From contig CALXPV010000003.1 of NCBI GenBank assembly GCA_944390295.1, forward strand, positions 1 to 44,644: a stretch of 44,644 nucleotides of DNA. The letters are read 5' to 3'. The first letter of the stretch is position 1. The number at the start of each line of letters is the position of its first letter. The translations under genes and the position numbers were made by a program. Below the pieces are notes generated by a model. The model was not told where the DNA came from. It saw nothing but the letters and a program-made list of their open reading frames with translations, and searched no databases. This document shows positions 1 through 44,644 of the stretch, in pieces. This DNA comes from an uncultured Clostridia bacterium. GTDB taxonomy: Bacteria; Bacillota; Clostridia; TANB77; CAG-508.

Positions 1-204
1 AATAAAAATGGTGAAGAAAAAACATTTACAGGAGTATTAGAAGGATATATATCAGAAAATCCAAGAGGAGATAATGGTTTTGGTTTTGACGAGATATTTG
101 AATTAGAAGATGGAAGAACACTTGCTGAACTAGATTCAGAAGAAAAAAACAGTATAAGTAGTAGAAAAATTGCATTAAAGAAATTAAAAGAATATATTAT
201 ATAA
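1..204 (+). CDS. rdgB: RdgB/HAM1-family non-canonical purine NTP pyrophosphatase, 3' part (5'-truncated by the window)
   Basis: Frame 1 reads ...FTGVLEGYISENPRGDNGFGFDEIF...TLAELDSEEKNSISSRKIAL...*, matching the Ham1 C-terminal GFGxDPIF / T-AE / KN-ISHR motifs; TAA at 202-204. Confidence 0.88.
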   Translation, partial: NKNGEEKTFTGVLEGYISENPRGDNGFGFDEIFELEDGRTLAELDSEEKNSISSRKIALKKLKEYII

Positions 205-227
205 TTTAAAAATCGCTATTTGTGGGG

Positions 228-257
228 TTTACTAATTAAATTTACAGTAACTATAAT
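228..257 (+). promoter_or_regulatory. Putative sigma-A promoter of the XRE-CYTH gene
   Basis: TTTACT(228-233)-18 nt-TATAAT(252-257); AAGGAG RBS upstream of ATG 288; short palindrome TTACAGTAA in the spacer. Confidence 0.5.
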
Positions 258-287
258 TATATTAGAAATCTCAAAAGGAGTGAAAAT

Positions 288-1079
288 ATGAATCAAGAAA
301 AGATAGGAAAATTTATAGGAGAAATAAGAAAAGAGAAAAATTTAAAACAATCTGAACTTGCGGAGAAGCTAGGAGTTACAAGTAAAACTGTATCTAGATG
401 GGAAACAGGAAAATATATGCCGGATTTATCTTTATTTACGGATATATCAAATATATTAGGTGTTACTATAAATGAGCTTTTGCAAGGAGAAAGATTAATT
501 AAAAGGAAAAATAGCGATAGCATAGAAATCGAAATAAAGTTAGAAATTGAAGAAAATCAATATAAAGAACTGTATGACTATTTTAAAAACGAAAGTAGTA
601 AACATATGCATAAAGGACAACACGATATTTATTTTTCACCAGAAAATCCTAAGTTTTTTGGTGGAGATATAGATGATGAATGTATTAGAATAAGAATTCA
701 AAAAGACAAATATATTTTATGTTATAAAAAAATATATATGGGAAATGATGAAGAAGATATACATATTGTGGAACATGAAACAGAAGTATCTAATTTAGAT
801 GCTACAATTAATATTTTAAAAGGTGTTAGAATAAATAAAATTTGTGATTTAATAAAAGAAAGAGATAGTTTTATTTATAAGAATGTATTTGAAATATCTT
901 TAGACAATGTAAAAGATTTAGGGTATTTTATAGAAATTGAAATTTATGATAAAAATATTCCTATAAATGAAGCAAACCAATTATTATTAAATCTTGTAAA
1001 AGAGTTAAATTTAGATATAACAAGAAGAAATCTTAAAGGCTATTCTTATTTAATGTATGATAAATTAAAGGAAAAGTGA
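288..1079 (+). CDS. XRE-family HTH regulator fused to a CYTH (class IV adenylate cyclase / triphosphate tunnel) domain
   Basis: N-term LKQSELAEKLGVTSKTVSRWETGKYMPD (HTH_3). C-term EIEIK (ExExK), QHDIYF, IRIR, EHETEV, KER, SLDNVKDLGYFIEIE and a late Tyr are CYTH hallmarks. Confidence 0.85.
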   Translation: MNQEKIGKFIGEIRKEKNLKQSELAEKLGVTSKTVSRWETGKYMPDLSLFTDISNILGVTINELLQGERLIKRKNSDSIEIEIKLEIEENQYKELYDYFKNESSKHMHKGQHDIYFSPENPKFFGGDIDDECIRIRIQKDKYILCYKKIYMGNDEEDIHIVEHETEVSNLDATINILKGVRINKICDLIKERDSFIYKNVFEISLDNVKDLGYFIEIEIYDKNIPINEANQLLLNLVKELNLDITRRNLKGYSYLMYDKLKEK

Positions 1080-1083
1080 AATT

Positions 1084-1116
1084 AAACCAGATAGTTATTT
1101 AATAATTATCTGGTTT
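1084..1116 (+). terminator. Intrinsic terminator hairpin
   Basis: AAACCAGATAGTTATT-T-AATAATTATCTGGTTT immediately after the stop at 1079, ending in a T run. Confidence 0.75.
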
Positions 1117-1128
1117 TGTAACATTTAC

Positions 1129-1157
1129 TTGGCAAAAAGTATTTCTTGTGATAGTAT
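1129..1157 (+). promoter_or_regulatory. Putative sigma-A promoter of the MFS gene
   Basis: TTGGCA-17 nt-TAGTAT with extended -10 TG. Confidence 0.5.
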
Positions 1158-1188
1158 GAAAAAAACGAATGAAAAAATGGAGTAATAA

Positions 1189-2496
1189 ATGGAAGAAAAA
1201 CAAACTATACAAATGAGAAAACGAAATATGAAGTTATTTCCTATTTGTAAAGCACTAGGATGGGACTATATATTTTTTTATACTACTAATTTCTTATTTT
1301 TAACACAAGTAAAAAATATTGACCCAGCAGATGTTGTACTAATAGATTCTTTTTATGCATTATTTGGAATAGTAATGCAAGTTCCAGCGACTTTTATAAT
1401 CGAATATTTAGGAAGAAGACGAAGTATAATATTAGCCAATTTTCTTAATTGCATGTATATGATAATAATAATGTTCAGTAGAAATTTATTTGATTTAATT
1501 ATTGCAGAGTTGTTATCTGCACTTGCTTTTGCAATAAAAGATTCGGCAGAGCTAGCATTACTAAATGAATCAATTCCAGCTTCTAGGTATAAAGGACAAA
1601 TATTTGCAAAAATAAATGAAAGAGGAATATCAAATTATTATATAATAAATGCAATATCAACTATATTGTCAGGTTTCTTATATGATATGAATCCATATAT
1701 ACCAATAATACTAGCATTAACTACAACATTATTTTTAACAATTTTATCAAGGGGATTTGTTGAACCTCCAATTATCCAAAATAAAAAGAAAAATAAGAAA
1801 GATTTTTCGGAAATAAAAAATTTAAAAGAATCTTTTAAATTTATTTTAAAATCAGAAAGGTTAAAATCGTTAATTTTATTTTCTGCAATAACAGTAGGAG
1901 TTTTTAATGTTTTAACAAACTATGAGATAAGTTTATTAGAAAATCTAGATATAGATGCTAAATATTTAGGAATAATATTTGCAGTTCTTGGAATAATTTC
2001 AGGAATAGTAACTAAAAAACAAGAAGCATTTCATAATAAACATAGGAATAAAACATTGTGTTTAATACTAGGAGGTTTAGGAATTTCTATTATAATTTCT
2101 GGAATAGCAGCAATAATAGCTACAAAATATAGAATATTTATTATTTTTATCATAATTTCATATGTAATTAAATATGCATATAAAGGTATATATAATCCAC
2201 TTATGGATAAATATTTAAGGAACTTTTCAAATGAAGAAATTGATACTAAAATATTTACTGCTAAAAATTTCTTTGGAAGTATTTTTAGTGTAATTATAGG
2301 AGTATTTGCTTCATTTATATTAGAAAGAATGGATATTGCAATTTGTATGACTTTAATTGGAATAATTACTGTAATATTAACAATTATAATGGATAAATAT
2401 ATGAAAACGAGAGTAGGTCTAAAACCAGAGGAATATTCAAAAGAAGAAAGAAAGTATGACGAATTAAATCAAAAGACAGAAATGGGTGCGAAATAA
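1189..2496 (+). CDS. MFS transporter
   Basis: About 12 hydrophobic segments; motif-A-like QVPATFIIEYLGRRRSII; hydrophilic central loop. Confidence 0.85.
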   Translation: MEEKQTIQMRKRNMKLFPICKALGWDYIFFYTTNFLFLTQVKNIDPADVVLIDSFYALFGIVMQVPATFIIEYLGRRRSIILANFLNCMYMIIIMFSRNLFDLIIAELLSALAFAIKDSAELALLNESIPASRYKGQIFAKINERGISNYYIINAISTILSGFLYDMNPYIPIILALTTTLFLTILSRGFVEPPIIQNKKKNKKDFSEIKNLKESFKFILKSERLKSLILFSAITVGVFNVLTNYEISLLENLDIDAKYLGIIFAVLGIISGIVTKKQEAFHNKHRNKTLCLILGGLGISIIISGIAAIIATKYRIFIIFIIISYVIKYAYKGIYNPLMDKYLRNFSNEEIDTKIFTAKNFFGSIFSVIIGVFASFILERMDIAICMTLIGIITVILTIIMDKYMKTRVGLKPEEYSKEERKYDELNQKTEMGAK

Positions 2497-2507
2497 TCGC
2501 ACCTTTT
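2485..2507 (+). terminator. Intrinsic terminator overlapping the MFS stop codon
   Basis: GGTGCGA-AATAA-TCGCACC-TTTT. Confidence 0.7.
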
Positions 2508-2587
2508 ACATATTTACATTGTATAAACCTATACAAATACTGACAATTGTGTTATTATAATTAAACTAGAAAAAGGGGTAATAAAAA

Positions 2588-3265
2588 ATGAAAGATAAAA
2601 CGAAGTACTTAATATTGGATTTTGGTTTGGTTTTAGGTAAGCCTAAAACAGGAAATTGGTTTATAACACCAAATTTTTATGAAATAATCGGAAAAAATAA
2701 AATAGACTTAAAAAGATTAAATGTTTTATTTAATAAGTATAATGAAAATATTTCTAAAAAGATAATTACAAAAGAAGAGGAATATAAAGCATTTAAAGAA
2801 TTTTATTTAAATATATTAAATGAACTAAAAATAGTAAAAAATGAAGAAGAAACTGCCGAAAAATTAGCAGAAGATTTTGTGTATAATGAAGATAAATATA
2901 TTATGTATGACGACGTATATGAATTCTTAGAAAAACAAAGTCAAAAATATATTTTAATATTGTTGTCTGATAACTGGCCTTGTGTGTATGCAATATTAAA
3001 GAACTGGGGAATAGACAAATTTTTTACAAAAATATATATTTCTTCAGAATATCCAGCATTAAAAAAAGATGGGTTGCTATTTGATTATGCAATGAATGAG
3101 TTTAAAATAAAAAAAGATGAAGCGATATTTATAGATGATAATCCGGAATTATTAGAAGTTGCAGATAAAAAGAAACTAATTCCAGTTTTAATGGATAGAA
3201 CTAATTTACATAAAGATTATAGCAAATATAAAAGAATACAAAATCTAGAGGAGATTAAAATATGA
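2588..3265 (+). CDS. HAD-superfamily hydrolase (HAD-IA-like)
   Basis: Motif I ILDFGLVL, motif II LLSDNW, Lys of motif III (KKDG), motif IV FIDD. Confidence 0.8.
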   Translation: MKDKTKYLILDFGLVLGKPKTGNWFITPNFYEIIGKNKIDLKRLNVLFNKYNENISKKIITKEEEYKAFKEFYLNILNELKIVKNEEETAEKLAEDFVYNEDKYIMYDDVYEFLEKQSQKYILILLSDNWPCVYAILKNWGIDKFFTKIYISSEYPALKKDGLLFDYAMNEFKIKKDEAIFIDDNPELLEVADKKKLIPVLMDRTNLHKDYSKYKRIQNLEEIKI

Positions 3266-3798
3266 AAACATTAATTTTAAATGGTTCACCACATAAAAAT
3301 GGTGATACATCATATATAGTAAATGAATTAAAGAAAAAGCTAGATGGAGAAGTAGAAGAAATATTTTTATATGATGCCAAAATAAGTCCTTGTATAGATT
3401 GTAGATATTGCTGGAAAAATAAAGGATGCAGTATAAAAGACGATATGGAGAAAATAAATAGTGATGATTATGATGTAATAATAATAGCATCACCTATATA
3501 TTTTTATAATGTAACACCACCAATGTTTTCTTTACTTACAAGACTAAACTATATCTGGAGTAATAAACACTTTTTAGATATAACACATATATTTAAGAAA
3601 AAAAGAGGAATTTTAATATTAACAGGTGGAGGTGGTGGTGAACCTAAACATGCTCTAGATACTGTAAATCTAATCTTTAAATATTTAAATGCTGAATTTG
3701 ATATAGAAAAAGATTATATATATTCTTTAAATACAGATAATGTTTCAGCAAAAGATGATATGAATTTAAATAAAATGTTAGAAAAAATTGACCTTTAG
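3262..3798 (+). CDS. Flavodoxin-like NADPH-dependent FMN reductase / iron-sulfur flavoprotein family
   Basis: LNGSPHKNGDT, CIDCRYCW...C cysteine motif, IASPIYFY; ATGA overlap with the HAD gene. Confidence 0.88.
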   Translation: MKTLILNGSPHKNGDTSYIVNELKKKLDGEVEEIFLYDAKISPCIDCRYCWKNKGCSIKDDMEKINSDDYDVIIIASPIYFYNVTPPMFSLLTRLNYIWSNKHFLDITHIFKKKRGILILTGGGGGEPKHALDTVNLIFKYLNAEFDIEKDYIYSLNTDNVSAKDDMNLNKMLEKIDL

Positions 3799-3822
3799 AA
3801 AATAATCTAAAGGTCAATTTTT
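3783..3822 (+). terminator. Intrinsic terminator hairpin, abutting the dxr -35 box
   Basis: Perfect 17-bp inverted repeat AAAAATTGACCTTTAGA / TCTAAAGGTCAATTTTT. Confidence 0.75.
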
Positions 3823-3849
3823 GACAATAGATAAAAAAGATAGTATAGT
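3821..3849 (+). promoter_or_regulatory. Sigma-A promoter of dxr
   Basis: TTGACA(3821-3826)-17 nt-TATAGT(3844-3849); AGGAGG RBS before ATG 3888. Confidence 0.7.
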
Positions 3850-3887
3850 AGGGAAGATAGCAATATAGAAAAAAGGAGGAATTTAAG

Positions 3888-5021
3888 ATGAAAAGAGTTG
3901 CTATATTTGGGTCAACAGGTAGTATTGGAACAACTACACTTCGGATAATTAGAGAAAATCCGAAGTTGTTTTCCGCAGTTACATTGGTTGCCGGTAAGAA
4001 TGTGGATCTTTTAATCGAACAGATTAAAGAGTTTCATCCGAGGCATGTTTATATTCAAAGTGTAAGTCATGCTAAAAAATTAGAGAAAATGTTCCCTAAA
4101 CTTGATGTGTATACAGGAGACTGGGGAATAGAAATGATTTCAAAACTTGAAGATGCAGACATTGCCGTATCTGCACTTGTGGGAATTGCTGGTTTAAAAC
4201 CAACCTACAATTTGCTCAAACACTGTAAAGAAGTTGCCCTTGCAAATAAGGAAGTTCTTGTCACTGGAGGAGAGCTGATTATGAAAAGGGCAAGACAGTA
4301 TGGAACAAAGTTACGTACTGTAGATAGTGAGCACAGCGCTATTATGCAGTGCCTAAGAGGAGAAAAGGAAAATGAGATTTCCAAAATTCTACTTACGGCA
4401 TCGGGTGGACCGTTTTTTGACAAGGAGATTACAGATGCTATCACACCAAAAGAAGCACTAAATCATCCGACATGGAAAATGGGACCAAAAGTTACAATAG
4501 ATTCAGCGACAATGATGAATAAGGGATTTGAAGTCATTGAGGCACATTGGCTTTTCGGAGTACCAGAGTCTAAAATTCAGGTTGTTGTTCACAGACAGAG
4601 CCTGGTTCATTCTATGGTCCAGTTTAAAGACGGAACTATTATGGCAAATATTGGACCTAAAGATATGCAAATTCCTATTGCATATGCATTAAATTATCCA
4701 ACAAGGCTGGAAAACAATATTGAACCATTAGATTTGTTTGAAGTGGGAACTTTAAAATTTGAAGAACCAGACTTAGACAAATTCGAATGCTTGAAGCTTG
4801 CATATAAAGCAATAAGTATGGGACATAGTGCTCAAGTTGTTTTAAATGCGGCAGACGAGATTGCTGTTCAGGCTTTTTTAGAAGGAGCAATTAATTTTAC
4901 GCAAATTCCTAAGATGATTGATTGGGCGCTTTCCAATCATATCATAAGAAAGCTTTATACTGTAAATGAGATATTAGACTTAGATCGTACAGTAAGAGCT
5001 GAATGCTTAAGACGAATTTAA
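3888..5021 (+). CDS. dxr: 1-deoxy-D-xylulose-5-phosphate reductoisomerase
   Basis: GSTGSIG, LANKE, VDSEHSA, TASGGPF, HPTWKMGPKVTIDSATMMNKGFEVIEA. Confidence 0.97.
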   Translation: MKRVAIFGSTGSIGTTTLRIIRENPKLFSAVTLVAGKNVDLLIEQIKEFHPRHVYIQSVSHAKKLEKMFPKLDVYTGDWGIEMISKLEDADIAVSALVGIAGLKPTYNLLKHCKEVALANKEVLVTGGELIMKRARQYGTKLRTVDSEHSAIMQCLRGEKENEISKILLTASGGPFFDKEITDAITPKEALNHPTWKMGPKVTIDSATMMNKGFEVIEAHWLFGVPESKIQVVVHRQSLVHSMVQFKDGTIMANIGPKDMQIPIAYALNYPTRLENNIEPLDLFEVGTLKFEEPDLDKFECLKLAYKAISMGHSAQVVLNAADEIAVQAFLEGAINFTQIPKMIDWALSNHIIRKLYTVNEILDLDRTVRAECLRRI

Positions 5022-5030
5022 GAAAAAAAT

Positions 5031-5077
5031 AAGAGTGTCCCTTTTGTTAGTGATTTTGAACAAAGGGGGCACTCTTT
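5031..5077. terminator. Probable bidirectional terminator between convergent dxr and the 295-aa gene
   Basis: AAGAGTGTCCCTTTTGTT ... AACAAAGGGGGCACTCTT (18-bp stem with two G.U pairs), A run on the left, T run on the right. Confidence 0.75.
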
Positions 5078-5099
5078 AAATATTACTAAAAGAAAAAAT

Positions 5100-5987
5100 T
5101 TAAATTATGTTTTCTTTTGGATATCCCTCAAAACAGTCTGTTTTATTATAGAAATCGGGATAAAAATCTCTTAAATAAACTGCTACTATGCAGTATGCCA
5201 TAAATAAATCATATGAATTTGGACTTTTGGCTAATAAAATAAATTGAATAAATACAGATAATTTTTTCTCGATAATAGAATTTATCTTGCGAAATATATC
5301 AGTTTTTTTATTAATAAATAAACAAAAACCATGTATTATACAGGATAATGTCAAATATAATATTGGCAATATAATTTGCATTATAGAATCTGTGGAAATC
5401 AACAGTATTCCTGCTGGTAGTGAAAAGGATATTATCGCCATAATCTCAGTCATAAAAAAATCTGTACAAAACAAATTTGAAATACCAAAATATCTTGATG
5501 AATTTTTTATACCTTCAAGATTTTCTGGCAGTTTTTGATTTTTATTTACATAATTAATAACTTTATTCATTGCTGTAAATTTACTTTTTCTTTTTTCTGT
5601 AAGAAATAGCTTACACGCAACAATATAAAGAACTATTAAAGCAACTGCCAGAGCAAGAAATAACATAAGTGGTAATAATACTAATAAATTAATAAAAATA
5701 CTAATAGATAGTATTAAATAACCACAACTCACAGCAAAAATTAATGGCAACAAAAGTTTAAATAAAACAGAAGGTTGTTTTTTTATTGTTTGTTTCATCA
5801 ATTTAAAAAGACCTTCTTCTTTCTGATTTTTTTGTGACTGCTTGACATATTCTATACCAAAAGAATTGTCCGTTTTTTCATAAATAGTTAATGTTGTACT
5901 TCCCAAGAGCAAGTTTATGCCATCATCAAAGCAAGTAAATTCGGGAAATTTGATTTTACTGTTTCTTACATTAGTCCGTTTTTTCAT
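5100..5987 (-). CDS. Hypothetical membrane protein, possibly a divergent DUF1385 (YqhQ)-like protein
   Basis: GGAGG RBS on the minus strand; two pairs of TM helices flanking a loop (AMNKVINY...IKNSSRY) and a C-terminal KSP..LFMA that echo DUF1385 architecture. Confidence 0.6.
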   Translation of the reverse strand: MKKRTNVRNSKIKFPEFTCFDDGINLLLGSTTLTIYEKTDNSFGIEYVKQSQKNQKEEGLFKLMKQTIKKQPSVLFKLLLPLIFAVSCGYLILSISIFINLLVLLPLMLFLALAVALIVLYIVACKLFLTEKRKSKFTAMNKVINYVNKNQKLPENLEGIKNSSRYFGISNLFCTDFFMTEIMAIISFSLPAGILLISTDSIMQIILPILYLTLSCIIHGFCLFINKKTDIFRKINSIIEKKLSVFIQFILLAKSPNSYDLFMAYCIVAVYLRDFYPDFYNKTDCFEGYPKENII

Positions 5988-6084
5988 AATGATACCTCCA
6001 TTAAAAGATTTTTTTATAATAGTTTTTATAGATATAGATTATAATATGGAGTATATACTTTTTCAAGAAATATTCTAGTAAAAT

Positions 6085-6113
6085 TTGATTTCTATACACA
6101 GAAATGATAATAT
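6085..6113 (+). promoter_or_regulatory. Putative sigma-A promoter for the 49-aa ORF
   Basis: TTGATT-17 nt-TAATAT with extended -10 TG; implies a ~90-nt leader. Confidence 0.45.
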
Positions 6114-6211
6114 AAGAAAAATTTTGTTTTAAAATTCCTGCTCAAAGTTAAGAGTAGTTTTTATAAATAATAACTTATTAACGATAAAAGCCAATTGGCA
6201 AGGAGGATTGT

Positions 6212-6361
6212 ATGAACAAAATTATTGTAAAAGTAGTTGCGTTGATATGTGTGACAGTGTTAGCAGGACTTATAGCATGTTTTTGCAAGGAATATCTTTT
6301 ATTTGGTTTTATTTTAGAAACAATTGTATTATATTACTGTCTTCACGATATTAACAAATAA
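6212..6361 (+). CDS. Small hydrophobic membrane peptide (49 aa), not in the ORF track
   Basis: AAGGAGG RBS at 6200-6206, ATG 6212; MNKIIVKVVALICVTVLAGLIACFCKEYLLFGFILETIVLYYCLHDINK*. Confidence 0.65.
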   Translation: MNKIIVKVVALICVTVLAGLIACFCKEYLLFGFILETIVLYYCLHDINK

Positions 6362-6369
6362 ACGGGGAA

Positions 6370-6392
6370 GAGGTCGCTAGGTTAGCGACCTC
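6370..6392. repeat. Palindrome / hairpin GAGGTCGCTA-GGT-TAGCGACCTC
   Basis: Perfect 10-bp inverted repeat; shares outer arms GAGGT..ACCTCAA with the hairpin at 7835-7859. Confidence 0.8.
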
Positions 6393-6401
6393 AAAAATAT
6401 T

Positions 6402-6482
6402 TTATAACTCAATCTTAGGCTCATACTTCTTAAGCCACATATTAACCTGGCAAAGGTGAGCCATAAGCTAAGGACCTGTTAT
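6402..6482 (-). pseudogene. Displaced, diverged duplicate of the asnB 3' end (att-like direct repeat of 7878-7958)
   Basis: 70/81 nt identical to 7878-7958 (46/48 over the stop-proximal part); reads ITGP*LMAHLCQVNMWLKKYEPKIEL* versus MTGPQLMAYLCQVNMWLEKYEPKIEI*. Confidence 0.9.
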
Positions 6483-6607
6483 TGGATGTCAGAAATTAAC
6501 ACGAGGTTATATCATTAGAGCGAGTAAGAAAATTCAAAAAGTATAAACATTTTATAAAAATTAATATATTTATTGTGATTACCTAAAATAAATTATAAAA
6601 GGGAGAA

Positions 6608-6766
6608 ATGATGATAAGTAAAAATAACGAAAATGAAGATATAAAAAAGAAATTAAAAGATAATTATAAAGTTATTCGTACATTTAATAAGAATGGACCA
6701 GCTTTCCAAGAAGTTATGGAAAAAATCCTTATTATGAAATTAAATGATTTAGATAAAAATAAATAA
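6608..6766 (+). CDS. Small hypothetical protein (52 aa), not in the ORF track
   Basis: AAGGGAG RBS just upstream; MMISKNNENEDIKKKLKDNYKVIRTFNKNGPAFQEVMEKILIMKLNDLDKNK*; start could be 6608 or 6611. Confidence 0.6.
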   Translation: MMISKNNENEDIKKKLKDNYKVIRTFNKNGPAFQEVMEKILIMKLNDLDKNK

Positions 6767-6777
6767 TAGAAAAAAAC

Positions 6778-6806
6778 TTGACAAATACAAACATATGTTT
6801 TATTAT
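6778..6806 (+). promoter_or_regulatory. Sigma-A promoter of dinD with a LexA-box-like palindrome in the spacer
   Basis: TTGACA(6778-6783)-17 nt-TATTAT(6801-6806); AAACATATGTTT at 6789-6800 resembles Firmicute GAAC-N4-GTTY. Confidence 0.7.
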
Positions 6807-6905
6807 GTGCAATACAGTATATCATAGAAATTATAAAAAATACGAACTATAAAATAAAGAAATAAGTCATACTAACATGTTATTATAAGTAAATTTTGCG
6901 AGGAA

Positions 6906-7778
6906 GTGGTAATTATGGAATTTGAAAAATCTAAGTTGATAGAATTAAAAGAAAAATTTGATTCTATTATCAATACAGAAGAAAAAGAAAATATAGAGTT
7001 TTGGTATGCAAGAGATTTACAGATTCAATTGGGTTATAAAAGATGGGAAAATTTTATTGAAACAATAAAAAAAGCAATGCAATCTTGTGAAAATGTTGGT
7101 ATACCTGTAGAAAATCATTTTCGTGAGGTCACGAAAATGATAAATTTAGCAAAAGGTGCAAAGAGACCAATACAAGACTATATGTTAACGAGATATGCTT
7201 GTTATTTAATTGCTCAAAATGGAGATTCAAAAAAAGAGGAGATTGCATTTGCTCAAACATATTTTGCAGTACAAACTAGAAAACAAGAAATAATTGAGGA
7301 CAGAATAAAATTAATGAATCGATTAGAAGCAAGAGAAAAACTAAAAGAATCTGAAAAGCAGTTATCTAAAAATATTTATGAGAGAGGAGTAGATGATTTA
7401 GGATTTGCAAGAATACGTTCAAAAGGAGATTCGGCATTATTTGGTGGATTAAATACAATGCAAATGAAAGCAAAATATGGAATAAAAGAAAATAGACCTC
7501 TTGCAGATTTTTTACCAACATTAACAATTGCAGCAAAAAATCTGGCAACAGAAATGACGAATTATAACGTAACTGAAAAAGATATGTATGGTGAAGAAAG
7601 TATAGCTGATGAGCATGTGGATAACAACTTAAGTGTAAGAAATATGTTAAATAAAAGAGGTATAAAACCAGAAAATTTAAAACCAGCAGAAGATTTAAAA
7701 AAATTAGAAAGAAGAGTTAAGTCAGAAAGTAAGAAAATAGCTGATAGTAATAAATTGCCTAAAAATGAAGAAAATTAA
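6906..7778 (+). CDS. dinD: DNA damage-inducible protein D (Bro-N-like N-terminus)
   Basis: FWYARDLQ..LGY..WENF, HF.EV.KM, LTRYACYLIAQNGD..K.EIAFAQTYFAVQTR, IRSKGD.ALFGG, RPLADFLPT; true start may be ATG 6915. Confidence 0.92.
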   Translation: MVIMEFEKSKLIELKEKFDSIINTEEKENIEFWYARDLQIQLGYKRWENFIETIKKAMQSCENVGIPVENHFREVTKMINLAKGAKRPIQDYMLTRYACYLIAQNGDSKKEEIAFAQTYFAVQTRKQEIIEDRIKLMNRLEAREKLKESEKQLSKNIYERGVDDLGFARIRSKGDSALFGGLNTMQMKAKYGIKENRPLADFLPTLTIAAKNLATEMTNYNVTEKDMYGEESIADEHVDNNLSVRNMLNKRGIKPENLKPAEDLKKLERRVKSESKKIADSNKLPKNEEN

Positions 7779-7834
7779 ATTGAAACATTTACTAAAATAT
7801 AGGCACTTGAAAGACAAGGTGTTAATATAGCAGA

Positions 7835-7859
7835 TTGAGGTTCCAATTTGGAACCTCAA
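7835..7859. repeat. Palindrome / hairpin TTGAGGTTCCAA-T-TTGGAACCTCAA between convergent dinD and asnB
   Basis: Perfect 12-bp inverted repeat; only weak U-tracts on either side, may also act as a terminator. Confidence 0.8.
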
Positions 7860-7877
7860 GTTTAAAAATTAGATAAA

Positions 7878-9725
7878 TTATATCTCAATCTTAGGCTCAT
7901 ACTTCTCAAGCCACATATTAACCTGACACAAATAAGCCATAAGTTGAGGACCAGTCATTAATTGACCAAACCAAGGTCTAGTAAATGCAGAACCATTAGT
8001 TTCTAAAATTTCTAGAATATACTCTCTATTTAACAAATTATTAATTGGTGCATTTTTATTATTCATAATAACACTAAGCATATCTTTTACTGTTTTTAAG
8101 TAAGTTGGATTATGAGTTTTAGGGTAAGGTGATTTTTTTCTATTTACAATTTCATCAGGTAAAACATCTTTCATAATGTATCTTAGTAAACCTTTTTCAC
8201 GACCTTTATATGCTTTCATTTCCCAAGGAATATTCCAAACATATTCAGCTAATCTATAATCACAGAAAGGAACACGAAGTTCAAATCCGTTATACATACT
8301 CATTCTGTCAGATCTATCTAACAATGTTTGCATAAACCAATTTAATGTTAAATGTGATATTTTTCTTTTTTCAGCAGTTTCTTTTGAATCAATATCTAAA
8401 ATTTCTACATCTGCCAAACTTTCATTATATCTAAAATCAATATAATCTTTTAAATCAATTTTTGAAGATATACTAGGATTTAAAAGGTGCTGTCTTTCTG
8501 AAATTGCAATAGACCAAGGGAAGGTATTGCTATTTAATGCATCATCTCTAAAGAACCAAGGATATCCAGCAAAAATTTCATCAGAACATTCACCACTTAA
8601 ACATACAGTAGCATATGGCTTTACATTTTTACAAAGTAAAAGTAAAGATGAATCAACATCAGCCATACCAGGAGTATCTCGTGCAATCATAGCATCTTCT
8701 AAATATTTTGCTAAATCAGGGGTATCTAAAACTATATTAGTGTGATTTGTTTTAAATTTTTCTACCATTAAATTTATATAATAATTATCAGAGTTTGGTT
8801 GAAAATCACTTTTTACAAAGTTTTTGTCATTATCTACATAGTCAACAGAAAATGTACTAAGTGGTGGTAAATTATTCTTTTTGCAGTATTGGCTAGCATA
8901 TGCCGTAATTATACTAGAATCTAAACCTCCAGATAAAAATACACAAAGTGGTACATCAGAAACTAATTGCTTTTTTATACTATCTTCTAATAAAAATTTA
9001 ATATTATCACATGTTTCAAAAAAAGAATGAGTATGTGGAGCACTTTTTAATTTCCAATATCTATGTGTATGCAAACCATATTTATTAAATATTGCAAAAT
9101 GTGCAGGAGAAAGTTCAAAAATGTTTTTAAATACTGTAGTTCCAGCTGTATGAGCTGGGCCAATTCCAAAAAGTTCACAAAGACCATTTTTGTCAATAAC
9201 TTTTTCTACATCTGGAAATTCAAACAATGCTTTTATTTCAGAAGCAAAAACAAAATTATCATTAAGTAAAGTATAAAATAATGGTTTTATTCCAAAATGA
9301 TCTCTAGCTAAAAATAATTCTTCTTTTTCTTTATTCCAAATAGCAAAAGCAAAAATACCATTAAGATGTTTTACAACATCATATCCATAAAATATAAATG
9401 CTTTTAGCAAAACTTCTGTATCTGAAGTTGTATTAAAAGTAAAGCCATTTTCAATAAGTAAATTTCTAAGTTCAATGCAATTATATATTTGACCATTATA
9501 AACAATAGAATATTCATTTTCATTATATTTTGTAATCATAGGTTGCTTACCACCGATAGGGTCAATTACAATTAATCTTTTGTGTGCCATAAATATTTCA
9601 TCACTAGAATAAATACCTTCTTCATCAGGACCTCTATTCGTTAATGTATCTTTCATATTATTTAAAATATAAGTAGGATTATTTATATTTTTCTTGTAAT
9701 TTGTAAATCCAACAATTCCACACAT
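7878..9725 (-). CDS. asnB: Asparagine synthase (glutamine-hydrolysing), AsnO-like
   Basis: MCGIVG N-terminal Cys, RGPD, YNGQIYN, SDTEV, LSGGLDSS, SGECSDEIFAGY, ELRVPF; AGGAGG RBS. Confidence 0.96.
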   Translation of the reverse strand: MCGIVGFTNYKKNINNPTYILNNMKDTLTNRGPDEEGIYSSDEIFMAHKRLIVIDPIGGKQPMITKYNENEYSIVYNGQIYNCIELRNLLIENGFTFNTTSDTEVLLKAFIFYGYDVVKHLNGIFAFAIWNKEKEELFLARDHFGIKPLFYTLLNDNFVFASEIKALFEFPDVEKVIDKNGLCELFGIGPAHTAGTTVFKNIFELSPAHFAIFNKYGLHTHRYWKLKSAPHTHSFFETCDNIKFLLEDSIKKQLVSDVPLCVFLSGGLDSSIITAYASQYCKKNNLPPLSTFSVDYVDNDKNFVKSDFQPNSDNYYINLMVEKFKTNHTNIVLDTPDLAKYLEDAMIARDTPGMADVDSSLLLLCKNVKPYATVCLSGECSDEIFAGYPWFFRDDALNSNTFPWSIAISERQHLLNPSISSKIDLKDYIDFRYNESLADVEILDIDSKETAEKRKISHLTLNWFMQTLLDRSDRMSMYNGFELRVPFCDYRLAEYVWNIPWEMKAYKGREKGLLRYIMKDVLPDEIVNRKKSPYPKTHNPTYLKTVKDMLSVIMNNKNAPINNLLNREYILEILETNGSAFTRPWFGQLMTGPQLMAYLCQVNMWLEKYEPKIEI

Positions 9726-9865
9726 AAAAACCTCCTAAACCAATTAACATAACATAAAAAATAATAGTTTTTTCTAATTAAATATATGAAAATAAAAATA
9801 AAAAAGTGATTAGAAAATAAAGGAAAAATAAAAGTAAAAAAAATCGAAAATTTGTAAAAAAGTTA

Positions 9866-9894
9866 TTTACTTTTGTCGAAAAGTTATATACAAT
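9866..9894 (+). promoter_or_regulatory. Sigma-A promoter of the GT4 gene containing a consensus Spo0A box
   Basis: TTTACT(9866-9871)-17 nt-TACAAT(9889-9894); TGTCGAA at 9874-9880. Confidence 0.55.
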
Positions 9895-9951
9895 AATATC
9901 AATATTGTTAAAAATACTAAAGAAAATGTGTAGAGAAAGGGGCTTAAACGA

Positions 9952-11244
9952 ATGAAAGTTTTAATGCTAACATGGGAATATCCACCTAGAGTAGTAGGGG
10001 GTATAGCAAGAGTAGTACACGATTTATCTCATAGGTTAATAAAAGATGGCCATGAGGTATCAGTTGTAACTTATAAAGAAGGAAATGTTAAAGATTTTGA
10101 AGATGATAAAGGGGTAAAAGTATATAGAGTAAATAATTATATGATTAATCCAAATAATTTTATAGATTGGATTATGCAATTAAACTTTAACCTTATATCA
10201 AAAGCAACAGAAATAATAAATAAAGAAGGTCCCTTTGATGTAATACACGCCCATGATTGGTTAGTTGCATATGCAGCAAAAACCTTAAAAGATTCTTTTA
10301 AAATACCAGTTGTATCAACAATTCATGCAACGGAATCTGGAAGAAATTCAGGAATACATGATGAAGTACAAAGATATATAAATGATACAGAATGGATGTT
10401 AACATACGAATCTACAGAAGTAATAGTAAATAGTAATTATATGAAAAGCGAATTACAAAGATTATTTGGATTACCATTTGAAAAAATAAATGTGGTTCCA
10501 AATGGTGTTAATTTAAATTTATATAATGGAGTTGAAAGAGACTATAACTTTAGAAGACAATATGCTGCAGATAACGAAAAAATTATTTTATATGTTGGTA
10601 GACTTGTTTATGAAAAAGGAATACAAAATTTAATAGCAGCTATGCCAAAAGTATTAAATTGTTATCATGATTCAAAATTAATAATTGCCGGAAAAGGCGG
10701 AATGATAGATGAATTAAGAGATGAAGTTAGAAGACTTAACATCGAAAATAAAGTTTACTTTACAGGATACTTAAACTTAACACAAGTAACAAAAATGTAT
10801 AAATGTGCAGATGTAGCAGTATTCCCAAGTACATATGAGCCATTTGGTGTTGTAGCATTAGAAGGAATGCTTTCTGGAACACCAGTTGTTGTATCAGATG
10901 TAGGAGGATTAAATGAAATAGTACAACACAGAGAAAATGGAATGAAGAGCTATGCAGGAAATCCAAATTCAATAGCAGATTCTATACTAGAATTATTATT
11001 TAATCCAGGATTATGTGCAGAAGTATCAAAAGCTGCAAAAGCAAAAGTAAAAGCACAATATAATTGGAATAAAATAGCACAAGATACACACTTTATATAT
11101 CAAAAAGCAATTTGTCAAACTATGGCAGAAAAACAAAGAAGAGAAATCGAACAAGAAAAAGCAAAGAAAACAAAGAAAGCAAAAAATACGGAAGGCGAAA
11201 TAACAAACTTATTAAGTTTCAAAAAGAGACATGCATATGCTTAA
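9952..11244 (+). CDS. Glycosyltransferase family 4 (GT-B)
   Basis: WEYPP..VGG, HAHDW, TIHATE, VPNG, YVGRL..EKG, PSTYEPFGVVALEGM. Confidence 0.93.
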   Translation: MKVLMLTWEYPPRVVGGIARVVHDLSHRLIKDGHEVSVVTYKEGNVKDFEDDKGVKVYRVNNYMINPNNFIDWIMQLNFNLISKATEIINKEGPFDVIHAHDWLVAYAAKTLKDSFKIPVVSTIHATESGRNSGIHDEVQRYINDTEWMLTYESTEVIVNSNYMKSELQRLFGLPFEKINVVPNGVNLNLYNGVERDYNFRRQYAADNEKIILYVGRLVYEKGIQNLIAAMPKVLNCYHDSKLIIAGKGGMIDELRDEVRRLNIENKVYFTGYLNLTQVTKMYKCADVAVFPSTYEPFGVVALEGMLSGTPVVVSDVGGLNEIVQHRENGMKSYAGNPNSIADSILELLFNPGLCAEVSKAAKAKVKAQYNWNKIAQDTHFIYQKAICQTMAEKQRREIEQEKAKKTKKAKNTEGEITNLLSFKKRHAYA

Positions 11245-11256
11245 GGAGGCTAAAAC

Positions 11257-11592
11257 ATGAATATATATGATACAGCAAATAAATTAGCTGCAGAAATAAA
11301 ACAAACAGACGAATTTAACAATTATAAAAAATCAAAAGAAGAATTACAAAGAAATGCAGATGTAAAAGCAAAAATAGATGAATTTGATAAACTTAGAGTA
11401 GAGATGCAAAAAGCTATGATAAAAGGTGAGCAAAATTCTAACGAGTTAAGTGTTAAATTACAAAATATGTATGCAGAATTATATCAAAATGAAATAGCTA
11501 AAAATTATTTGGAATCAGAAATGAGATTTAGTGTTATGGTTACAGATATAAACAAAATTATAAGTGAAGCTATAAAAGATGTTATAAACTAA
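11257..11592 (+). CDS. YlbF/YheA/YmcA-family regulator
   Basis: NIYDTANKLA.EIK...EF N-terminus; helical 111 aa; C-term YL.SE.RF...DINKII. Confidence 0.85.
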   Translation: MNIYDTANKLAAEIKQTDEFNNYKKSKEELQRNADVKAKIDEFDKLRVEMQKAMIKGEQNSNELSVKLQNMYAELYQNEIAKNYLESEMRFSVMVTDINKIISEAIKDVIN

Positions 11593-11604
11593 TAGTAAGG
11601 AGGA

Positions 11605-11640
11605 AGGGATATATTTTTAATATATCCCTATTTTGTTTTT
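11605..11640 (+). terminator. Terminator-like hairpin after the YlbF gene
   Basis: AGGGATATATT-TTT-AATATATCCCT followed by ATTTTGTTTTT. Confidence 0.65.
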
Positions 11641-12330
11641 ATGGAAGAATTAATTTTATTAATATTAATAATAATTACAATATGTATATTAAAAATATTA
11701 TTTAAAGCAAAAGTTAAAGAAATAAAAGAAATTGCAGAAGATGAAAAAGTGGATAAGGTTGTAAAAAAATTACCTAACAATAAAGAAGTCTGCAGAAAAA
11801 TATTAGAAAAATTAAATAATAAAAATGTTCAAATAGAAGAGGAAGAAAATACAGATTGTTTTTATTTTATAGCAACCAATAAAATTATTTTAAATAAATC
11901 TAATGACCATTTTGTAAGAATACAAACGATAGCTCATGAATGTATTCATTCTATACAAAATAAAAAACTATTATGGTTTAATTATATTTTTTCTAATTTG
12001 ATTAATTTATTTTTTCTTGTTTTAATAATTTTACAAGTAATAGGATTTATAACAAATACAGTCTTATGGGTAGCAATTTTTTTAATAGTAGTTATAATTC
12101 AATATTCTGTAAGAAGCTTTCTTGAAATAGAAGCTATGACAAAAGCAAAATATTTAGCTTGTGATTATCTACAAGAAAATAATATAAAAGAAGTTAAAGA
12201 AATAGAAAATAAATATGAAAGATTAAATGAGCTAGGAATAAAATATACTTGTTTTAAATTATTAACTTCAAAATTTTTTATGATATCTATTTATATTGTA
12301 ATTTCAATAATTTTAAATTTAATGCATTAA
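11641..12330 (+). CDS. Putative membrane zinc metallopeptidase (YugP-like)
   Basis: AHECIHSIQ (HExxH), downstream TM helices, EIEA third-ligand-like Glu. Confidence 0.7.
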   Translation: MEELILLILIIITICILKILFKAKVKEIKEIAEDEKVDKVVKKLPNNKEVCRKILEKLNNKNVQIEEEENTDCFYFIATNKIILNKSNDHFVRIQTIAHECIHSIQNKKLLWFNYIFSNLINLFFLVLIILQVIGFITNTVLWVAIFLIVVIIQYSVRSFLEIEAMTKAKYLACDYLQENNIKEVKEIENKYERLNELGIKYTCFKLLTSKFFMISIYIVISIILNLMH

Positions 12331-12429
12331 ATTCTCATTAACATAAAAAATATTAATAAAAAGCCTTTAAAAAAAGTCCGAAATGTTATACAATATTGTA
12401 CAAATTGTAACTATATAAGGAGAAAGTGA

Positions 12430-14118
12430 ATGATAAAAAAATGGGAAATTTATGATTCTAACGAACAAAAAGTAAAAGAAATATGTGAGAAGTATAATTT
12501 AAATAAAATAATAGGAAAAATAATTGTAAATAGAAATGTAACTAGTGATGAAGATGTTAGAATTTTTATAACACCAACAAGAGATGATTTTCACGATCCA
12601 TTTTTATTTAAAGGAATGGATATAGCAGTAGATAGAATTTTACAAGCAATAAACAATAAAGAAAAGATTCTTATATATGGTGACTATGATGTTGATGGTA
12701 TTACAAGTACAACAGTTTTAAAAAAATATCTTCAAGAAAGAGGTGGAATAGTAAACACATATATTCCAAATAGATTAAATGAAGGTTATGGATTAAATAA
12801 AGAAGCTATTAAAAAAATAAAAGAAATGGGAACAGATTTAATTATAACTGTAGATTGTGGAATCTCAGGAATAGAAGAAGTAAAATATGCAAAAGAATTA
12901 GGAATAGAAGTTATAGTAACAGACCATCACGAAGTAGGAGAAGTTTTACCAGATGCTTTAGCAGTAATTGATGCAAAAAGAAAAGATAATACATATCCAT
13001 TTAATTTACTTGCAGGAGTAGGAGTTGTATTTAAGGTAATTCAAGCTATATCAATAAAATTAAATTTAAAAGCAGAAGAATATTTAAAATATCTTGATTT
13101 AGTATGTGTCGGAACAATTTCAGATATTGTGCCACTAGAAGGAGAAAACAGAACTATAGCAAAACTTGGACTTATGCTAATAAGAGTAACAAAGAACTTA
13201 GGTTTAAGAGAATTAATTAAAAGTTCTGGATATAAAGAAATTGATTCTAATACTATTTCTTTTGGAGTAGCACCTCGTATTAATGCATGTGGTAGAATGG
13301 GACACGAAGAAGAGGCATTAAAGTTATTTCTAGCAGAAACAAAAGAAGAAGCAGTAGAAGTAACTAAAAAGTTAAATGAATATAATACATTAAGACAAAA
13401 TACAGAAAAAGCTATATACGAAGATGCTGTTAGAAAAATTGAAAAAGAAAATATAGAAAATAAAAATTCTATAGTAGTTGGAGGATATAATTGGCATCAT
13501 GGAGTTATAGGAATTGTTTCTTCAAAAGTGACAGAAAAATATTATAAACCAAGTATATTATTATGTTTTGAAGATGGAATAGCAAAAGGTTCAGGAAGAA
13601 GTATACAAGGATTTGATTTATATGAGGGACTTACAAAATGTAGTGAGTTTTTAGACAAATTTGGTGGACACGCAATGGCAGTAGGTCTTACATTAATTAA
13701 AGAAAATTTTGAAAATTTCAAAGATAAATTCGAAAAAATAGCAGAAGAAGCAAACATAAAAGAAATGGTACCAACTATATACATAGATGAAGAAATAAAG
13801 TTAAAAGATATAAGTATGGATCTAGTAAAAAGTTTATCTGTATTGGAACCTTTTGGAGAAGCAAATAAAGTACCATTATTCTTAATAAAAAACTTAAAAA
13901 TAGATTCAATAAGAGCTTTGTCAGAAGGAAGACATTTAAAATTGAGTTTGAGAGATGAAAGTGTTGTTATAAATGCAATTGGATTTGATATAGGAAATCT
14001 AGCAGAAGAATACAAGATTGGAGATAAAATAGATGTTGTAGGAACATTAGAAATTAATAGCTTTAATGGATTTAGTTCTATTCAAATAAACATAAAGGAT
14101 ATAAGAAAAAGCTATTAA
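12430..14118 (+). CDS. recJ: Single-stranded-DNA-specific exonuclease RecJ
   Basis: YGDYDVDG, TVDCG, TDHH, GTISD, PRINACGR, GSGRS, GGH. Confidence 0.97.
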   Translation: MIKKWEIYDSNEQKVKEICEKYNLNKIIGKIIVNRNVTSDEDVRIFITPTRDDFHDPFLFKGMDIAVDRILQAINNKEKILIYGDYDVDGITSTTVLKKYLQERGGIVNTYIPNRLNEGYGLNKEAIKKIKEMGTDLIITVDCGISGIEEVKYAKELGIEVIVTDHHEVGEVLPDALAVIDAKRKDNTYPFNLLAGVGVVFKVIQAISIKLNLKAEEYLKYLDLVCVGTISDIVPLEGENRTIAKLGLMLIRVTKNLGLRELIKSSGYKEIDSNTISFGVAPRINACGRMGHEEEALKLFLAETKEEAVEVTKKLNEYNTLRQNTEKAIYEDAVRKIEKENIENKNSIVVGGYNWHHGVIGIVSSKVTEKYYKPSILLCFEDGIAKGSGRSIQGFDLYEGLTKCSEFLDKFGGHAMAVGLTLIKENFENFKDKFEKIAEEANIKEMVPTIYIDEEIKLKDISMDLVKSLSVLEPFGEANKVPLFLIKNLKIDSIRALSEGRHLKLSLRDESVVINAIGFDIGNLAEEYKIGDKIDVVGTLEINSFNGFSSIQINIKDIRKSY

Positions 14119-14132
14119 AAGGGGGGACATAT

Positions 14133-16331
14133 ATGTCAGAAGTAAAAAATAAAACGATTGAAGATATAATTAGTTTAGTTAAACAAAAAAAGAGATGGCC
14201 AGATACAAAGATTATTTTAAAAGCGTATAACTATGCTAAAGAAAAACATGGGACTCAATGTAGAAAATCTGGAGAGCCATATATAATACATCCGCTTCAA
14301 GTAGCTTATATTTTAGCAGATATAGGATTAGATGAAGCAACAATTTGTGCAGCCTTATTACATGATGTAGTAGAAGATACAGAAGTAACTCATGATGACC
14401 TAGTAAGGGATTTTGGAGAAGAGATTGCAAATATGGTTGCAGGTGTTACTAAACTTGGCGAATTAAAATATCAAGCAAGTACAGAAGAAAGACAAGTAGA
14501 AAATTACAGAAAAATGTTTCTTGCTATGGGTAAAGATATTAGAGTAATTATAATAAAGCTTGCAGATAGATTGCATAATTTACGTACATTAAAATATTTA
14601 AGAAGAGATAGACAAATTGCAAATGCTAAAGAAACAATGGAATTATATGCACCTCTTGCAAACCGTTTAGGTATATATTCTTTAAAATGGGAACTAGAGG
14701 ATTTGGCATTTAAATATTTATACCCAGAAGAATATAGAGAATTAGTAGAAGGCATAAATAAAAAGAGAGAAGAAAGATTAAAATTTATAGAAAAAATAAT
14801 GGATGACATTAGGGGCTCACTAAAGAAACAAAGAATAGAAGCAGAAGTTACAGGTAGAGCAAAACATTTATATTCAATTTATAGAAAAATGAAAAGAGAT
14901 AATAAAACATTAGATCAAATATATGATTTATTTGCTTTACGTATATTAGTAAATTCTGTAAAAGATTGTTATGCAGCTTTAGGTGTAGTTCACGAAATGT
15001 ATAGTCCAATGCCTGGAAGATTTAAAGATTATATAGCAGTTCCAAAACCTAATATGTATCAATCTATACATACTACATTATTAGGAGAAAAAGGAACACC
15101 ATTTGAAGTTCAAATACGTACTTGGGAAATGCACAGAATTGCAGAATATGGTATTGCTGCACACTGGGCATATAAAGAAGCAAATTATGGAAAAAAAGGA
15201 AAACAAGTAGTATCTGTTACAACAGACAAATTAGCATGGCTTAGAGAAACACTAGAATGGCAACAAGATATGAAAGATCCACAAGAATTTTTAAATACAT
15301 TAAAAACAGAATTATTTGAAGATGAAGTTTATGTATTTACACCAAAAGGAAAAATTCTTGTACTTCCAAGAGATGCAACTCCAATAGATTTCGCTTATTC
15401 GATTCACGAAGAGATTGGAAACCATATGGTTGGATGTAAAATAAATAGTAAAATGATGCCAATTATTACTAAACTACAAAGTGGTGATATTATAGAGATA
15501 ATGACATCAGATTCTCAAAAAGGACCAAGTAGAGATTGGCTTAAATTTATAAAAACAACTAAAGCTAAAAGCAAAATTCAATCATGGTTTAAAAAAGCTC
15601 AAAGATCTGAAAATATAGAAAAAGGGAAAGATTTAATAGAAAAAGAAATAAAAAGAATTGGAATGAGCTATGATGAATTGTTTAAACAAGAATATTTAAA
15701 TGCAGCATTAGATAGATATAAATTTAAAAATGCAGAAGATATGTATGCTAGTGTTGGTTTTGGTGCGATTTCACAAGTAAAAATAATTTCTAGAATGTTA
15801 GAAGAGTACAGAAAAAATCATAATGAAGAAAATATAGAACAAAAAATAGAAGAACTAACAAGTAAAAGGAAACACTCAAAACCTTCACCAACAGGTGTTG
15901 TTGTAAAAGGAATAGATAATTGTTTAGTAAAACTTTCAAAGTGTTGTAATCCAGTACCTGGAGATAATATTATAGGTTATATTACAAAAGGAAGAGGAGT
16001 TTCTGTACATAGAACTGATTGTGTAAATGTAAAAGATTTATTAAAAGAAGAAGATAAAATTATAGATGTTTATTGGTATACAGAAGAACAAGCTTCTTAC
16101 AATGTAGATATAAGCATCTATGCTAATGACAGAGATGGTTTACTTGCAGATGTAATACAAGTTCTTAATAAGTTAAAAACAAAATTAATGGCACTAAATT
16201 CAAAAACAACTAGAGAACATATTGCAACTATAGATGTTACACTTGAAGTAGTAAATATAGAAGAATTAAATAAAATTTTAAAAGAGTTAAGAAAAATTGA
16301 TAGTGTTTATGAAGTAACAAGAAAAAAATAA
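14133..16331 (+). CDS. relA: Bifunctional (p)ppGpp synthetase/hydrolase Rel
   Basis: RKSGEPY, LLHDVVED (HD), KLADRLHN, GRAKHLYSIYRKM, YQSIHT, EVQIRT, TGS (FTPKG, TPIDFAY), CC..P/HR..C, ACT. Confidence 0.97.
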   Translation: MSEVKNKTIEDIISLVKQKKRWPDTKIILKAYNYAKEKHGTQCRKSGEPYIIHPLQVAYILADIGLDEATICAALLHDVVEDTEVTHDDLVRDFGEEIANMVAGVTKLGELKYQASTEERQVENYRKMFLAMGKDIRVIIIKLADRLHNLRTLKYLRRDRQIANAKETMELYAPLANRLGIYSLKWELEDLAFKYLYPEEYRELVEGINKKREERLKFIEKIMDDIRGSLKKQRIEAEVTGRAKHLYSIYRKMKRDNKTLDQIYDLFALRILVNSVKDCYAALGVVHEMYSPMPGRFKDYIAVPKPNMYQSIHTTLLGEKGTPFEVQIRTWEMHRIAEYGIAAHWAYKEANYGKKGKQVVSVTTDKLAWLRETLEWQQDMKDPQEFLNTLKTELFEDEVYVFTPKGKILVLPRDATPIDFAYSIHEEIGNHMVGCKINSKMMPIITKLQSGDIIEIMTSDSQKGPSRDWLKFIKTTKAKSKIQSWFKKAQRSENIEKGKDLIEKEIKRIGMSYDELFKQEYLNAALDRYKFKNAEDMYASVGFGAISQVKIISRMLEEYRKNHNEENIEQKIEELTSKRKHSKPSPTGVVVKGIDNCLVKLSKCCNPVPGDNIIGYITKGRGVSVHRTDCVNVKDLLKEEDKIIDVYWYTEEQASYNVDISIYANDRDGLLADVIQVLNKLKTKLMALNSKTTREHIATIDVTLEVVNIEELNKILKELRKIDSVYEVTRKK

Positions 16332-16352
16332 TGACGATAGAGGTTTTTTACA

Positions 16353-17000
16353 ATGATTTTAAAAAAAATAAAAATTCCTATAAGATTTGTAGGAGAGACA
16401 AACTGTTATATTATAACAGATGAAAAACAAAAGGAAAGTATAGTAATAGATCCAGCAGGCAATGTGGATAAAATAATAGAAAATTTAGAAAATCTAGATT
16501 CAAAATTAAAATATATATATTTAACCCATTGTCATGCAGATCATATAATGGGAGTAAATGAATTAAGACAAAAAAAAGGTGGAAAAGTTTTAATACATAG
16601 AAATGGAAGAGAAAATTTAAAAGACAGAGTTCCGATTCTTGCAGACTACATAGGTTTGCCAGAAATATATGTACAAGAAGATTCTATTGTAGATGAAGGA
16701 GATACTTTACATATAGGAGACTTAAAATTTGAAGTTATATTTACCCCAGGCCATACTAATGATGGAACATCATTATATTGTAGGGAAAAAGAAATGCTAT
16801 TTTCTGGAGATACTTTGTTTAAAGGTGCTTGGGGAAGAGTTGACTTACCTACTAGTAATTTTGACGACATAATGAATTCAATTATAAAAAAATTACTGAT
16901 TTTACCAGATGAAACAATTGTATATCCAGGACATGGAAAACCAACTAGAATAAAAGATGAGAAACCAATATATTTGGAAGCAAAACCAAATATAGATTAA
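16353..17000 (+). CDS. MBL-fold metallo-hydrolase (glyoxalase II-like)
   Basis: THCHADH, TPGHT, FSGDTLF, GRVDLP, YPGHG. Confidence 0.92.
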   Translation: MILKKIKIPIRFVGETNCYIITDEKQKESIVIDPAGNVDKIIENLENLDSKLKYIYLTHCHADHIMGVNELRQKKGGKVLIHRNGRENLKDRVPILADYIGLPEIYVQEDSIVDEGDTLHIGDLKFEVIFTPGHTNDGTSLYCREKEMLFSGDTLFKGAWGRVDLPTSNFDDIMNSIIKKLLILPDETIVYPGHGKPTRIKDEKPIYLEAKPNID

Positions 17001-17013
17001 AGGAGTGAAATAT

Positions 17014-18330
17014 ATGAAAAAAATAGAACCAAGAACTTTATCAGGTTTTATGGAATTGTTACCTAGCGAACAAATATTATTTAATCAAATGAAAGAGAAA
17101 ATTCAAAAAACATATGAAAAATTTGGATTTTTACCATTAGATACTCCAGTTATAGAATCTGCAGAAGTATTACTTGCAAAAGCAGGAGGAGAAACTGAAA
17201 AACAAATATATAGATTTCAAAAAGGAGATAATGATTTAGCATTAAGATTTGATTTAACTGTTCCTCTTGCAAAATATGTTGCAAAAAATTATGGAAATTT
17301 AAGTTTCCCTTTTAGAAGATATCAAATAGGAAAAGTATATAGAGGAGAACGTGCACAAAAAGGTAGATATAGAGAATTTTATCAATGTGATATAGATATT
17401 ATTGGTGATGGAGAATTAGACTTAATAAATGATGCAGAAATTCCAAGTATTATATATACACTTTTTAAAGAATTGGGATTTAATGATTTTACAATAAAAA
17501 TAAATAATAGAAAAATATTAAATGGACTTTTTGAAAGTGTTGAGCAAAAAGAAAATTCTGCAGAAATATTAAGAATAATAGATAAAATAGAAAAAATAGG
17601 AAAAGAAGCTGTAATAGAAGAATTCAACAAATTAGGACTAAAAGAAGACCAAATAAATAAAATTATTTCTTTTATAGAAATAACAGGTTCTTCAGACGAA
17701 AAAATAGAAAAATTAGAAAATTTAGAAATAACAAATGAAACATATGTAAAAGGTGTAAATGAATTAAAGACAGTAGTACAAAATGTTAGATTATTTGGTG
17801 TTCCAGATAGTAATTTTATGGTAGATTTAACAATTGCTAGAGGTTTAGATTATTATACAGGAACAGTATATGAGACTTTCCTAAATGAATACAGAGAACT
17901 TGGAAGTGTATGCTCAGGAGGTAGATACGAAAACTTAGCAGAATATTATACAGATAAAAGCTTACCAGGTGTTGGAATATCTATTGGTCTTACAAGATTT
18001 TTCTATAAATTAAATGAATTAAATGTAATAAAAGCAGAGAAAAAATCTATATCAGATATTTTAATAATACCTGTGGTAGAAAATTTAAATGAGCCAATAA
18101 AATTATCTGCAGATTTAAGAAAAATAGGAGTAAATACAGAAATATATCTTAATGATAAAAAATTAAAAGCAAAATTAAAATATGCCGATAAATTACAAAT
18201 TCCATATACAATTATTATAGGAGAAGATGAAATAAAATCTAATAAAGTACAAATTAAAAATATGGAAACAGGAGAAAGTATAGAAGCTGAATTTTCGGCA
18301 GAAAGTATATTAAGCAAAATAAATAAATAA
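17014..18330 (+). CDS. hisS: Histidine--tRNA ligase
   Basis: LRFDLTVP, YRGERAQKGRYREFYQCD, RGLDYYTG, GGRY, anticodon domain; AGGAG RBS favours ATG 17014 over GTG 17005. Confidence 0.97.
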   Translation: MKKIEPRTLSGFMELLPSEQILFNQMKEKIQKTYEKFGFLPLDTPVIESAEVLLAKAGGETEKQIYRFQKGDNDLALRFDLTVPLAKYVAKNYGNLSFPFRRYQIGKVYRGERAQKGRYREFYQCDIDIIGDGELDLINDAEIPSIIYTLFKELGFNDFTIKINNRKILNGLFESVEQKENSAEILRIIDKIEKIGKEAVIEEFNKLGLKEDQINKIISFIEITGSSDEKIEKLENLEITNETYVKGVNELKTVVQNVRLFGVPDSNFMVDLTIARGLDYYTGTVYETFLNEYRELGSVCSGGRYENLAEYYTDKSLPGVGISIGLTRFFYKLNELNVIKAEKKSISDILIIPVVENLNEPIKLSADLRKIGVNTEIYLNDKKLKAKLKYADKLQIPYTIIIGEDEIKSNKVQIKNMETGESIEAEFSAESILSKINK

Positions 18331-18334
18331 AAAC

Positions 18335-18369
18335 AAAAATAAACATTGGATTTTCCAATGTTTATTTTT
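18335..18369 (+). terminator. Intrinsic terminator after hisS
   Basis: AAAAATAAACATTGGA-TTT-TCCAATGTTTATTTTT. Confidence 0.8.
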
Positions 18370-18462
18370 ATAGTAAAAAAATATTCTTAATACTTGTCAT
18401 ATTTATTAAAAAAGTGAATATACATATAATAGTATACTTATGCAAAAAGGTGGATAAAATTT

Positions 18463-19557
18463 ATGGTAAATATGAGAGTGATAAAAGCTAAAACTGCTAT
18501 TATGACTGTTGTTATAATAGCTTTTTTAATAATCGGAATAATAAAAATAGTGATTTATTATAAAGATAAAGTACAGGAAGTTTCATTAACTTCTTGTATA
18601 GAAGAAACAATTTTGTCTGCAAGGGGGAATAAAATAAAAGAGGCTAGTAGTATGGATAGGGATAATACAGAAAGAATATTATCTTCAGAGTTAGAAATGA
18701 GTAAATACATAGTAGAAGGGAAAACAGAAGTTGCAGAAAAAACGCAAGAACAATCAAATACAGAAGAAAAAGAAGAAATAAAACATGCCGAAACAGGTTT
18801 AAAAACAGAAATAGTAGATAATAGTAATATAAACAACAAATATACAAATGAATATAATGGAGTAAAAATAAAAAATGAATCTAAATATAAATTAACAAAA
18901 GAGATGCTAACTCCTAATATTGATTTAAAAAATAAAAAAGATGTAATAATATATCATACTCATACTTGTGAAAGCTATACACAAAGTAAAGGATTTGAAT
19001 ACAAACCAAGTGGAAACTTTAGAACCACCGATTTAAATTATTCTGTTGCAAGAGTAGGTAGTGAATTAAAAAAACAATTAACAAGTTATGGATTTAATGT
19101 AGTTCACGATAAGACATATCATGATTATCCTGCATATACAGGATCTTATGATAGATCTTTAGTAAGTGTAAAAAATGATTTAACTGCAAATCCAGATACA
19201 GATATTGTTATAGATTTACATAGAGATGCAGTAGGTTCAAGTAATAAATATGCACCAACTGTAAAGATTGGAGATGAATATGCTGCACAAATAATGTTTG
19301 TAATAGGTACTGATGGAGGAGGATTAAAACATAAAAATTGGGAGAAGAATTTAAAATATGCAGTAAAAATTGTAGAAAAGGGAAATGAACTATATCCGGG
19401 ATTATTTAAACCAATAATGCTTCGTAATTCTAGATATAATCAACATGTAGCAAGTGCTGCTACAATAATGGAAATAGGAGCAACAGGAAATACGATGGAT
19501 CAATGCTTAAATAGTATGAAATATTTAGCAAGAGTTATGGACGAAGCTTTAAAATAA
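18463..19557 (+). CDS. spoIIP: Stage II sporulation protein P (engulfment amidase/endopeptidase)
   Basis: N-terminal TM; IYHTHTCESY, IDLHRD, RYNQH, EIGA.GNT motifs. Confidence 0.92.
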   Translation: MVNMRVIKAKTAIMTVVIIAFLIIGIIKIVIYYKDKVQEVSLTSCIEETILSARGNKIKEASSMDRDNTERILSSELEMSKYIVEGKTEVAEKTQEQSNTEEKEEIKHAETGLKTEIVDNSNINNKYTNEYNGVKIKNESKYKLTKEMLTPNIDLKNKKDVIIYHTHTCESYTQSKGFEYKPSGNFRTTDLNYSVARVGSELKKQLTSYGFNVVHDKTYHDYPAYTGSYDRSLVSVKNDLTANPDTDIVIDLHRDAVGSSNKYAPTVKIGDEYAAQIMFVIGTDGGGLKHKNWEKNLKYAVKIVEKGNELYPGLFKPIMLRNSRYNQHVASAATIMEIGATGNTMDQCLNSMKYLARVMDEALK

Positions 19558-19593
19558 TTTGTACATAAGAATGATAAAATTCTGGAGGAACAA

Positions 19594-22317
19594 ATGAAAA
19601 CAAATAAAAAGTTTTTCTATAAAAATAAAATTTTTTTTGTATATTTAATATTATTTCTAATAAGTTTTTTTGCCACTTTTTTTATATTTATAAAAAATAA
19701 TATTAGTTTTGTTTGGAATAATGACGGAGTTAATCAGCATTTTGCAATATTATATGATTTTAATGAAAATATCAGACAAATAAAAGAAAAAGGATTTAGT
19801 ACATTTCAATTAAACATAGGATTAGGCTTAGATTTTATTGGTCAATATACTTATTATGTATTAGGAGATCCATTTGCCTTAATAAGTTTGTTATTTCCAA
19901 TGGATAAATTAAATTATGCATATTCATTAATGGTCTTATTAAGAATGTTTTTGGCAGGTGTAGCTTTTATTGCTTTTTGTAGATATAAGAAAAAAAGAGA
20001 TATACCAACTTTAATAGGAGCAATTTCATATGCTTTTTGTGGTTTTAGCATATATGCAGGAATAAGACATCCATATTTTTTGAACGCTATGATTTTACTT
20101 CCAATAATTTTAATAGGATTTGAAAAACTGCTAAGAGAAAATAAAAAAATATTATTTATAATTTCTATATTTTTATCATCAGTTGTCAATTATTATTTCT
20201 TTTATATGCTAACAATAATTTTGGCAATATATGCTAGCGTAATTTATTTTTACGATTATAGGAAGAAAGGAATAAAATATTTTTTTAGAACATTGTTAAA
20301 AGTTGCTGGCTGTTATTTGATAGGAATCTTATTAAGTGGGATTGTATTAGTTCCAACAATACATGCATTTTTAAATTCCGCAAGATCAGATACAGAAACA
20401 GTAACAAGATTTAGCGGTAACTATTATCAAAATTTCTTAATGAATCATTTGAATATTAATGGAACAAGTTGGATGGTAATAGGGCTTACAAGCCTATTTA
20501 TACCGCTTCTTTCTGTAGCTTTTATGAATATAAAAAACAACAAGAAAACAATAACTATATTTATAATAATGGTAATTATGCTATTAGTACCACAAATTGC
20601 ATCTATTATGAATGGATTTTCATATCCAACAGATAGATGGATATTTGGCTATATATTTATAATATGTTATATAATGACTTGCAATTATAAAGAACACTTT
20701 GAATATAATAAAAAAGAAATTTTAGTAATGCTTCTTTTTACCAGTATATATATTAATTTAAGTTATATGCTATTAAAATATAACAAAGCTGATTATTTAA
20801 ACTTTAAAATAAATATAATATTTGCAGGTATATTTATACTAATTATTTTATTAAGTACAATATATAAAAATAAAATAAAAAAACAACATATTATTAAAGG
20901 AATAAGTTTTATAGTAATAATTTTTATGATATTCAATATTCGTATTAATTCAAGTTATTTATTAGAAGAAAAAGGTGATAATTATTCTAGCGAATTTGTA
21001 AAATTTTCGGATAATTACATTATATATGCAAACGAAAAAAACAAAATAGGCAATTTTAAAGATGCAATCCAATATTTAAAAGATATAGATAATTCAATAT
21101 ATAGAATTGCTAAATATCCTATAGGTATTCATAATACAAGCATAGTATATAACTATAACGGGCTTTCTGGTTATTATTCCATAGGAAATAATGGAGTGTA
21201 TAATTTTGCAGATGAATTGGAACTGCCAGGTTATTGCCAAACAAGACCATTAACAGATTTAAATAATAGAACACAATTATTAAACTTATTAAATACAAAA
21301 TATTATATATGTGATGAAGAAAATGAAAAATATTTACCATATGGATATAAATTAATTAAAGAAATTGGTGAGACTAAAATTTATTTAAACGAAAATTGTT
21401 TACCAATTGGAATTTTTTATAATAATTATATAAATGATGAAGAATATAATGCCTTAAACAGCATAGAAAAGCAAAATAGCATGATGAATTTTGCCAAGAT
21501 TGAAGAAGAAAATGAATTAGAAGAATATCAAATAGAAAAAGGAAATGTTAATAATTTAAAAAGCATATATAACGAAGCTAATTATACTATTATTGATGAA
21601 AAAAATATCTTAAAAGATAATTATATAGAAACAGAAAAAGGAAAAAATATTATAGAACTACAATTGGAAGAAAAAATAGAAGGAGAACTATATGTGGTTT
21701 TTGAAAATATTAAGTACTCTACAAAATCTAAAGTAGGCAGTACAAAATATACACTAAAAGTAGAAAACAGCGGAAAGAGTGTGTCAGAGACTATGCAAGA
21801 TACCAAAAATGCGTATTATATAAAAAAGGATAATTTGACTTTTAATCTTGGCAATAATGATATTAAAGATAAAAAAATAAAAATTACAATAGATGCTGCA
21901 AGCAAGGGAAAGTTTACGTATAAAAATATAAAGGTTATTAGCATCCCATATAATAAAATAGATGAACAAGTGGAAAAAATAAGGAAAACAGAATTTACTA
22001 ATATACAGTATTTAAATAATAAAATAACAGGAAATATAAAAAATAAAGAAGCTGGTATATTACAATTATCTATTCCTTTTTCTGATGGATGGAAATGCTA
22101 TGTTGATGGAAAAGAAGTGGAAACACTAAAAGTAAATACAGCATTTATAGGAATACCGTTAAACACGGGAGAGCATAATGTGGAATTTGTCTACCATACA
22201 CCTTGGTTAAAGGCAGGAATAATTTGTTCAGGAATAGGAATAATTATTTTAATAACAATAATAATTTTAGAGAAAAAAGAGAGAAAAACAAAGAAAACAA
22301 AGGAGAAAAAATGTTGA
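19594..22317 (+). CDS. YfhO-family membrane protein (GT-C, teichoic acid glycosylation)
   Basis: DGVNQH, GLG.DF...YY.LGDPF, many TMs, NGFSYP.DRW, SIPFSDGW...VDG C-terminal motif. Confidence 0.9.
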   Translation: MKTNKKFFYKNKIFFVYLILFLISFFATFFIFIKNNISFVWNNDGVNQHFAILYDFNENIRQIKEKGFSTFQLNIGLGLDFIGQYTYYVLGDPFALISLLFPMDKLNYAYSLMVLLRMFLAGVAFIAFCRYKKKRDIPTLIGAISYAFCGFSIYAGIRHPYFLNAMILLPIILIGFEKLLRENKKILFIISIFLSSVVNYYFFYMLTIILAIYASVIYFYDYRKKGIKYFFRTLLKVAGCYLIGILLSGIVLVPTIHAFLNSARSDTETVTRFSGNYYQNFLMNHLNINGTSWMVIGLTSLFIPLLSVAFMNIKNNKKTITIFIIMVIMLLVPQIASIMNGFSYPTDRWIFGYIFIICYIMTCNYKEHFEYNKKEILVMLLFTSIYINLSYMLLKYNKADYLNFKINIIFAGIFILIILLSTIYKNKIKKQHIIKGISFIVIIFMIFNIRINSSYLLEEKGDNYSSEFVKFSDNYIIYANEKNKIGNFKDAIQYLKDIDNSIYRIAKYPIGIHNTSIVYNYNGLSGYYSIGNNGVYNFADELELPGYCQTRPLTDLNNRTQLLNLLNTKYYICDEENEKYLPYGYKLIKEIGETKIYLNENCLPIGIFYNNYINDEEYNALNSIEKQNSMMNFAKIEEENELEEYQIEKGNVNNLKSIYNEANYTIIDEKNILKDNYIETEKGKNIIELQLEEKIEGELYVVFENIKYSTKSKVGSTKYTLKVENSGKSVSETMQDTKNAYYIKKDNLTFNLGNNDIKDKKIKITIDAASKGKFTYKNIKVISIPYNKIDEQVEKIRKTEFTNIQYLNNKITGNIKNKEAGILQLSIPFSDGWKCYVDGKEVETLKVNTAFIGIPLNTGEHNVEFVYHTPWLKAGIICSGIGIIILITIIILEKKERKTKKTKEKKC

Positions 22318-22325
22318 AAAATGTA

Positions 22326-22354
22326 TTGTGAATACGATTTTTTTATGATATAAT
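22326..22354 (+). promoter_or_regulatory. Sigma-A promoter of pyk
   Basis: TTGTGA-17 nt-TATAAT with extended -10 TG; AGGAGG RBS before GTG 22387. Confidence 0.6.
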
Positions 22355-22386
22355 AACGTCCAGTGTCAATTTAGGAGGTAATTATT

Positions 22387-23841
22387 GTGAAAGAAAGAAA
22401 TTTAAGAAAAACAAATATCGTATGTACAATAGGACCAGCAGTTGAAAATAGAATGGACGAATTAATGAAAGCTGGAATGTCTATTGCAAGAATTAACTTT
22501 TCTCACGGAGATTATGCAGAACAAGCAGATAAAATTGAAAGATTTTTTGAAATAAGAAAAGAATTAGGACTACCAGTATCTGTAATGCTAGATACTAAAG
22601 GTCCAGAAATAAGAACAGCATTAAATAAAGCAGGAAGAGATGTAAAAGTTCAATTAAAAGAAGGACAAAAATACACATTCTTCTATGAAGACAGATTAGG
22701 AGATGAAGAAGGTACATCACTTTCTTACAAAGATTTATATAAAGATGTTAAACCAGGAAATTTAATCTTAATTGATGATGGGAAAATTCAAGTAAGAGTA
22801 GATGAAATAGATGGAAAAGATATTAAGGGAACAGTATTAAATGATGGTGGAGCAGGATCAAGAAAAAGTATAAATGTACCAGGAGTTTCTGTAAAAATAC
22901 CATTCTTAAGCCCAAAAGATATAAATGACCTAACAAATGGAGCAAAAGCAGGATTTGACTATGTTTCTGCATCATTTGTAAGAAGTAAAGAAGATATAGC
23001 AGAAATGCGTAAAGTATTAGATGACAATGGTGGAAAAGATGTTAAAATCTTAGCTAAAATCGAAAACCAAGAAGGAATAGATAACTTTGAAGAAATTTTA
23101 GCATCTTGTGATGGTATAATGGTAGCTCGTGGAGATATGGCTGTTGAAGTACCTTTTGAAGAAGTACCAGTTGTACAAAAAAGATTTATTAAAAGATGTA
23201 ATGAAGAAGGAAAATTAGTAATAACAGCTACACAAATGTTAGAAAGTATGACAAATAACCCATTACCAACAAGAGCAGAAGTAAGTGACGTTGCAAACGC
23301 TATTTATGATCGTACAGGATGTATAATGCTTTCTGGTGAAACAGCAATGGGAGATTATCCATTAGAATGTGTTAATGCAATGGTAAAAATTGCAAAAAGT
23401 GTAGAACCAACAATTAACTATTGGAAGAGATTTACTAAAAAAGATTGGAAATTAGAAAGTGCAGATATTGATTCTCATGCAGCATATACAAGTTGTGTAA
23501 CAGCAAGAGATATCAAAGCAGATGCTATAATAGATTATACACATACAGGAAATTCTGCAAGAAGATTAGCAGGATATGGACCAGCTTGTCCAATATTTGC
23601 TATTACAGATTCAGAAAAAGTATATAACCAATTAGGACCAATCTGGAATGTATACCCTGTTTTAGTAAAAGACGGTGAAGACATAGATGACACAATTGAA
23701 AAAGGTGTTGAAAAATTATTAGAAGAAGGAAAATTAGAAAAAGGTGATACAGCTGTTTTATGTGGTGGACCACAAATAATGAGCAAAGAAAAATCAAAAT
23801 ATGCAGTTAATAAAACAGTTGGTGGAATATTAAAAATTTAA
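22387..23841 (+). CDS. pyk: Pyruvate kinase
   Basis: CTIGPA, RINFSHG, DTKGPEIRT, AKIEN, MVARGD, TATQMLESM, PTRAEVSDVANA, MLSGETA. Confidence 0.97.
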   Translation: MKERNLRKTNIVCTIGPAVENRMDELMKAGMSIARINFSHGDYAEQADKIERFFEIRKELGLPVSVMLDTKGPEIRTALNKAGRDVKVQLKEGQKYTFFYEDRLGDEEGTSLSYKDLYKDVKPGNLILIDDGKIQVRVDEIDGKDIKGTVLNDGGAGSRKSINVPGVSVKIPFLSPKDINDLTNGAKAGFDYVSASFVRSKEDIAEMRKVLDDNGGKDVKILAKIENQEGIDNFEEILASCDGIMVARGDMAVEVPFEEVPVVQKRFIKRCNEEGKLVITATQMLESMTNNPLPTRAEVSDVANAIYDRTGCIMLSGETAMGDYPLECVNAMVKIAKSVEPTINYWKRFTKKDWKLESADIDSHAAYTSCVTARDIKADAIIDYTHTGNSARRLAGYGPACPIFAITDSEKVYNQLGPIWNVYPVLVKDGEDIDDTIEKGVEKLLEEGKLEKGDTAVLCGGPQIMSKEKSKYAVNKTVGGILKI

Positions 23842-23857
23842 TTAATAATTAAGAAAT

Positions 23858-23901
23858 AGGCTTAATAGTACTAGATAAGATACTATTAGGCTTATTTTTT
23901 T
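23858..23901 (+). terminator. Intrinsic terminator after pyk
   Basis: AGGCTTAATAGTA ... TACTATTAGGCTT followed by ATTTTTTT. Confidence 0.75.
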
Positions 23902-23994
23902 ATCTTAAAATTAGACAAAAAAGCCGAAAATATTGATAAAAAAATCTAAATGTGATAACATACACAATATAAAAAACATAAGGAGAAATTAAAG

Positions 23995-25086
23995 ATGAGC
24001 AGAAGCAAAGGAAGAAGAGTAAAAGAAAAACCAAGAAAAAAAGGACATAAAGGATTATTGTTTTTTTCAATAATAGTAATAGTACTAATTGCAGCAATAT
24101 TAAGTGCATATTTTTTTGTGCTAGGTAAAATAAATTTAGTAAATAATGTAGAAATTAATAAGGACAATTTAGCAATTAATAATAACGCCAATGAAGAATT
24201 AAAAGGATATAGAAATATTGCATTGTTTGGAATAGACAGCAGAGCAGAAGACGATTATGGAGAAGGAAATAGAAGTGATTGTATTATAATAGCAAGTATC
24301 AATCAAGACACTAATGCAGTACAATTAATATCAATATATAGAGATACTTATGTGCAAATAGAGAACCATGGACTAGATAAAATAACACATGCATATTCAT
24401 ATGGTGGCCCAGAGCTTGCATTAAATACACTAAATGCAAATTTAGATTTAAATATAGAAGAATTTGTTGCAGTAAACTGGAAAGCAGTAGCAGATGCTGT
24501 AGACTTACTTGGTGGAGTAACTATTGATGTAGAAAAGAATGAAATAAGTCAAATAAATAAATATGTTTATGAAACAGCGAAATCAGTAGGAAAAAAAGCA
24601 AAAAGAGTTACAAAATCTGGGGAGCAAACATTAAATGGAGTTCAAGCTGTAACTTATGCAAGAATAAGAAAAACTAGTGGTGGAGATTACAAAAGAGCTG
24701 AAAGAATGAGAACTGTAATAGAAGCAATGGTTGATGAGGCTAAAACAAAAAGTCTTTCAGAATTGAATGAAATAGCAAATGAAATATTGCCAGAAATTAG
24801 TACTAATATAAGCGCAACAGAAATCCTTTCTTTAATCCCAACAGCATTATCTTTTAACATAGATAAAAGTATAGGATGGCCATATGAAACAAAGGGATAT
24901 TCGCACAATGGCTGGTATGGAATTCCAGTGACACTAAAAAGTAATGTGGAAAAATTACATAAAGAAGTATTTGGACAAGAAGATTATGAACCATCTGAAA
25001 CATTATTAGAAATAAATAAGAAAATAATAAATAGAACAGGATATACATCAGATACATCAGCAGTAACAAATACAACAGTATATTAA
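23995..25086 (+). CDS. LCP (LytR-CpsA-Psr) family polymer-to-peptidoglycan ligase
   Basis: Basic N-tail + TM; LFGIDSR, RSD, SIYRDTYV, KITHAY, YARIR, DYKRAER. Confidence 0.93.
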   Translation: MSRSKGRRVKEKPRKKGHKGLLFFSIIVIVLIAAILSAYFFVLGKINLVNNVEINKDNLAINNNANEELKGYRNIALFGIDSRAEDDYGEGNRSDCIIIASINQDTNAVQLISIYRDTYVQIENHGLDKITHAYSYGGPELALNTLNANLDLNIEEFVAVNWKAVADAVDLLGGVTIDVEKNEISQINKYVYETAKSVGKKAKRVTKSGEQTLNGVQAVTYARIRKTSGGDYKRAERMRTVIEAMVDEAKTKSLSELNEIANEILPEISTNISATEILSLIPTALSFNIDKSIGWPYETKGYSHNGWYGIPVTLKSNVEKLHKEVFGQEDYEPSETLLEINKKIINRTGYTSDTSAVTNTTVY

Positions 25087-25105
25087 AAGGATAGGAGATA
25101 ATAAA

Positions 25106-25561
25106 ATGAGAAGAATATTAACATATGGAACATTTGATTTATTACACTATGGACATATTAGACTATTAAAAAGAGCTAAACAATTAGGAGATTACTTAGT
25201 TGTTGCATTATCAACTGATGAATTTAATGCAATAAAAAATAAAAAAGCATATCATAACTATGAAACAAGAAAAAAGATGTTAGAAGCTATAAGATACGTA
25301 GATTTAGTTATTCCAGAAGAAAACTGGGAACAAAAAATAAATGATGTACAAAAATATTATATAGATGCTGTAGTTATGGGAAGTGACTGGAAAGGTAGCG
25401 AAAAGTTTGAAGTGTTACGTCCATATTGTGATGTAATATATTTGGAAAGAACCGAAGGGGTTTCTACAAGTAAGATAAAAAAAGATTTAGGCTTACAAGC
25501 ACCAAAAAAGAATGTAAATCAAATACCAGAAACTAAATTCGAAAGAGAGCATAGAAAATAA
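25106..25561 (+). CDS. tagD: Glycerol-3-phosphate cytidylyltransferase
   Basis: TYGTFDLLHYGH, STDEFN, MGSDW, RTEGVSTS. Confidence 0.95.
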   Translation: MRRILTYGTFDLLHYGHIRLLKRAKQLGDYLVVALSTDEFNAIKNKKAYHNYETRKKMLEAIRYVDLVIPEENWEQKINDVQKYYIDAVVMGSDWKGSEKFEVLRPYCDVIYLERTEGVSTSKIKKDLGLQAPKKNVNQIPETKFEREHRK

Positions 25562-25562
25562 T

Positions 25563-26684
25563 ATGAAAAAGATAGTTTTAAATATAGGAATAGGCATATT
25601 AAATATTATATATTTTTTTATAAAGTTTGCTAGAACAAAAGATAAAATAACATATATTAGTAGACAATATAATGAAGAAACCTTAGATTTTAAGATGATA
25701 AAAGAAGAAATCGCTAAAAAAGATAAAAACATAAAACAAGTAGTATTAACTAAAAGACTAGATAAAGGGGCATTAAATGCGATAAAATATGTTTTTCATA
25801 TATTTAGACAGATGTATAATGTAGCCACTTCAAAAGTCTTAATAGTTGATACATATTGTATTGTAGCTAGTGTTTTAAACCATAAAAAAAGTTTGAAGAT
25901 AATACAAATTTGGCATGCAAGTGCAGCTATAAAAAAATTTGGATATCAAACTATAGGTAAAACATCTGGAACAGAAAAACAGATTGCAGATAGTATGAGA
26001 ATGCATAAAAATTATAGTTATGTTATATCTCCTAGTGATATAACAACTAATTATTATAGCGAAGCCTTTAATGTAGATAAAAATAAAATTGTTAAATTTG
26101 GACTTCCAAGATTAGACTATATAAAAAATTTAAATAAAAAACAAGAACTTTATGATATATATCCTATATTAAAAGATAAAATAAATATATTGTATGTACC
26201 GACATTTAGAAAAAATAAGAAAATAAAAATAAATGGACTAATAGAAAAATTAGATACTAGTAAATATAATTTAATAATAAAATTACATCCACTAGATAGA
26301 AAAAATTATTCTTTTAAAGAAAGAGAAGGTATAATTTTTGATGATAAATTTGATTCATATGAATGGTTGCAGGTAACAGACAAATTAATCACAGATTACT
26401 CATCACTAGCTGTGGAAGAATTAGTATTAGATATACCAATTTATTTTTATATATACGATATAGACGAATACATAAAAGATCCAGGGTTAAACTTTAATTT
26501 CGAAACAGAGAAAATTGGAAAATATGCAGTAAAAACAGAAGAAGAATTACTAGCTAAATTAGAAGAAGATTATGACTATGAGACTTTAAAAGATTTTAAA
26601 GATAGATACATAGAAGTAGAACCTGGAAAATGTACAGAAAAATTTGGAAATTTTGTAATGGAGTTAATGAAAAATGGGAAATAA
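25563..26684 (+). CDS. CDP-glycerol glycerophosphotransferase family (TagB-like primase)
   Basis: QIWHAS.AIKKFG, GLPRLD, YVPTFR, KLHP, TDYSS. Confidence 0.88.
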   Translation: MKKIVLNIGIGILNIIYFFIKFARTKDKITYISRQYNEETLDFKMIKEEIAKKDKNIKQVVLTKRLDKGALNAIKYVFHIFRQMYNVATSKVLIVDTYCIVASVLNHKKSLKIIQIWHASAAIKKFGYQTIGKTSGTEKQIADSMRMHKNYSYVISPSDITTNYYSEAFNVDKNKIVKFGLPRLDYIKNLNKKQELYDIYPILKDKINILYVPTFRKNKKIKINGLIEKLDTSKYNLIIKLHPLDRKNYSFKEREGIIFDDKFDSYEWLQVTDKLITDYSSLAVEELVLDIPIYFYIYDIDEYIKDPGLNFNFETEKIGKYAVKTEEELLAKLEEDYDYETLKDFKDRYIEVEPGKCTEKFGNFVMELMKNGK

Positions 26685-27939
26685 GATTAAAAAACAAATA
26701 AAAATAATAGCAACAAAAAGTGCTGAAAAAAGTGTATTTTTTAGAAATATATATAGAGGATTATTAAATACATATAGACTAATAATGTATAAAATAAGAA
26801 CAGCAGGAATAAAAGTAGATGAACATACAATAATATTTAGTTGTTTTAATGGACAATCATATACATGCAGTCCAAAAGCTTTATATGAATATATGATAAA
26901 AAGTTCAGAATATGATGAATATAAATTTGTATGGTGTTTTAAAGATGTAGAAAAATATAAATTTTTAGAAGAAAATAAAAATACTGTTGTTGTAAAACAA
27001 GGATCTAAAAAATATCAACAATATCTAGCTAAAGCTAAATACTGGATATTTAATTATAAAATTCCAGATTATTTAAAACCAAAAAAAGAACAAGTATTTT
27101 TACAATGTTGGCATGGAACACCTTTAAAAAGATTAGGATGTGATTTAACACATTTTGATAATGTATTAAATACTGCAGAAGGAATGAAGAAAAGATATAA
27201 AATAGAAGCATCTAAATTCTCATATTTTATATCTCCATCTAAATTTGCAAGTGAAAAATTTATTTCTGCTTGGAATTTAAAGGAAATAGGAAAAGAAAAT
27301 ATAATTATAGAAAAAGGATATCCAAGAAATGATTTCTTATATAATTATACTGAAAAAGATGTACAAAAAATAAAGAAAGAATTAGGGTTAGAAAATGAAA
27401 CAAGAAAAATGATATTATATGCTCCTACATATCGTTCAAATCAACACGAGGCAGGGCTAGGATATACATATAAAGAAGAAGTTGATTTTGACAAACTACA
27501 AAAAGATATAGGTGATAAATATATTATTTTATTTAGACCACACTATTTTATTGCAAATGCTTTTGATTTTGAAAAATATAAAGGCTTTGTATATAATGTA
27601 GCAGGAATAGATGACGTAAATGAATTATATATTATTGCAGATATGTTAATAACAGATTATTCTAGTGTGTTCTTTGATTATGCAAATTTAAAAAGACCAA
27701 TGTTATTTTATATGTATGATTTAGAACATTATAGAGATAAGTCAAATGGATTCTATATTGATTTGGATGAATTACCAGGTCCAATAACAAAAACACAAGA
27801 AGATATGACAAAAGAAATATTGCGTTTAGATAAAGAATTTAAATATGATGAAAAATATGAAAAATTTAATAGTAAATATACATATTTAGATGATGGAAAT
27901 GCAAGTAAAAGAGTACTAGAAGAGGTAATAAAATGTTAG
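26674..27939 (+). CDS. CDP-glycerol:poly(glycerophosphate) glycerophosphotransferase (TagF-like)
   Basis: QCWHGTPLK, GYPRND, YAPTYR, RPHY, ITDYSSVFFDY. Confidence 0.92.
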   Translation: MGNKIKKQIKIIATKSAEKSVFFRNIYRGLLNTYRLIMYKIRTAGIKVDEHTIIFSCFNGQSYTCSPKALYEYMIKSSEYDEYKFVWCFKDVEKYKFLEENKNTVVVKQGSKKYQQYLAKAKYWIFNYKIPDYLKPKKEQVFLQCWHGTPLKRLGCDLTHFDNVLNTAEGMKKRYKIEASKFSYFISPSKFASEKFISAWNLKEIGKENIIIEKGYPRNDFLYNYTEKDVQKIKKELGLENETRKMILYAPTYRSNQHEAGLGYTYKEEVDFDKLQKDIGDKYIILFRPHYFIANAFDFEKYKGFVYNVAGIDDVNELYIIADMLITDYSSVFFDYANLKRPMLFYMYDLEHYRDKSNGFYIDLDELPGPITKTQEDMTKEILRLDKEFKYDEKYEKFNSKYTYLDDGNASKRVLEEVIKC

Positions 27940-30125
27940 ATAAATTAAAAAATATTTTCTATAAAATTATTCTAATAATACTGGCGGTCTTTGTGGCATA
28001 CGTTTGTTATTGTTCAGTATTTAAAATTTATGGAACACAAGAAGAATTAAAGCCAATAATCATAATAATAGGTACTATTTTTATGATTATTGGGCTTATA
28101 AGTGTTAAAAGAATCATAGATAAGGTTGATGAGAAAAAAGTTAATATAATTGCGATTATATTAACTATACTATTTTTTATTCTGATGAGTGTATTTGGTA
28201 ATATATATAAATCTGAACCTACTTATGATTTATCTGACGTAATAAGAGAAGCGAATGCAATGCTTGAAAATAATGGTCAATTTCAAGATGAATTTGGTTA
28301 TTTTAAATCATGCACAAACCAAATACCTTTAGCAATAATGGTTTATTTGATTTTTAAACTTGGATCCATATTAGGATTTGGTGGAAATTCTTTGATGGGG
28401 TTTGCTACTGTAATAAATTCACTATTTATAGCAATTACTGCATTTTTTACATATTTGTCAGTCAAAAAGATGAAAGACTGCAAAGCAGGCTTAATAACTT
28501 TATTGTTTTTTGTTTTAAATCCAATTTTCTATTTGTTTAGTTCATATTTTTACACAGATACTATGTGTATGCCTTTTGCGGCAATAGGTATGTATTTATT
28601 AATATGCTCAATACAAAACCAAGAAATTAAAAAGAAAATTATCTATAGCGTATTATCTGGTTTGGTTTTAGCAATAGGATTTAAAATTAGAGTAGTAATT
28701 GGAATATTAATAATTGGATTTATTATTGCTCAATTTTTAAATAAAGATAGTATAAAAAATAAAGTTATTCCTATTTTTGCTATAATAATAGGATTTATTA
28801 TTGGAGTAATATCTTTTACAATTTTTTCAGAACAATTTGGAATAATAGAAGATAAAAATGAAGAGTTACCTGTAACACATTATTTAATGTATGGTGTAAA
28901 TTTAGAAAAAGACGGCAAATGGAATGCAGAAGACTATAATTATACAACAAGTAATGAAACACATGATGAGAAGGTTGAAGCAAATATAAAGAAAATAAAA
29001 GAAAGACTAAAAGATTTAAAACTATCTGGATTATATGATTTAATATTACAAAAACTTGCTGTAAATTGGTCAAATGGTGATTATGATATAACTGCAAAAT
29101 TAAACTTTGTTGTTGAGGACAAAGCTACAGGTTACGAATTTATAGAAGGAAATAAAAATATTTTCCTAAAATATTATTTGCAGATTTGTAAGTTAACAGT
29201 AATGTTACTATTTTTTGTGGCAATACTTACAGAATTTAAGTCAAGTGGAAACTTTAAATATATTTATATATCAATATTTGGAATGTTTGCCTTTTACTTA
29301 TTGTGGGAAGTATTATCAAGATATAGTTTAACATGTTTGCCATGGATAATACTATTAATTTACATCGGCTTGGAAAAGATTCAAAAAATTATTGAAGTAA
29401 AAAAAGTAAAATTAATATTTTATAATAATAAAGAAAAAACAATAAATACATCTAAAGTTATGAAAAATGTATTAATTATACTTACCGTTTTATCTGCATT
29501 ATTATTAATAATTAATTTTGACAAGTATTGTATTCAAAAAGATGTTTATTATGATAAAGTTACAATGCTTAGAAAAGGTAATTCAGAAGGAATTATAGAA
29601 GATATATATAACAAAAAAATAGAGCAGACATTTGTAGCAAATAAAAAATTTAATAGTATAACTTTAAATTTTAACAAAGACAATGCGAATACTACTAACA
29701 ATAAATATTATTTTGTACTATTAGATGAACAAGAAAATGAATTAGTAAGACAAGAATTTTATAGTAAAGATATTAAAGACGGATTAAATAAAAAATTCAA
29801 ATTTGATTATATTAAACCAAATGGAAAACAAAAATATAAAATTTTAATATATACAGAAGATAATTTAGAAGATTCTATAAATCTAGCTGGGTATAGTGGA
29901 GGAAATAGCTATAATGTATATCCTACTGGAGATATAAAAATAAATGGGGAAGATGTAAAGAACTTAGACTTGTTACTAAAAGTAGAAAACCAAAATAAAA
30001 GAACATACATGAACTGGAAACAATACATTATTATTAGTATTATGATTTTAATAATAGAATTTTTAATATACTATTTATATAATAGAAAAGATACATTACT
30101 GTTAGAAGAATCAATTTCAAAATAA
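27933..30125 (+). CDS. GT-C-fold membrane glycosyltransferase (PMT/GT39-like) with extracellular C-terminal domain
   Basis: Multiple TMs; PTYD, FYTDT, WEVLSRY; soluble beta-rich domain and final TM; located in the tag locus. Confidence 0.72.
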   Translation: MLDKLKNIFYKIILIILAVFVAYVCYCSVFKIYGTQEELKPIIIIIGTIFMIIGLISVKRIIDKVDEKKVNIIAIILTILFFILMSVFGNIYKSEPTYDLSDVIREANAMLENNGQFQDEFGYFKSCTNQIPLAIMVYLIFKLGSILGFGGNSLMGFATVINSLFIAITAFFTYLSVKKMKDCKAGLITLLFFVLNPIFYLFSSYFYTDTMCMPFAAIGMYLLICSIQNQEIKKKIIYSVLSGLVLAIGFKIRVVIGILIIGFIIAQFLNKDSIKNKVIPIFAIIIGFIIGVISFTIFSEQFGIIEDKNEELPVTHYLMYGVNLEKDGKWNAEDYNYTTSNETHDEKVEANIKKIKERLKDLKLSGLYDLILQKLAVNWSNGDYDITAKLNFVVEDKATGYEFIEGNKNIFLKYYLQICKLTVMLLFFVAILTEFKSSGNFKYIYISIFGMFAFYLLWEVLSRYSLTCLPWIILLIYIGLEKIQKIIEVKKVKLIFYNNKEKTINTSKVMKNVLIILTVLSALLLIINFDKYCIQKDVYYDKVTMLRKGNSEGIIEDIYNKKIEQTFVANKKFNSITLNFNKDNANTTNNKYYFVLLDEQENELVRQEFYSKDIKDGLNKKFKFDYIKPNGKQKYKILIYTEDNLEDSINLAGYSGGNSYNVYPTGDIKINGEDVKNLDLLLKVENQNKRTYMNWKQYIIISIMILIIEFLIYYLYNRKDTLLLEESISK

Positions 30126-30162
30126 GAAACATCAAACAATGCAAAAACACAGGAGGAATATA

Positions 30163-32826
30163 ATGAAAAATGCAAAGTATAAATTTTCTGTAGTCATTCC
30201 AATATATAATACAGAACAATATCTAGAAGAAACTGTTGAATCTGTAATAAATCAAACATTTGGCTTCGAAAAAAATATACAAATTATTTTTGTTAATGAT
30301 GGTAGCAAAGATAATAGTAAAGAAATATGTTTAAGATATAAAGAAAAATACCCAAATAATATAATTTATGTGGAACAAAAAAATGCAGGAGTAAGTAGTG
30401 CAAGAAATAATGGAATGAATTATATAGAAGGTGAATATGTAAATTTCTTAGATAGTGACGATAAATGGGATAAGGAAGCATTTAAAGAAATATATAAATT
30501 TTTTAAAGAAAATAAAAATATAATGATTGCAAGTGGAAGAAAAAAATTTTTTGAAGCAAGAGAAGATTACCATTTATTAGATTATAAGTTTGAAGAGACA
30601 AAAGTTGTAGATATATTAAAAGAATACCAATTTATACAACTACATATAACATCTACTTTTATAAAAAGCGAAATTGCAAAAAAATATAAATTTAACGAAG
30701 ACTTAAGATATGGCGAAGATGCAAGTTATTTAAATGAAATAATTCTTAAAGAAAGATATTATGGAGTTGTAAGAGAAGCGTTACATTATTATAGAAAAAG
30801 ACTATCTGAAACATCAGCTGTACAAAACAAAGAAAAATCAATAGATTGGTATACTAAAACAATTGAAAAATTTTATAAGAATCTTATAAATAAATCAATA
30901 GAAAATTATGGGAAAGTTATAGAATATATCCAATATTTATTAATGTATGATATTAGATATAGATTTACAAATAAATTGCCAGATTTTCTAGAACCAGAAC
31001 TTAAAGAAAAATACATAGATGACCTTAAGTATTTGCTAAGCCAAATTGAAGATTACATAATTTCAGAAGCTAAGAACTCAAATTCTGAATACAAATTATA
31101 TGCATTATCATTAAAGTATGGCAAAGATATAAGAAAAGAATTAGAATACGATGATGGAAAATTATATTTTAATAATGTTTTAGTAAATAAAATTAGAGCC
31201 AATAAATCTATTTTTAAAATAGATATTTTAGAAGTAGAGGATGAGAATTTAGTTATAGAAGGAAGAGTTCAAACTGTTTTTCCTAAAAAAGACTACGAGA
31301 TATTTATACTTTGTGACGAGAAAAATAAAATAAAATTAAATTTAACTGAAGGAAAAAAGTCTATTATTGCTAAGAATGCATTTATATTGGATAAACAAGT
31401 AATTTATTATTATACATATAAAGCAATAATTCCATTGAAGAAGTGTAAAAAATTAAACTTCATTTTTGAATATAAAAATGCAGGAGAAGATAAGCTTTTT
31501 ATAAGATTTGGAAAATTTGCAAAACTTTCTAATTATTCAGAATCATACTATGCAAAAGGAAAATATATTTTAAAATATTCAAAGAAAAGTATAAAAGTAA
31601 AGAAAAATACATTAAAAAACAGATTAAAAAGAGAAATAAAAAATATGCTTTTCTTATTAAAAAAAAGAGAAATAAAAGTAATTTTTACAAGATTAATATA
31701 TTTTTTAATTCACAAGTTTTATAAAAAAGAAATATGGCTAATTTCAGATAGAAATAATATGGCAAAAGATAATGGGGAAGAATTTTTTAAATATGTAAAT
31801 ACTGTAAATAATAAAAATATAAAACCATATTTTGTAATTAGCAAAAAAAGCGAAGACTACAAAAGAATGAAAGAAATAGGAAATGTAATAAAAATAAAAA
31901 CATTAAAACATAAATTATATTTTATGATGGCATCTAAAATTATTTCTTCACAAGCTAACGACTATGTAATTAATGCTTTTGGGAAAAAAGAAAGATTTTA
32001 TAAAGATTTAGAAAATTTTAGTTTTGTATTTTTACAACATGGAATAACAAAAGAAGATTTGTCAGCTTGGCTTAAAAAGTTTGATAAAAATATAAAACTA
32101 TTTGTAACAGCGGCTAGAAAAGAATATGATTCTATAGTAAATGGAAATTATTATTATACAGAAAATGAAGTAAAATTAACTGGTTTCCCTAGATTTGATA
32201 AGCTAGAAAACAACATGCAAAAAAGTATTGTAATATGGCCAACACAAAGAAGATCATTAGTTGAATGGAATCCAAAAGAGAAAGTTAATTTTTCATATAA
32301 TCCTTATTTTAAAGATTCTGACTGTTACAAATTTTATAATGGACTTATAAATGATGAAAGAATCTTGAAAGTCTTAAAAGAAAAAGGATATAAAATGAGA
32401 TTTGCGCTTCATCCACTACATAGAAAGCAAGCCAAAGACTTTAAAGAAAATGAATATGTAAAAGTTATAAAGGAATCTATTAATTTTGATAAAGAATTTG
32501 CAGAAAATGCTTTATTGGTAACAGATTATTCAAGTGTAGCATTTGATTTTGCTTATTTAAGAAAAAAAGTAATATATACAGAATTTGATAGAGAAGAATT
32601 TTTTAAAGGACAAGTATACGATAAAGGATATTTTGATGTAGAGAAAGATGGATTTGGTCCAGTTTGTTACGATTATGAAAGCACTGTTCAAACAATTATA
32701 GATGCAGTAAATAATGATTGTAAAATAGAAGAAGAATACCTAAAAAGAATAGATAGTTTTTACTATAAATTTGATAAAGATAATTCTAAGCGTGTATATG
32801 AAGCTATATTAGAATTAGATAGATAA
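30163..32826 (+). CDS. Bifunctional GT2 / CDP-glycerol glycerophosphotransferase family protein
   Basis: SVVIPIYN, VNDGS, SARN, FLDSDD (GT2); DNGE, FLQHG, GFPRFD, LHP, TDYSS. AGGAGG RBS favours ATG 30163 (ORF track starts 30139). Confidence 0.9.
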   Translation: MKNAKYKFSVVIPIYNTEQYLEETVESVINQTFGFEKNIQIIFVNDGSKDNSKEICLRYKEKYPNNIIYVEQKNAGVSSARNNGMNYIEGEYVNFLDSDDKWDKEAFKEIYKFFKENKNIMIASGRKKFFEAREDYHLLDYKFEETKVVDILKEYQFIQLHITSTFIKSEIAKKYKFNEDLRYGEDASYLNEIILKERYYGVVREALHYYRKRLSETSAVQNKEKSIDWYTKTIEKFYKNLINKSIENYGKVIEYIQYLLMYDIRYRFTNKLPDFLEPELKEKYIDDLKYLLSQIEDYIISEAKNSNSEYKLYALSLKYGKDIRKELEYDDGKLYFNNVLVNKIRANKSIFKIDILEVEDENLVIEGRVQTVFPKKDYEIFILCDEKNKIKLNLTEGKKSIIAKNAFILDKQVIYYYTYKAIIPLKKCKKLNFIFEYKNAGEDKLFIRFGKFAKLSNYSESYYAKGKYILKYSKKSIKVKKNTLKNRLKREIKNMLFLLKKREIKVIFTRLIYFLIHKFYKKEIWLISDRNNMAKDNGEEFFKYVNTVNNKNIKPYFVISKKSEDYKRMKEIGNVIKIKTLKHKLYFMMASKIISSQANDYVINAFGKKERFYKDLENFSFVFLQHGITKEDLSAWLKKFDKNIKLFVTAARKEYDSIVNGNYYYTENEVKLTGFPRFDKLENNMQKSIVIWPTQRRSLVEWNPKEKVNFSYNPYFKDSDCYKFYNGLINDERILKVLKEKGYKMRFALHPLHRKQAKDFKENEYVKVIKESINFDKEFAENALLVTDYSSVAFDFAYLRKKVIYTEFDREEFFKGQVYDKGYFDVEKDGFGPVCYDYESTVQTIIDAVNNDCKIEEEYLKRIDSFYYKFDKDNSKRVYEAILELDR

Positions 32827-32854
32827 TTTTTTATAAAAGGAATGAACATTCTAT

Positions 32855-34747
32855 ATGAGTGAAATTAAAATAAACAGAGATGAAAATTATATATACATAC
32901 AAAAAGAAAGAACAAGAAAAACAGAAAATGATACTGAAAAGTTAGATTTAAATTTTGTAAGAGCAGAAAAAAAATTAAAATTAAATATAAAAGCAACAAA
33001 TAAAGATTACTATAATAAAATAATATTTTTAGATAAAATTTCAGAAGAGGAATATATATGTGTATATTCTGAAGAAAATATTTTATATGTAACAATAGAT
33101 ACTATAGAAGAAATATATAAAGAATTAGTAAAAGTTTTATATAAAGTAATAAAAGTATCATTAACCAGAAAATATGTTAAAGTTTTATTTTTTGCATATA
33201 TTGTAAATCCATATAAATTAAAAATAGATAAAATTACTTTTAATATAGATTCTAAAAATGAAAAAGAATTAAAACTAATACAACGAAAAAGAAAATTAAG
33301 TAAAGTACAATTACTTAAATCAGGACAACTTTATAATGTAAAAATAAAATTAGCGGATTTACTAAATAGTGATGAAGCAATTAATAATTATTTTTCAACG
33401 AACTTAAAAATAAATGATGTTATTGTTCCATATAAAATGGCTATGAAGGCAAAAAAACACAAAAAAAGTGTATATTATAATTTACCTATTAAAAGTAAAT
33501 ATACTAAAAACTCAGCAGTACATATAAGAAGGACAATTTTTGGTAATTTAATTTTAGTTAAAAGACCTATGGAATATCCAGAGCAAACATTAAAGTTTAG
33601 AATTTTAGAATCTAAATTAGTATCTTTCTTTATGTATCATATAGGTAAGATTCTAGCAAAACATCAAAGAAAAAATGTAAATATTTTTTATGAAAAATTT
33701 GCCTCAAAAGTTGAAGAAGGAGTATTCGAACTATTTAAAAAGTGTAAAGCAGAAAGCAAAAAGTCTAAAAATTATTTTGTTATAGATAAAAACTCAGAAG
33801 ATTATGCAAAAATAAAAAATGAAAAAAACGTAGTTAAAAAATATAGTTTTAAATATTATTGGCTAATATATAAAGCAAACTATTTTATAGCATCAGAAGC
33901 ACCAAGTCATTTAAATATTTTAAGATCAAATAATAAATATTTTAGAAAAGCTACATATGATAAAAAATTGATATTTTTACAACATGGTATAATTTATATG
34001 AAAAATTTAGGATTAAATTCTTCATTTAAAAAAGGAAAAGAAGGAGAATCTATTCTTTTTCTTGCAAGTAGCGAAAAAGAAAGAGATGTTATTGTTGACA
34101 TGTTAGATTATTCTGAGGAAGAAATAATGAAAACAGGACTTTTAATGTATGATGCAATAAAATATAAGCATATAAATGAAGAATCTAAAGATATAGTAAC
34201 AGTAATGTTAACGTGGAAACCATATGAAGAAAGTTTATTTGATTTTAAAGAATCATCATATTATAAATATACTATAGATTTATATAATATGCTAAAAGAA
34301 AAAATTGATACAAAAAATATAAGAATAATACCGCATCCAAAAGCAAAAGCGATGTTAATGCAAACAGATTTGAAAGACTTATTATGGGATGGTAAAATTT
34401 CAGAAGTTTTAGAAGAAACAAAATTACTTATAACAGATTATTCTTCTATTTGTTATAATGCGTTTTATCAAGGAGCTGGTGTAATTTTTTATCAACCAGA
34501 TTTAGAAAAATATGAAGAAGAAAATGGAAAGCTAATACCAAATGATGATGAATATATTGGTTATAGAGTACTTAACAATAATGATTTAGAAAAGGTATTA
34601 GATAAGATTATAGAAAATAAAAAAATAAAATTAAGTGAAGCAAGAACAAAAGAACAAGAAAAAATATATGAAACAATAAACGAATTTCATGATGGAAAAA
34701 ATACAGAAAGAGTATTAAAGAAACTAAAAGAAGAAAAAATTATATAG
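32855..34747 (+). CDS. CDP-glycerol glycerophosphotransferase family protein with N-terminal extension
   Basis: FLQHG, MLTWK, IPHP, ITDYSS, FYQ in the C-terminal half. Confidence 0.85.
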   Translation: MSEIKINRDENYIYIQKERTRKTENDTEKLDLNFVRAEKKLKLNIKATNKDYYNKIIFLDKISEEEYICVYSEENILYVTIDTIEEIYKELVKVLYKVIKVSLTRKYVKVLFFAYIVNPYKLKIDKITFNIDSKNEKELKLIQRKRKLSKVQLLKSGQLYNVKIKLADLLNSDEAINNYFSTNLKINDVIVPYKMAMKAKKHKKSVYYNLPIKSKYTKNSAVHIRRTIFGNLILVKRPMEYPEQTLKFRILESKLVSFFMYHIGKILAKHQRKNVNIFYEKFASKVEEGVFELFKKCKAESKKSKNYFVIDKNSEDYAKIKNEKNVVKKYSFKYYWLIYKANYFIASEAPSHLNILRSNNKYFRKATYDKKLIFLQHGIIYMKNLGLNSSFKKGKEGESILFLASSEKERDVIVDMLDYSEEEIMKTGLLMYDAIKYKHINEESKDIVTVMLTWKPYEESLFDFKESSYYKYTIDLYNMLKEKIDTKNIRIIPHPKAKAMLMQTDLKDLLWDGKISEVLEETKLLITDYSSICYNAFYQGAGVIFYQPDLEKYEEENGKLIPNDDEYIGYRVLNNNDLEKVLDKIIENKKIKLSEARTKEQEKIYETINEFHDGKNTERVLKKLKEEKII

Positions 34748-34757
34748 GAATTAAAAT

Positions 34758-36293
34758 ATGAAAACATTTAAAAATATAATAAAACAATTAATAAACATAT
34801 TATTTTTAATAATTATTATATACATTTTGGGAAATATATTATTACAAAAAGAAAGTTTAATGTTTAAATTTGATAACTTTAAATTATTATTTGTAACTAC
34901 TATATATACTGTATGTGTAGTTATATTATACAAACTTTTATCAAAACTAAAACAAAATAGATTAATAGTAGGAATAATATTGGGAATAATTTTAGTTATT
35001 CAATGTATCGTATCTTATCTATTTTGCGTAAAGCCTAGTTGGGACTTTGGAAAAGTTTTTAACGAAGCAACTAAATTTAATGTAATAATAGAAAATACGA
35101 AGTATTTTACTCAATGTGCTAATAATATTCCAATAATGCTAATATTTAAATCAATATTTTATATCTTTAGTTTTATTGGAACAAATAATTATTTGATTTT
35201 AGGAATTATTTTAAATATAATAATAATCGACAGTAGTATTTGGGTAGCATACTTATTGGTAAAAAGAATATTGGGAAGGAATAAAGCTCTTTTTGCATTA
35301 GTTTTATTTGCATTAAACCCAGCAATATATTTGTATGGACCAATATTTTATACAGATACACTAACAATGATTTTTCCAATTTTGATTTTATATTTGTACG
35401 TTTTATTAAAAGATGAAAATATTTCTAAAAAAAGGAAAACAGTTATTGCAATTTTGTTTGGGATTATAATGGCTGTTGGAATAATATTAAAATTTACAAT
35501 AGTAATTCCATTTATAGCAATAATTATTTATGAAGTCTTTTTTGATATATCAAAAAAGAATATAAAATTAAAATGCATTCAACTTGCTAAAATAATAATT
35601 GCGATGATAATAGTAGTATTATTACAAAAAATACTTTTAGTAAAGATAGTACCAAATTATACCGAAATGAAAGATAAGTCTTTACCTTTTCTTCATTTTA
35701 TAATGATGAGTATAGAAGGTGATGGTAGATTTAATCAAGATGATGTTGATTTTACTATGAGTTTAGATTTAGAAAATAGAAATGAAAAACTAATAGAAGA
35801 AATAAAAAACAGGATGCAAAAACATAATGAAAATAATGATTGGTATAATTTTATAACAAATAAGATGCTAACTACCTGGGGAGATGGGACATATTATATT
35901 CCTTGGCAATTAGAAAGAGAACCTGTACATAATGGCATACATCAGGAATTTATTTTTAGAGATGGAAAATATAAAAGTATTTATGCATACTACACACAAG
36001 CGCAACATATAACGATGTTTATTTTAATGATATTCTTAATATTCTATAAATTAGAAAGAAAAGATTTTAATTATAATATTTTAAAACTTACATTTATAGG
36101 ATTATTTTTAGTATTTATCATATATGAAGCAAAATCAAGATATATTGTAAATTTCATGCCGATTTTTGTAATTATGCAAGTAATTGATCTAGGAAATTTA
36201 AGTGCACTATTAAATAAAAAGCAGAAAGTAGAAGTAGATACACCACTGTTAGAGCATAAAAATAAACAGAAAAGAGAGCATAGCTTTTCATAA
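34758..36293 (+). CDS. GT-C-fold membrane glycosyltransferase (PMT/GT39-like)
   Basis: PSWDF, FYTDT, WGDG, YEAKSRY; shares motifs with 27933-30125. Confidence 0.72.
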   Translation: MKTFKNIIKQLINILFLIIIIYILGNILLQKESLMFKFDNFKLLFVTTIYTVCVVILYKLLSKLKQNRLIVGIILGIILVIQCIVSYLFCVKPSWDFGKVFNEATKFNVIIENTKYFTQCANNIPIMLIFKSIFYIFSFIGTNNYLILGIILNIIIIDSSIWVAYLLVKRILGRNKALFALVLFALNPAIYLYGPIFYTDTLTMIFPILILYLYVLLKDENISKKRKTVIAILFGIIMAVGIILKFTIVIPFIAIIIYEVFFDISKKNIKLKCIQLAKIIIAMIIVVLLQKILLVKIVPNYTEMKDKSLPFLHFIMMSIEGDGRFNQDDVDFTMSLDLENRNEKLIEEIKNRMQKHNENNDWYNFITNKMLTTWGDGTYYIPWQLEREPVHNGIHQEFIFRDGKYKSIYAYYTQAQHITMFILMIFLIFYKLERKDFNYNILKLTFIGLFLVFIIYEAKSRYIVNFMPIFVIMQVIDLGNLSALLNKKQKVEVDTPLLEHKNKQKREHSFS

Positions 36294-36334
36294 AAGTTAT
36301 AATTATAAGAAATTAACGAAATGGAGTAGGAAAA

Positions 36335-37141
36335 TTGAGTCAAATAGTAACAATATTAAAAGAACATTGGGAATATAGAAAACAAATATTTAAATTGGCC
36401 AAGGCTGATTTAATAAAAACATATAGAGGAGCAGCTTTAGGCTGGTCATGGGCTATAATAAAACCAACAATTACAATTTTTGTATATTGGTTTGCATTTA
36501 CTATAGGTTTAAGATCTGGTAAACCTGTAAACGAATATCCATTCTTCTTATGGTTAATAGCAGGTTTAATACCATGGTTTTATATGTCTGATATGATAGT
36601 AGCTGGAGCAAATTGTATAAGGAAATATAATTACTTGGTAACGAAAATGAAATATCCAGTAAGTACAATACCTACATTTGTAAATATATCAAAATTAGCA
36701 ATTACTTTAATTTTAATAGTTATTATGATTATTATATTTGCTTGTTTGGGTTATGCACCAGATATTTATTTATTACAGTTACCAATATACATTATATTAG
36801 CATTTTTACTATTTAATTTATGGGGATTTTTTGCATCATTTTTAGGAGCAATAAGTAAAGACTTTATAAATTTAGTAAAATCTTTTATAACTGCACTATT
36901 CTGGCTTTCAGGAGTGTTATGGAATCCAAATACAGTAACCATAGGATGGGTAAGAAAATTTTTAAATTTAAATCCAATTACATTTATTGCAAATGGATTT
37001 AGAAATTGTTTTATAGATAAAGTTTGGATTTGGGAACAGCCAAAAAGATTATTATATTTTGTAATAATTTTAGTAATATTATTAATAGCAGGACTTTGGG
37101 CATATAAAAAATTAAGAAAAGATATCCCAGATGTATTATAA
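36335..37141 (+). CDS. tagG: Teichoic acid ABC transporter permease
   Basis: Y.G..LG..W...P, GLIPW, KMKYP, NPI...GFR ABC-2 motifs; TTG start. Confidence 0.88.
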   Translation: MSQIVTILKEHWEYRKQIFKLAKADLIKTYRGAALGWSWAIIKPTITIFVYWFAFTIGLRSGKPVNEYPFFLWLIAGLIPWFYMSDMIVAGANCIRKYNYLVTKMKYPVSTIPTFVNISKLAITLILIVIMIIIFACLGYAPDIYLLQLPIYIILAFLLFNLWGFFASFLGAISKDFINLVKSFITALFWLSGVLWNPNTVTIGWVRKFLNLNPITFIANGFRNCFIDKVWIWEQPKRLLYFVIILVILLIAGLWAYKKLRKDIPDVL

Positions 37142-37151
37142 GGAGTAGATA

Positions 37152-37895
37152 ATGGATAAAGATGTTGTAATAAAATTTAATCATGTTACAAAAAGATATA
37201 AATTGTATAAAAATGATAAGCAAAGATTATTAGGTATATTTTTAAAAAAAGTAAAATATAAAGAAAAAAATGCAGTAGATGATGTGACTTTTGACATAAA
37301 AAGAGGAGAATCGGTTGCAATATTTGGTAAAAATGGTGCAGGAAAATCTACTATTTTAAAAATGATAACAGGAGTAGCTTTTCAAACTACTGGAGATATA
37401 GAAGTAAATGGAAGAGTTAGTGCACTATTAGAGCTAACCGCTGGATTTGACCCAGAGTTTACAGGAAGAGAAAATATATACCTAAAAGGTCAAATATTAG
37501 GACTAAATGATAGTGAAATTAAAAAAATAGAAAATAAAATAGTTAATTTTGCAGAACTTGAAGAATATATAGATCAGCCTGTAAGAACATATTCTAGTGG
37601 TATGAAGGCAAGATTAGGTTTTTCTATTAATGTTAATATAGAACCAGAAATCTTAATTGTAGACGAAGCATTAAGCGTAGGAGACGAACAATTTAAGAAC
37701 AAATGTATAACAAAGATAAATAAGTTGATAAAAAAAGAAAATGTAACTTTATTATTTGTTACACACTCTACTGCTACAGCTACAGAATTTTGTAAACGTG
37801 GATTGATAATGAAAAAAGGAAAGTTAATATTTGATGGAGATATAAAAGACGCAGAAGCAAAATATAAAGATATGATAAAAAATAAAAAATTATAG
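37152..37895 (+). CDS. tagH: Teichoic acid ABC transporter ATP-binding protein
   Basis: GKNGAGKST, ELTAGF, TGREN, YSSGMKARLGF, IVDEALSVGD. Confidence 0.9.
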   Translation: MDKDVVIKFNHVTKRYKLYKNDKQRLLGIFLKKVKYKEKNAVDDVTFDIKRGESVAIFGKNGAGKSTILKMITGVAFQTTGDIEVNGRVSALLELTAGFDPEFTGRENIYLKGQILGLNDSEIKKIENKIVNFAELEEYIDQPVRTYSSGMKARLGFSINVNIEPEILIVDEALSVGDEQFKNKCITKINKLIKKENVTLLFVTHSTATATEFCKRGLIMKKGKLIFDGDIKDAEAKYKDMIKNKKL

Positions 37896-37919
37896 TTTGG
37901 GGAAATATAAATAACTATT

Positions 37920-37961
37920 AAAAGCGTATTTAAAAGATTTAATCTTTAGATACGCTTTTTT
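37920..37961 (+). terminator. Intrinsic terminator after tagH
   Basis: AAAAGCGTAT...AAAGATT-T-AATCTTT...ATACGCTTTT followed by T's. Confidence 0.75.
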
Positions 37962-38130
37962 GTGGTATAGGAAAAATTACTTTTTCCTATACCACAAAAA
38001 TAACATTGCACAGAAAAATTGCATAGCAATTTTTCGCGTCTACAAATCTTTACGCTTCTTCGAGAACTTAAATATAAATAGTTAAATAAAAAAGTAGAGA
38101 AAAGTTCTCGCGAAGCGAGATTTGTTCTAT
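37957..38130. repeat. Structured intergenic element, copy 1 (three stems; candidate ncRNA or REP/MITE-like element)
   Basis: 20-bp stem 37957-38000, linker TAACATTGCACA, 10-bp stem 38013-38035, GCG, long bulged stem 38042-38125, TCTAT; homologous to 44405-44554. Confidence 0.8.
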
Positions 38131-38168
38131 TAGAAAAACTTATATTTATTTTTCTAATCATATAAGAA

Positions 38169-38197
38169 TTTACATAAATAGAAAAATATGTTATAAT
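38169..38197 (+). promoter_or_regulatory. Sigma-A promoter of the hypothetical three-gene cassette
   Basis: TTTACA-17 nt-TATAAT with TG; AAGGAGG RBS before ATG 38241. Confidence 0.7.
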
Positions 38198-38240
38198 ATA
38201 TAATGTAACAAAATGGAAATACATAAGGAGGAACACAAAG

Positions 38241-38492
38241 ATGATGACGGACAGCAAGGATTTAGTTTCGGAAATAAACGAGATGATTGATTCGTTTATG
38301 AAGAAACCTCCAAAGACTCTTTCTCACAGAGGGAGAGTCTATTGTGAAACCGATCTTCTAGAAATCAAGACAGCGGTCAATGATTTGTTAGAAGATAAGG
38401 ACGCACCTGGAACTCAGGATATGCTTAAAGCATATTGCGACCAGGTTAAACAAATTACAGGGAAGGGGCAGGACAAGGGACAGCCTGCCTAG
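38241..38492 (+). CDS. Hypothetical protein (83 aa)
   Basis: Strong RBS and promoter; visibly GC-richer codon usage than neighbours. Confidence 0.7.
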   Translation: MMTDSKDLVSEINEMIDSFMKKPPKTLSHRGRVYCETDLLEIKTAVNDLLEDKDAPGTQDMLKAYCDQVKQITGKGQDKGQPA

Positions 38493-38516
38493 TCCCTATA
38501 TAAAAGGTGATTAAAA

Positions 38517-39554
38517 ATGAGAATAGATTATAAAAAATTAAATAAAGAAGTGCGTATGGAAAAAACTAATGGTATTGTTAAGTTTTTTATGAAAAATGGA
38601 AAAAAATTTGAATTAGATAATTATGAAAGTTTAGATAATGAAGAAAGATTAGATCTTTTGGCAGAAACTGGTGAAACAATAGATCCAGGTTATAGAGTAA
38701 AGTTTAAAAAATTAGAAGATAGAAAGCCAGAAGATAATAGAATAGAATTAGAAAGTGATTTTACCTTACAGGAAGTAATGGAATCTGCAAAAGGTATACC
38801 TATAACTGAAAAGGCATTAGAAATATTTTATTCTAATCGTATAGCCCATACATGTAGAGATGCTCAAAAAAAGATGTTATCTGATTTACTTGATAATCTT
38901 AAAGATACATATAAAGACTTTAATAGTTTGGAATATGAATTTACGCCAAAAGAATTAAATCAAACAACTCAAACATTACATAGATATTTTATAGCAGAAA
39001 AAACTAAAAATATTAATGCAAAGAAAATTGCAAAAGCACAACTAGGAAGGAAGTTAATAGGAGATGAAGAGATAGAAGAATTAAGAAAAAGAGGTTTTGA
39101 TGTATTATCAAAAGGATATATTGATTGTATGTCTATAAAAGATGCAGCAATAGCTGAAAGTATAGAATTACTTAAAGATGATGAGACACAATCATTTGGA
39201 TTAAGTAGACAGAAAAACAAAAAAACAGGTAAGATAGAAGATTTTTTTGTAATAGATGTGCAAGGATATGGGCAAATGTCAGTACATATATATGATCCAG
39301 AATTAATTTCGTCATTATCAGAACATGAATATACATATCCTATTTATCAAGTGGATAATATTTTATTATTTGAAAGAACTTCTAAATACCAAGAAAGTTT
39401 TTATAGATTAGGAAATGATGAAGAAGTAGTAAAAAAATTAAAAGAAATAGGACCAAATGCAGACACACATGAAGTAGCTGTAAAAGGAATGTTAACAAAA
39501 CAACAAATGGATATAATATATGGTAAAACAAATGATGAGGAGGATGGAAGATAA
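38517..39554 (+). CDS. Hypothetical protein (345 aa)
   Basis: Long ORF with host-like codon use and AAGGTG RBS; soluble and acidic; motifs NRIAH and VIDVQGYGQMSVH. Confidence 0.8.
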   Translation: MRIDYKKLNKEVRMEKTNGIVKFFMKNGKKFELDNYESLDNEERLDLLAETGETIDPGYRVKFKKLEDRKPEDNRIELESDFTLQEVMESAKGIPITEKALEIFYSNRIAHTCRDAQKKMLSDLLDNLKDTYKDFNSLEYEFTPKELNQTTQTLHRYFIAEKTKNINAKKIAKAQLGRKLIGDEEIEELRKRGFDVLSKGYIDCMSIKDAAIAESIELLKDDETQSFGLSRQKNKKTGKIEDFFVIDVQGYGQMSVHIYDPELISSLSEHEYTYPIYQVDNILLFERTSKYQESFYRLGNDEEVVKKLKEIGPNADTHEVAVKGMLTKQQMDIIYGKTNDEEDGR

Positions 39555-39925
39555 TGAATAAAGAAATTGTAGAAAACTTAATCAAGAATGATTATCTGAA
39601 AGAGAAAATATCAATAATAGATAAGCTAATAGAAAAAGAAGATTATAAAGAAGCATATTTTAAATTAGCAGTAATTCTAGAATACTTAAATATAAAATAT
39701 ATAAAACATAAATATAATCTAGATATGCCTAACTCATCAGTTATCAATATAATAAATACATATATTGATAAGGATAATAAATTATATAAAGAAATGGTAA
39801 CTATAAATGGAGAATATAACCAAGTGGATACAAATGATATCACTATGGATGACATAGAATATTTGGCGGGTATGGTAGATTCAATATATATGTATATGTT
39901 AGAAGATTTAGGAGAATTTATATAA
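39554..39925 (+). CDS. Hypothetical helical protein (123 aa)
   Basis: TAATG overlap with the upstream gene (translational coupling). Confidence 0.75.
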   Translation: MNKEIVENLIKNDYLKEKISIIDKLIEKEDYKEAYFKLAVILEYLNIKYIKHKYNLDMPNSSVINIINTYIDKDNKLYKEMVTINGEYNQVDTNDITMDDIEYLAGMVDSIYMYMLEDLGEFI

Positions 39926-39928
39926 ATA

Positions 39929-39957
39929 TTTACAAATTATGTATACTGTTATATAAT
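39929..39957 (+). promoter_or_regulatory. Sigma-A promoter
   Basis: TTTACA-17 nt-TATAAT upstream of 39991. Confidence 0.6.
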
Positions 39958-39990
39958 AGGAGCATAAATGAAAATTAAAGGGAGAAAAAT

Positions 39991-40500
39991 ATGGATAAAT
40001 TGAAAAAGTATATTCGATGGGCTGTATTACTAATTTTATTATTTTTATTTGTATCAATAGTATCAAAATTAATAATAATTTCAATGTATAAACCAAAAGA
40101 ATGTAAGATATTATTTGAAAATCCAAAAATAGAAATATTAGATTCAAAAGCAACAAATGCAAATGGATATATATATGGTTGTATTACAAATACAACCGGA
40201 AGTGTTATAGAAAACAAATTTATAAAATTGGATTGCTATTCTAAATACGATAATAATCTAAGTTCTGGATATGCACAAATCTTTAGATTAGAGCCAAACG
40301 AAAGCCAATATTTTATTATAGAATATAGGGCAGAAGGAACAGAAAGAGTAGAAATATCTATGTCAGATACTGCACCAGATTATTTATTAAATCCAATAGA
40401 TGTAACATTAACACAAACACAAAAACTTGCATTAGTAGCAGGAAGCTTAATAGTTTTATACTATTTACCATCAGGATATTTATTTGGAATATTCCCATAA
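39991..40500 (+). CDS. Membrane protein with an FxLYD-like Ig domain
   Basis: N- and C-terminal TMs around YIYGCITNTTG...KLDCYSKYDNNL...LEPNESQYF. Confidence 0.6.
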   Translation: MDKLKKYIRWAVLLILLFLFVSIVSKLIIISMYKPKECKILFENPKIEILDSKATNANGYIYGCITNTTGSVIENKFIKLDCYSKYDNNLSSGYAQIFRLEPNESQYFIIEYRAEGTERVEISMSDTAPDYLLNPIDVTLTQTQKLALVAGSLIVLYYLPSGYLFGIFP

Positions 40501-40564
40501 TGCATATAATTTTATATAGATAAAAATAGTAATAGAAATATTTTAAAATATATAAATATTTCTG

Positions 40565-40593
40565 TTGCTATTTTATTTTGTTTGTAATATAAT
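40565..40593 (+). promoter_or_regulatory. Sigma-A promoter of mreB
   Basis: TTGCTA-17 nt-TATAAT. Confidence 0.6.
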
Positions 40594-40633
40594 TGTAACA
40601 GACTTGTAATAATGAAAGAAAAGGAGAAAGTAA

Positions 40634-41638
40634 ATGTTTGGTTTTGGACAAGATATAGGGATAGATTTAGGAACAGCAACTGTAATTGCGTATGTTAAAG
40701 GAAAAGGTATTGTTTTAAGAGAGCCTTCAGTAGTTGCTGTAGATAGAAATTCAGGAGATGTTTTAGCTGTTGGGCAAGAAGCAAGAAGAATGCTTGGTAG
40801 AACTCCTGGAAATATCATAGCTACAAGACCATTAAGAGAAGGAGTTATTTCAGACTATACAGTAACAGAAAAAATGTTAAAATATTTTATAAATAAAGTA
40901 TGTGGAAAATTTATTTTTGCACCAAGAATAATGATATGTATTCCTTCACAAGTTACAGAGGTAGAAAAAAGAGCTGTAATAGATGCAGCATCACAAGCTG
41001 GAGCTAGAAAAGTATATTTAATAGAAGAACCAATAGCAGCAGCGATAGGTGCTGGTATAGATATATCAAAACCATGTGGTAATATGATAGTAGATATTGG
41101 TGGAGGAACTACAGATGTAGCAGTAATATCACTTGGTGGTTCTGTAGTAAGCACATCACTAAAAGTTGCAGGAGATAAATTGGATGAAGCAATTGTAAAA
41201 TATATAAAAAGAAAACATAATATAATGATAGGTGAAAGAACTGCAGAAGACTTAAAAATTAATATAGGATGTGTATATCCAAAAATACAAGATATGGAAA
41301 TGGATATAAGAGGAAGAGATTTAGCAACAGGTCTTCCAAAAACAGTAACTATATATTCAAGTGAAATGCTAGAAGCACTTATAGAACCAGCAATGATGAT
41401 AGTAGATGCTGTTCACTCTGTATTAGAAAAAACACCACCAGAACTTGCATCAGATATCAGTGATAGAGGTATATATATGACAGGTGGAGGATGCCTAGTA
41501 GATGGATTAGATAAATTATTACAAGAAAAAACTGGTATAAATGTTATGATAGCAGAAGATGCAGTTTCTTGTGTAGCATTAGGAACAGGAAAAGCATTAG
41601 ATAATCTAGACGCATTAGATGGAAAAACAAAAAAATAA
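40634..41638 (+). CDS. mreB: Rod shape-determining protein MreB/Mbl (stand-alone paralogue, no mreC follows)
   Basis: GIDLGTA, EPSVVA, RPL..GVI, EEPIAAAIGAG, DIGGGTT, TGGG. Confidence 0.93.
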   Translation: MFGFGQDIGIDLGTATVIAYVKGKGIVLREPSVVAVDRNSGDVLAVGQEARRMLGRTPGNIIATRPLREGVISDYTVTEKMLKYFINKVCGKFIFAPRIMICIPSQVTEVEKRAVIDAASQAGARKVYLIEEPIAAAIGAGIDISKPCGNMIVDIGGGTTDVAVISLGGSVVSTSLKVAGDKLDEAIVKYIKRKHNIMIGERTAEDLKINIGCVYPKIQDMEMDIRGRDLATGLPKTVTIYSSEMLEALIEPAMMIVDAVHSVLEKTPPELASDISDRGIYMTGGGCLVDGLDKLLQEKTGINVMIAEDAVSCVALGTGKALDNLDALDGKTKK

Positions 41639-41685
41639 ATTTGTATATTTAAAATGAAGAATAGCCCTCTTCGTTTATATATATG

Positions 41686-41723
41686 GCACTTTGTTTATAC
41701 AAAGTGCTTTTAACTTTTTTTTT
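41686..41723 (+). terminator. Intrinsic terminator after mreB
   Basis: GCACTTTGT-TTAT-ACAAAGTGC followed by TTTTAACTTTTTTTT. Confidence 0.75.
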
Positions 41724-41770
41724 AGTAAAATCATATAATATTTATTATAAGACTTCATAAGGAGGAAAAG

Positions 41771-42121
41771 ATGCAAGAAGTTATTTTAAATGCTATAATT
41801 TGGACATTAGCTCTTTACGGACTTATAGAAATAGCTAAAACAATAAGATATTGTTTTGCACATACAAAATACAAGCAAAATGGAATATATGTAATAATAG
41901 CAGCAAAAAATCAAGAAGAACAAATAGAATGTTTTTTAAGAAATACTGTATGTAAAGTATTATATGATAAAGAGGAGTTAGAAAAAGGGATAATAGTAGT
42001 AGATTTAGATTCTACAGATAATACATATGAAATAATTTCGAAATTTGCAAAAGATTATAATTTTATAAAAGTTTCAAATTGGGAAGAGTGTAAGGAACTT
42101 ATAGATGAAATTTCAAAATAA
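41771..42121 (+). CDS. Small membrane-anchored protein with a partial GT2-like N-terminal fold
   Basis: N-terminal TM; VIIAAKNQEEQIE and IIVVDLDSTDNT resemble the first GT2 motifs; AGGAGG RBS. Confidence 0.65.
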   Translation: MQEVILNAIIWTLALYGLIEIAKTIRYCFAHTKYKQNGIYVIIAAKNQEEQIECFLRNTVCKVLYDKEELEKGIIVVDLDSTDNTYEIISKFAKDYNFIKVSNWEECKELIDEISK

Positions 42122-42122
42122 A

Positions 42123-42151
42123 TTGCCGTTAATAAATTGATATGATAAAAT
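42123..42151 (+). promoter_or_regulatory. Putative sigma-A promoter of recD2
   Basis: TTGCCG-17 nt-TAAAAT with extended -10 TG. Confidence 0.5.
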
Positions 42152-42181
42152 AATTCTATGCTATAGAAAAGAGGTAAAAAA

Positions 42182-44404
42182 TTGGAATTAGAGGGACAAT
42201 TAACAGAAATAATATATCAAAATGAAGCAAATAGTTATTTAATTGGAATATTAGAAAATGAAGAAGATACTATAACAGTAGTAGGATATATGCCTTTTGT
42301 GGTAGAAGGAGATTATATAAAAGTAATAGGAAATTTTGTTGTACATAGAGAATACGGAAAACAATTTAAAGTAGAAACTTTCGAAAAGGTAATGCCAAAA
42401 ACGCTAGAATCTTTAGAAAGATATTTGGCAAATGGAACTATAAAAGGAATAGGACCTGCAACTGCTAAAAAGATAGTAAAAACCTTTGGTGAAGATACAA
42501 TTCATGTATTTAAATTTGAGCCAGAAAAATTAACTGTAATAAAAGGAATATCAAAAGAAAAAGCAAAAGAAATGGCAGAAAGTTTTGTAGAAAACTGGGA
42601 TCTATGGCAAATAGTAGGCTATTTAGAAAACTTTGGAATAGGACCAGCTAATGCTAAAAATGTATATAAAAAATTAGGTTCACAAACAATAGATGAAATA
42701 GAAGAAAATCCGTATATATTAATAGATTTAGTAAAAGGTGTAGATTTTACTAAGATAGATGATTATGCACTAAAAAATGGGTTTGATATTAACAATTATA
42801 AAAGAATTAAATGTGGAATTAAGTATAGTTTAATTAAAATTACATATAATGGTCATTGTTGTACTTTAGAAAATAATTTAATTAAATATGTAAAAGACTT
42901 ACTAAAAGCAGATGAAGATGATATAGAACATTGCTTAATTGATTTAAGTGTAAAAGATGAAATCGTAATAGAAAAAAGAGAAGATGAAAATTGGGTTTAT
43001 GACAAAGAAATGTATGATGCAGAAGCAAATATTGCAAGTAAATTAATATTGTTAGATTCTGCAAAAAACATAAAACATATACCACATTTTGATGATGAAT
43101 TAAAGAAAATAGAAAAAAGTAGTAATATTAGTTTATCTAAAAAACAAAAAGAAGCGATAAAGTCTATTAATACTAATAATGTAGTAATAATAACAGGTGG
43201 TCCGGGAACAGGAAAGACAACAATTATAAAAAATGTTATAGATATTTATAAATCATATGGTAAAAAAGTAGTACTTTGTGCACCAACAGGACGAGCTGCT
43301 AAAAGAATGACAGAACTTACAGGAGAAGAGGCTAAAACACTACATAGGCTATTAGAAATAGGAAAAATAGAAAAAGATAATGAATTTACAATTATGAATT
43401 ATGAAGTTGCACCAATAGATGCAGATGTAATAATTGTAGATGAAGCATCAATGGTAGATATTTATTTAATGAATTACTTACTAAATGGAATATATCAAGG
43501 AACAAAATTAATTTTAGTAGGAGATACAGACCAATTACCTTCAGTAGGTCCAGGAAGTGTTTTGAAAGATATAATAAATTCTGAAAAGATTAAGACAATA
43601 TTTTTAGACGAAATATTTAGACAAGCAGCAGAAAGCAAAATAATAGTTAATTCACATAGAGTAAATGAAGGAGAATATTTTTTAACCAAAGAAGAGGAAG
43701 AAGGATTAAAGGATGATTTCTTCTATATAAAAGAAAAAAGCCAAGAAATAATGCTAGAACAAATAGTTTCTTTAAGTAAAGGTAGATTAAAAAATTTTGG
43801 GAATTACGATTTTTTCGAAAATATACAAATTCTTTCTCCAACTAAAAAAGGAATGTTAGGAACTAAAGAATTAAATAAAAAACTTCAAGAAGAATTGAAT
43901 CCAGAAGATGACATAAAAAAAGAGAAAAAGATTGGAGAAGTTATTTTTAGAGAAGGCGACAGAGTTATGCAAGTAAAAAACAACTATGACATCTATTGGG
44001 AGAAAGGTAACTCTTTAAGCTTAAAATATGAAAATGGAACAGGAATTTTTAATGGGGAACTTGGTAGAATTGAAAAAATTGATTTTATAAATAAACAAAT
44101 AAAAATATTATTTGATGATGAAAAAGAAGCTTGGTATGAATTTACTGATATGGATCAAATAGAGCATGCATATGCAATAACAATACATAAAGCACAAGGT
44201 AGTGAATTTGATGTTGTAATAATGGTTGCAAGTGGTTCTTCTTCAATGCTTCTTACAAGGAATTTATTATACACAGGTTTAACAAGAGCAAAAAAATTAT
44301 TAATATTAATAGGAAATGATAATGTAGTAAAATTTATGATAAAAAATGCGGATACCAAAATAAGAAATACAGGGTTAGAATATAAATTAAAAATGATTTC
44401 ATAA
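42182..44404 (+). CDS. recD2: ATP-dependent RecD-like DNA helicase RecD2
   Basis: N-term OB/HhH (KGIGPATA), TGGPGTGKT, APTGRAA, VDEASM, GDTDQL, RQA, AYAITIHKAQGSEF, RNLLYTGLTRA; TTG start. Confidence 0.95.
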   Translation: MELEGQLTEIIYQNEANSYLIGILENEEDTITVVGYMPFVVEGDYIKVIGNFVVHREYGKQFKVETFEKVMPKTLESLERYLANGTIKGIGPATAKKIVKTFGEDTIHVFKFEPEKLTVIKGISKEKAKEMAESFVENWDLWQIVGYLENFGIGPANAKNVYKKLGSQTIDEIEENPYILIDLVKGVDFTKIDDYALKNGFDINNYKRIKCGIKYSLIKITYNGHCCTLENNLIKYVKDLLKADEDDIEHCLIDLSVKDEIVIEKREDENWVYDKEMYDAEANIASKLILLDSAKNIKHIPHFDDELKKIEKSSNISLSKKQKEAIKSINTNNVVIITGGPGTGKTTIIKNVIDIYKSYGKKVVLCAPTGRAAKRMTELTGEEAKTLHRLLEIGKIEKDNEFTIMNYEVAPIDADVIIVDEASMVDIYLMNYLLNGIYQGTKLILVGDTDQLPSVGPGSVLKDIINSEKIKTIFLDEIFRQAAESKIIVNSHRVNEGEYFLTKEEEEGLKDDFFYIKEKSQEIMLEQIVSLSKGRLKNFGNYDFFENIQILSPTKKGMLGTKELNKKLQEELNPEDDIKKEKKIGEVIFREGDRVMQVKNNYDIYWEKGNSLSLKYENGTGIFNGELGRIEKIDFINKQIKILFDDEKEAWYEFTDMDQIEHAYAITIHKAQGSEFDVVIMVASGSSSMLLTRNLLYTGLTRAKKLLILIGNDNVVKFMIKNADTKIRNTGLEYKLKMIS

Positions 44405-44554
44405 TTTTTATTGTATAGGAAAGTTATACTTTCCTATACAATAAAAATAGCATTTCACACAAAATTGCAAAGCAATTTTGGCGAGCGAACAAAGACGCGG
44501 GCGATGAAAAATTTAAAAATAGCAGAGAGTTAAAAGAGCCCGCTTTTGTTCTAT
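44405..44554. repeat. Structured intergenic element, copy 2
   Basis: 20-bp stem 44405-44447, linker TAGCATTTCACA, 9-bp stem 44460-44480, GCG, stem GAACAAAG-ac-GCGGGC / GCCCGC-TTTTGTTC, then TAT. Confidence 0.8.
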
Positions 44555-44644
44555 GGGGGCACTTTTAAGACTAACTATATGAAGTCAATAGGAAAATGAA
44601 ATTTTATTAAAATTTTTAAATAGTTAATTGTACATTGAAAATTG

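Follow-up and report, generated by a model that had tools for sequence, protein, structure and literature searches.

This locus raises the question of why the 3' end of asnB occurs twice, on either side of a small insert that encodes no recombinase, and how such an insert could have arrived there. The window, a 44,644-nt stretch of DNA, belongs to the genome of an uncultured Clostridia bacterium (G000, a MAG of 113 contigs) and carries the target gene asnB, encoding a glutamine-hydrolysing asparagine synthase, at 7878-9725 on the minus strand (Pfam Asn_synthase and GATase_7; TIGR01536). We found a direct repeat of 87 nt with 85% identity and a spacing of 1476 nt (6397-6483 versus 7873-7959), in which the asnB part matches at 71 of 82 positions (6402-6483 versus 7878-7959), in line with an earlier sequence-only reading of this DNA that had counted 70/81 at the same spacing. 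The copy at 7878-7959 (minus strand) is the asnB 3' end in use, which completes a 615-aa ORF ending in LMTGPQLMAYLCQVNMWLEKYEPKIEI and a stop, whereas the displaced copy of the last 82 nt at 6402-6483 (minus strand) is non-functional and translates as PITGP, an in-frame TAG, LMAHLCQVNMWLKKYEPKIEL and a further stop. Translation also bore out the synonymous Thr, Leu and Cys codon changes of the distal copy relative to the true end and the TAG, as the same reading had described them. The palindrome that it had noticed beyond each stop folds into a stable hairpin in both cases, at 6370-6392 past the stop of the displaced end (unstranded; -17 kcal/mol, both strands) and at 7835-7859 past the functional stop (unstranded; -16 kcal/mol), with z about -5 to -6 for folding energies of -16 to -17 kcal/mol. 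The two hairpins differ in sequence, both are devoid of a T tract, and a terminator scan returned 0 sites. Furthermore, GAGGT...ACCTC hairpins with compensatory stem changes lie 3' of the true asnB stop in most cases across the genus, insert-free sites among them; the hairpin at 6370-6392 is the asnB-downstream hairpin of the former host, and the one at 7835-7859 came in with the cassette.

Repeats often break or mis-join assemblies, and the contigs of G014, G015 and G021 do stop at the repeat, so in a MAG of 113 contigs an assembly artefact is a natural suspicion. However, contigs from 4/4 independent chicken-gut runs (four studies) span both the 6483/6484 and the 7958/7959 junctions, and the same architecture is present in 27 genomes. 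The repeat is real, and an artefact, to which we give a negligible probability, is refuted by these observations.

The cassette (6484-7958) consists of a left-end module, orf52, a promoter, dinD, a hairpin and the asnB end that appears to be donor-derived. The left-end module (6484-6607, plus strand) is common to the cassettes and to the conjugative element described below; it could be aligned over 11 junctions, with module subtypes that cut across genera. Part of the cassette's left module is orf52 (6608-6766, plus strand), a small conserved 52-aa ORF with 15 invariant positions in alignment A2, which in 20 of 23 genome loci closely follows an asnB-end copy on its downstream side, and for which we obtained neither a Pfam family match nor a lead from Atlas. 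The cargo gene dinD (6906-7778, plus strand) encodes DNA damage-inducible protein D with a Bro-N domain, with a full-length match to NF008573 (357.7 bits against a cut-off of 242; E 4.5e-107; residues 11-281); its true start is likely the ATG at 6915. The SOS-type promoter proposed earlier for dinD stands in part. A promoter-like site at 6778-6806 (plus strand; TTGACA-17-TATTAT, 11/12) is the best of the region, and a degenerate LexA-type box lies in its spacer (6789-6800), with two mismatches to GAAC-N4-GTTC; matches with such mismatch number 77 in the window against 94.6 expected, which is no enrichment, and the box is not significant alone. Additionally, the boxes of homologous cassettes are nearer the LexA-type consensus, LexA is encoded by G000, and homologues of the promoter region precede dinD, ORF6N and AAA_21 cargo in other genomes. 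Control of dinD by the SOS response may be at work here. As the earlier reading had it, the cargo comes without a recombinase: orf52 and dinD are the only ORFs in 6370-7958, where we found no recombination, conjugation or mobilisation genes. Serine recombinase matches were 0 in the whole of G000, and neither tyrosine nor serine recombinases were found near the locus in G000, G008, G010, G023 and G032, nor tyrosine recombinases in G021, which was searched for these only.

Upon examining related genomes, we observe that both occupied and empty alleles exist. The empty sites in G002, G011 and G035 have only 62-75 nt from the neighbouring gene to asnB, and G023 corresponds to G001 plus a 1863-bp cassette with the same left flank. 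In G023 the displaced copy, along with its hairpin, matches the true end seen in cassette-free G001, which agrees with the earlier proposal that an incoming insert supplied a replacement asnB end and displaced the old one. Because this comparison identifies as native the copy that adjoins the old flank, we take the distal end to be native and the proximal end (7878-7959) to be incoming. In many related gut Clostridia the locus is a recurrent landing pad that carries stacks of cassettes at asnB, with arrays of up to four units per locus and differing cargo. The alternative cargo, all on the plus strand, includes ORF6N, Abi_2, AAA_21 with Bro-N, NUDIX, HD and a five-gene set with NADAR, and much of what has accumulated (DinD/Bro-N, ORF6N, Abi_2, AAA_21 ATPases) looks like defence or regulatory genes. 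Among the cargo ORFs scanned between the motif junction and asnB, none matched tyrosine- or serine-recombinase families; the sole transposase is an IS110-family gene after orf52 in L121. At the DNA level, dinD shows 84-95% identity in genomes whose asnB shows 72-79%; for example, dinD reaches 95% against 78% for asnB in L127, and in L116 the module (94%) and orf52 (93%) contrast with asnB at 77%. Judged by these identities, cassettes evidently move between genera. Empty sites, alternative cargo and the same junctions in relatives, as well as a recombinase-bearing element at the same site, are all among the things that the earlier reading had suggested looking for.

What decides the matter is the junction. 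Across 60 distinct loci we identified 31 asnB-end/motif junctions in 27 genomes of several genera (32 with a looser motif filter), and in these 31-32 copies the homology of the displaced asnB end stops at the same base. Past the junction, conservation extends for about 25 nt across four module subtypes, and here begins a motif (6484-6508, plus strand; GGATGTCAGAAATTAACACGAGG...) that occurs only once in G000. The adjoining asnB fragment decays while every cassette keeps this half-site of about 25 nt intact. The motif pattern gave 12 matches in 11 of 301 family genomes versus one control match, and 12/12 adjoin an asnB-end copy, which offers a simple sequence signature for spotting such cassettes in metagenomes. 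In inverted form, the motif abuts the asnB body without an asnB end in MAG G336 and in the metagenome contigs L179 and L180, and it directly follows the genes of large serine recombinases (LSRs) in 3/3 recombinases of this type; the motif thus has an inverted counterpart, and the two flank DNA that bears LSR genes. From the common junction base and the inverted motif beside the LSR genes, we read 6484-6508 as the predicted P' half of an LSR attP. Its length of about 25 nt is that of an LSR half-site in the part of PMC3783163 concerned with these sites, and the motif and its mirror image at two kinds of junction are what two imperfect inverted half-sites of about 25 bp, separated into hybrid sites after integration, would be expected to leave.

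On the same reading of the sequence, 6402-6508 (old asnB end and motif) would be an attL-type site, B-O-P', in which the displaced end forms the B arm side, and the junction at 7955-7960 would be a regenerated attB, B-O-B'. The latter spans 7935-7984 (unstranded; B arm, TCATT, B' arm) and lies inside asnB, 82 nt before the stop. When attL-type, attR-type and attB sites are compared, 5 nt are common to all, and the crossover probably lies within this overlap (6479-6483, unstranded). Its sequence here is TTATT; most copies, like 7955-7959, have TCATT. What had been an unexplained repeat can in this way be described as a defined attachment site, with attB inside asnB and attL-type and attR-type junctions, that belongs to a family of elements with paired serine recombinases in uncultured gut Clostridia. 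A full-text literature search found no description of asnB as such an attachment site.

The autonomous element can be seen in G336. There the asnB body match ends at the junction and is followed by the inverted motif and by two LSR genes (513 and 492 aa; Resolvase, Recombinase and Zn_ribbon_recom domains), a tandem pair that also occurs in L179. For the 513-aa protein only two close metagenome relatives were found (71% and 63% identity), and both are followed by the same inverted motif, next to an asnB that is cut short near residue 590; the asnB body of L179 and L180 begins at the same base as the regenerated attB point. At the LSR side the element has no asnB end, and asnB is truncated. The same genome holds an array of three cassettes, whose fourth asnB-end/motif junction leads into HTH_36, PrgI, a VirB4/TraG-like ATPase, a T4SS pilin, a coupling protein and a Gp3-like RDF; the left ~130 nt of the element match those of the three resident cassettes. 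A conjugative element is docked on this pre-existing array exactly at its regenerated-attB point, with the LSR end abutting the asnB body, an arrangement not seen in G000. The conjugation genes lie on contig C1 and the LSR end on contig C16; C1 continues into chromosomal-looking genes (spo0A) and has no LSR of this type. We infer that C1 and C16 are the two ends of one element, which is probably integrative and conjugative. Junctions of the attR type were three only, with 0 among 301 family genomes and one among the 101 genomes around G336 (G336 itself), and none in a genome known to be of the genus of G000. Within the family, no LSR homologue exceeds 47% identity, and the best 30 loci include none that flanks asnB. 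Serine integrases with a mapped natural attB are useful leads for genome engineering.

We consider it likely that the stretch 6484-7958 forms a non-autonomous cassette, lodged where paired-LSR, probably conjugative elements attach to the chromosome and spread by accretion and cis-mobilisation. Elements would integrate within asnB, 82 nt before the stop, and the cassette would have brought the asnB 3' end of a former host, displacing the native end (6402-6483), which would now be a decaying pseudogene fragment. Because the regenerated attB lets new elements dock again, stacks of up to four cassettes would form, with the oldest furthest from asnB. Immobile alone, a cassette would spread when a full element integrates beside it: the element would excise via the outer attL and bring into a new cell both the cassette and the asnB end of the former host, later leaving by the inner attL. 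Such accretion and cis-mobilisation would resemble that of CIMEs and composite SCC islands, and homologous recombination between the 82-nt repeats would add deletions and duplications. CIMEs and accretion have been described (parts of PMC5704250 and PMC7563491), as have ccr-less and composite SCC elements (part of PMC13739063). Transfer of the cassette by cis-mobilisation is what we propose from the higher identity of cassette DNA (84-95%) than of asnB (72-79%), and this accretion route is the step that we infer for the spread of cassettes.

Several points count against this reading. Canonical LSR recombination is a 2-bp crossover exchange for which no long repeat is needed, and the right boundary of the cassette is attB-type rather than attR-type, leaving the cassette alone without a canonical excision pair; according to PMC3783163, the pairings made by the serine integrases studied to date are limited to attP x attB and, when an RDF is present, attL x attR. 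The scarcity of attR-type junctions, with none in a genome known to be of the genus of G000, and the separation of conjugation genes and LSR end in G336 weigh in the same direction, and near-identical true and displaced ends (81/82 in G010 and L092) could equally stem from homologous exchange, from gene conversion or from recent transfer within a lineage. Simple deletion from the element would not yield the 82-nt end and hairpin, because the element has no asnB end and leaves asnB truncated. Canonical LSR recombination does not predict the asnB end that each cassette owns, and its origin would point to accretion as a novel way of capturing genes or else to a new pairing of sites.

A new site pairing is the essence of mobilisation in trans, in which the LSR pair of a passing conjugative element would recombine the asnB-end/motif of a circle (B-O-P') with the chromosomal attB (B-O-B'), in an integron-like manner. 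This reaction would insert the cassette and restore both types of site. Its exact product would be the observed structure, with an attL-type site at the far side and attB beside asnB, and it would account for the 82-nt end without extra steps; the half-site preserved in every cassette despite the decay of its neighbouring asnB fragment suits it too, as does, by analogy, the resemblance of the paired LSRs to CcrAB. However, that conservation is equally expected if attL serves composite excision only, no circular form was seen, G000 has no LSR, and in the part of PMC3783163 that bears on this no other pairings are made by the serine integrases studied and attL is auto-inhibited. We regard this route as rather improbable; if true, cassettes would be mobile units in their own right within an integron-like system, each with its own copy of the target gene's end, and attL-type x attB would be a pairing not known for serine integrases. 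The absence of an LSR from G000 speaks in turn for homologous recombination only, by which a circle of cargo and an asnB 3' fragment would enter Campbell-style through 82-120 nt of homology, the motif being a functionless relic of an ancient element end. In favour of this are the 81/82 identity that the two ends can show, the restriction of the G023 copy differences to the stop-proximal half, and the tandem duplicate dinD cassettes of L135, which resemble unequal crossing-over. It offers no reason why the motif mirrors what lies next to the LSR genes at this very base of asnB, why a full element has docked precisely at the asnB-proximal junction of an array, or why just ~25 nt are conserved across four module subtypes, and we consider it similarly doubtful. 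Finally, ends within one genome are more alike than ends of different genomes, as a single ancient partial asnB duplication would produce if it were inherited vertically, often lost and homogenised by gene conversion, with the gap between the copies as a hot spot for variable genes. This is disfavoured, and we think it very unlikely, given that cassette DNA is far closer between genera than asnB is, that G001 and G023 form a presence/absence pair with identical flanks, that as many as four units with differing cargo share an array, and that the locus is linked to LSR elements.

Among known systems, the preferred reading of an accreted, cis-mobilised cassette comes close to the CIMEs of streptococci, the ICESt1/ICESt3-related islands at the fda 3' end. 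As the relevant parts of PMC5704250 and PMC7563491 describe them, these are small (1.2-13 kb versus 1.2-6.4 kb here), carry cargo without recombination or transfer genes at the 3' end of a housekeeping gene with repeats that include the gene end, and form tandem stacks, oldest furthest from the target gene, with a full ICE docked on the array. The stretch 6370-7958 likewise lacks such genes, and in G336 the cassettes stand in tandem with a full element at asnB. According to the same parts of PMC5704250 and PMC7563491, CIMEs differ in being tyrosine-integrase systems in which both att sites share an identity segment and the autonomous element restores the gene. Here, unlike in CIMEs, LSRs are involved, the element truncates asnB and has no asnB end, and the gene-proximal boundary is attB-type, without a P arm, so that attL and attR are not both kept. 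The earlier comparison with islands at tRNA or guaA 3' ends falls on the same grounds, as the site is not of the tyrosine-integrase type, the junction motif corresponds to a putative LSR attP half-site and the autonomous element carries no replacement asnB end. With the docked element of G336 the cassette has in common the half-site of about 25 nt and the ~130-nt left module, and the rest of the cassette, asnB end included, is not found there. Of the two alternatives offered before, a decayed island or a minimal cassette type, the lack of a recombinase holds, and a new minimal class is less apt: because it has the same left end, the cassette is more plausibly derived from a large element of conventional type.

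As in serine-integrase systems of the A118/phiC31 type, in the portion of PMC3783163 devoted to them, the two presumed element ends form imperfect inverted repeats of ~25 nt, comparable to P/P' half-sites, a recombinase gene lies beside one end, few bases are common to the four sites and the element has a Gp3-like RDF gene. Long direct repeats such as those around the cassettes are not a known trait of serine-integrase systems, which would normally leave none, yet each cassette here carries 82 nt of the target gene. Skin-like or gin gene-intervening elements, in the part of PMC5595907 concerned, also interrupt a coding sequence as full, LSR-site-bounded elements, and differ by a developmentally timed excision that restores the gene, of which we saw no sign at this locus. 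Integron cassettes are likewise promoter-poor or single-gene, co-oriented and stacked at one site with an imperfect palindrome after each; here, by contrast, there is no intI, attI or attC core with R/L boxes, no tyrosine recombinase was found near asnB in six genomes, the junction is set by an LSR half-site, and the hairpin is present at empty asnB sites too.

The last comparison is with SCCmec, SCC and ECC elements with CcrAB, which in the sections of PMC13739063 and PMC6222049 that treat them have a tandem LSR pair that targets the 3' part of a conserved housekeeping gene, att-repeat-delimited arrays and composite islands in which many members lack recombinase genes (ccr-less SCI, pseudo-SCC), an outermost cassette that integrated first, and highly variable cargo. 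SCC differs in its target, rlmH with a TATCATAA core, which is not the site used here (asnB, overlap TCATT), and its repeats measure ~15-50 bp as against 82 nt plus a hairpin. Unlike in SCC, elements with conjugation genes are involved here; SCC is not known to be self-transmissible. Autonomous members with an LSR gene pair are found in G336 and L179, where the likeness to CcrA/CcrB is an analogy of pairing, and recombinase-less members and composite att-delimited arrays both occur, with up to four units per locus among the 31 junctions in 27 genomes.

We found that the last 82 nt of asnB (7878-9725, minus strand; 615 aa; Asn_synthase, TIGR01536) recur at 6402-6483, in the orientation of asnB and 1476 nt away. 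A direct-repeat scan returned a repeat of 87 nt at 85% identity, and upon global alignment the displaced and true ends are identical at 71 of 82 positions. The distal copy translates as PITGP*LMAHLCQVNMWLKKYEPKIEL* and the true end as LMTGPQLMAYLCQVNMWLEKYEPKIEI*, showing that the distal copy has gained a TAG and that several changes are synonymous, as the sequence-only reading had stated. The palindromes that it placed beyond each stop codon correspond to stable hairpins at 6370-6392 and 7835-7859 (-16 to -17 kcal/mol, matched by 0 of 200 shuffles); neither carries a T tract and the terminator scan gave 0 sites, so we do not claim them as intrinsic terminators. Contigs bridge both junctions in all four chicken-gut runs, which come from four studies, and this rules out an assembly artefact, one of the outcomes that would have undone that reading.

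The cassette (6484-7958) carries, between the two copies, a 52-aa ORF, orf52 (6608-6766, plus strand), and dinD (6906-7778, plus strand; NF008573, 357.7 bits; Bro-N). Between them lies the highest-ranking promoter-like site in the region (6778-6806, TTGACA-17-TATTAT). It had been called an SOS-type promoter; the promoter-like site stands and LexA is encoded in the genome, but the LexA-type box in its spacer shows two mismatches and does not reach significance by itself. In homologous cassettes such boxes are closer to consensus. All four runs contain an extra A behind position 6818, which falls in the dinD 5' leader, past the promoter-like site but ahead of the dinD start; this is due either to a strain difference or to a homopolymer error in the window sequence. 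For orf52 there was no Pfam match, even at E 10, and the Atlas features search gave only matches of 0.80, all to unnamed clusters. An Rfam scan of 6200-8000 returned only two sub-threshold, snoRNA-like chance matches, and the conserved left end of the cassette, hereafter the module, is thus not a known RNA family.

The window is contig C3 of a 1.5-Mb MAG. In 60 relatives searched at the DNA level, extra asnB-end copies turned up downstream of asnB in many genomes. For 33 relatives we retrieved the DNA downstream of asnB (about 14 kb each), oriented it like the window, and found this interval to be highly variable. Displaced asnB ends are present in at least 10 of 34 genomes, that of the window (G000) counted, and an eleventh genome, G015, has one on a separate contig. 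Empty sites, which the sequence-only reading had singled out together with alternative cargo, the same repeat junctions and a recombinase-bearing element as things to seek at asnB in related genomes, were found in G002, with 64 nt between the end of dxr and the asnB stop, and in G011 and G035, where the end of mutS is 62-75 nt from that stop. The other three were found as well, as detailed below. The comparison of G001 and G023 bears out its proposal that an incoming asnB end displaced the native one. These genomes have a common left flank (a sigma factor, a 263-aa gene and an ORF6N gene), G023 has an additional 1863 bp with orf52, dinD and a NUDIX gene, and the displaced end and hairpin of G023 are almost identical to the true end of G001; the displaced copy is therefore native, and the end in use came with the insert. 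Among the run contigs examined, no circle junction or unambiguous empty-site sequence was seen. One contig of run X13 connects 6473 and 7953 through 4 other letters and has a 33-nt side; it may be an empty-site allele or the asnB of a related species, and we do not count it as evidence.

In every full-length displaced copy, asnB homology ends at one base, 82 nt from the stop, and is followed by TTGGNTGTCAGAAANNAACAC. This motif, the stretch of about 25 nt at 6484-6508 in the window, occurs only once in G000. Across 301 family genomes its pattern has 12 matches in 11 genomes (reversed control, 1), all 12 of them adjoining an asnB-end copy. Upon scanning IMG/VR for an attP on phage, we obtained 21 motif matches, 0 of which had an asnB-like flank; these are unrelated. 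An alignment of orf52 relatives searched against 185,579 species genomes yielded 23 loci, all in uncultured gut Clostridia MAGs, one being G023 of the genus of G000. In 20 of these, orf52 is closely preceded by an asnB-end copy; the other loci are L122, with the motif and no detectable asnB end, L124, whose contig starts within orf52, and L127, whose nearest asnB-end copy is 4.5 kb off. After removal of six duplicates, 60 distinct loci contain 48 true asnB ends, 31 junctions of asnB end and motif in 27 genomes (32 junctions under a looser filter) and 10 truncated or degenerate asnB-end copies. Units range from 1158 to 6420 bp, and the longest array, at locus L135, comprises four. Conservation past the junction is strongest for about 25 nt and continues as four module subtypes that cross genus lines. 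In three arrays the outermost asnB-end copies stop after 42-51 nt and lack the motif (L055 8383-8429; L067 485-535; L134 8101-8142); these could be junctions that are older and have decayed, or ones of a second type. At L127:9805-9880, some 12 nt ahead of the hairpin and the true asnB end, there is a motif of the 6484-6508 type that no asnB end precedes; it resembles a deletion joint or a 'micro' unit.

The cargo at these junctions includes DinD, ORF6N proteins, Abi_2, an AAA_21 ATPase with a Bro-N protein, NUDIX and HD hydrolases, a five-gene set with a thymidylate-kinase-like gene and NADAR, a DUF6036 pair, a DEAD helicase, GH3 genes, and a full gene resembling that of a class II lysyl-tRNA synthetase (tRNA-synt_2 and anticodon OB; 9829-11301, as oriented, in L055 of G008, and L129:8165-9637). 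Every annotated cargo gene is co-oriented and convergent with asnB. At L121:10311-11606 an IS110-family transposase (DEDD_Tnp_IS110 and Transposase_20, 432 aa) directly follows orf52, in the place that dinD takes in other cassettes; either an IS has entered a cassette there, or this is a further type of cargo. Across genera, cassette DNA shows much higher identity than asnB: dinD is 95% identical whereas asnB is 78% identical in L127, the values being 92% and 79% in L124, and in L116 the module and orf52 reach 94% and 93% against 77% for asnB. As judged from these sequence comparisons, this indicates horizontal spread of the cassettes.

The absence of a recombinase from the island, part of the original description, held. 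Near asnB there are no tyrosine recombinases (PF00589) in G000, G008, G010, G021, G023 and G032, and no serine recombinases (PF00239) in G000, G008, G010, G023 and G032, those present being located elsewhere; a serine recombinase search of G000 (88.8% completeness) gave no match, nor did the scanned cargo ORFs match either family. A Xer/dif-type site was considered against its consensus and dropped on inspection by eye. The element at this site was found in G336, the genome of L135, where the fourth junction of the array opens into conjugation-type genes (HTH_36, PrgI, a VirB4/TraG-like ATPase, a T4SS pilin, a sortase, a SpaA adhesin, a coupling protein and a Gp3-like recombination directionality factor). 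The body of asnB lies on another contig, its match stopping exactly at the junction base, and is followed by the motif in mirror image, two large serine recombinase (LSR) genes of 513 and 492 aa, with Resolvase, Recombinase and Zn_ribbon_recom domains, and a resolvase fragment. A metagenome scan with the 513-aa LSR recovered two relatives (71% and 63% identity), each leading into the inverted motif, which abuts asnB cut near residue 590; with G336, three of three recombinases of this type thus sit at the same asnB base. One of the two loci, L179, likewise has the tandem LSR pair.

The two ends of the element form imperfect inverted repeats, each about 25 nt long, a size given for serine-integrase half-sites (PMC3783163), and TCATT is the only sequence common to all junction types. 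On these grounds we read asnB end plus motif as a putative attL (B-O-P'), mirror motif plus asnB body as a putative attR (P-O-B'), and window positions 7935-7984 as a presumably regenerated attB. The G336 element is docked precisely at the asnB-proximal junction of a pre-existing array, and over its first ~130 nt it matches the starts of the cassettes already there. The two presumed ends of this element are on separate contigs, and the contig with the conjugation genes continues into spo0A without a recombinase of this type. Only three attR-type junctions were found, none in a genome known as belonging to the genus of G000. In 101 genomes around G336, an attR-type pattern with 3 mismatches returned only G336 itself; in 301 family genomes the P-arm pattern had 10 matches, fewer than the control and none beside asnB, and asnB is flanked by none of the 30 top-ranking LSR homologues from the family, whose identity is at most 47%. 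Where a full element is integrated (G336:C16:13894-15640; L179; L180), AsnB lacks its last ~25 residues, and in G336 a short unrelated tail is read from the element end.

The sequence-only reading had left a choice between a decayed island and a minimal cassette. The cassette without a recombinase stands, and it is probably a non-autonomous derivative, at attB, of a family of elements with paired serine recombinases. The structure of the window matches descriptions of CIMEs and composite SCC islands (PMC5704250, PMC7563491, PMC13739063, PMC6222049), in which units that have decayed or lack a recombinase are stacked where a target gene ends, the oldest outermost, and are moved by accretion with a full element. 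Using canonical reactions only, a full element would integrate at attB beside a resident cassette, excise via the outer attL with the cassette and the former host's asnB end, integrate in a new host and later depart via the inner attL, which would leave the host end, P', cargo, hairpin, donor end and asnB in the exact order of the window. The autonomous element truncates asnB and carries no asnB end, so this scheme leaves the origin of the first cassettes' asnB end unexplained. Candidate origins are asnB-downstream DNA captured after secondary-site integration, and restoration of the truncated gene from incoming asnB DNA through one illegitimate joint.

A non-canonical reaction of an attL-type site with attB could also supply the asnB end and would make the cassettes true mobile units, but it runs counter to the known behaviour of serine integrases (PMC3783163), and we hence consider it improbable. 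Homologous recombination between the repeats surely contributes, given two dinD units in tandem in L135 and 81 of 82 identical positions between the asnB-end copies of two genomes, but it cannot account for the mirror-image half-sites beside the recombinases. In the full-text literature, subscription journals excluded, we found no description of asnB as an attachment site. With the derivation from an LSR element family preferred, the interesting question is how, in such a system, every cassette comes to contain 82 nt of the target gene.

The surroundings of asnB also vary. In G000, G003, G014 and others, dxr (3888-5021 in the window) lies between a flavodoxin-like gene and asnB; it is missing from this interval in G001, G006, G007, G012, G017, G020 and G023, which have the sigma-70-like and 263-aa genes instead, and is split into two ORFs in G004. 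The asnB match of G033 (L059 13884-15100) is split over three frames, which may reflect a pseudogene or faulty assembly. Two asnB-like genes occur in G009, each on its own contig (L051, L076); across the 1123 nt retrieved, at the 3' end, they are about 84% and 79% identical to the window asnB.

What the first reader, a model, noticed from the sequence alone, without database searches (positions are those of the whole stretch)
37957..38130. Three-stem structured element repeated at 44405-44554 with compensatory changes in all stems
Seen: both copies run stem 1 (20 bp, core GTATAGGAAA/TTTCCTATAC; GTG/CAC swapped for ATT/AAT and AA/TT for GT/AC), then a 12-nt linker TA[AG]CATT[GT]CACA. Stem 2 follows (AAAATTGC-3 nt-GCAATTTT, closed by G-C versus C-G), then GCG. 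Stem 3 has ACAAA../..TTTGT, a bulge, then CGCTTC/GAAGCG versus GCGGGC/GCCCGC with a variable AT-rich loop, and both copies end TTTGTTCTAT. Conserved unpaired linkers plus covarying stems indicate selection on structure. I do not recognise it as a known riboswitch, tRNA, ribozyme or CRISPR repeat. Inference: an undescribed ncRNA class or a REP/MITE-like element processed as ssDNA/RNA by an enzyme encoded elsewhere.
Basis: partly seen in the sequence, partly recalled or inferred. Interest (0 to 1): 0.85.

Follow-up and report, generated by a model that had tools for sequence, protein, structure and literature searches.

The report
Structured mobile repeat behind gene ends
The two look-alike stretches are copies of a small, gene-less, hairpin-folded repeat that has multiplied through the genomes of one family of uncultured gut Clostridia and usually sits just behind gene ends; it is a new family of a familiar kind of bacterial "junk-or-regulator" repeat, not a new class of RNA gene.

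Summary
The two copies are not a pair. They belong to a dispersed, modular repeat superfamily.

- **Copy number:** the covariance model finds 30 core matches in this 1.5-Mb genome. Twelve are near-identical to copy 1.
- **Distribution:** in an order-level sample, 21 of 151 genomes carry 1 to 25 or more copies. All but one are in a single family of uncultured gut Clostridia.
- **Anatomy of a unit:** a long AT-rich palindrome (P1), a conserved linker, a short hairpin (P2) closed by a newly seen 3-bp helix, and a long terminator-like hairpin (P3) ending in TTTGTTCT.
- **Covariation:** 16 to 19 of 25 pairs change on both sides, and 0 of 500 shuffles match this.
- **Known families:** nothing in Rfam matches.
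- **Placement:** the core points the same way as the upstream gene in 18 of 19 and 80 of 97 cases, usually just after a terminator.
- **Mobility:** insertion sites differ between sister species. Twenty relatives lack copy 2 at its exact site.
- **Mechanism:** I saw no terminal inverted repeats and no target duplication, and I identified no transposase.

My best reading is a non-autonomous mobile repeat of the BOX/SPRITE/bcr1/REP kind. An RNA-level role remains open. The scan has noted similar repeats in other gut Clostridia genomes.

The parts
37152..37895 (+). Upstream gene of copy 1 (ABC transporter ATPase), in the same direction as the element
   Evidence: ORF; Pfam ABC_tran E = 2.3e-20
37920..37961 (+). 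Host terminator-like hairpin (gcgtat...atacgc) plus T-run, directly abutting copy 1
   Evidence: Sequence. The same arrangement, with a different hairpin sequence each time, is visible upstream of the aligned copies. The 40 nt upstream of P1 fold at -6 kcal/mol or better in 12 of 18 and 45 of 79 copies, against 10.7% of random windows.
37956..38129 (+). Copy 1, a full unit of subfamily 'type A' (T-run, P1, linker, P2, P3, TTTGTTCTA)
   Evidence: 12 places in the genome cover nearly its whole length at 83-100% identity. Boundaries come from diverging contigs (table 7).
37957..38000 (+). P1: 20-bp AT-rich near-perfect palindrome with core GTATAGGAAA/TTTCCTATAC
   Evidence: Fold. Strong P1-type hairpins occur in 96 of 122 unique upstream regions, median stem 19 bp, 1721 of 1776 pairs Watson-Crick.
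38007..38040 (+). Conserved linker CATTGCACAG, the P2 hairpin (38013-38035) and its short closing helix (P2a)
   Evidence: In the family, the middle P2a pair is G-C in 35, U-A in 11 and C-G in 11 of 63 sequences.
38042..38125 (+). P3: outer helix ACAAA/TTTGT, internal loop, GC-rich inner helix, A-rich loop of about 35 nt
   Evidence: Fold; covariation
38106..38129 (+). Local hairpin TCTCGC-GAA-GCGAGA followed by TTTGTTCTA. It is terminator-like and competes with P3. Specific to type A.
   Evidence: Flagged on both strands by the scan
38169..38197 (+). Promoter-like site of the downstream operon (TTTACA, 17 nt, TATAAT). It is not part of the element.
   Evidence: The same promoter sequence is conserved in relatives that have a different upstream neighbour.
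42182..44404 (+). recD2-type helicase gene. Its stop codon directly abuts copy 2.
   Evidence: HHH_RecD2, OB_YrrC, SH3_13 and other domains
44405..44554 (+). Copy 2, a full unit of a different subfamily (core CACAC...GGCGAGCGAACAAAGAC)
   Evidence: Model R1 gives 100.7 bits. It is absent from the same site in 20 related metagenome loci.
44404..44448 (+). P1 of copy 2
   Evidence: Fold
44450..44486 (+). P2a and P2 of copy 2
   Evidence: Fold; alignment
44487..44551 (+). P3 of copy 2 (GAACAAAG...CTTTTGTTC outside, GCGGGC/GCCCGC inside)
   Evidence: Fold
44555..44561 (+). TGGGGGC motif. This is ancestral flank that in relatives lies 7-8 nt after the recD2 stop codon.

Best explanation
The two stretches are copies of a non-autonomous, modular, mobile intergenic repeat. 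This family is specific to one family of uncultured, AT-rich gut Clostridia.

A unit is built from two modules. One is a P1 palindrome, which also occurs alone. The other is a conserved core (P2a/P2 plus P3), which also occurs without P1. The unit ends in a terminator-like hairpin followed by TTTGTTCT.

Units have spread within genomes and between sister species. They land in intergenic DNA on the 3' side of genes, typically right after an intrinsic terminator or another unit, and point the same way as the upstream gene.

Shown: multiplicity, patchy distribution, insertion polymorphism, the structure with its covariation, and the placement.

Inferred: the structure is kept because the element works as a single strand. 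Either it moves as single-stranded DNA, cut and pasted by a trans-acting enzyme that leaves no target duplication (HUH/Y1-type is the leading candidate). Or its transcript must fold, as a terminator or insulator or as a 3' end protector. I cannot tell these two apart with the data to hand.
For: Multiplicity:
- 12 near-full-length type A copies in the genome at 83-100% identity.
- 30 core matches at E <= 0.01.
- DNA-run depth over the element is 434-629, against about 20 on the flanks.

Decay series:
- Truncated and degenerate copies exist, for example at C23, C10, C9, C6 and C44.

Modularity:
- The type A P1 is joined to another subfamily's core at C46:6156.
- A core stands without P1 at C1:1787, and P1 stands alone at C106.
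- Units abut one another at C104, C42, C75 and C2.

Patchy spread:
- 21 of 151 genomes in the order-level sample carry it: 19 of 52 in family f1, 1 of 52 in f3, and 0 of 46 in the other three families. Copy numbers run from 1 to 25 or more.
- Type A is multi-copy in only 3 other species of 24 sampled in the genus, and single in a fourth.
- The core pattern hit 100 stretches in genome contigs. All but one of the 80 listed titles are Clostridia-class bins, nearly all labelled MAG or uncultured; one is labelled Bacilli.

Insertion polymorphism:
- Copy 2 lies between the recD2 stop codon and a TGGGGGC motif.
- In 14 related loci that spacer is 7-8 nt. Six more have a spacer of tens of nt, also without the element.
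- Of 8 type A loci in sister species whose two flanks map to one contig here, 2 carry an element here and 6 do not.

Cross-species similarity:
- 12 of 27 type A copies have their nearest relative in another species, at 92-94% identity apart from the orthologous G000/G014 pair (98.2%) and the lone, more diverged G005 and G014:C19 copies (85-88%).
- Flanking genes are only 76-83% identical.

Placement:
- The core is co-oriented with the upstream ORF in 18 of 19 cases here and 80 of 97 elsewhere.
- Hairpins are enriched just upstream of P1.

Structure:
- Covariation is strong.
- The nine highest mutual-information column pairs are all modelled base pairs.

Not a gene or a known RNA:
- Rfam gives no match.
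- The small ORFs inside the two copies are not conserved.
- No internal promoter-like site was found.
Against: - I saw no terminal inverted repeats and no target-site duplication, by eye on 14 aligned copies and at the copy 2 site.
- No autonomous parent element was found.
- No mobilising enzyme was identified. There is no TnpB match over its cut-off, no reverse transcriptase and no IS110 match over its cut-off.
- Y1 transposase genes occur in 16 of 19 element-positive genomes and in 11 of 20 element-negative genomes, so 3 positive genomes lack them.
- The two RAYT-like genes here are flanked by a different hairpin family.
- The ends of an IS200-type copy in a relative look unrelated.
- No exact filled-versus-empty pair between strains was obtained. 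The empty sites come from other species, and the DNA downstream of copy 2 is rearranged in this genome.
- The three-helix core with invariant unpaired bases across 10 genera looks more like a functional RNA than most MITEs do.
- One orthologous copy is 98.2% identical between two species whose surrounding 3.2 kb is 93% identical. This hints at purifying selection.
Confidence: 0.7

Rival explanations
1. It is primarily a functional RNA module. On this reading it is a cis-acting 3'-UTR element that terminates or insulates transcription, or shields the upstream mRNA's 3' end. Alternatively it is a multi-copy small RNA. Its copies would persist because the host uses them, and mobility would be only how they arose.
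For: - Covariation includes an isolated closing pair that takes three Watson-Crick forms: G-C 35, U-A 11, C-G 11 of 63.
- The unpaired bases ACA, GGCG and GAC are invariant across genera.
- The core points the same way as the upstream gene in 18 of 19 and 80 of 97 cases.
- P3 plus a U-rich tail looks like a terminator. In 16 of 27 convergent contexts the element ends within 25 nt of, or overlaps, the opposing gene's end.
- Two positions prefer G-U on this strand: 55 of 63 at one, and U-G 32 versus U-A 27 at the other.
- An orthologous copy is more conserved than its flanks, 98.2% against 93%.
- Two chicken-gut metatranscriptome assemblies hold contigs with pieces of the element.
Against: - Copy number swings from 0 to 25 or more between congeneric species.
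- Positions are mostly not shared between sister species: 6 of 8 are not.
- Decayed copies exist.
- No promoter-like site lies inside the element.
- Both strands fold equally well.
- Among variable pairs, G-U and A-C exceptions are about equal. In P1, A-C outnumbers G-T 25 to 13. The strand signal therefore rests on two positions.
- Orientation is confounded with the leading strand: 20 of 21 and 92 of 110 copies lie on the G-rich strand.
- The RNA evidence is assembled contigs only. These cannot show strand, ends or level, and may include DNA carry-over.
- The P3 loop of about 30 nt is long for an intrinsic terminator, and the scan flagged no terminator in copy 2.
Confidence: 0.2
2. The units are end-fragments, or deletion derivatives, of an autonomous insertion sequence. 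The best candidate type is an IS200/IS605 or IS91-like HUH element, which also have hairpin ends and leave no target duplication. The full-length parent would be absent from, or unassembled in, the genomes examined.
For: - Each end carries a hairpin, there are no inverted terminal repeats, and no target duplication was seen.
- Unrelated-looking repeat families in this genome share the same kind of 5' hairpin (TATAGGAAA core) and the same kind of 3' end (GC hairpin plus TTTTnTTCT). That pattern is what a shared transposase would produce.
- Y1-domain genes are common in the lineage, in 27 of 39 genomes.
Against: - No locus was seen in which the two ends flank an ORF.
- IS200-type copies in relatives have unrelated ends, and they occur in genomes without the element.
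- There is no TnpB over its cut-off in this genome.
- The pattern and sequence gave no match in viral contigs, phage records or plasmid records.
Confidence: 0.08
3. The resemblance between the two stretches is chance similarity of AT-rich hairpin DNA, or an assembly artefact.
For: The genome is 27% G+C and is a fragmented bin of 113 contigs.
Against: - There are dozens of copies with register-perfect conserved linkers across at least 21 genomes.
- 0 of 500 shuffles reach the observed covariation.
- The fold z-scores are about -9 to -10.
- The element is present in independent assemblies and sequencing runs.
Confidence: 0.01

Closest known systems
BOX elements of Streptococcus pneumoniae (boxA-boxB-boxC). 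Source: passages read in PMC3049150.
   Same: - Short, non-coding and modular, with modules that can be missing or repeated.
- Strongly folded, AT-rich and multi-copy.
- Copies cluster with, and insert next to, other repeats.
- Restricted to a narrow lineage.
- Thought to act on co-transcribed genes.
   Different: - BOX has terminal inverted repeats and makes target duplications. I saw none here.
- There is no sign of sequence relatedness, although I ran no direct comparison with BOX sequence.
- This family is much more strictly co-oriented with the upstream gene (82-95%) than BOX, RUP and SPRITE, which sit 61-63% on the leading strand in that paper.
[quoted passage not shown] Source: passages read in PMC3049150; also listed in PMC10969869 and PMC3184786.
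   Same: - A terminator-like hairpin with a U-rich tail.
- Enriched close to the 3' ends of genes and between convergent genes.
- No clear target duplication or empty site is known.
- Proposed to have been co-opted as a terminator.
   Different: - SPRITE is a single long duplex plus a U-tract of about 105-150 nt.
- This element has three to four helices, with a conserved junction and a separate 5' palindrome.
- The two occur in different phylogenetic groups.
bcr1 of the Bacillus cereus group. Source: passages read in the review PMC3184786; the primary papers were not read.
   Same: - About 155 bp in a Gram-positive host.
- Its genomic positions are not conserved between strains.
- It is transcribed, and compensatory changes keep a two-stem-loop RNA structure.
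- It is regarded as a special class of mobile sequence.
   Different: - bcr1 is flanked by 5-bp direct repeats. None were seen here.
- Transcription of the present family is not shown.
REP/REPIN elements with their RAYT (Y1 HUH) transposases. Source: passages in PMC3184786; abstract of PMC3733652.
   Same: - Hairpin repeats in intergenic DNA, often behind genes.
- No target duplication.
- Presumed to move as single-stranded DNA by an enzyme encoded elsewhere.
- P1 on its own is REP-sized, at about 45 nt.
   Different: - A genuine REP-like family with its own RAYT-like genes coexists in this genome and is a different sequence.
- The present unit is 150-175 nt with a non-palindromic structured core.
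- It does not flank any Y1 gene.
IS200/IS605-derived miniature elements (PATEs).
   Same: - Subterminal hairpins, no inverted repeats and no target duplication.
- Strand-specific single-strand mechanism.
- An orientation bias linked to replication direction would be expected.
   Different: - No cognate IS was found.
- The left and right hairpins are unlike each other.
- I could not define a conserved target tetra- or pentanucleotide.

Membership tests
Any Rfam 15 RNA family | Score at or above the family's gathering threshold | tested here: not met
   0 matches in the whole window at gathering thresholds. Around both copies the best sub-threshold hits were unrelated microRNA or sRNA models, at 10-30 bits against cut-offs of 38-200.
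MITE (classical, DDE-transposase derived) | Terminal inverted repeats | tested here: not met
   [quoted passage not shown] The only inverted repeat is P1, which lies wholly at the 5' end.
MITE (classical, DDE-transposase derived) | Target-site duplication flanking each copy | tested here: not met
   No direct repeat flanks the 14 aligned copies. None is seen at the copy 2 site when compared with the empty sites. This was checked by eye, not by a statistical test.
MITE (classical, DDE-transposase derived) | Small, non-coding, multi-copy, with presence/absence polymorphism | tested here: met
   Units are 150-175 nt. There are 30 core matches in the genome. The internal ORFs are not conserved. 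Polymorphism is shown.
REP/REPIN-RAYT | Repeats flank the cognate RAYT gene, and the repeat is a 20-40-nt palindrome | tested here: not met
   Both RAYT-like genes are flanked by hairpins centred on GGGACGGTCC, not by P1 or the core. The unit is 150-175 nt.
REP/REPIN-RAYT | Co-occurrence of the repeat with a Y1 transposase gene across genomes | tested here: inconclusive
   Y1_Tnp is present in 16 of 19 element-positive and 11 of 20 element-negative genomes. Three positive genomes have none.
IS200/IS605-derived miniature element | Ends homologous to those of a resident IS200/IS605 copy | tested here: not met
   The ends of an IS200-type copy in G164 carry GC-rich GTAAAAC-loop hairpins unrelated to P1 or P3. 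That locus holds no forward TATAGGAAA word and one TTTTGTTCT word, about 640 nt beyond the IS end. Only one such locus was inspected.
Intrinsic (Rho-independent) terminator | GC-rich stem, loop of 3-8 nt, then a T-run | tested here: inconclusive
   In copy 1 the scan flags only a local hairpin at 38106-38120, not P3. It flags nothing in copy 2. The P3 loop is about 30-36 nt. Terminator function was not tested.
BOX / SPRITE / bcr1 (as sequence families) | Sequence homology to the published consensus | not tested
The resemblance is in organisation only.
Group IIC intron (terminator-targeting retroelement) | Six-domain ribozyme and, in the genome, an intron-type reverse transcriptase | tested here: not met
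   There is no group II intron hit in Rfam. RVT_1 has no match in the genome, which is 89% complete. The unit is only 150-175 nt.

The most novel reading that the evidence does not exclude
The core (P2a/P2 plus P3, with invariant ACA, GGCG and GAC junction bases) is a true functional single-stranded fold conserved across at least 10 genera. On this reading the family is a strand-specific mobile element that homes to the 3' side of terminator hairpins. It would do so by a mechanism that leaves no target duplication and has no identifiable resident transposase. One possibility is mobilisation in trans by domesticated RAYT-like Y1 enzymes, with a recognition fold unlike any described REP. Another is mobilisation through its RNA. 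After landing it would serve the host as a portable terminator or 3'-end module.
Probability: 0.2. Interest if true: 0.7.

Novelty: new member of a known kind. Interest (0 to 1): 0.4.

Why it matters
Small structured repeats such as BOX, SPRITE, bcr1 and REP are common, yet for most of them nobody knows what moves them or whether the host uses them. This family gives an unusually clean case:

- It has a well-defined fold with many compensatory changes.
- It is placed strictly behind genes.
- It has closely similar copies at different sites in sister species.
- It shares a genome with a separate REP family that has its own RAYT-like genes.

That makes the question "which enzyme moves such repeats, and as DNA or RNA?" testable in one lineage.

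Practically, these repeats break short-read assemblies of gut Clostridia. Several copies here lie at contig ends. They can also be mistaken for small-RNA genes.

Tried and rejected
- **Rfam:** gathering and E-value modes gave nothing.
- **Coding reading:** the 41- and 40-aa ORFs inside the copies share only 'YRK'. Rejected.
- **Internal promoter:** the scan found none inside either copy. My hand-read candidate hexamers were not conserved between subfamilies.
- **Strand from thermodynamics:** both strands fold equally well.
- **Strand from wobble pairs in P1:** G-T 13 against A-C 25, so no signal.
- **Gene direction versus replication direction:** discordant cases split about evenly, and skew measured on 8-kb loci is noisy. 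Unresolved.
- **Candidate enzymes in this genome:** PF07282 (TnpB) scored below its cut-off. PF00078 had no match. PF01548 scored below its cut-off.
- **Y1_Tnp correlation across 39 genomes:** weak.
- **IS200 ends in a relative:** unrelated.
- **DNA-uptake-sequence idea for the P1 core:** the word GTATAGGAAA occurs 63 times against about 6 expected. The P1 hairpins themselves account for that. Rejected.
- **First terminator-detector script:** it undercounted because the T-run is part of P1. I replaced it with the folding-energy test.
- **Empty site for copy 1:** relatives have a different upstream neighbour, so no comparison was possible.
- **RNA evidence:** only assembled contigs of RNA libraries were served. 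Pieces of the element occur in two runs, but strand, ends and level cannot be read, and parts without cover mean nothing.
- **A DNA-run joint skipping 44438-44567:** one contig with only 23 letters on the shorter side. Too weak to count as a core-less allele.
- **Viral contigs, phage records and plasmid records:** no match.
- **Earlier-findings look-ups by sequence:** one unrelated window for copy 2 and nothing for copy 1.
- **Literature:** searches found no description of such a repeat in Clostridia. Supplements were closed and could hold repeat catalogues I did not see.

Full report
**What is there.** The window lies in a 1.5-Mb bin of 113 contigs with 27% G+C. The host is an uncultured gut Clostridia bacterium, judged from the titles of relatives' records. 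The runs that hold the stretch are mostly labelled chicken gut. Each folds into three hairpins with z-scores near -9 to -10, and the opposite strands fold just as well.

**It is a family, not a pair.**
- Copy 1 has 12 near-full-length relatives in this genome at 83-100% identity, plus many partial ones.
- Copy 2 belongs to a sister subfamily.
- I built a covariance model on 63 non-redundant cores. It finds 30 matches in the genome at E <= 0.01.
- In two DNA runs, summed depth over the element is 434-629 against about 20 on single-copy flanks. Contigs of other copies diverge at 37956/37957 and at 38128/38129, which fixes the unit's ends.
- Truncated and decayed copies exist.

**Anatomy.**
- From 5' to 3' a unit has a T-run, then P1, a near-perfect palindrome of about 20 bp with core TATAGGAAA/TTTCCTATA.
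- An A-run follows, and some subfamilies add a small GC hairpin (GCTTCGC).
- Next comes the linker CATTNCACA(C/G), then P2 (8-9 bp), then GGCG-N-N-CG.
- Last is P3, with outer helix GAACAAA/TTTGTTC, an internal loop, a GC-rich inner helix and an A-rich loop of about 30 nt. The unit ends in TTTGTTCT.
The N of CATTNC pairs with the first N after GGCG. That pair is G-C in 35, U-A in 11 and C-G in 11 of 63 sequences.
- The parts behave as modules. The type A P1 is joined to another core at C46. A core stands without P1 at C1. P1 stands alone at C106. Units abut each other at C104, C42, C75 and C2.
- Other repeat families in the genome share the same kind of 5' hairpin and 3' end around different interiors.

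**Is the structure real?**
- On the MAFFT alignment, 93.8% of cells pair, against 79.3% in column shuffles and 44-53% with slid partners. 16 of 25 pairs change on both sides. 0 of 500 shuffles reach the observed values on four of five measures (24 of 500 for further pair types).
- On 134 model-aligned copies, 96.3% of cells pair and 19 of 25 pairs change on both sides. That alignment leans towards the model.
- The selection pattern used to collect sequences fixed only unpaired linkers, so the stems were free to vary.
- The nine highest corrected mutual-information column pairs are all modelled pairs. I saw no extra long-range interaction.
- P1-type hairpins occur in 96 of 122 unique upstream regions, and 1721 of their 1776 pairs are Watson-Crick.

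**Which strand, and RNA or DNA?**
- Two positions prefer G-U on the strand shown. Among variable pairs, though, G-U and A-C exceptions are about equal. In P1, A-C outnumbers G-T 25 to 13.
- The core points the same way as the upstream ORF in 18 of 19 cases here and 80 of 97 elsewhere. It also lies on the G-rich strand in 20 of 21 and 92 of 110 cases, and discordant cases split evenly.
- RNA libraries were available only as assembled contigs. Pieces of the element occur in two of them, which proves little.
- A single-stranded form is therefore under selection. Whether that form is transcript or transposition intermediate is open.

**Placement.**
- The element usually follows a hairpin and T-run. 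The 40 nt upstream of P1 fold at -6 kcal/mol or better in 12 of 18 and 45 of 79 copies, against 10.7% of random windows.
- Sometimes that upstream hairpin is another unit's P3, or a REP-type hairpin.
- Placement after a terminator is not obligatory. Copy 2 sits directly on the recD2 stop codon, where relatives have no terminator. A few copies lie in divergent promoter regions.
- Copy 1 lies between the ABC-ATPase gene's terminator and the conserved promoter of the next operon.

**Mobility.**
- In an order-level sample, 21 of 151 genomes carry the core: 19 of 52 in the window's family, 1 of 52 in a second family, and none of 46 in three others. Copy numbers run from 1 to 25 or more, and 12 of 24 species in one genus have it.
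- Type A is multi-copy in only three other sampled species of the genus, and single in a fourth.
- Copy 2 sits between the recD2 stop codon and a TGGGGGC motif. Twenty metagenome loci with RecD2 at 85-89% identity lack the element there. Fourteen of them have only 7-8 nt between the stop codon and TGGGGGC.
- One caveat applies. DNA further downstream is rearranged in this genome, and comFC now lies on another contig.
- Of 8 type A loci in sister species whose flanks map to one contig here, 2 hold an element here and 6 do not.
- 12 of 27 type A copies have their nearest relative in another species, at 92-94% apart from one orthologous pair at 98.2% and two diverged copies at 85-88%. Flanking genes are 76-83% identical.
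- One orthologous pair is 98.2% identical inside a 3.2-kb region that is 93% identical overall.
- I found no match in viral contigs, phage records or plasmid records.

**What moves it?** This is unknown.
- I saw no inverted terminal repeats and no target duplication. That argues against a DDE transposase and fits HUH-type or recombinase mechanisms.
- The genome has two RAYT-like Y1 genes. They are flanked by a different, genuine REP-like family: roughly 70 hairpins centred on GGGACGGTCC, in two stem types that match the two genes.
- Y1 genes occur in 16 of 19 element-positive and 11 of 20 element-negative genomes.
- There is no reverse transcriptase, and no TnpB or IS110 match over the cut-offs. 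IS200 ends in a relative are unrelated.

**Comparison with known repeats.**
- In organisation the family resembles pneumococcal BOX, which is modular and clusters with other repeats. It also resembles SPRITE, which is terminator-like, lies close to gene 3' ends and has no known target duplication (passages of PMC3049150; PMC10969869).
- It resembles bcr1 of the Bacillus cereus group, which is about 155 bp, occupies non-conserved positions, and has compensatory changes that keep an RNA fold. bcr1, however, has 5-bp direct repeats (passages of PMC3184786).
- It fails the defining tests for a classical MITE, for REP/REPIN and for every Rfam family.
- I found no description of it (Rfam; paper search). 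That is not exhaustive, and supplements were closed.
- Earlier notes of this scan describe similar terminator-adjacent structured repeats in other gut Clostridia bins. Sequence look-ups found no shared family.

**Verdict.** It is best read as a new family of a known kind: a structured, non-autonomous intergenic repeat. The fold is unusually well supported and the placement unusually strict. Both the mobiliser and any host function are unknown.

Noticed in passing
L031:1462-2229 (G000 contig C12:29849-30616) and G000 contig C11:23656-24432; hairpins listed genome-wide: The genome carries two RAYT-like Y1 transposase genes of 255 and 258 aa. Each is flanked by hairpins centred on GGGACGGTCC, with stems of the 'GAACTTTA' type for one gene and the 'TAGGGATTT' type for the other. 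Roughly 70 such hairpins are scattered through the genome, often as inverted doublets. This looks like a REPIN-RAYT system, with two cognate pairs, in a Clostridia genome. In relatives the same hairpin type serves as the terminator after a gene.
   Followed up: partly
G000 contigs outside the window, e.g. C78:4845-5135, C13:4400-4620, C1:8421, C2:11418, C60:2741: At least two further repeat families start with a P1-like hairpin after a T-run and end in a GC hairpin plus TTTTCTT, but have different interiors. One occurs as a head-to-tail array with a 105-nt period at the end of contig C78. Another (TAGGAAAGTTCTCCTAGTAGGAGAAC...ATTATGGCGA) has at least 9 copies.
   Followed up: partly
window 44555-44600: A TGGGGGC motif 15-20 nt before the comFC-like start codon is conserved even in distant relatives. 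In this genome the motif and a degraded ribosome-binding and start region remain after copy 2, while the comFC gene itself now lies on contig C56 with a new upstream region. A rearrangement therefore adjoins the insertion.
   Followed up: partly
window 38160-38240: The promoter (TTTACA, 17 nt, TATAAT with TG) and leader of the downstream 83-aa/345-aa operon are conserved across the genus, while the upstream neighbour differs. It is a pyruvate-kinase-like gene in seven relatives and an ABC-transporter block here.
   Followed up: partly
G000 contig C5:40534-40704 versus L255 (G014:C11): An orthologous, older-type copy is 98.2% identical between two species although the surrounding 3.2 kb is 93% identical. 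This may reflect purifying selection on that copy.
   Followed up: partly
window 38241-39554: The two genes just downstream of copy 1 (83 aa and 345 aa) match no Pfam family at E <= 0.001.
   Followed up: no
window 38106-38120: In type A only, the 3' arm of P3 can instead form a small local hairpin followed by TTTGTTCT. The scan flags it as terminator-like on both strands. This alternative fold competes with P3.
   Followed up: no
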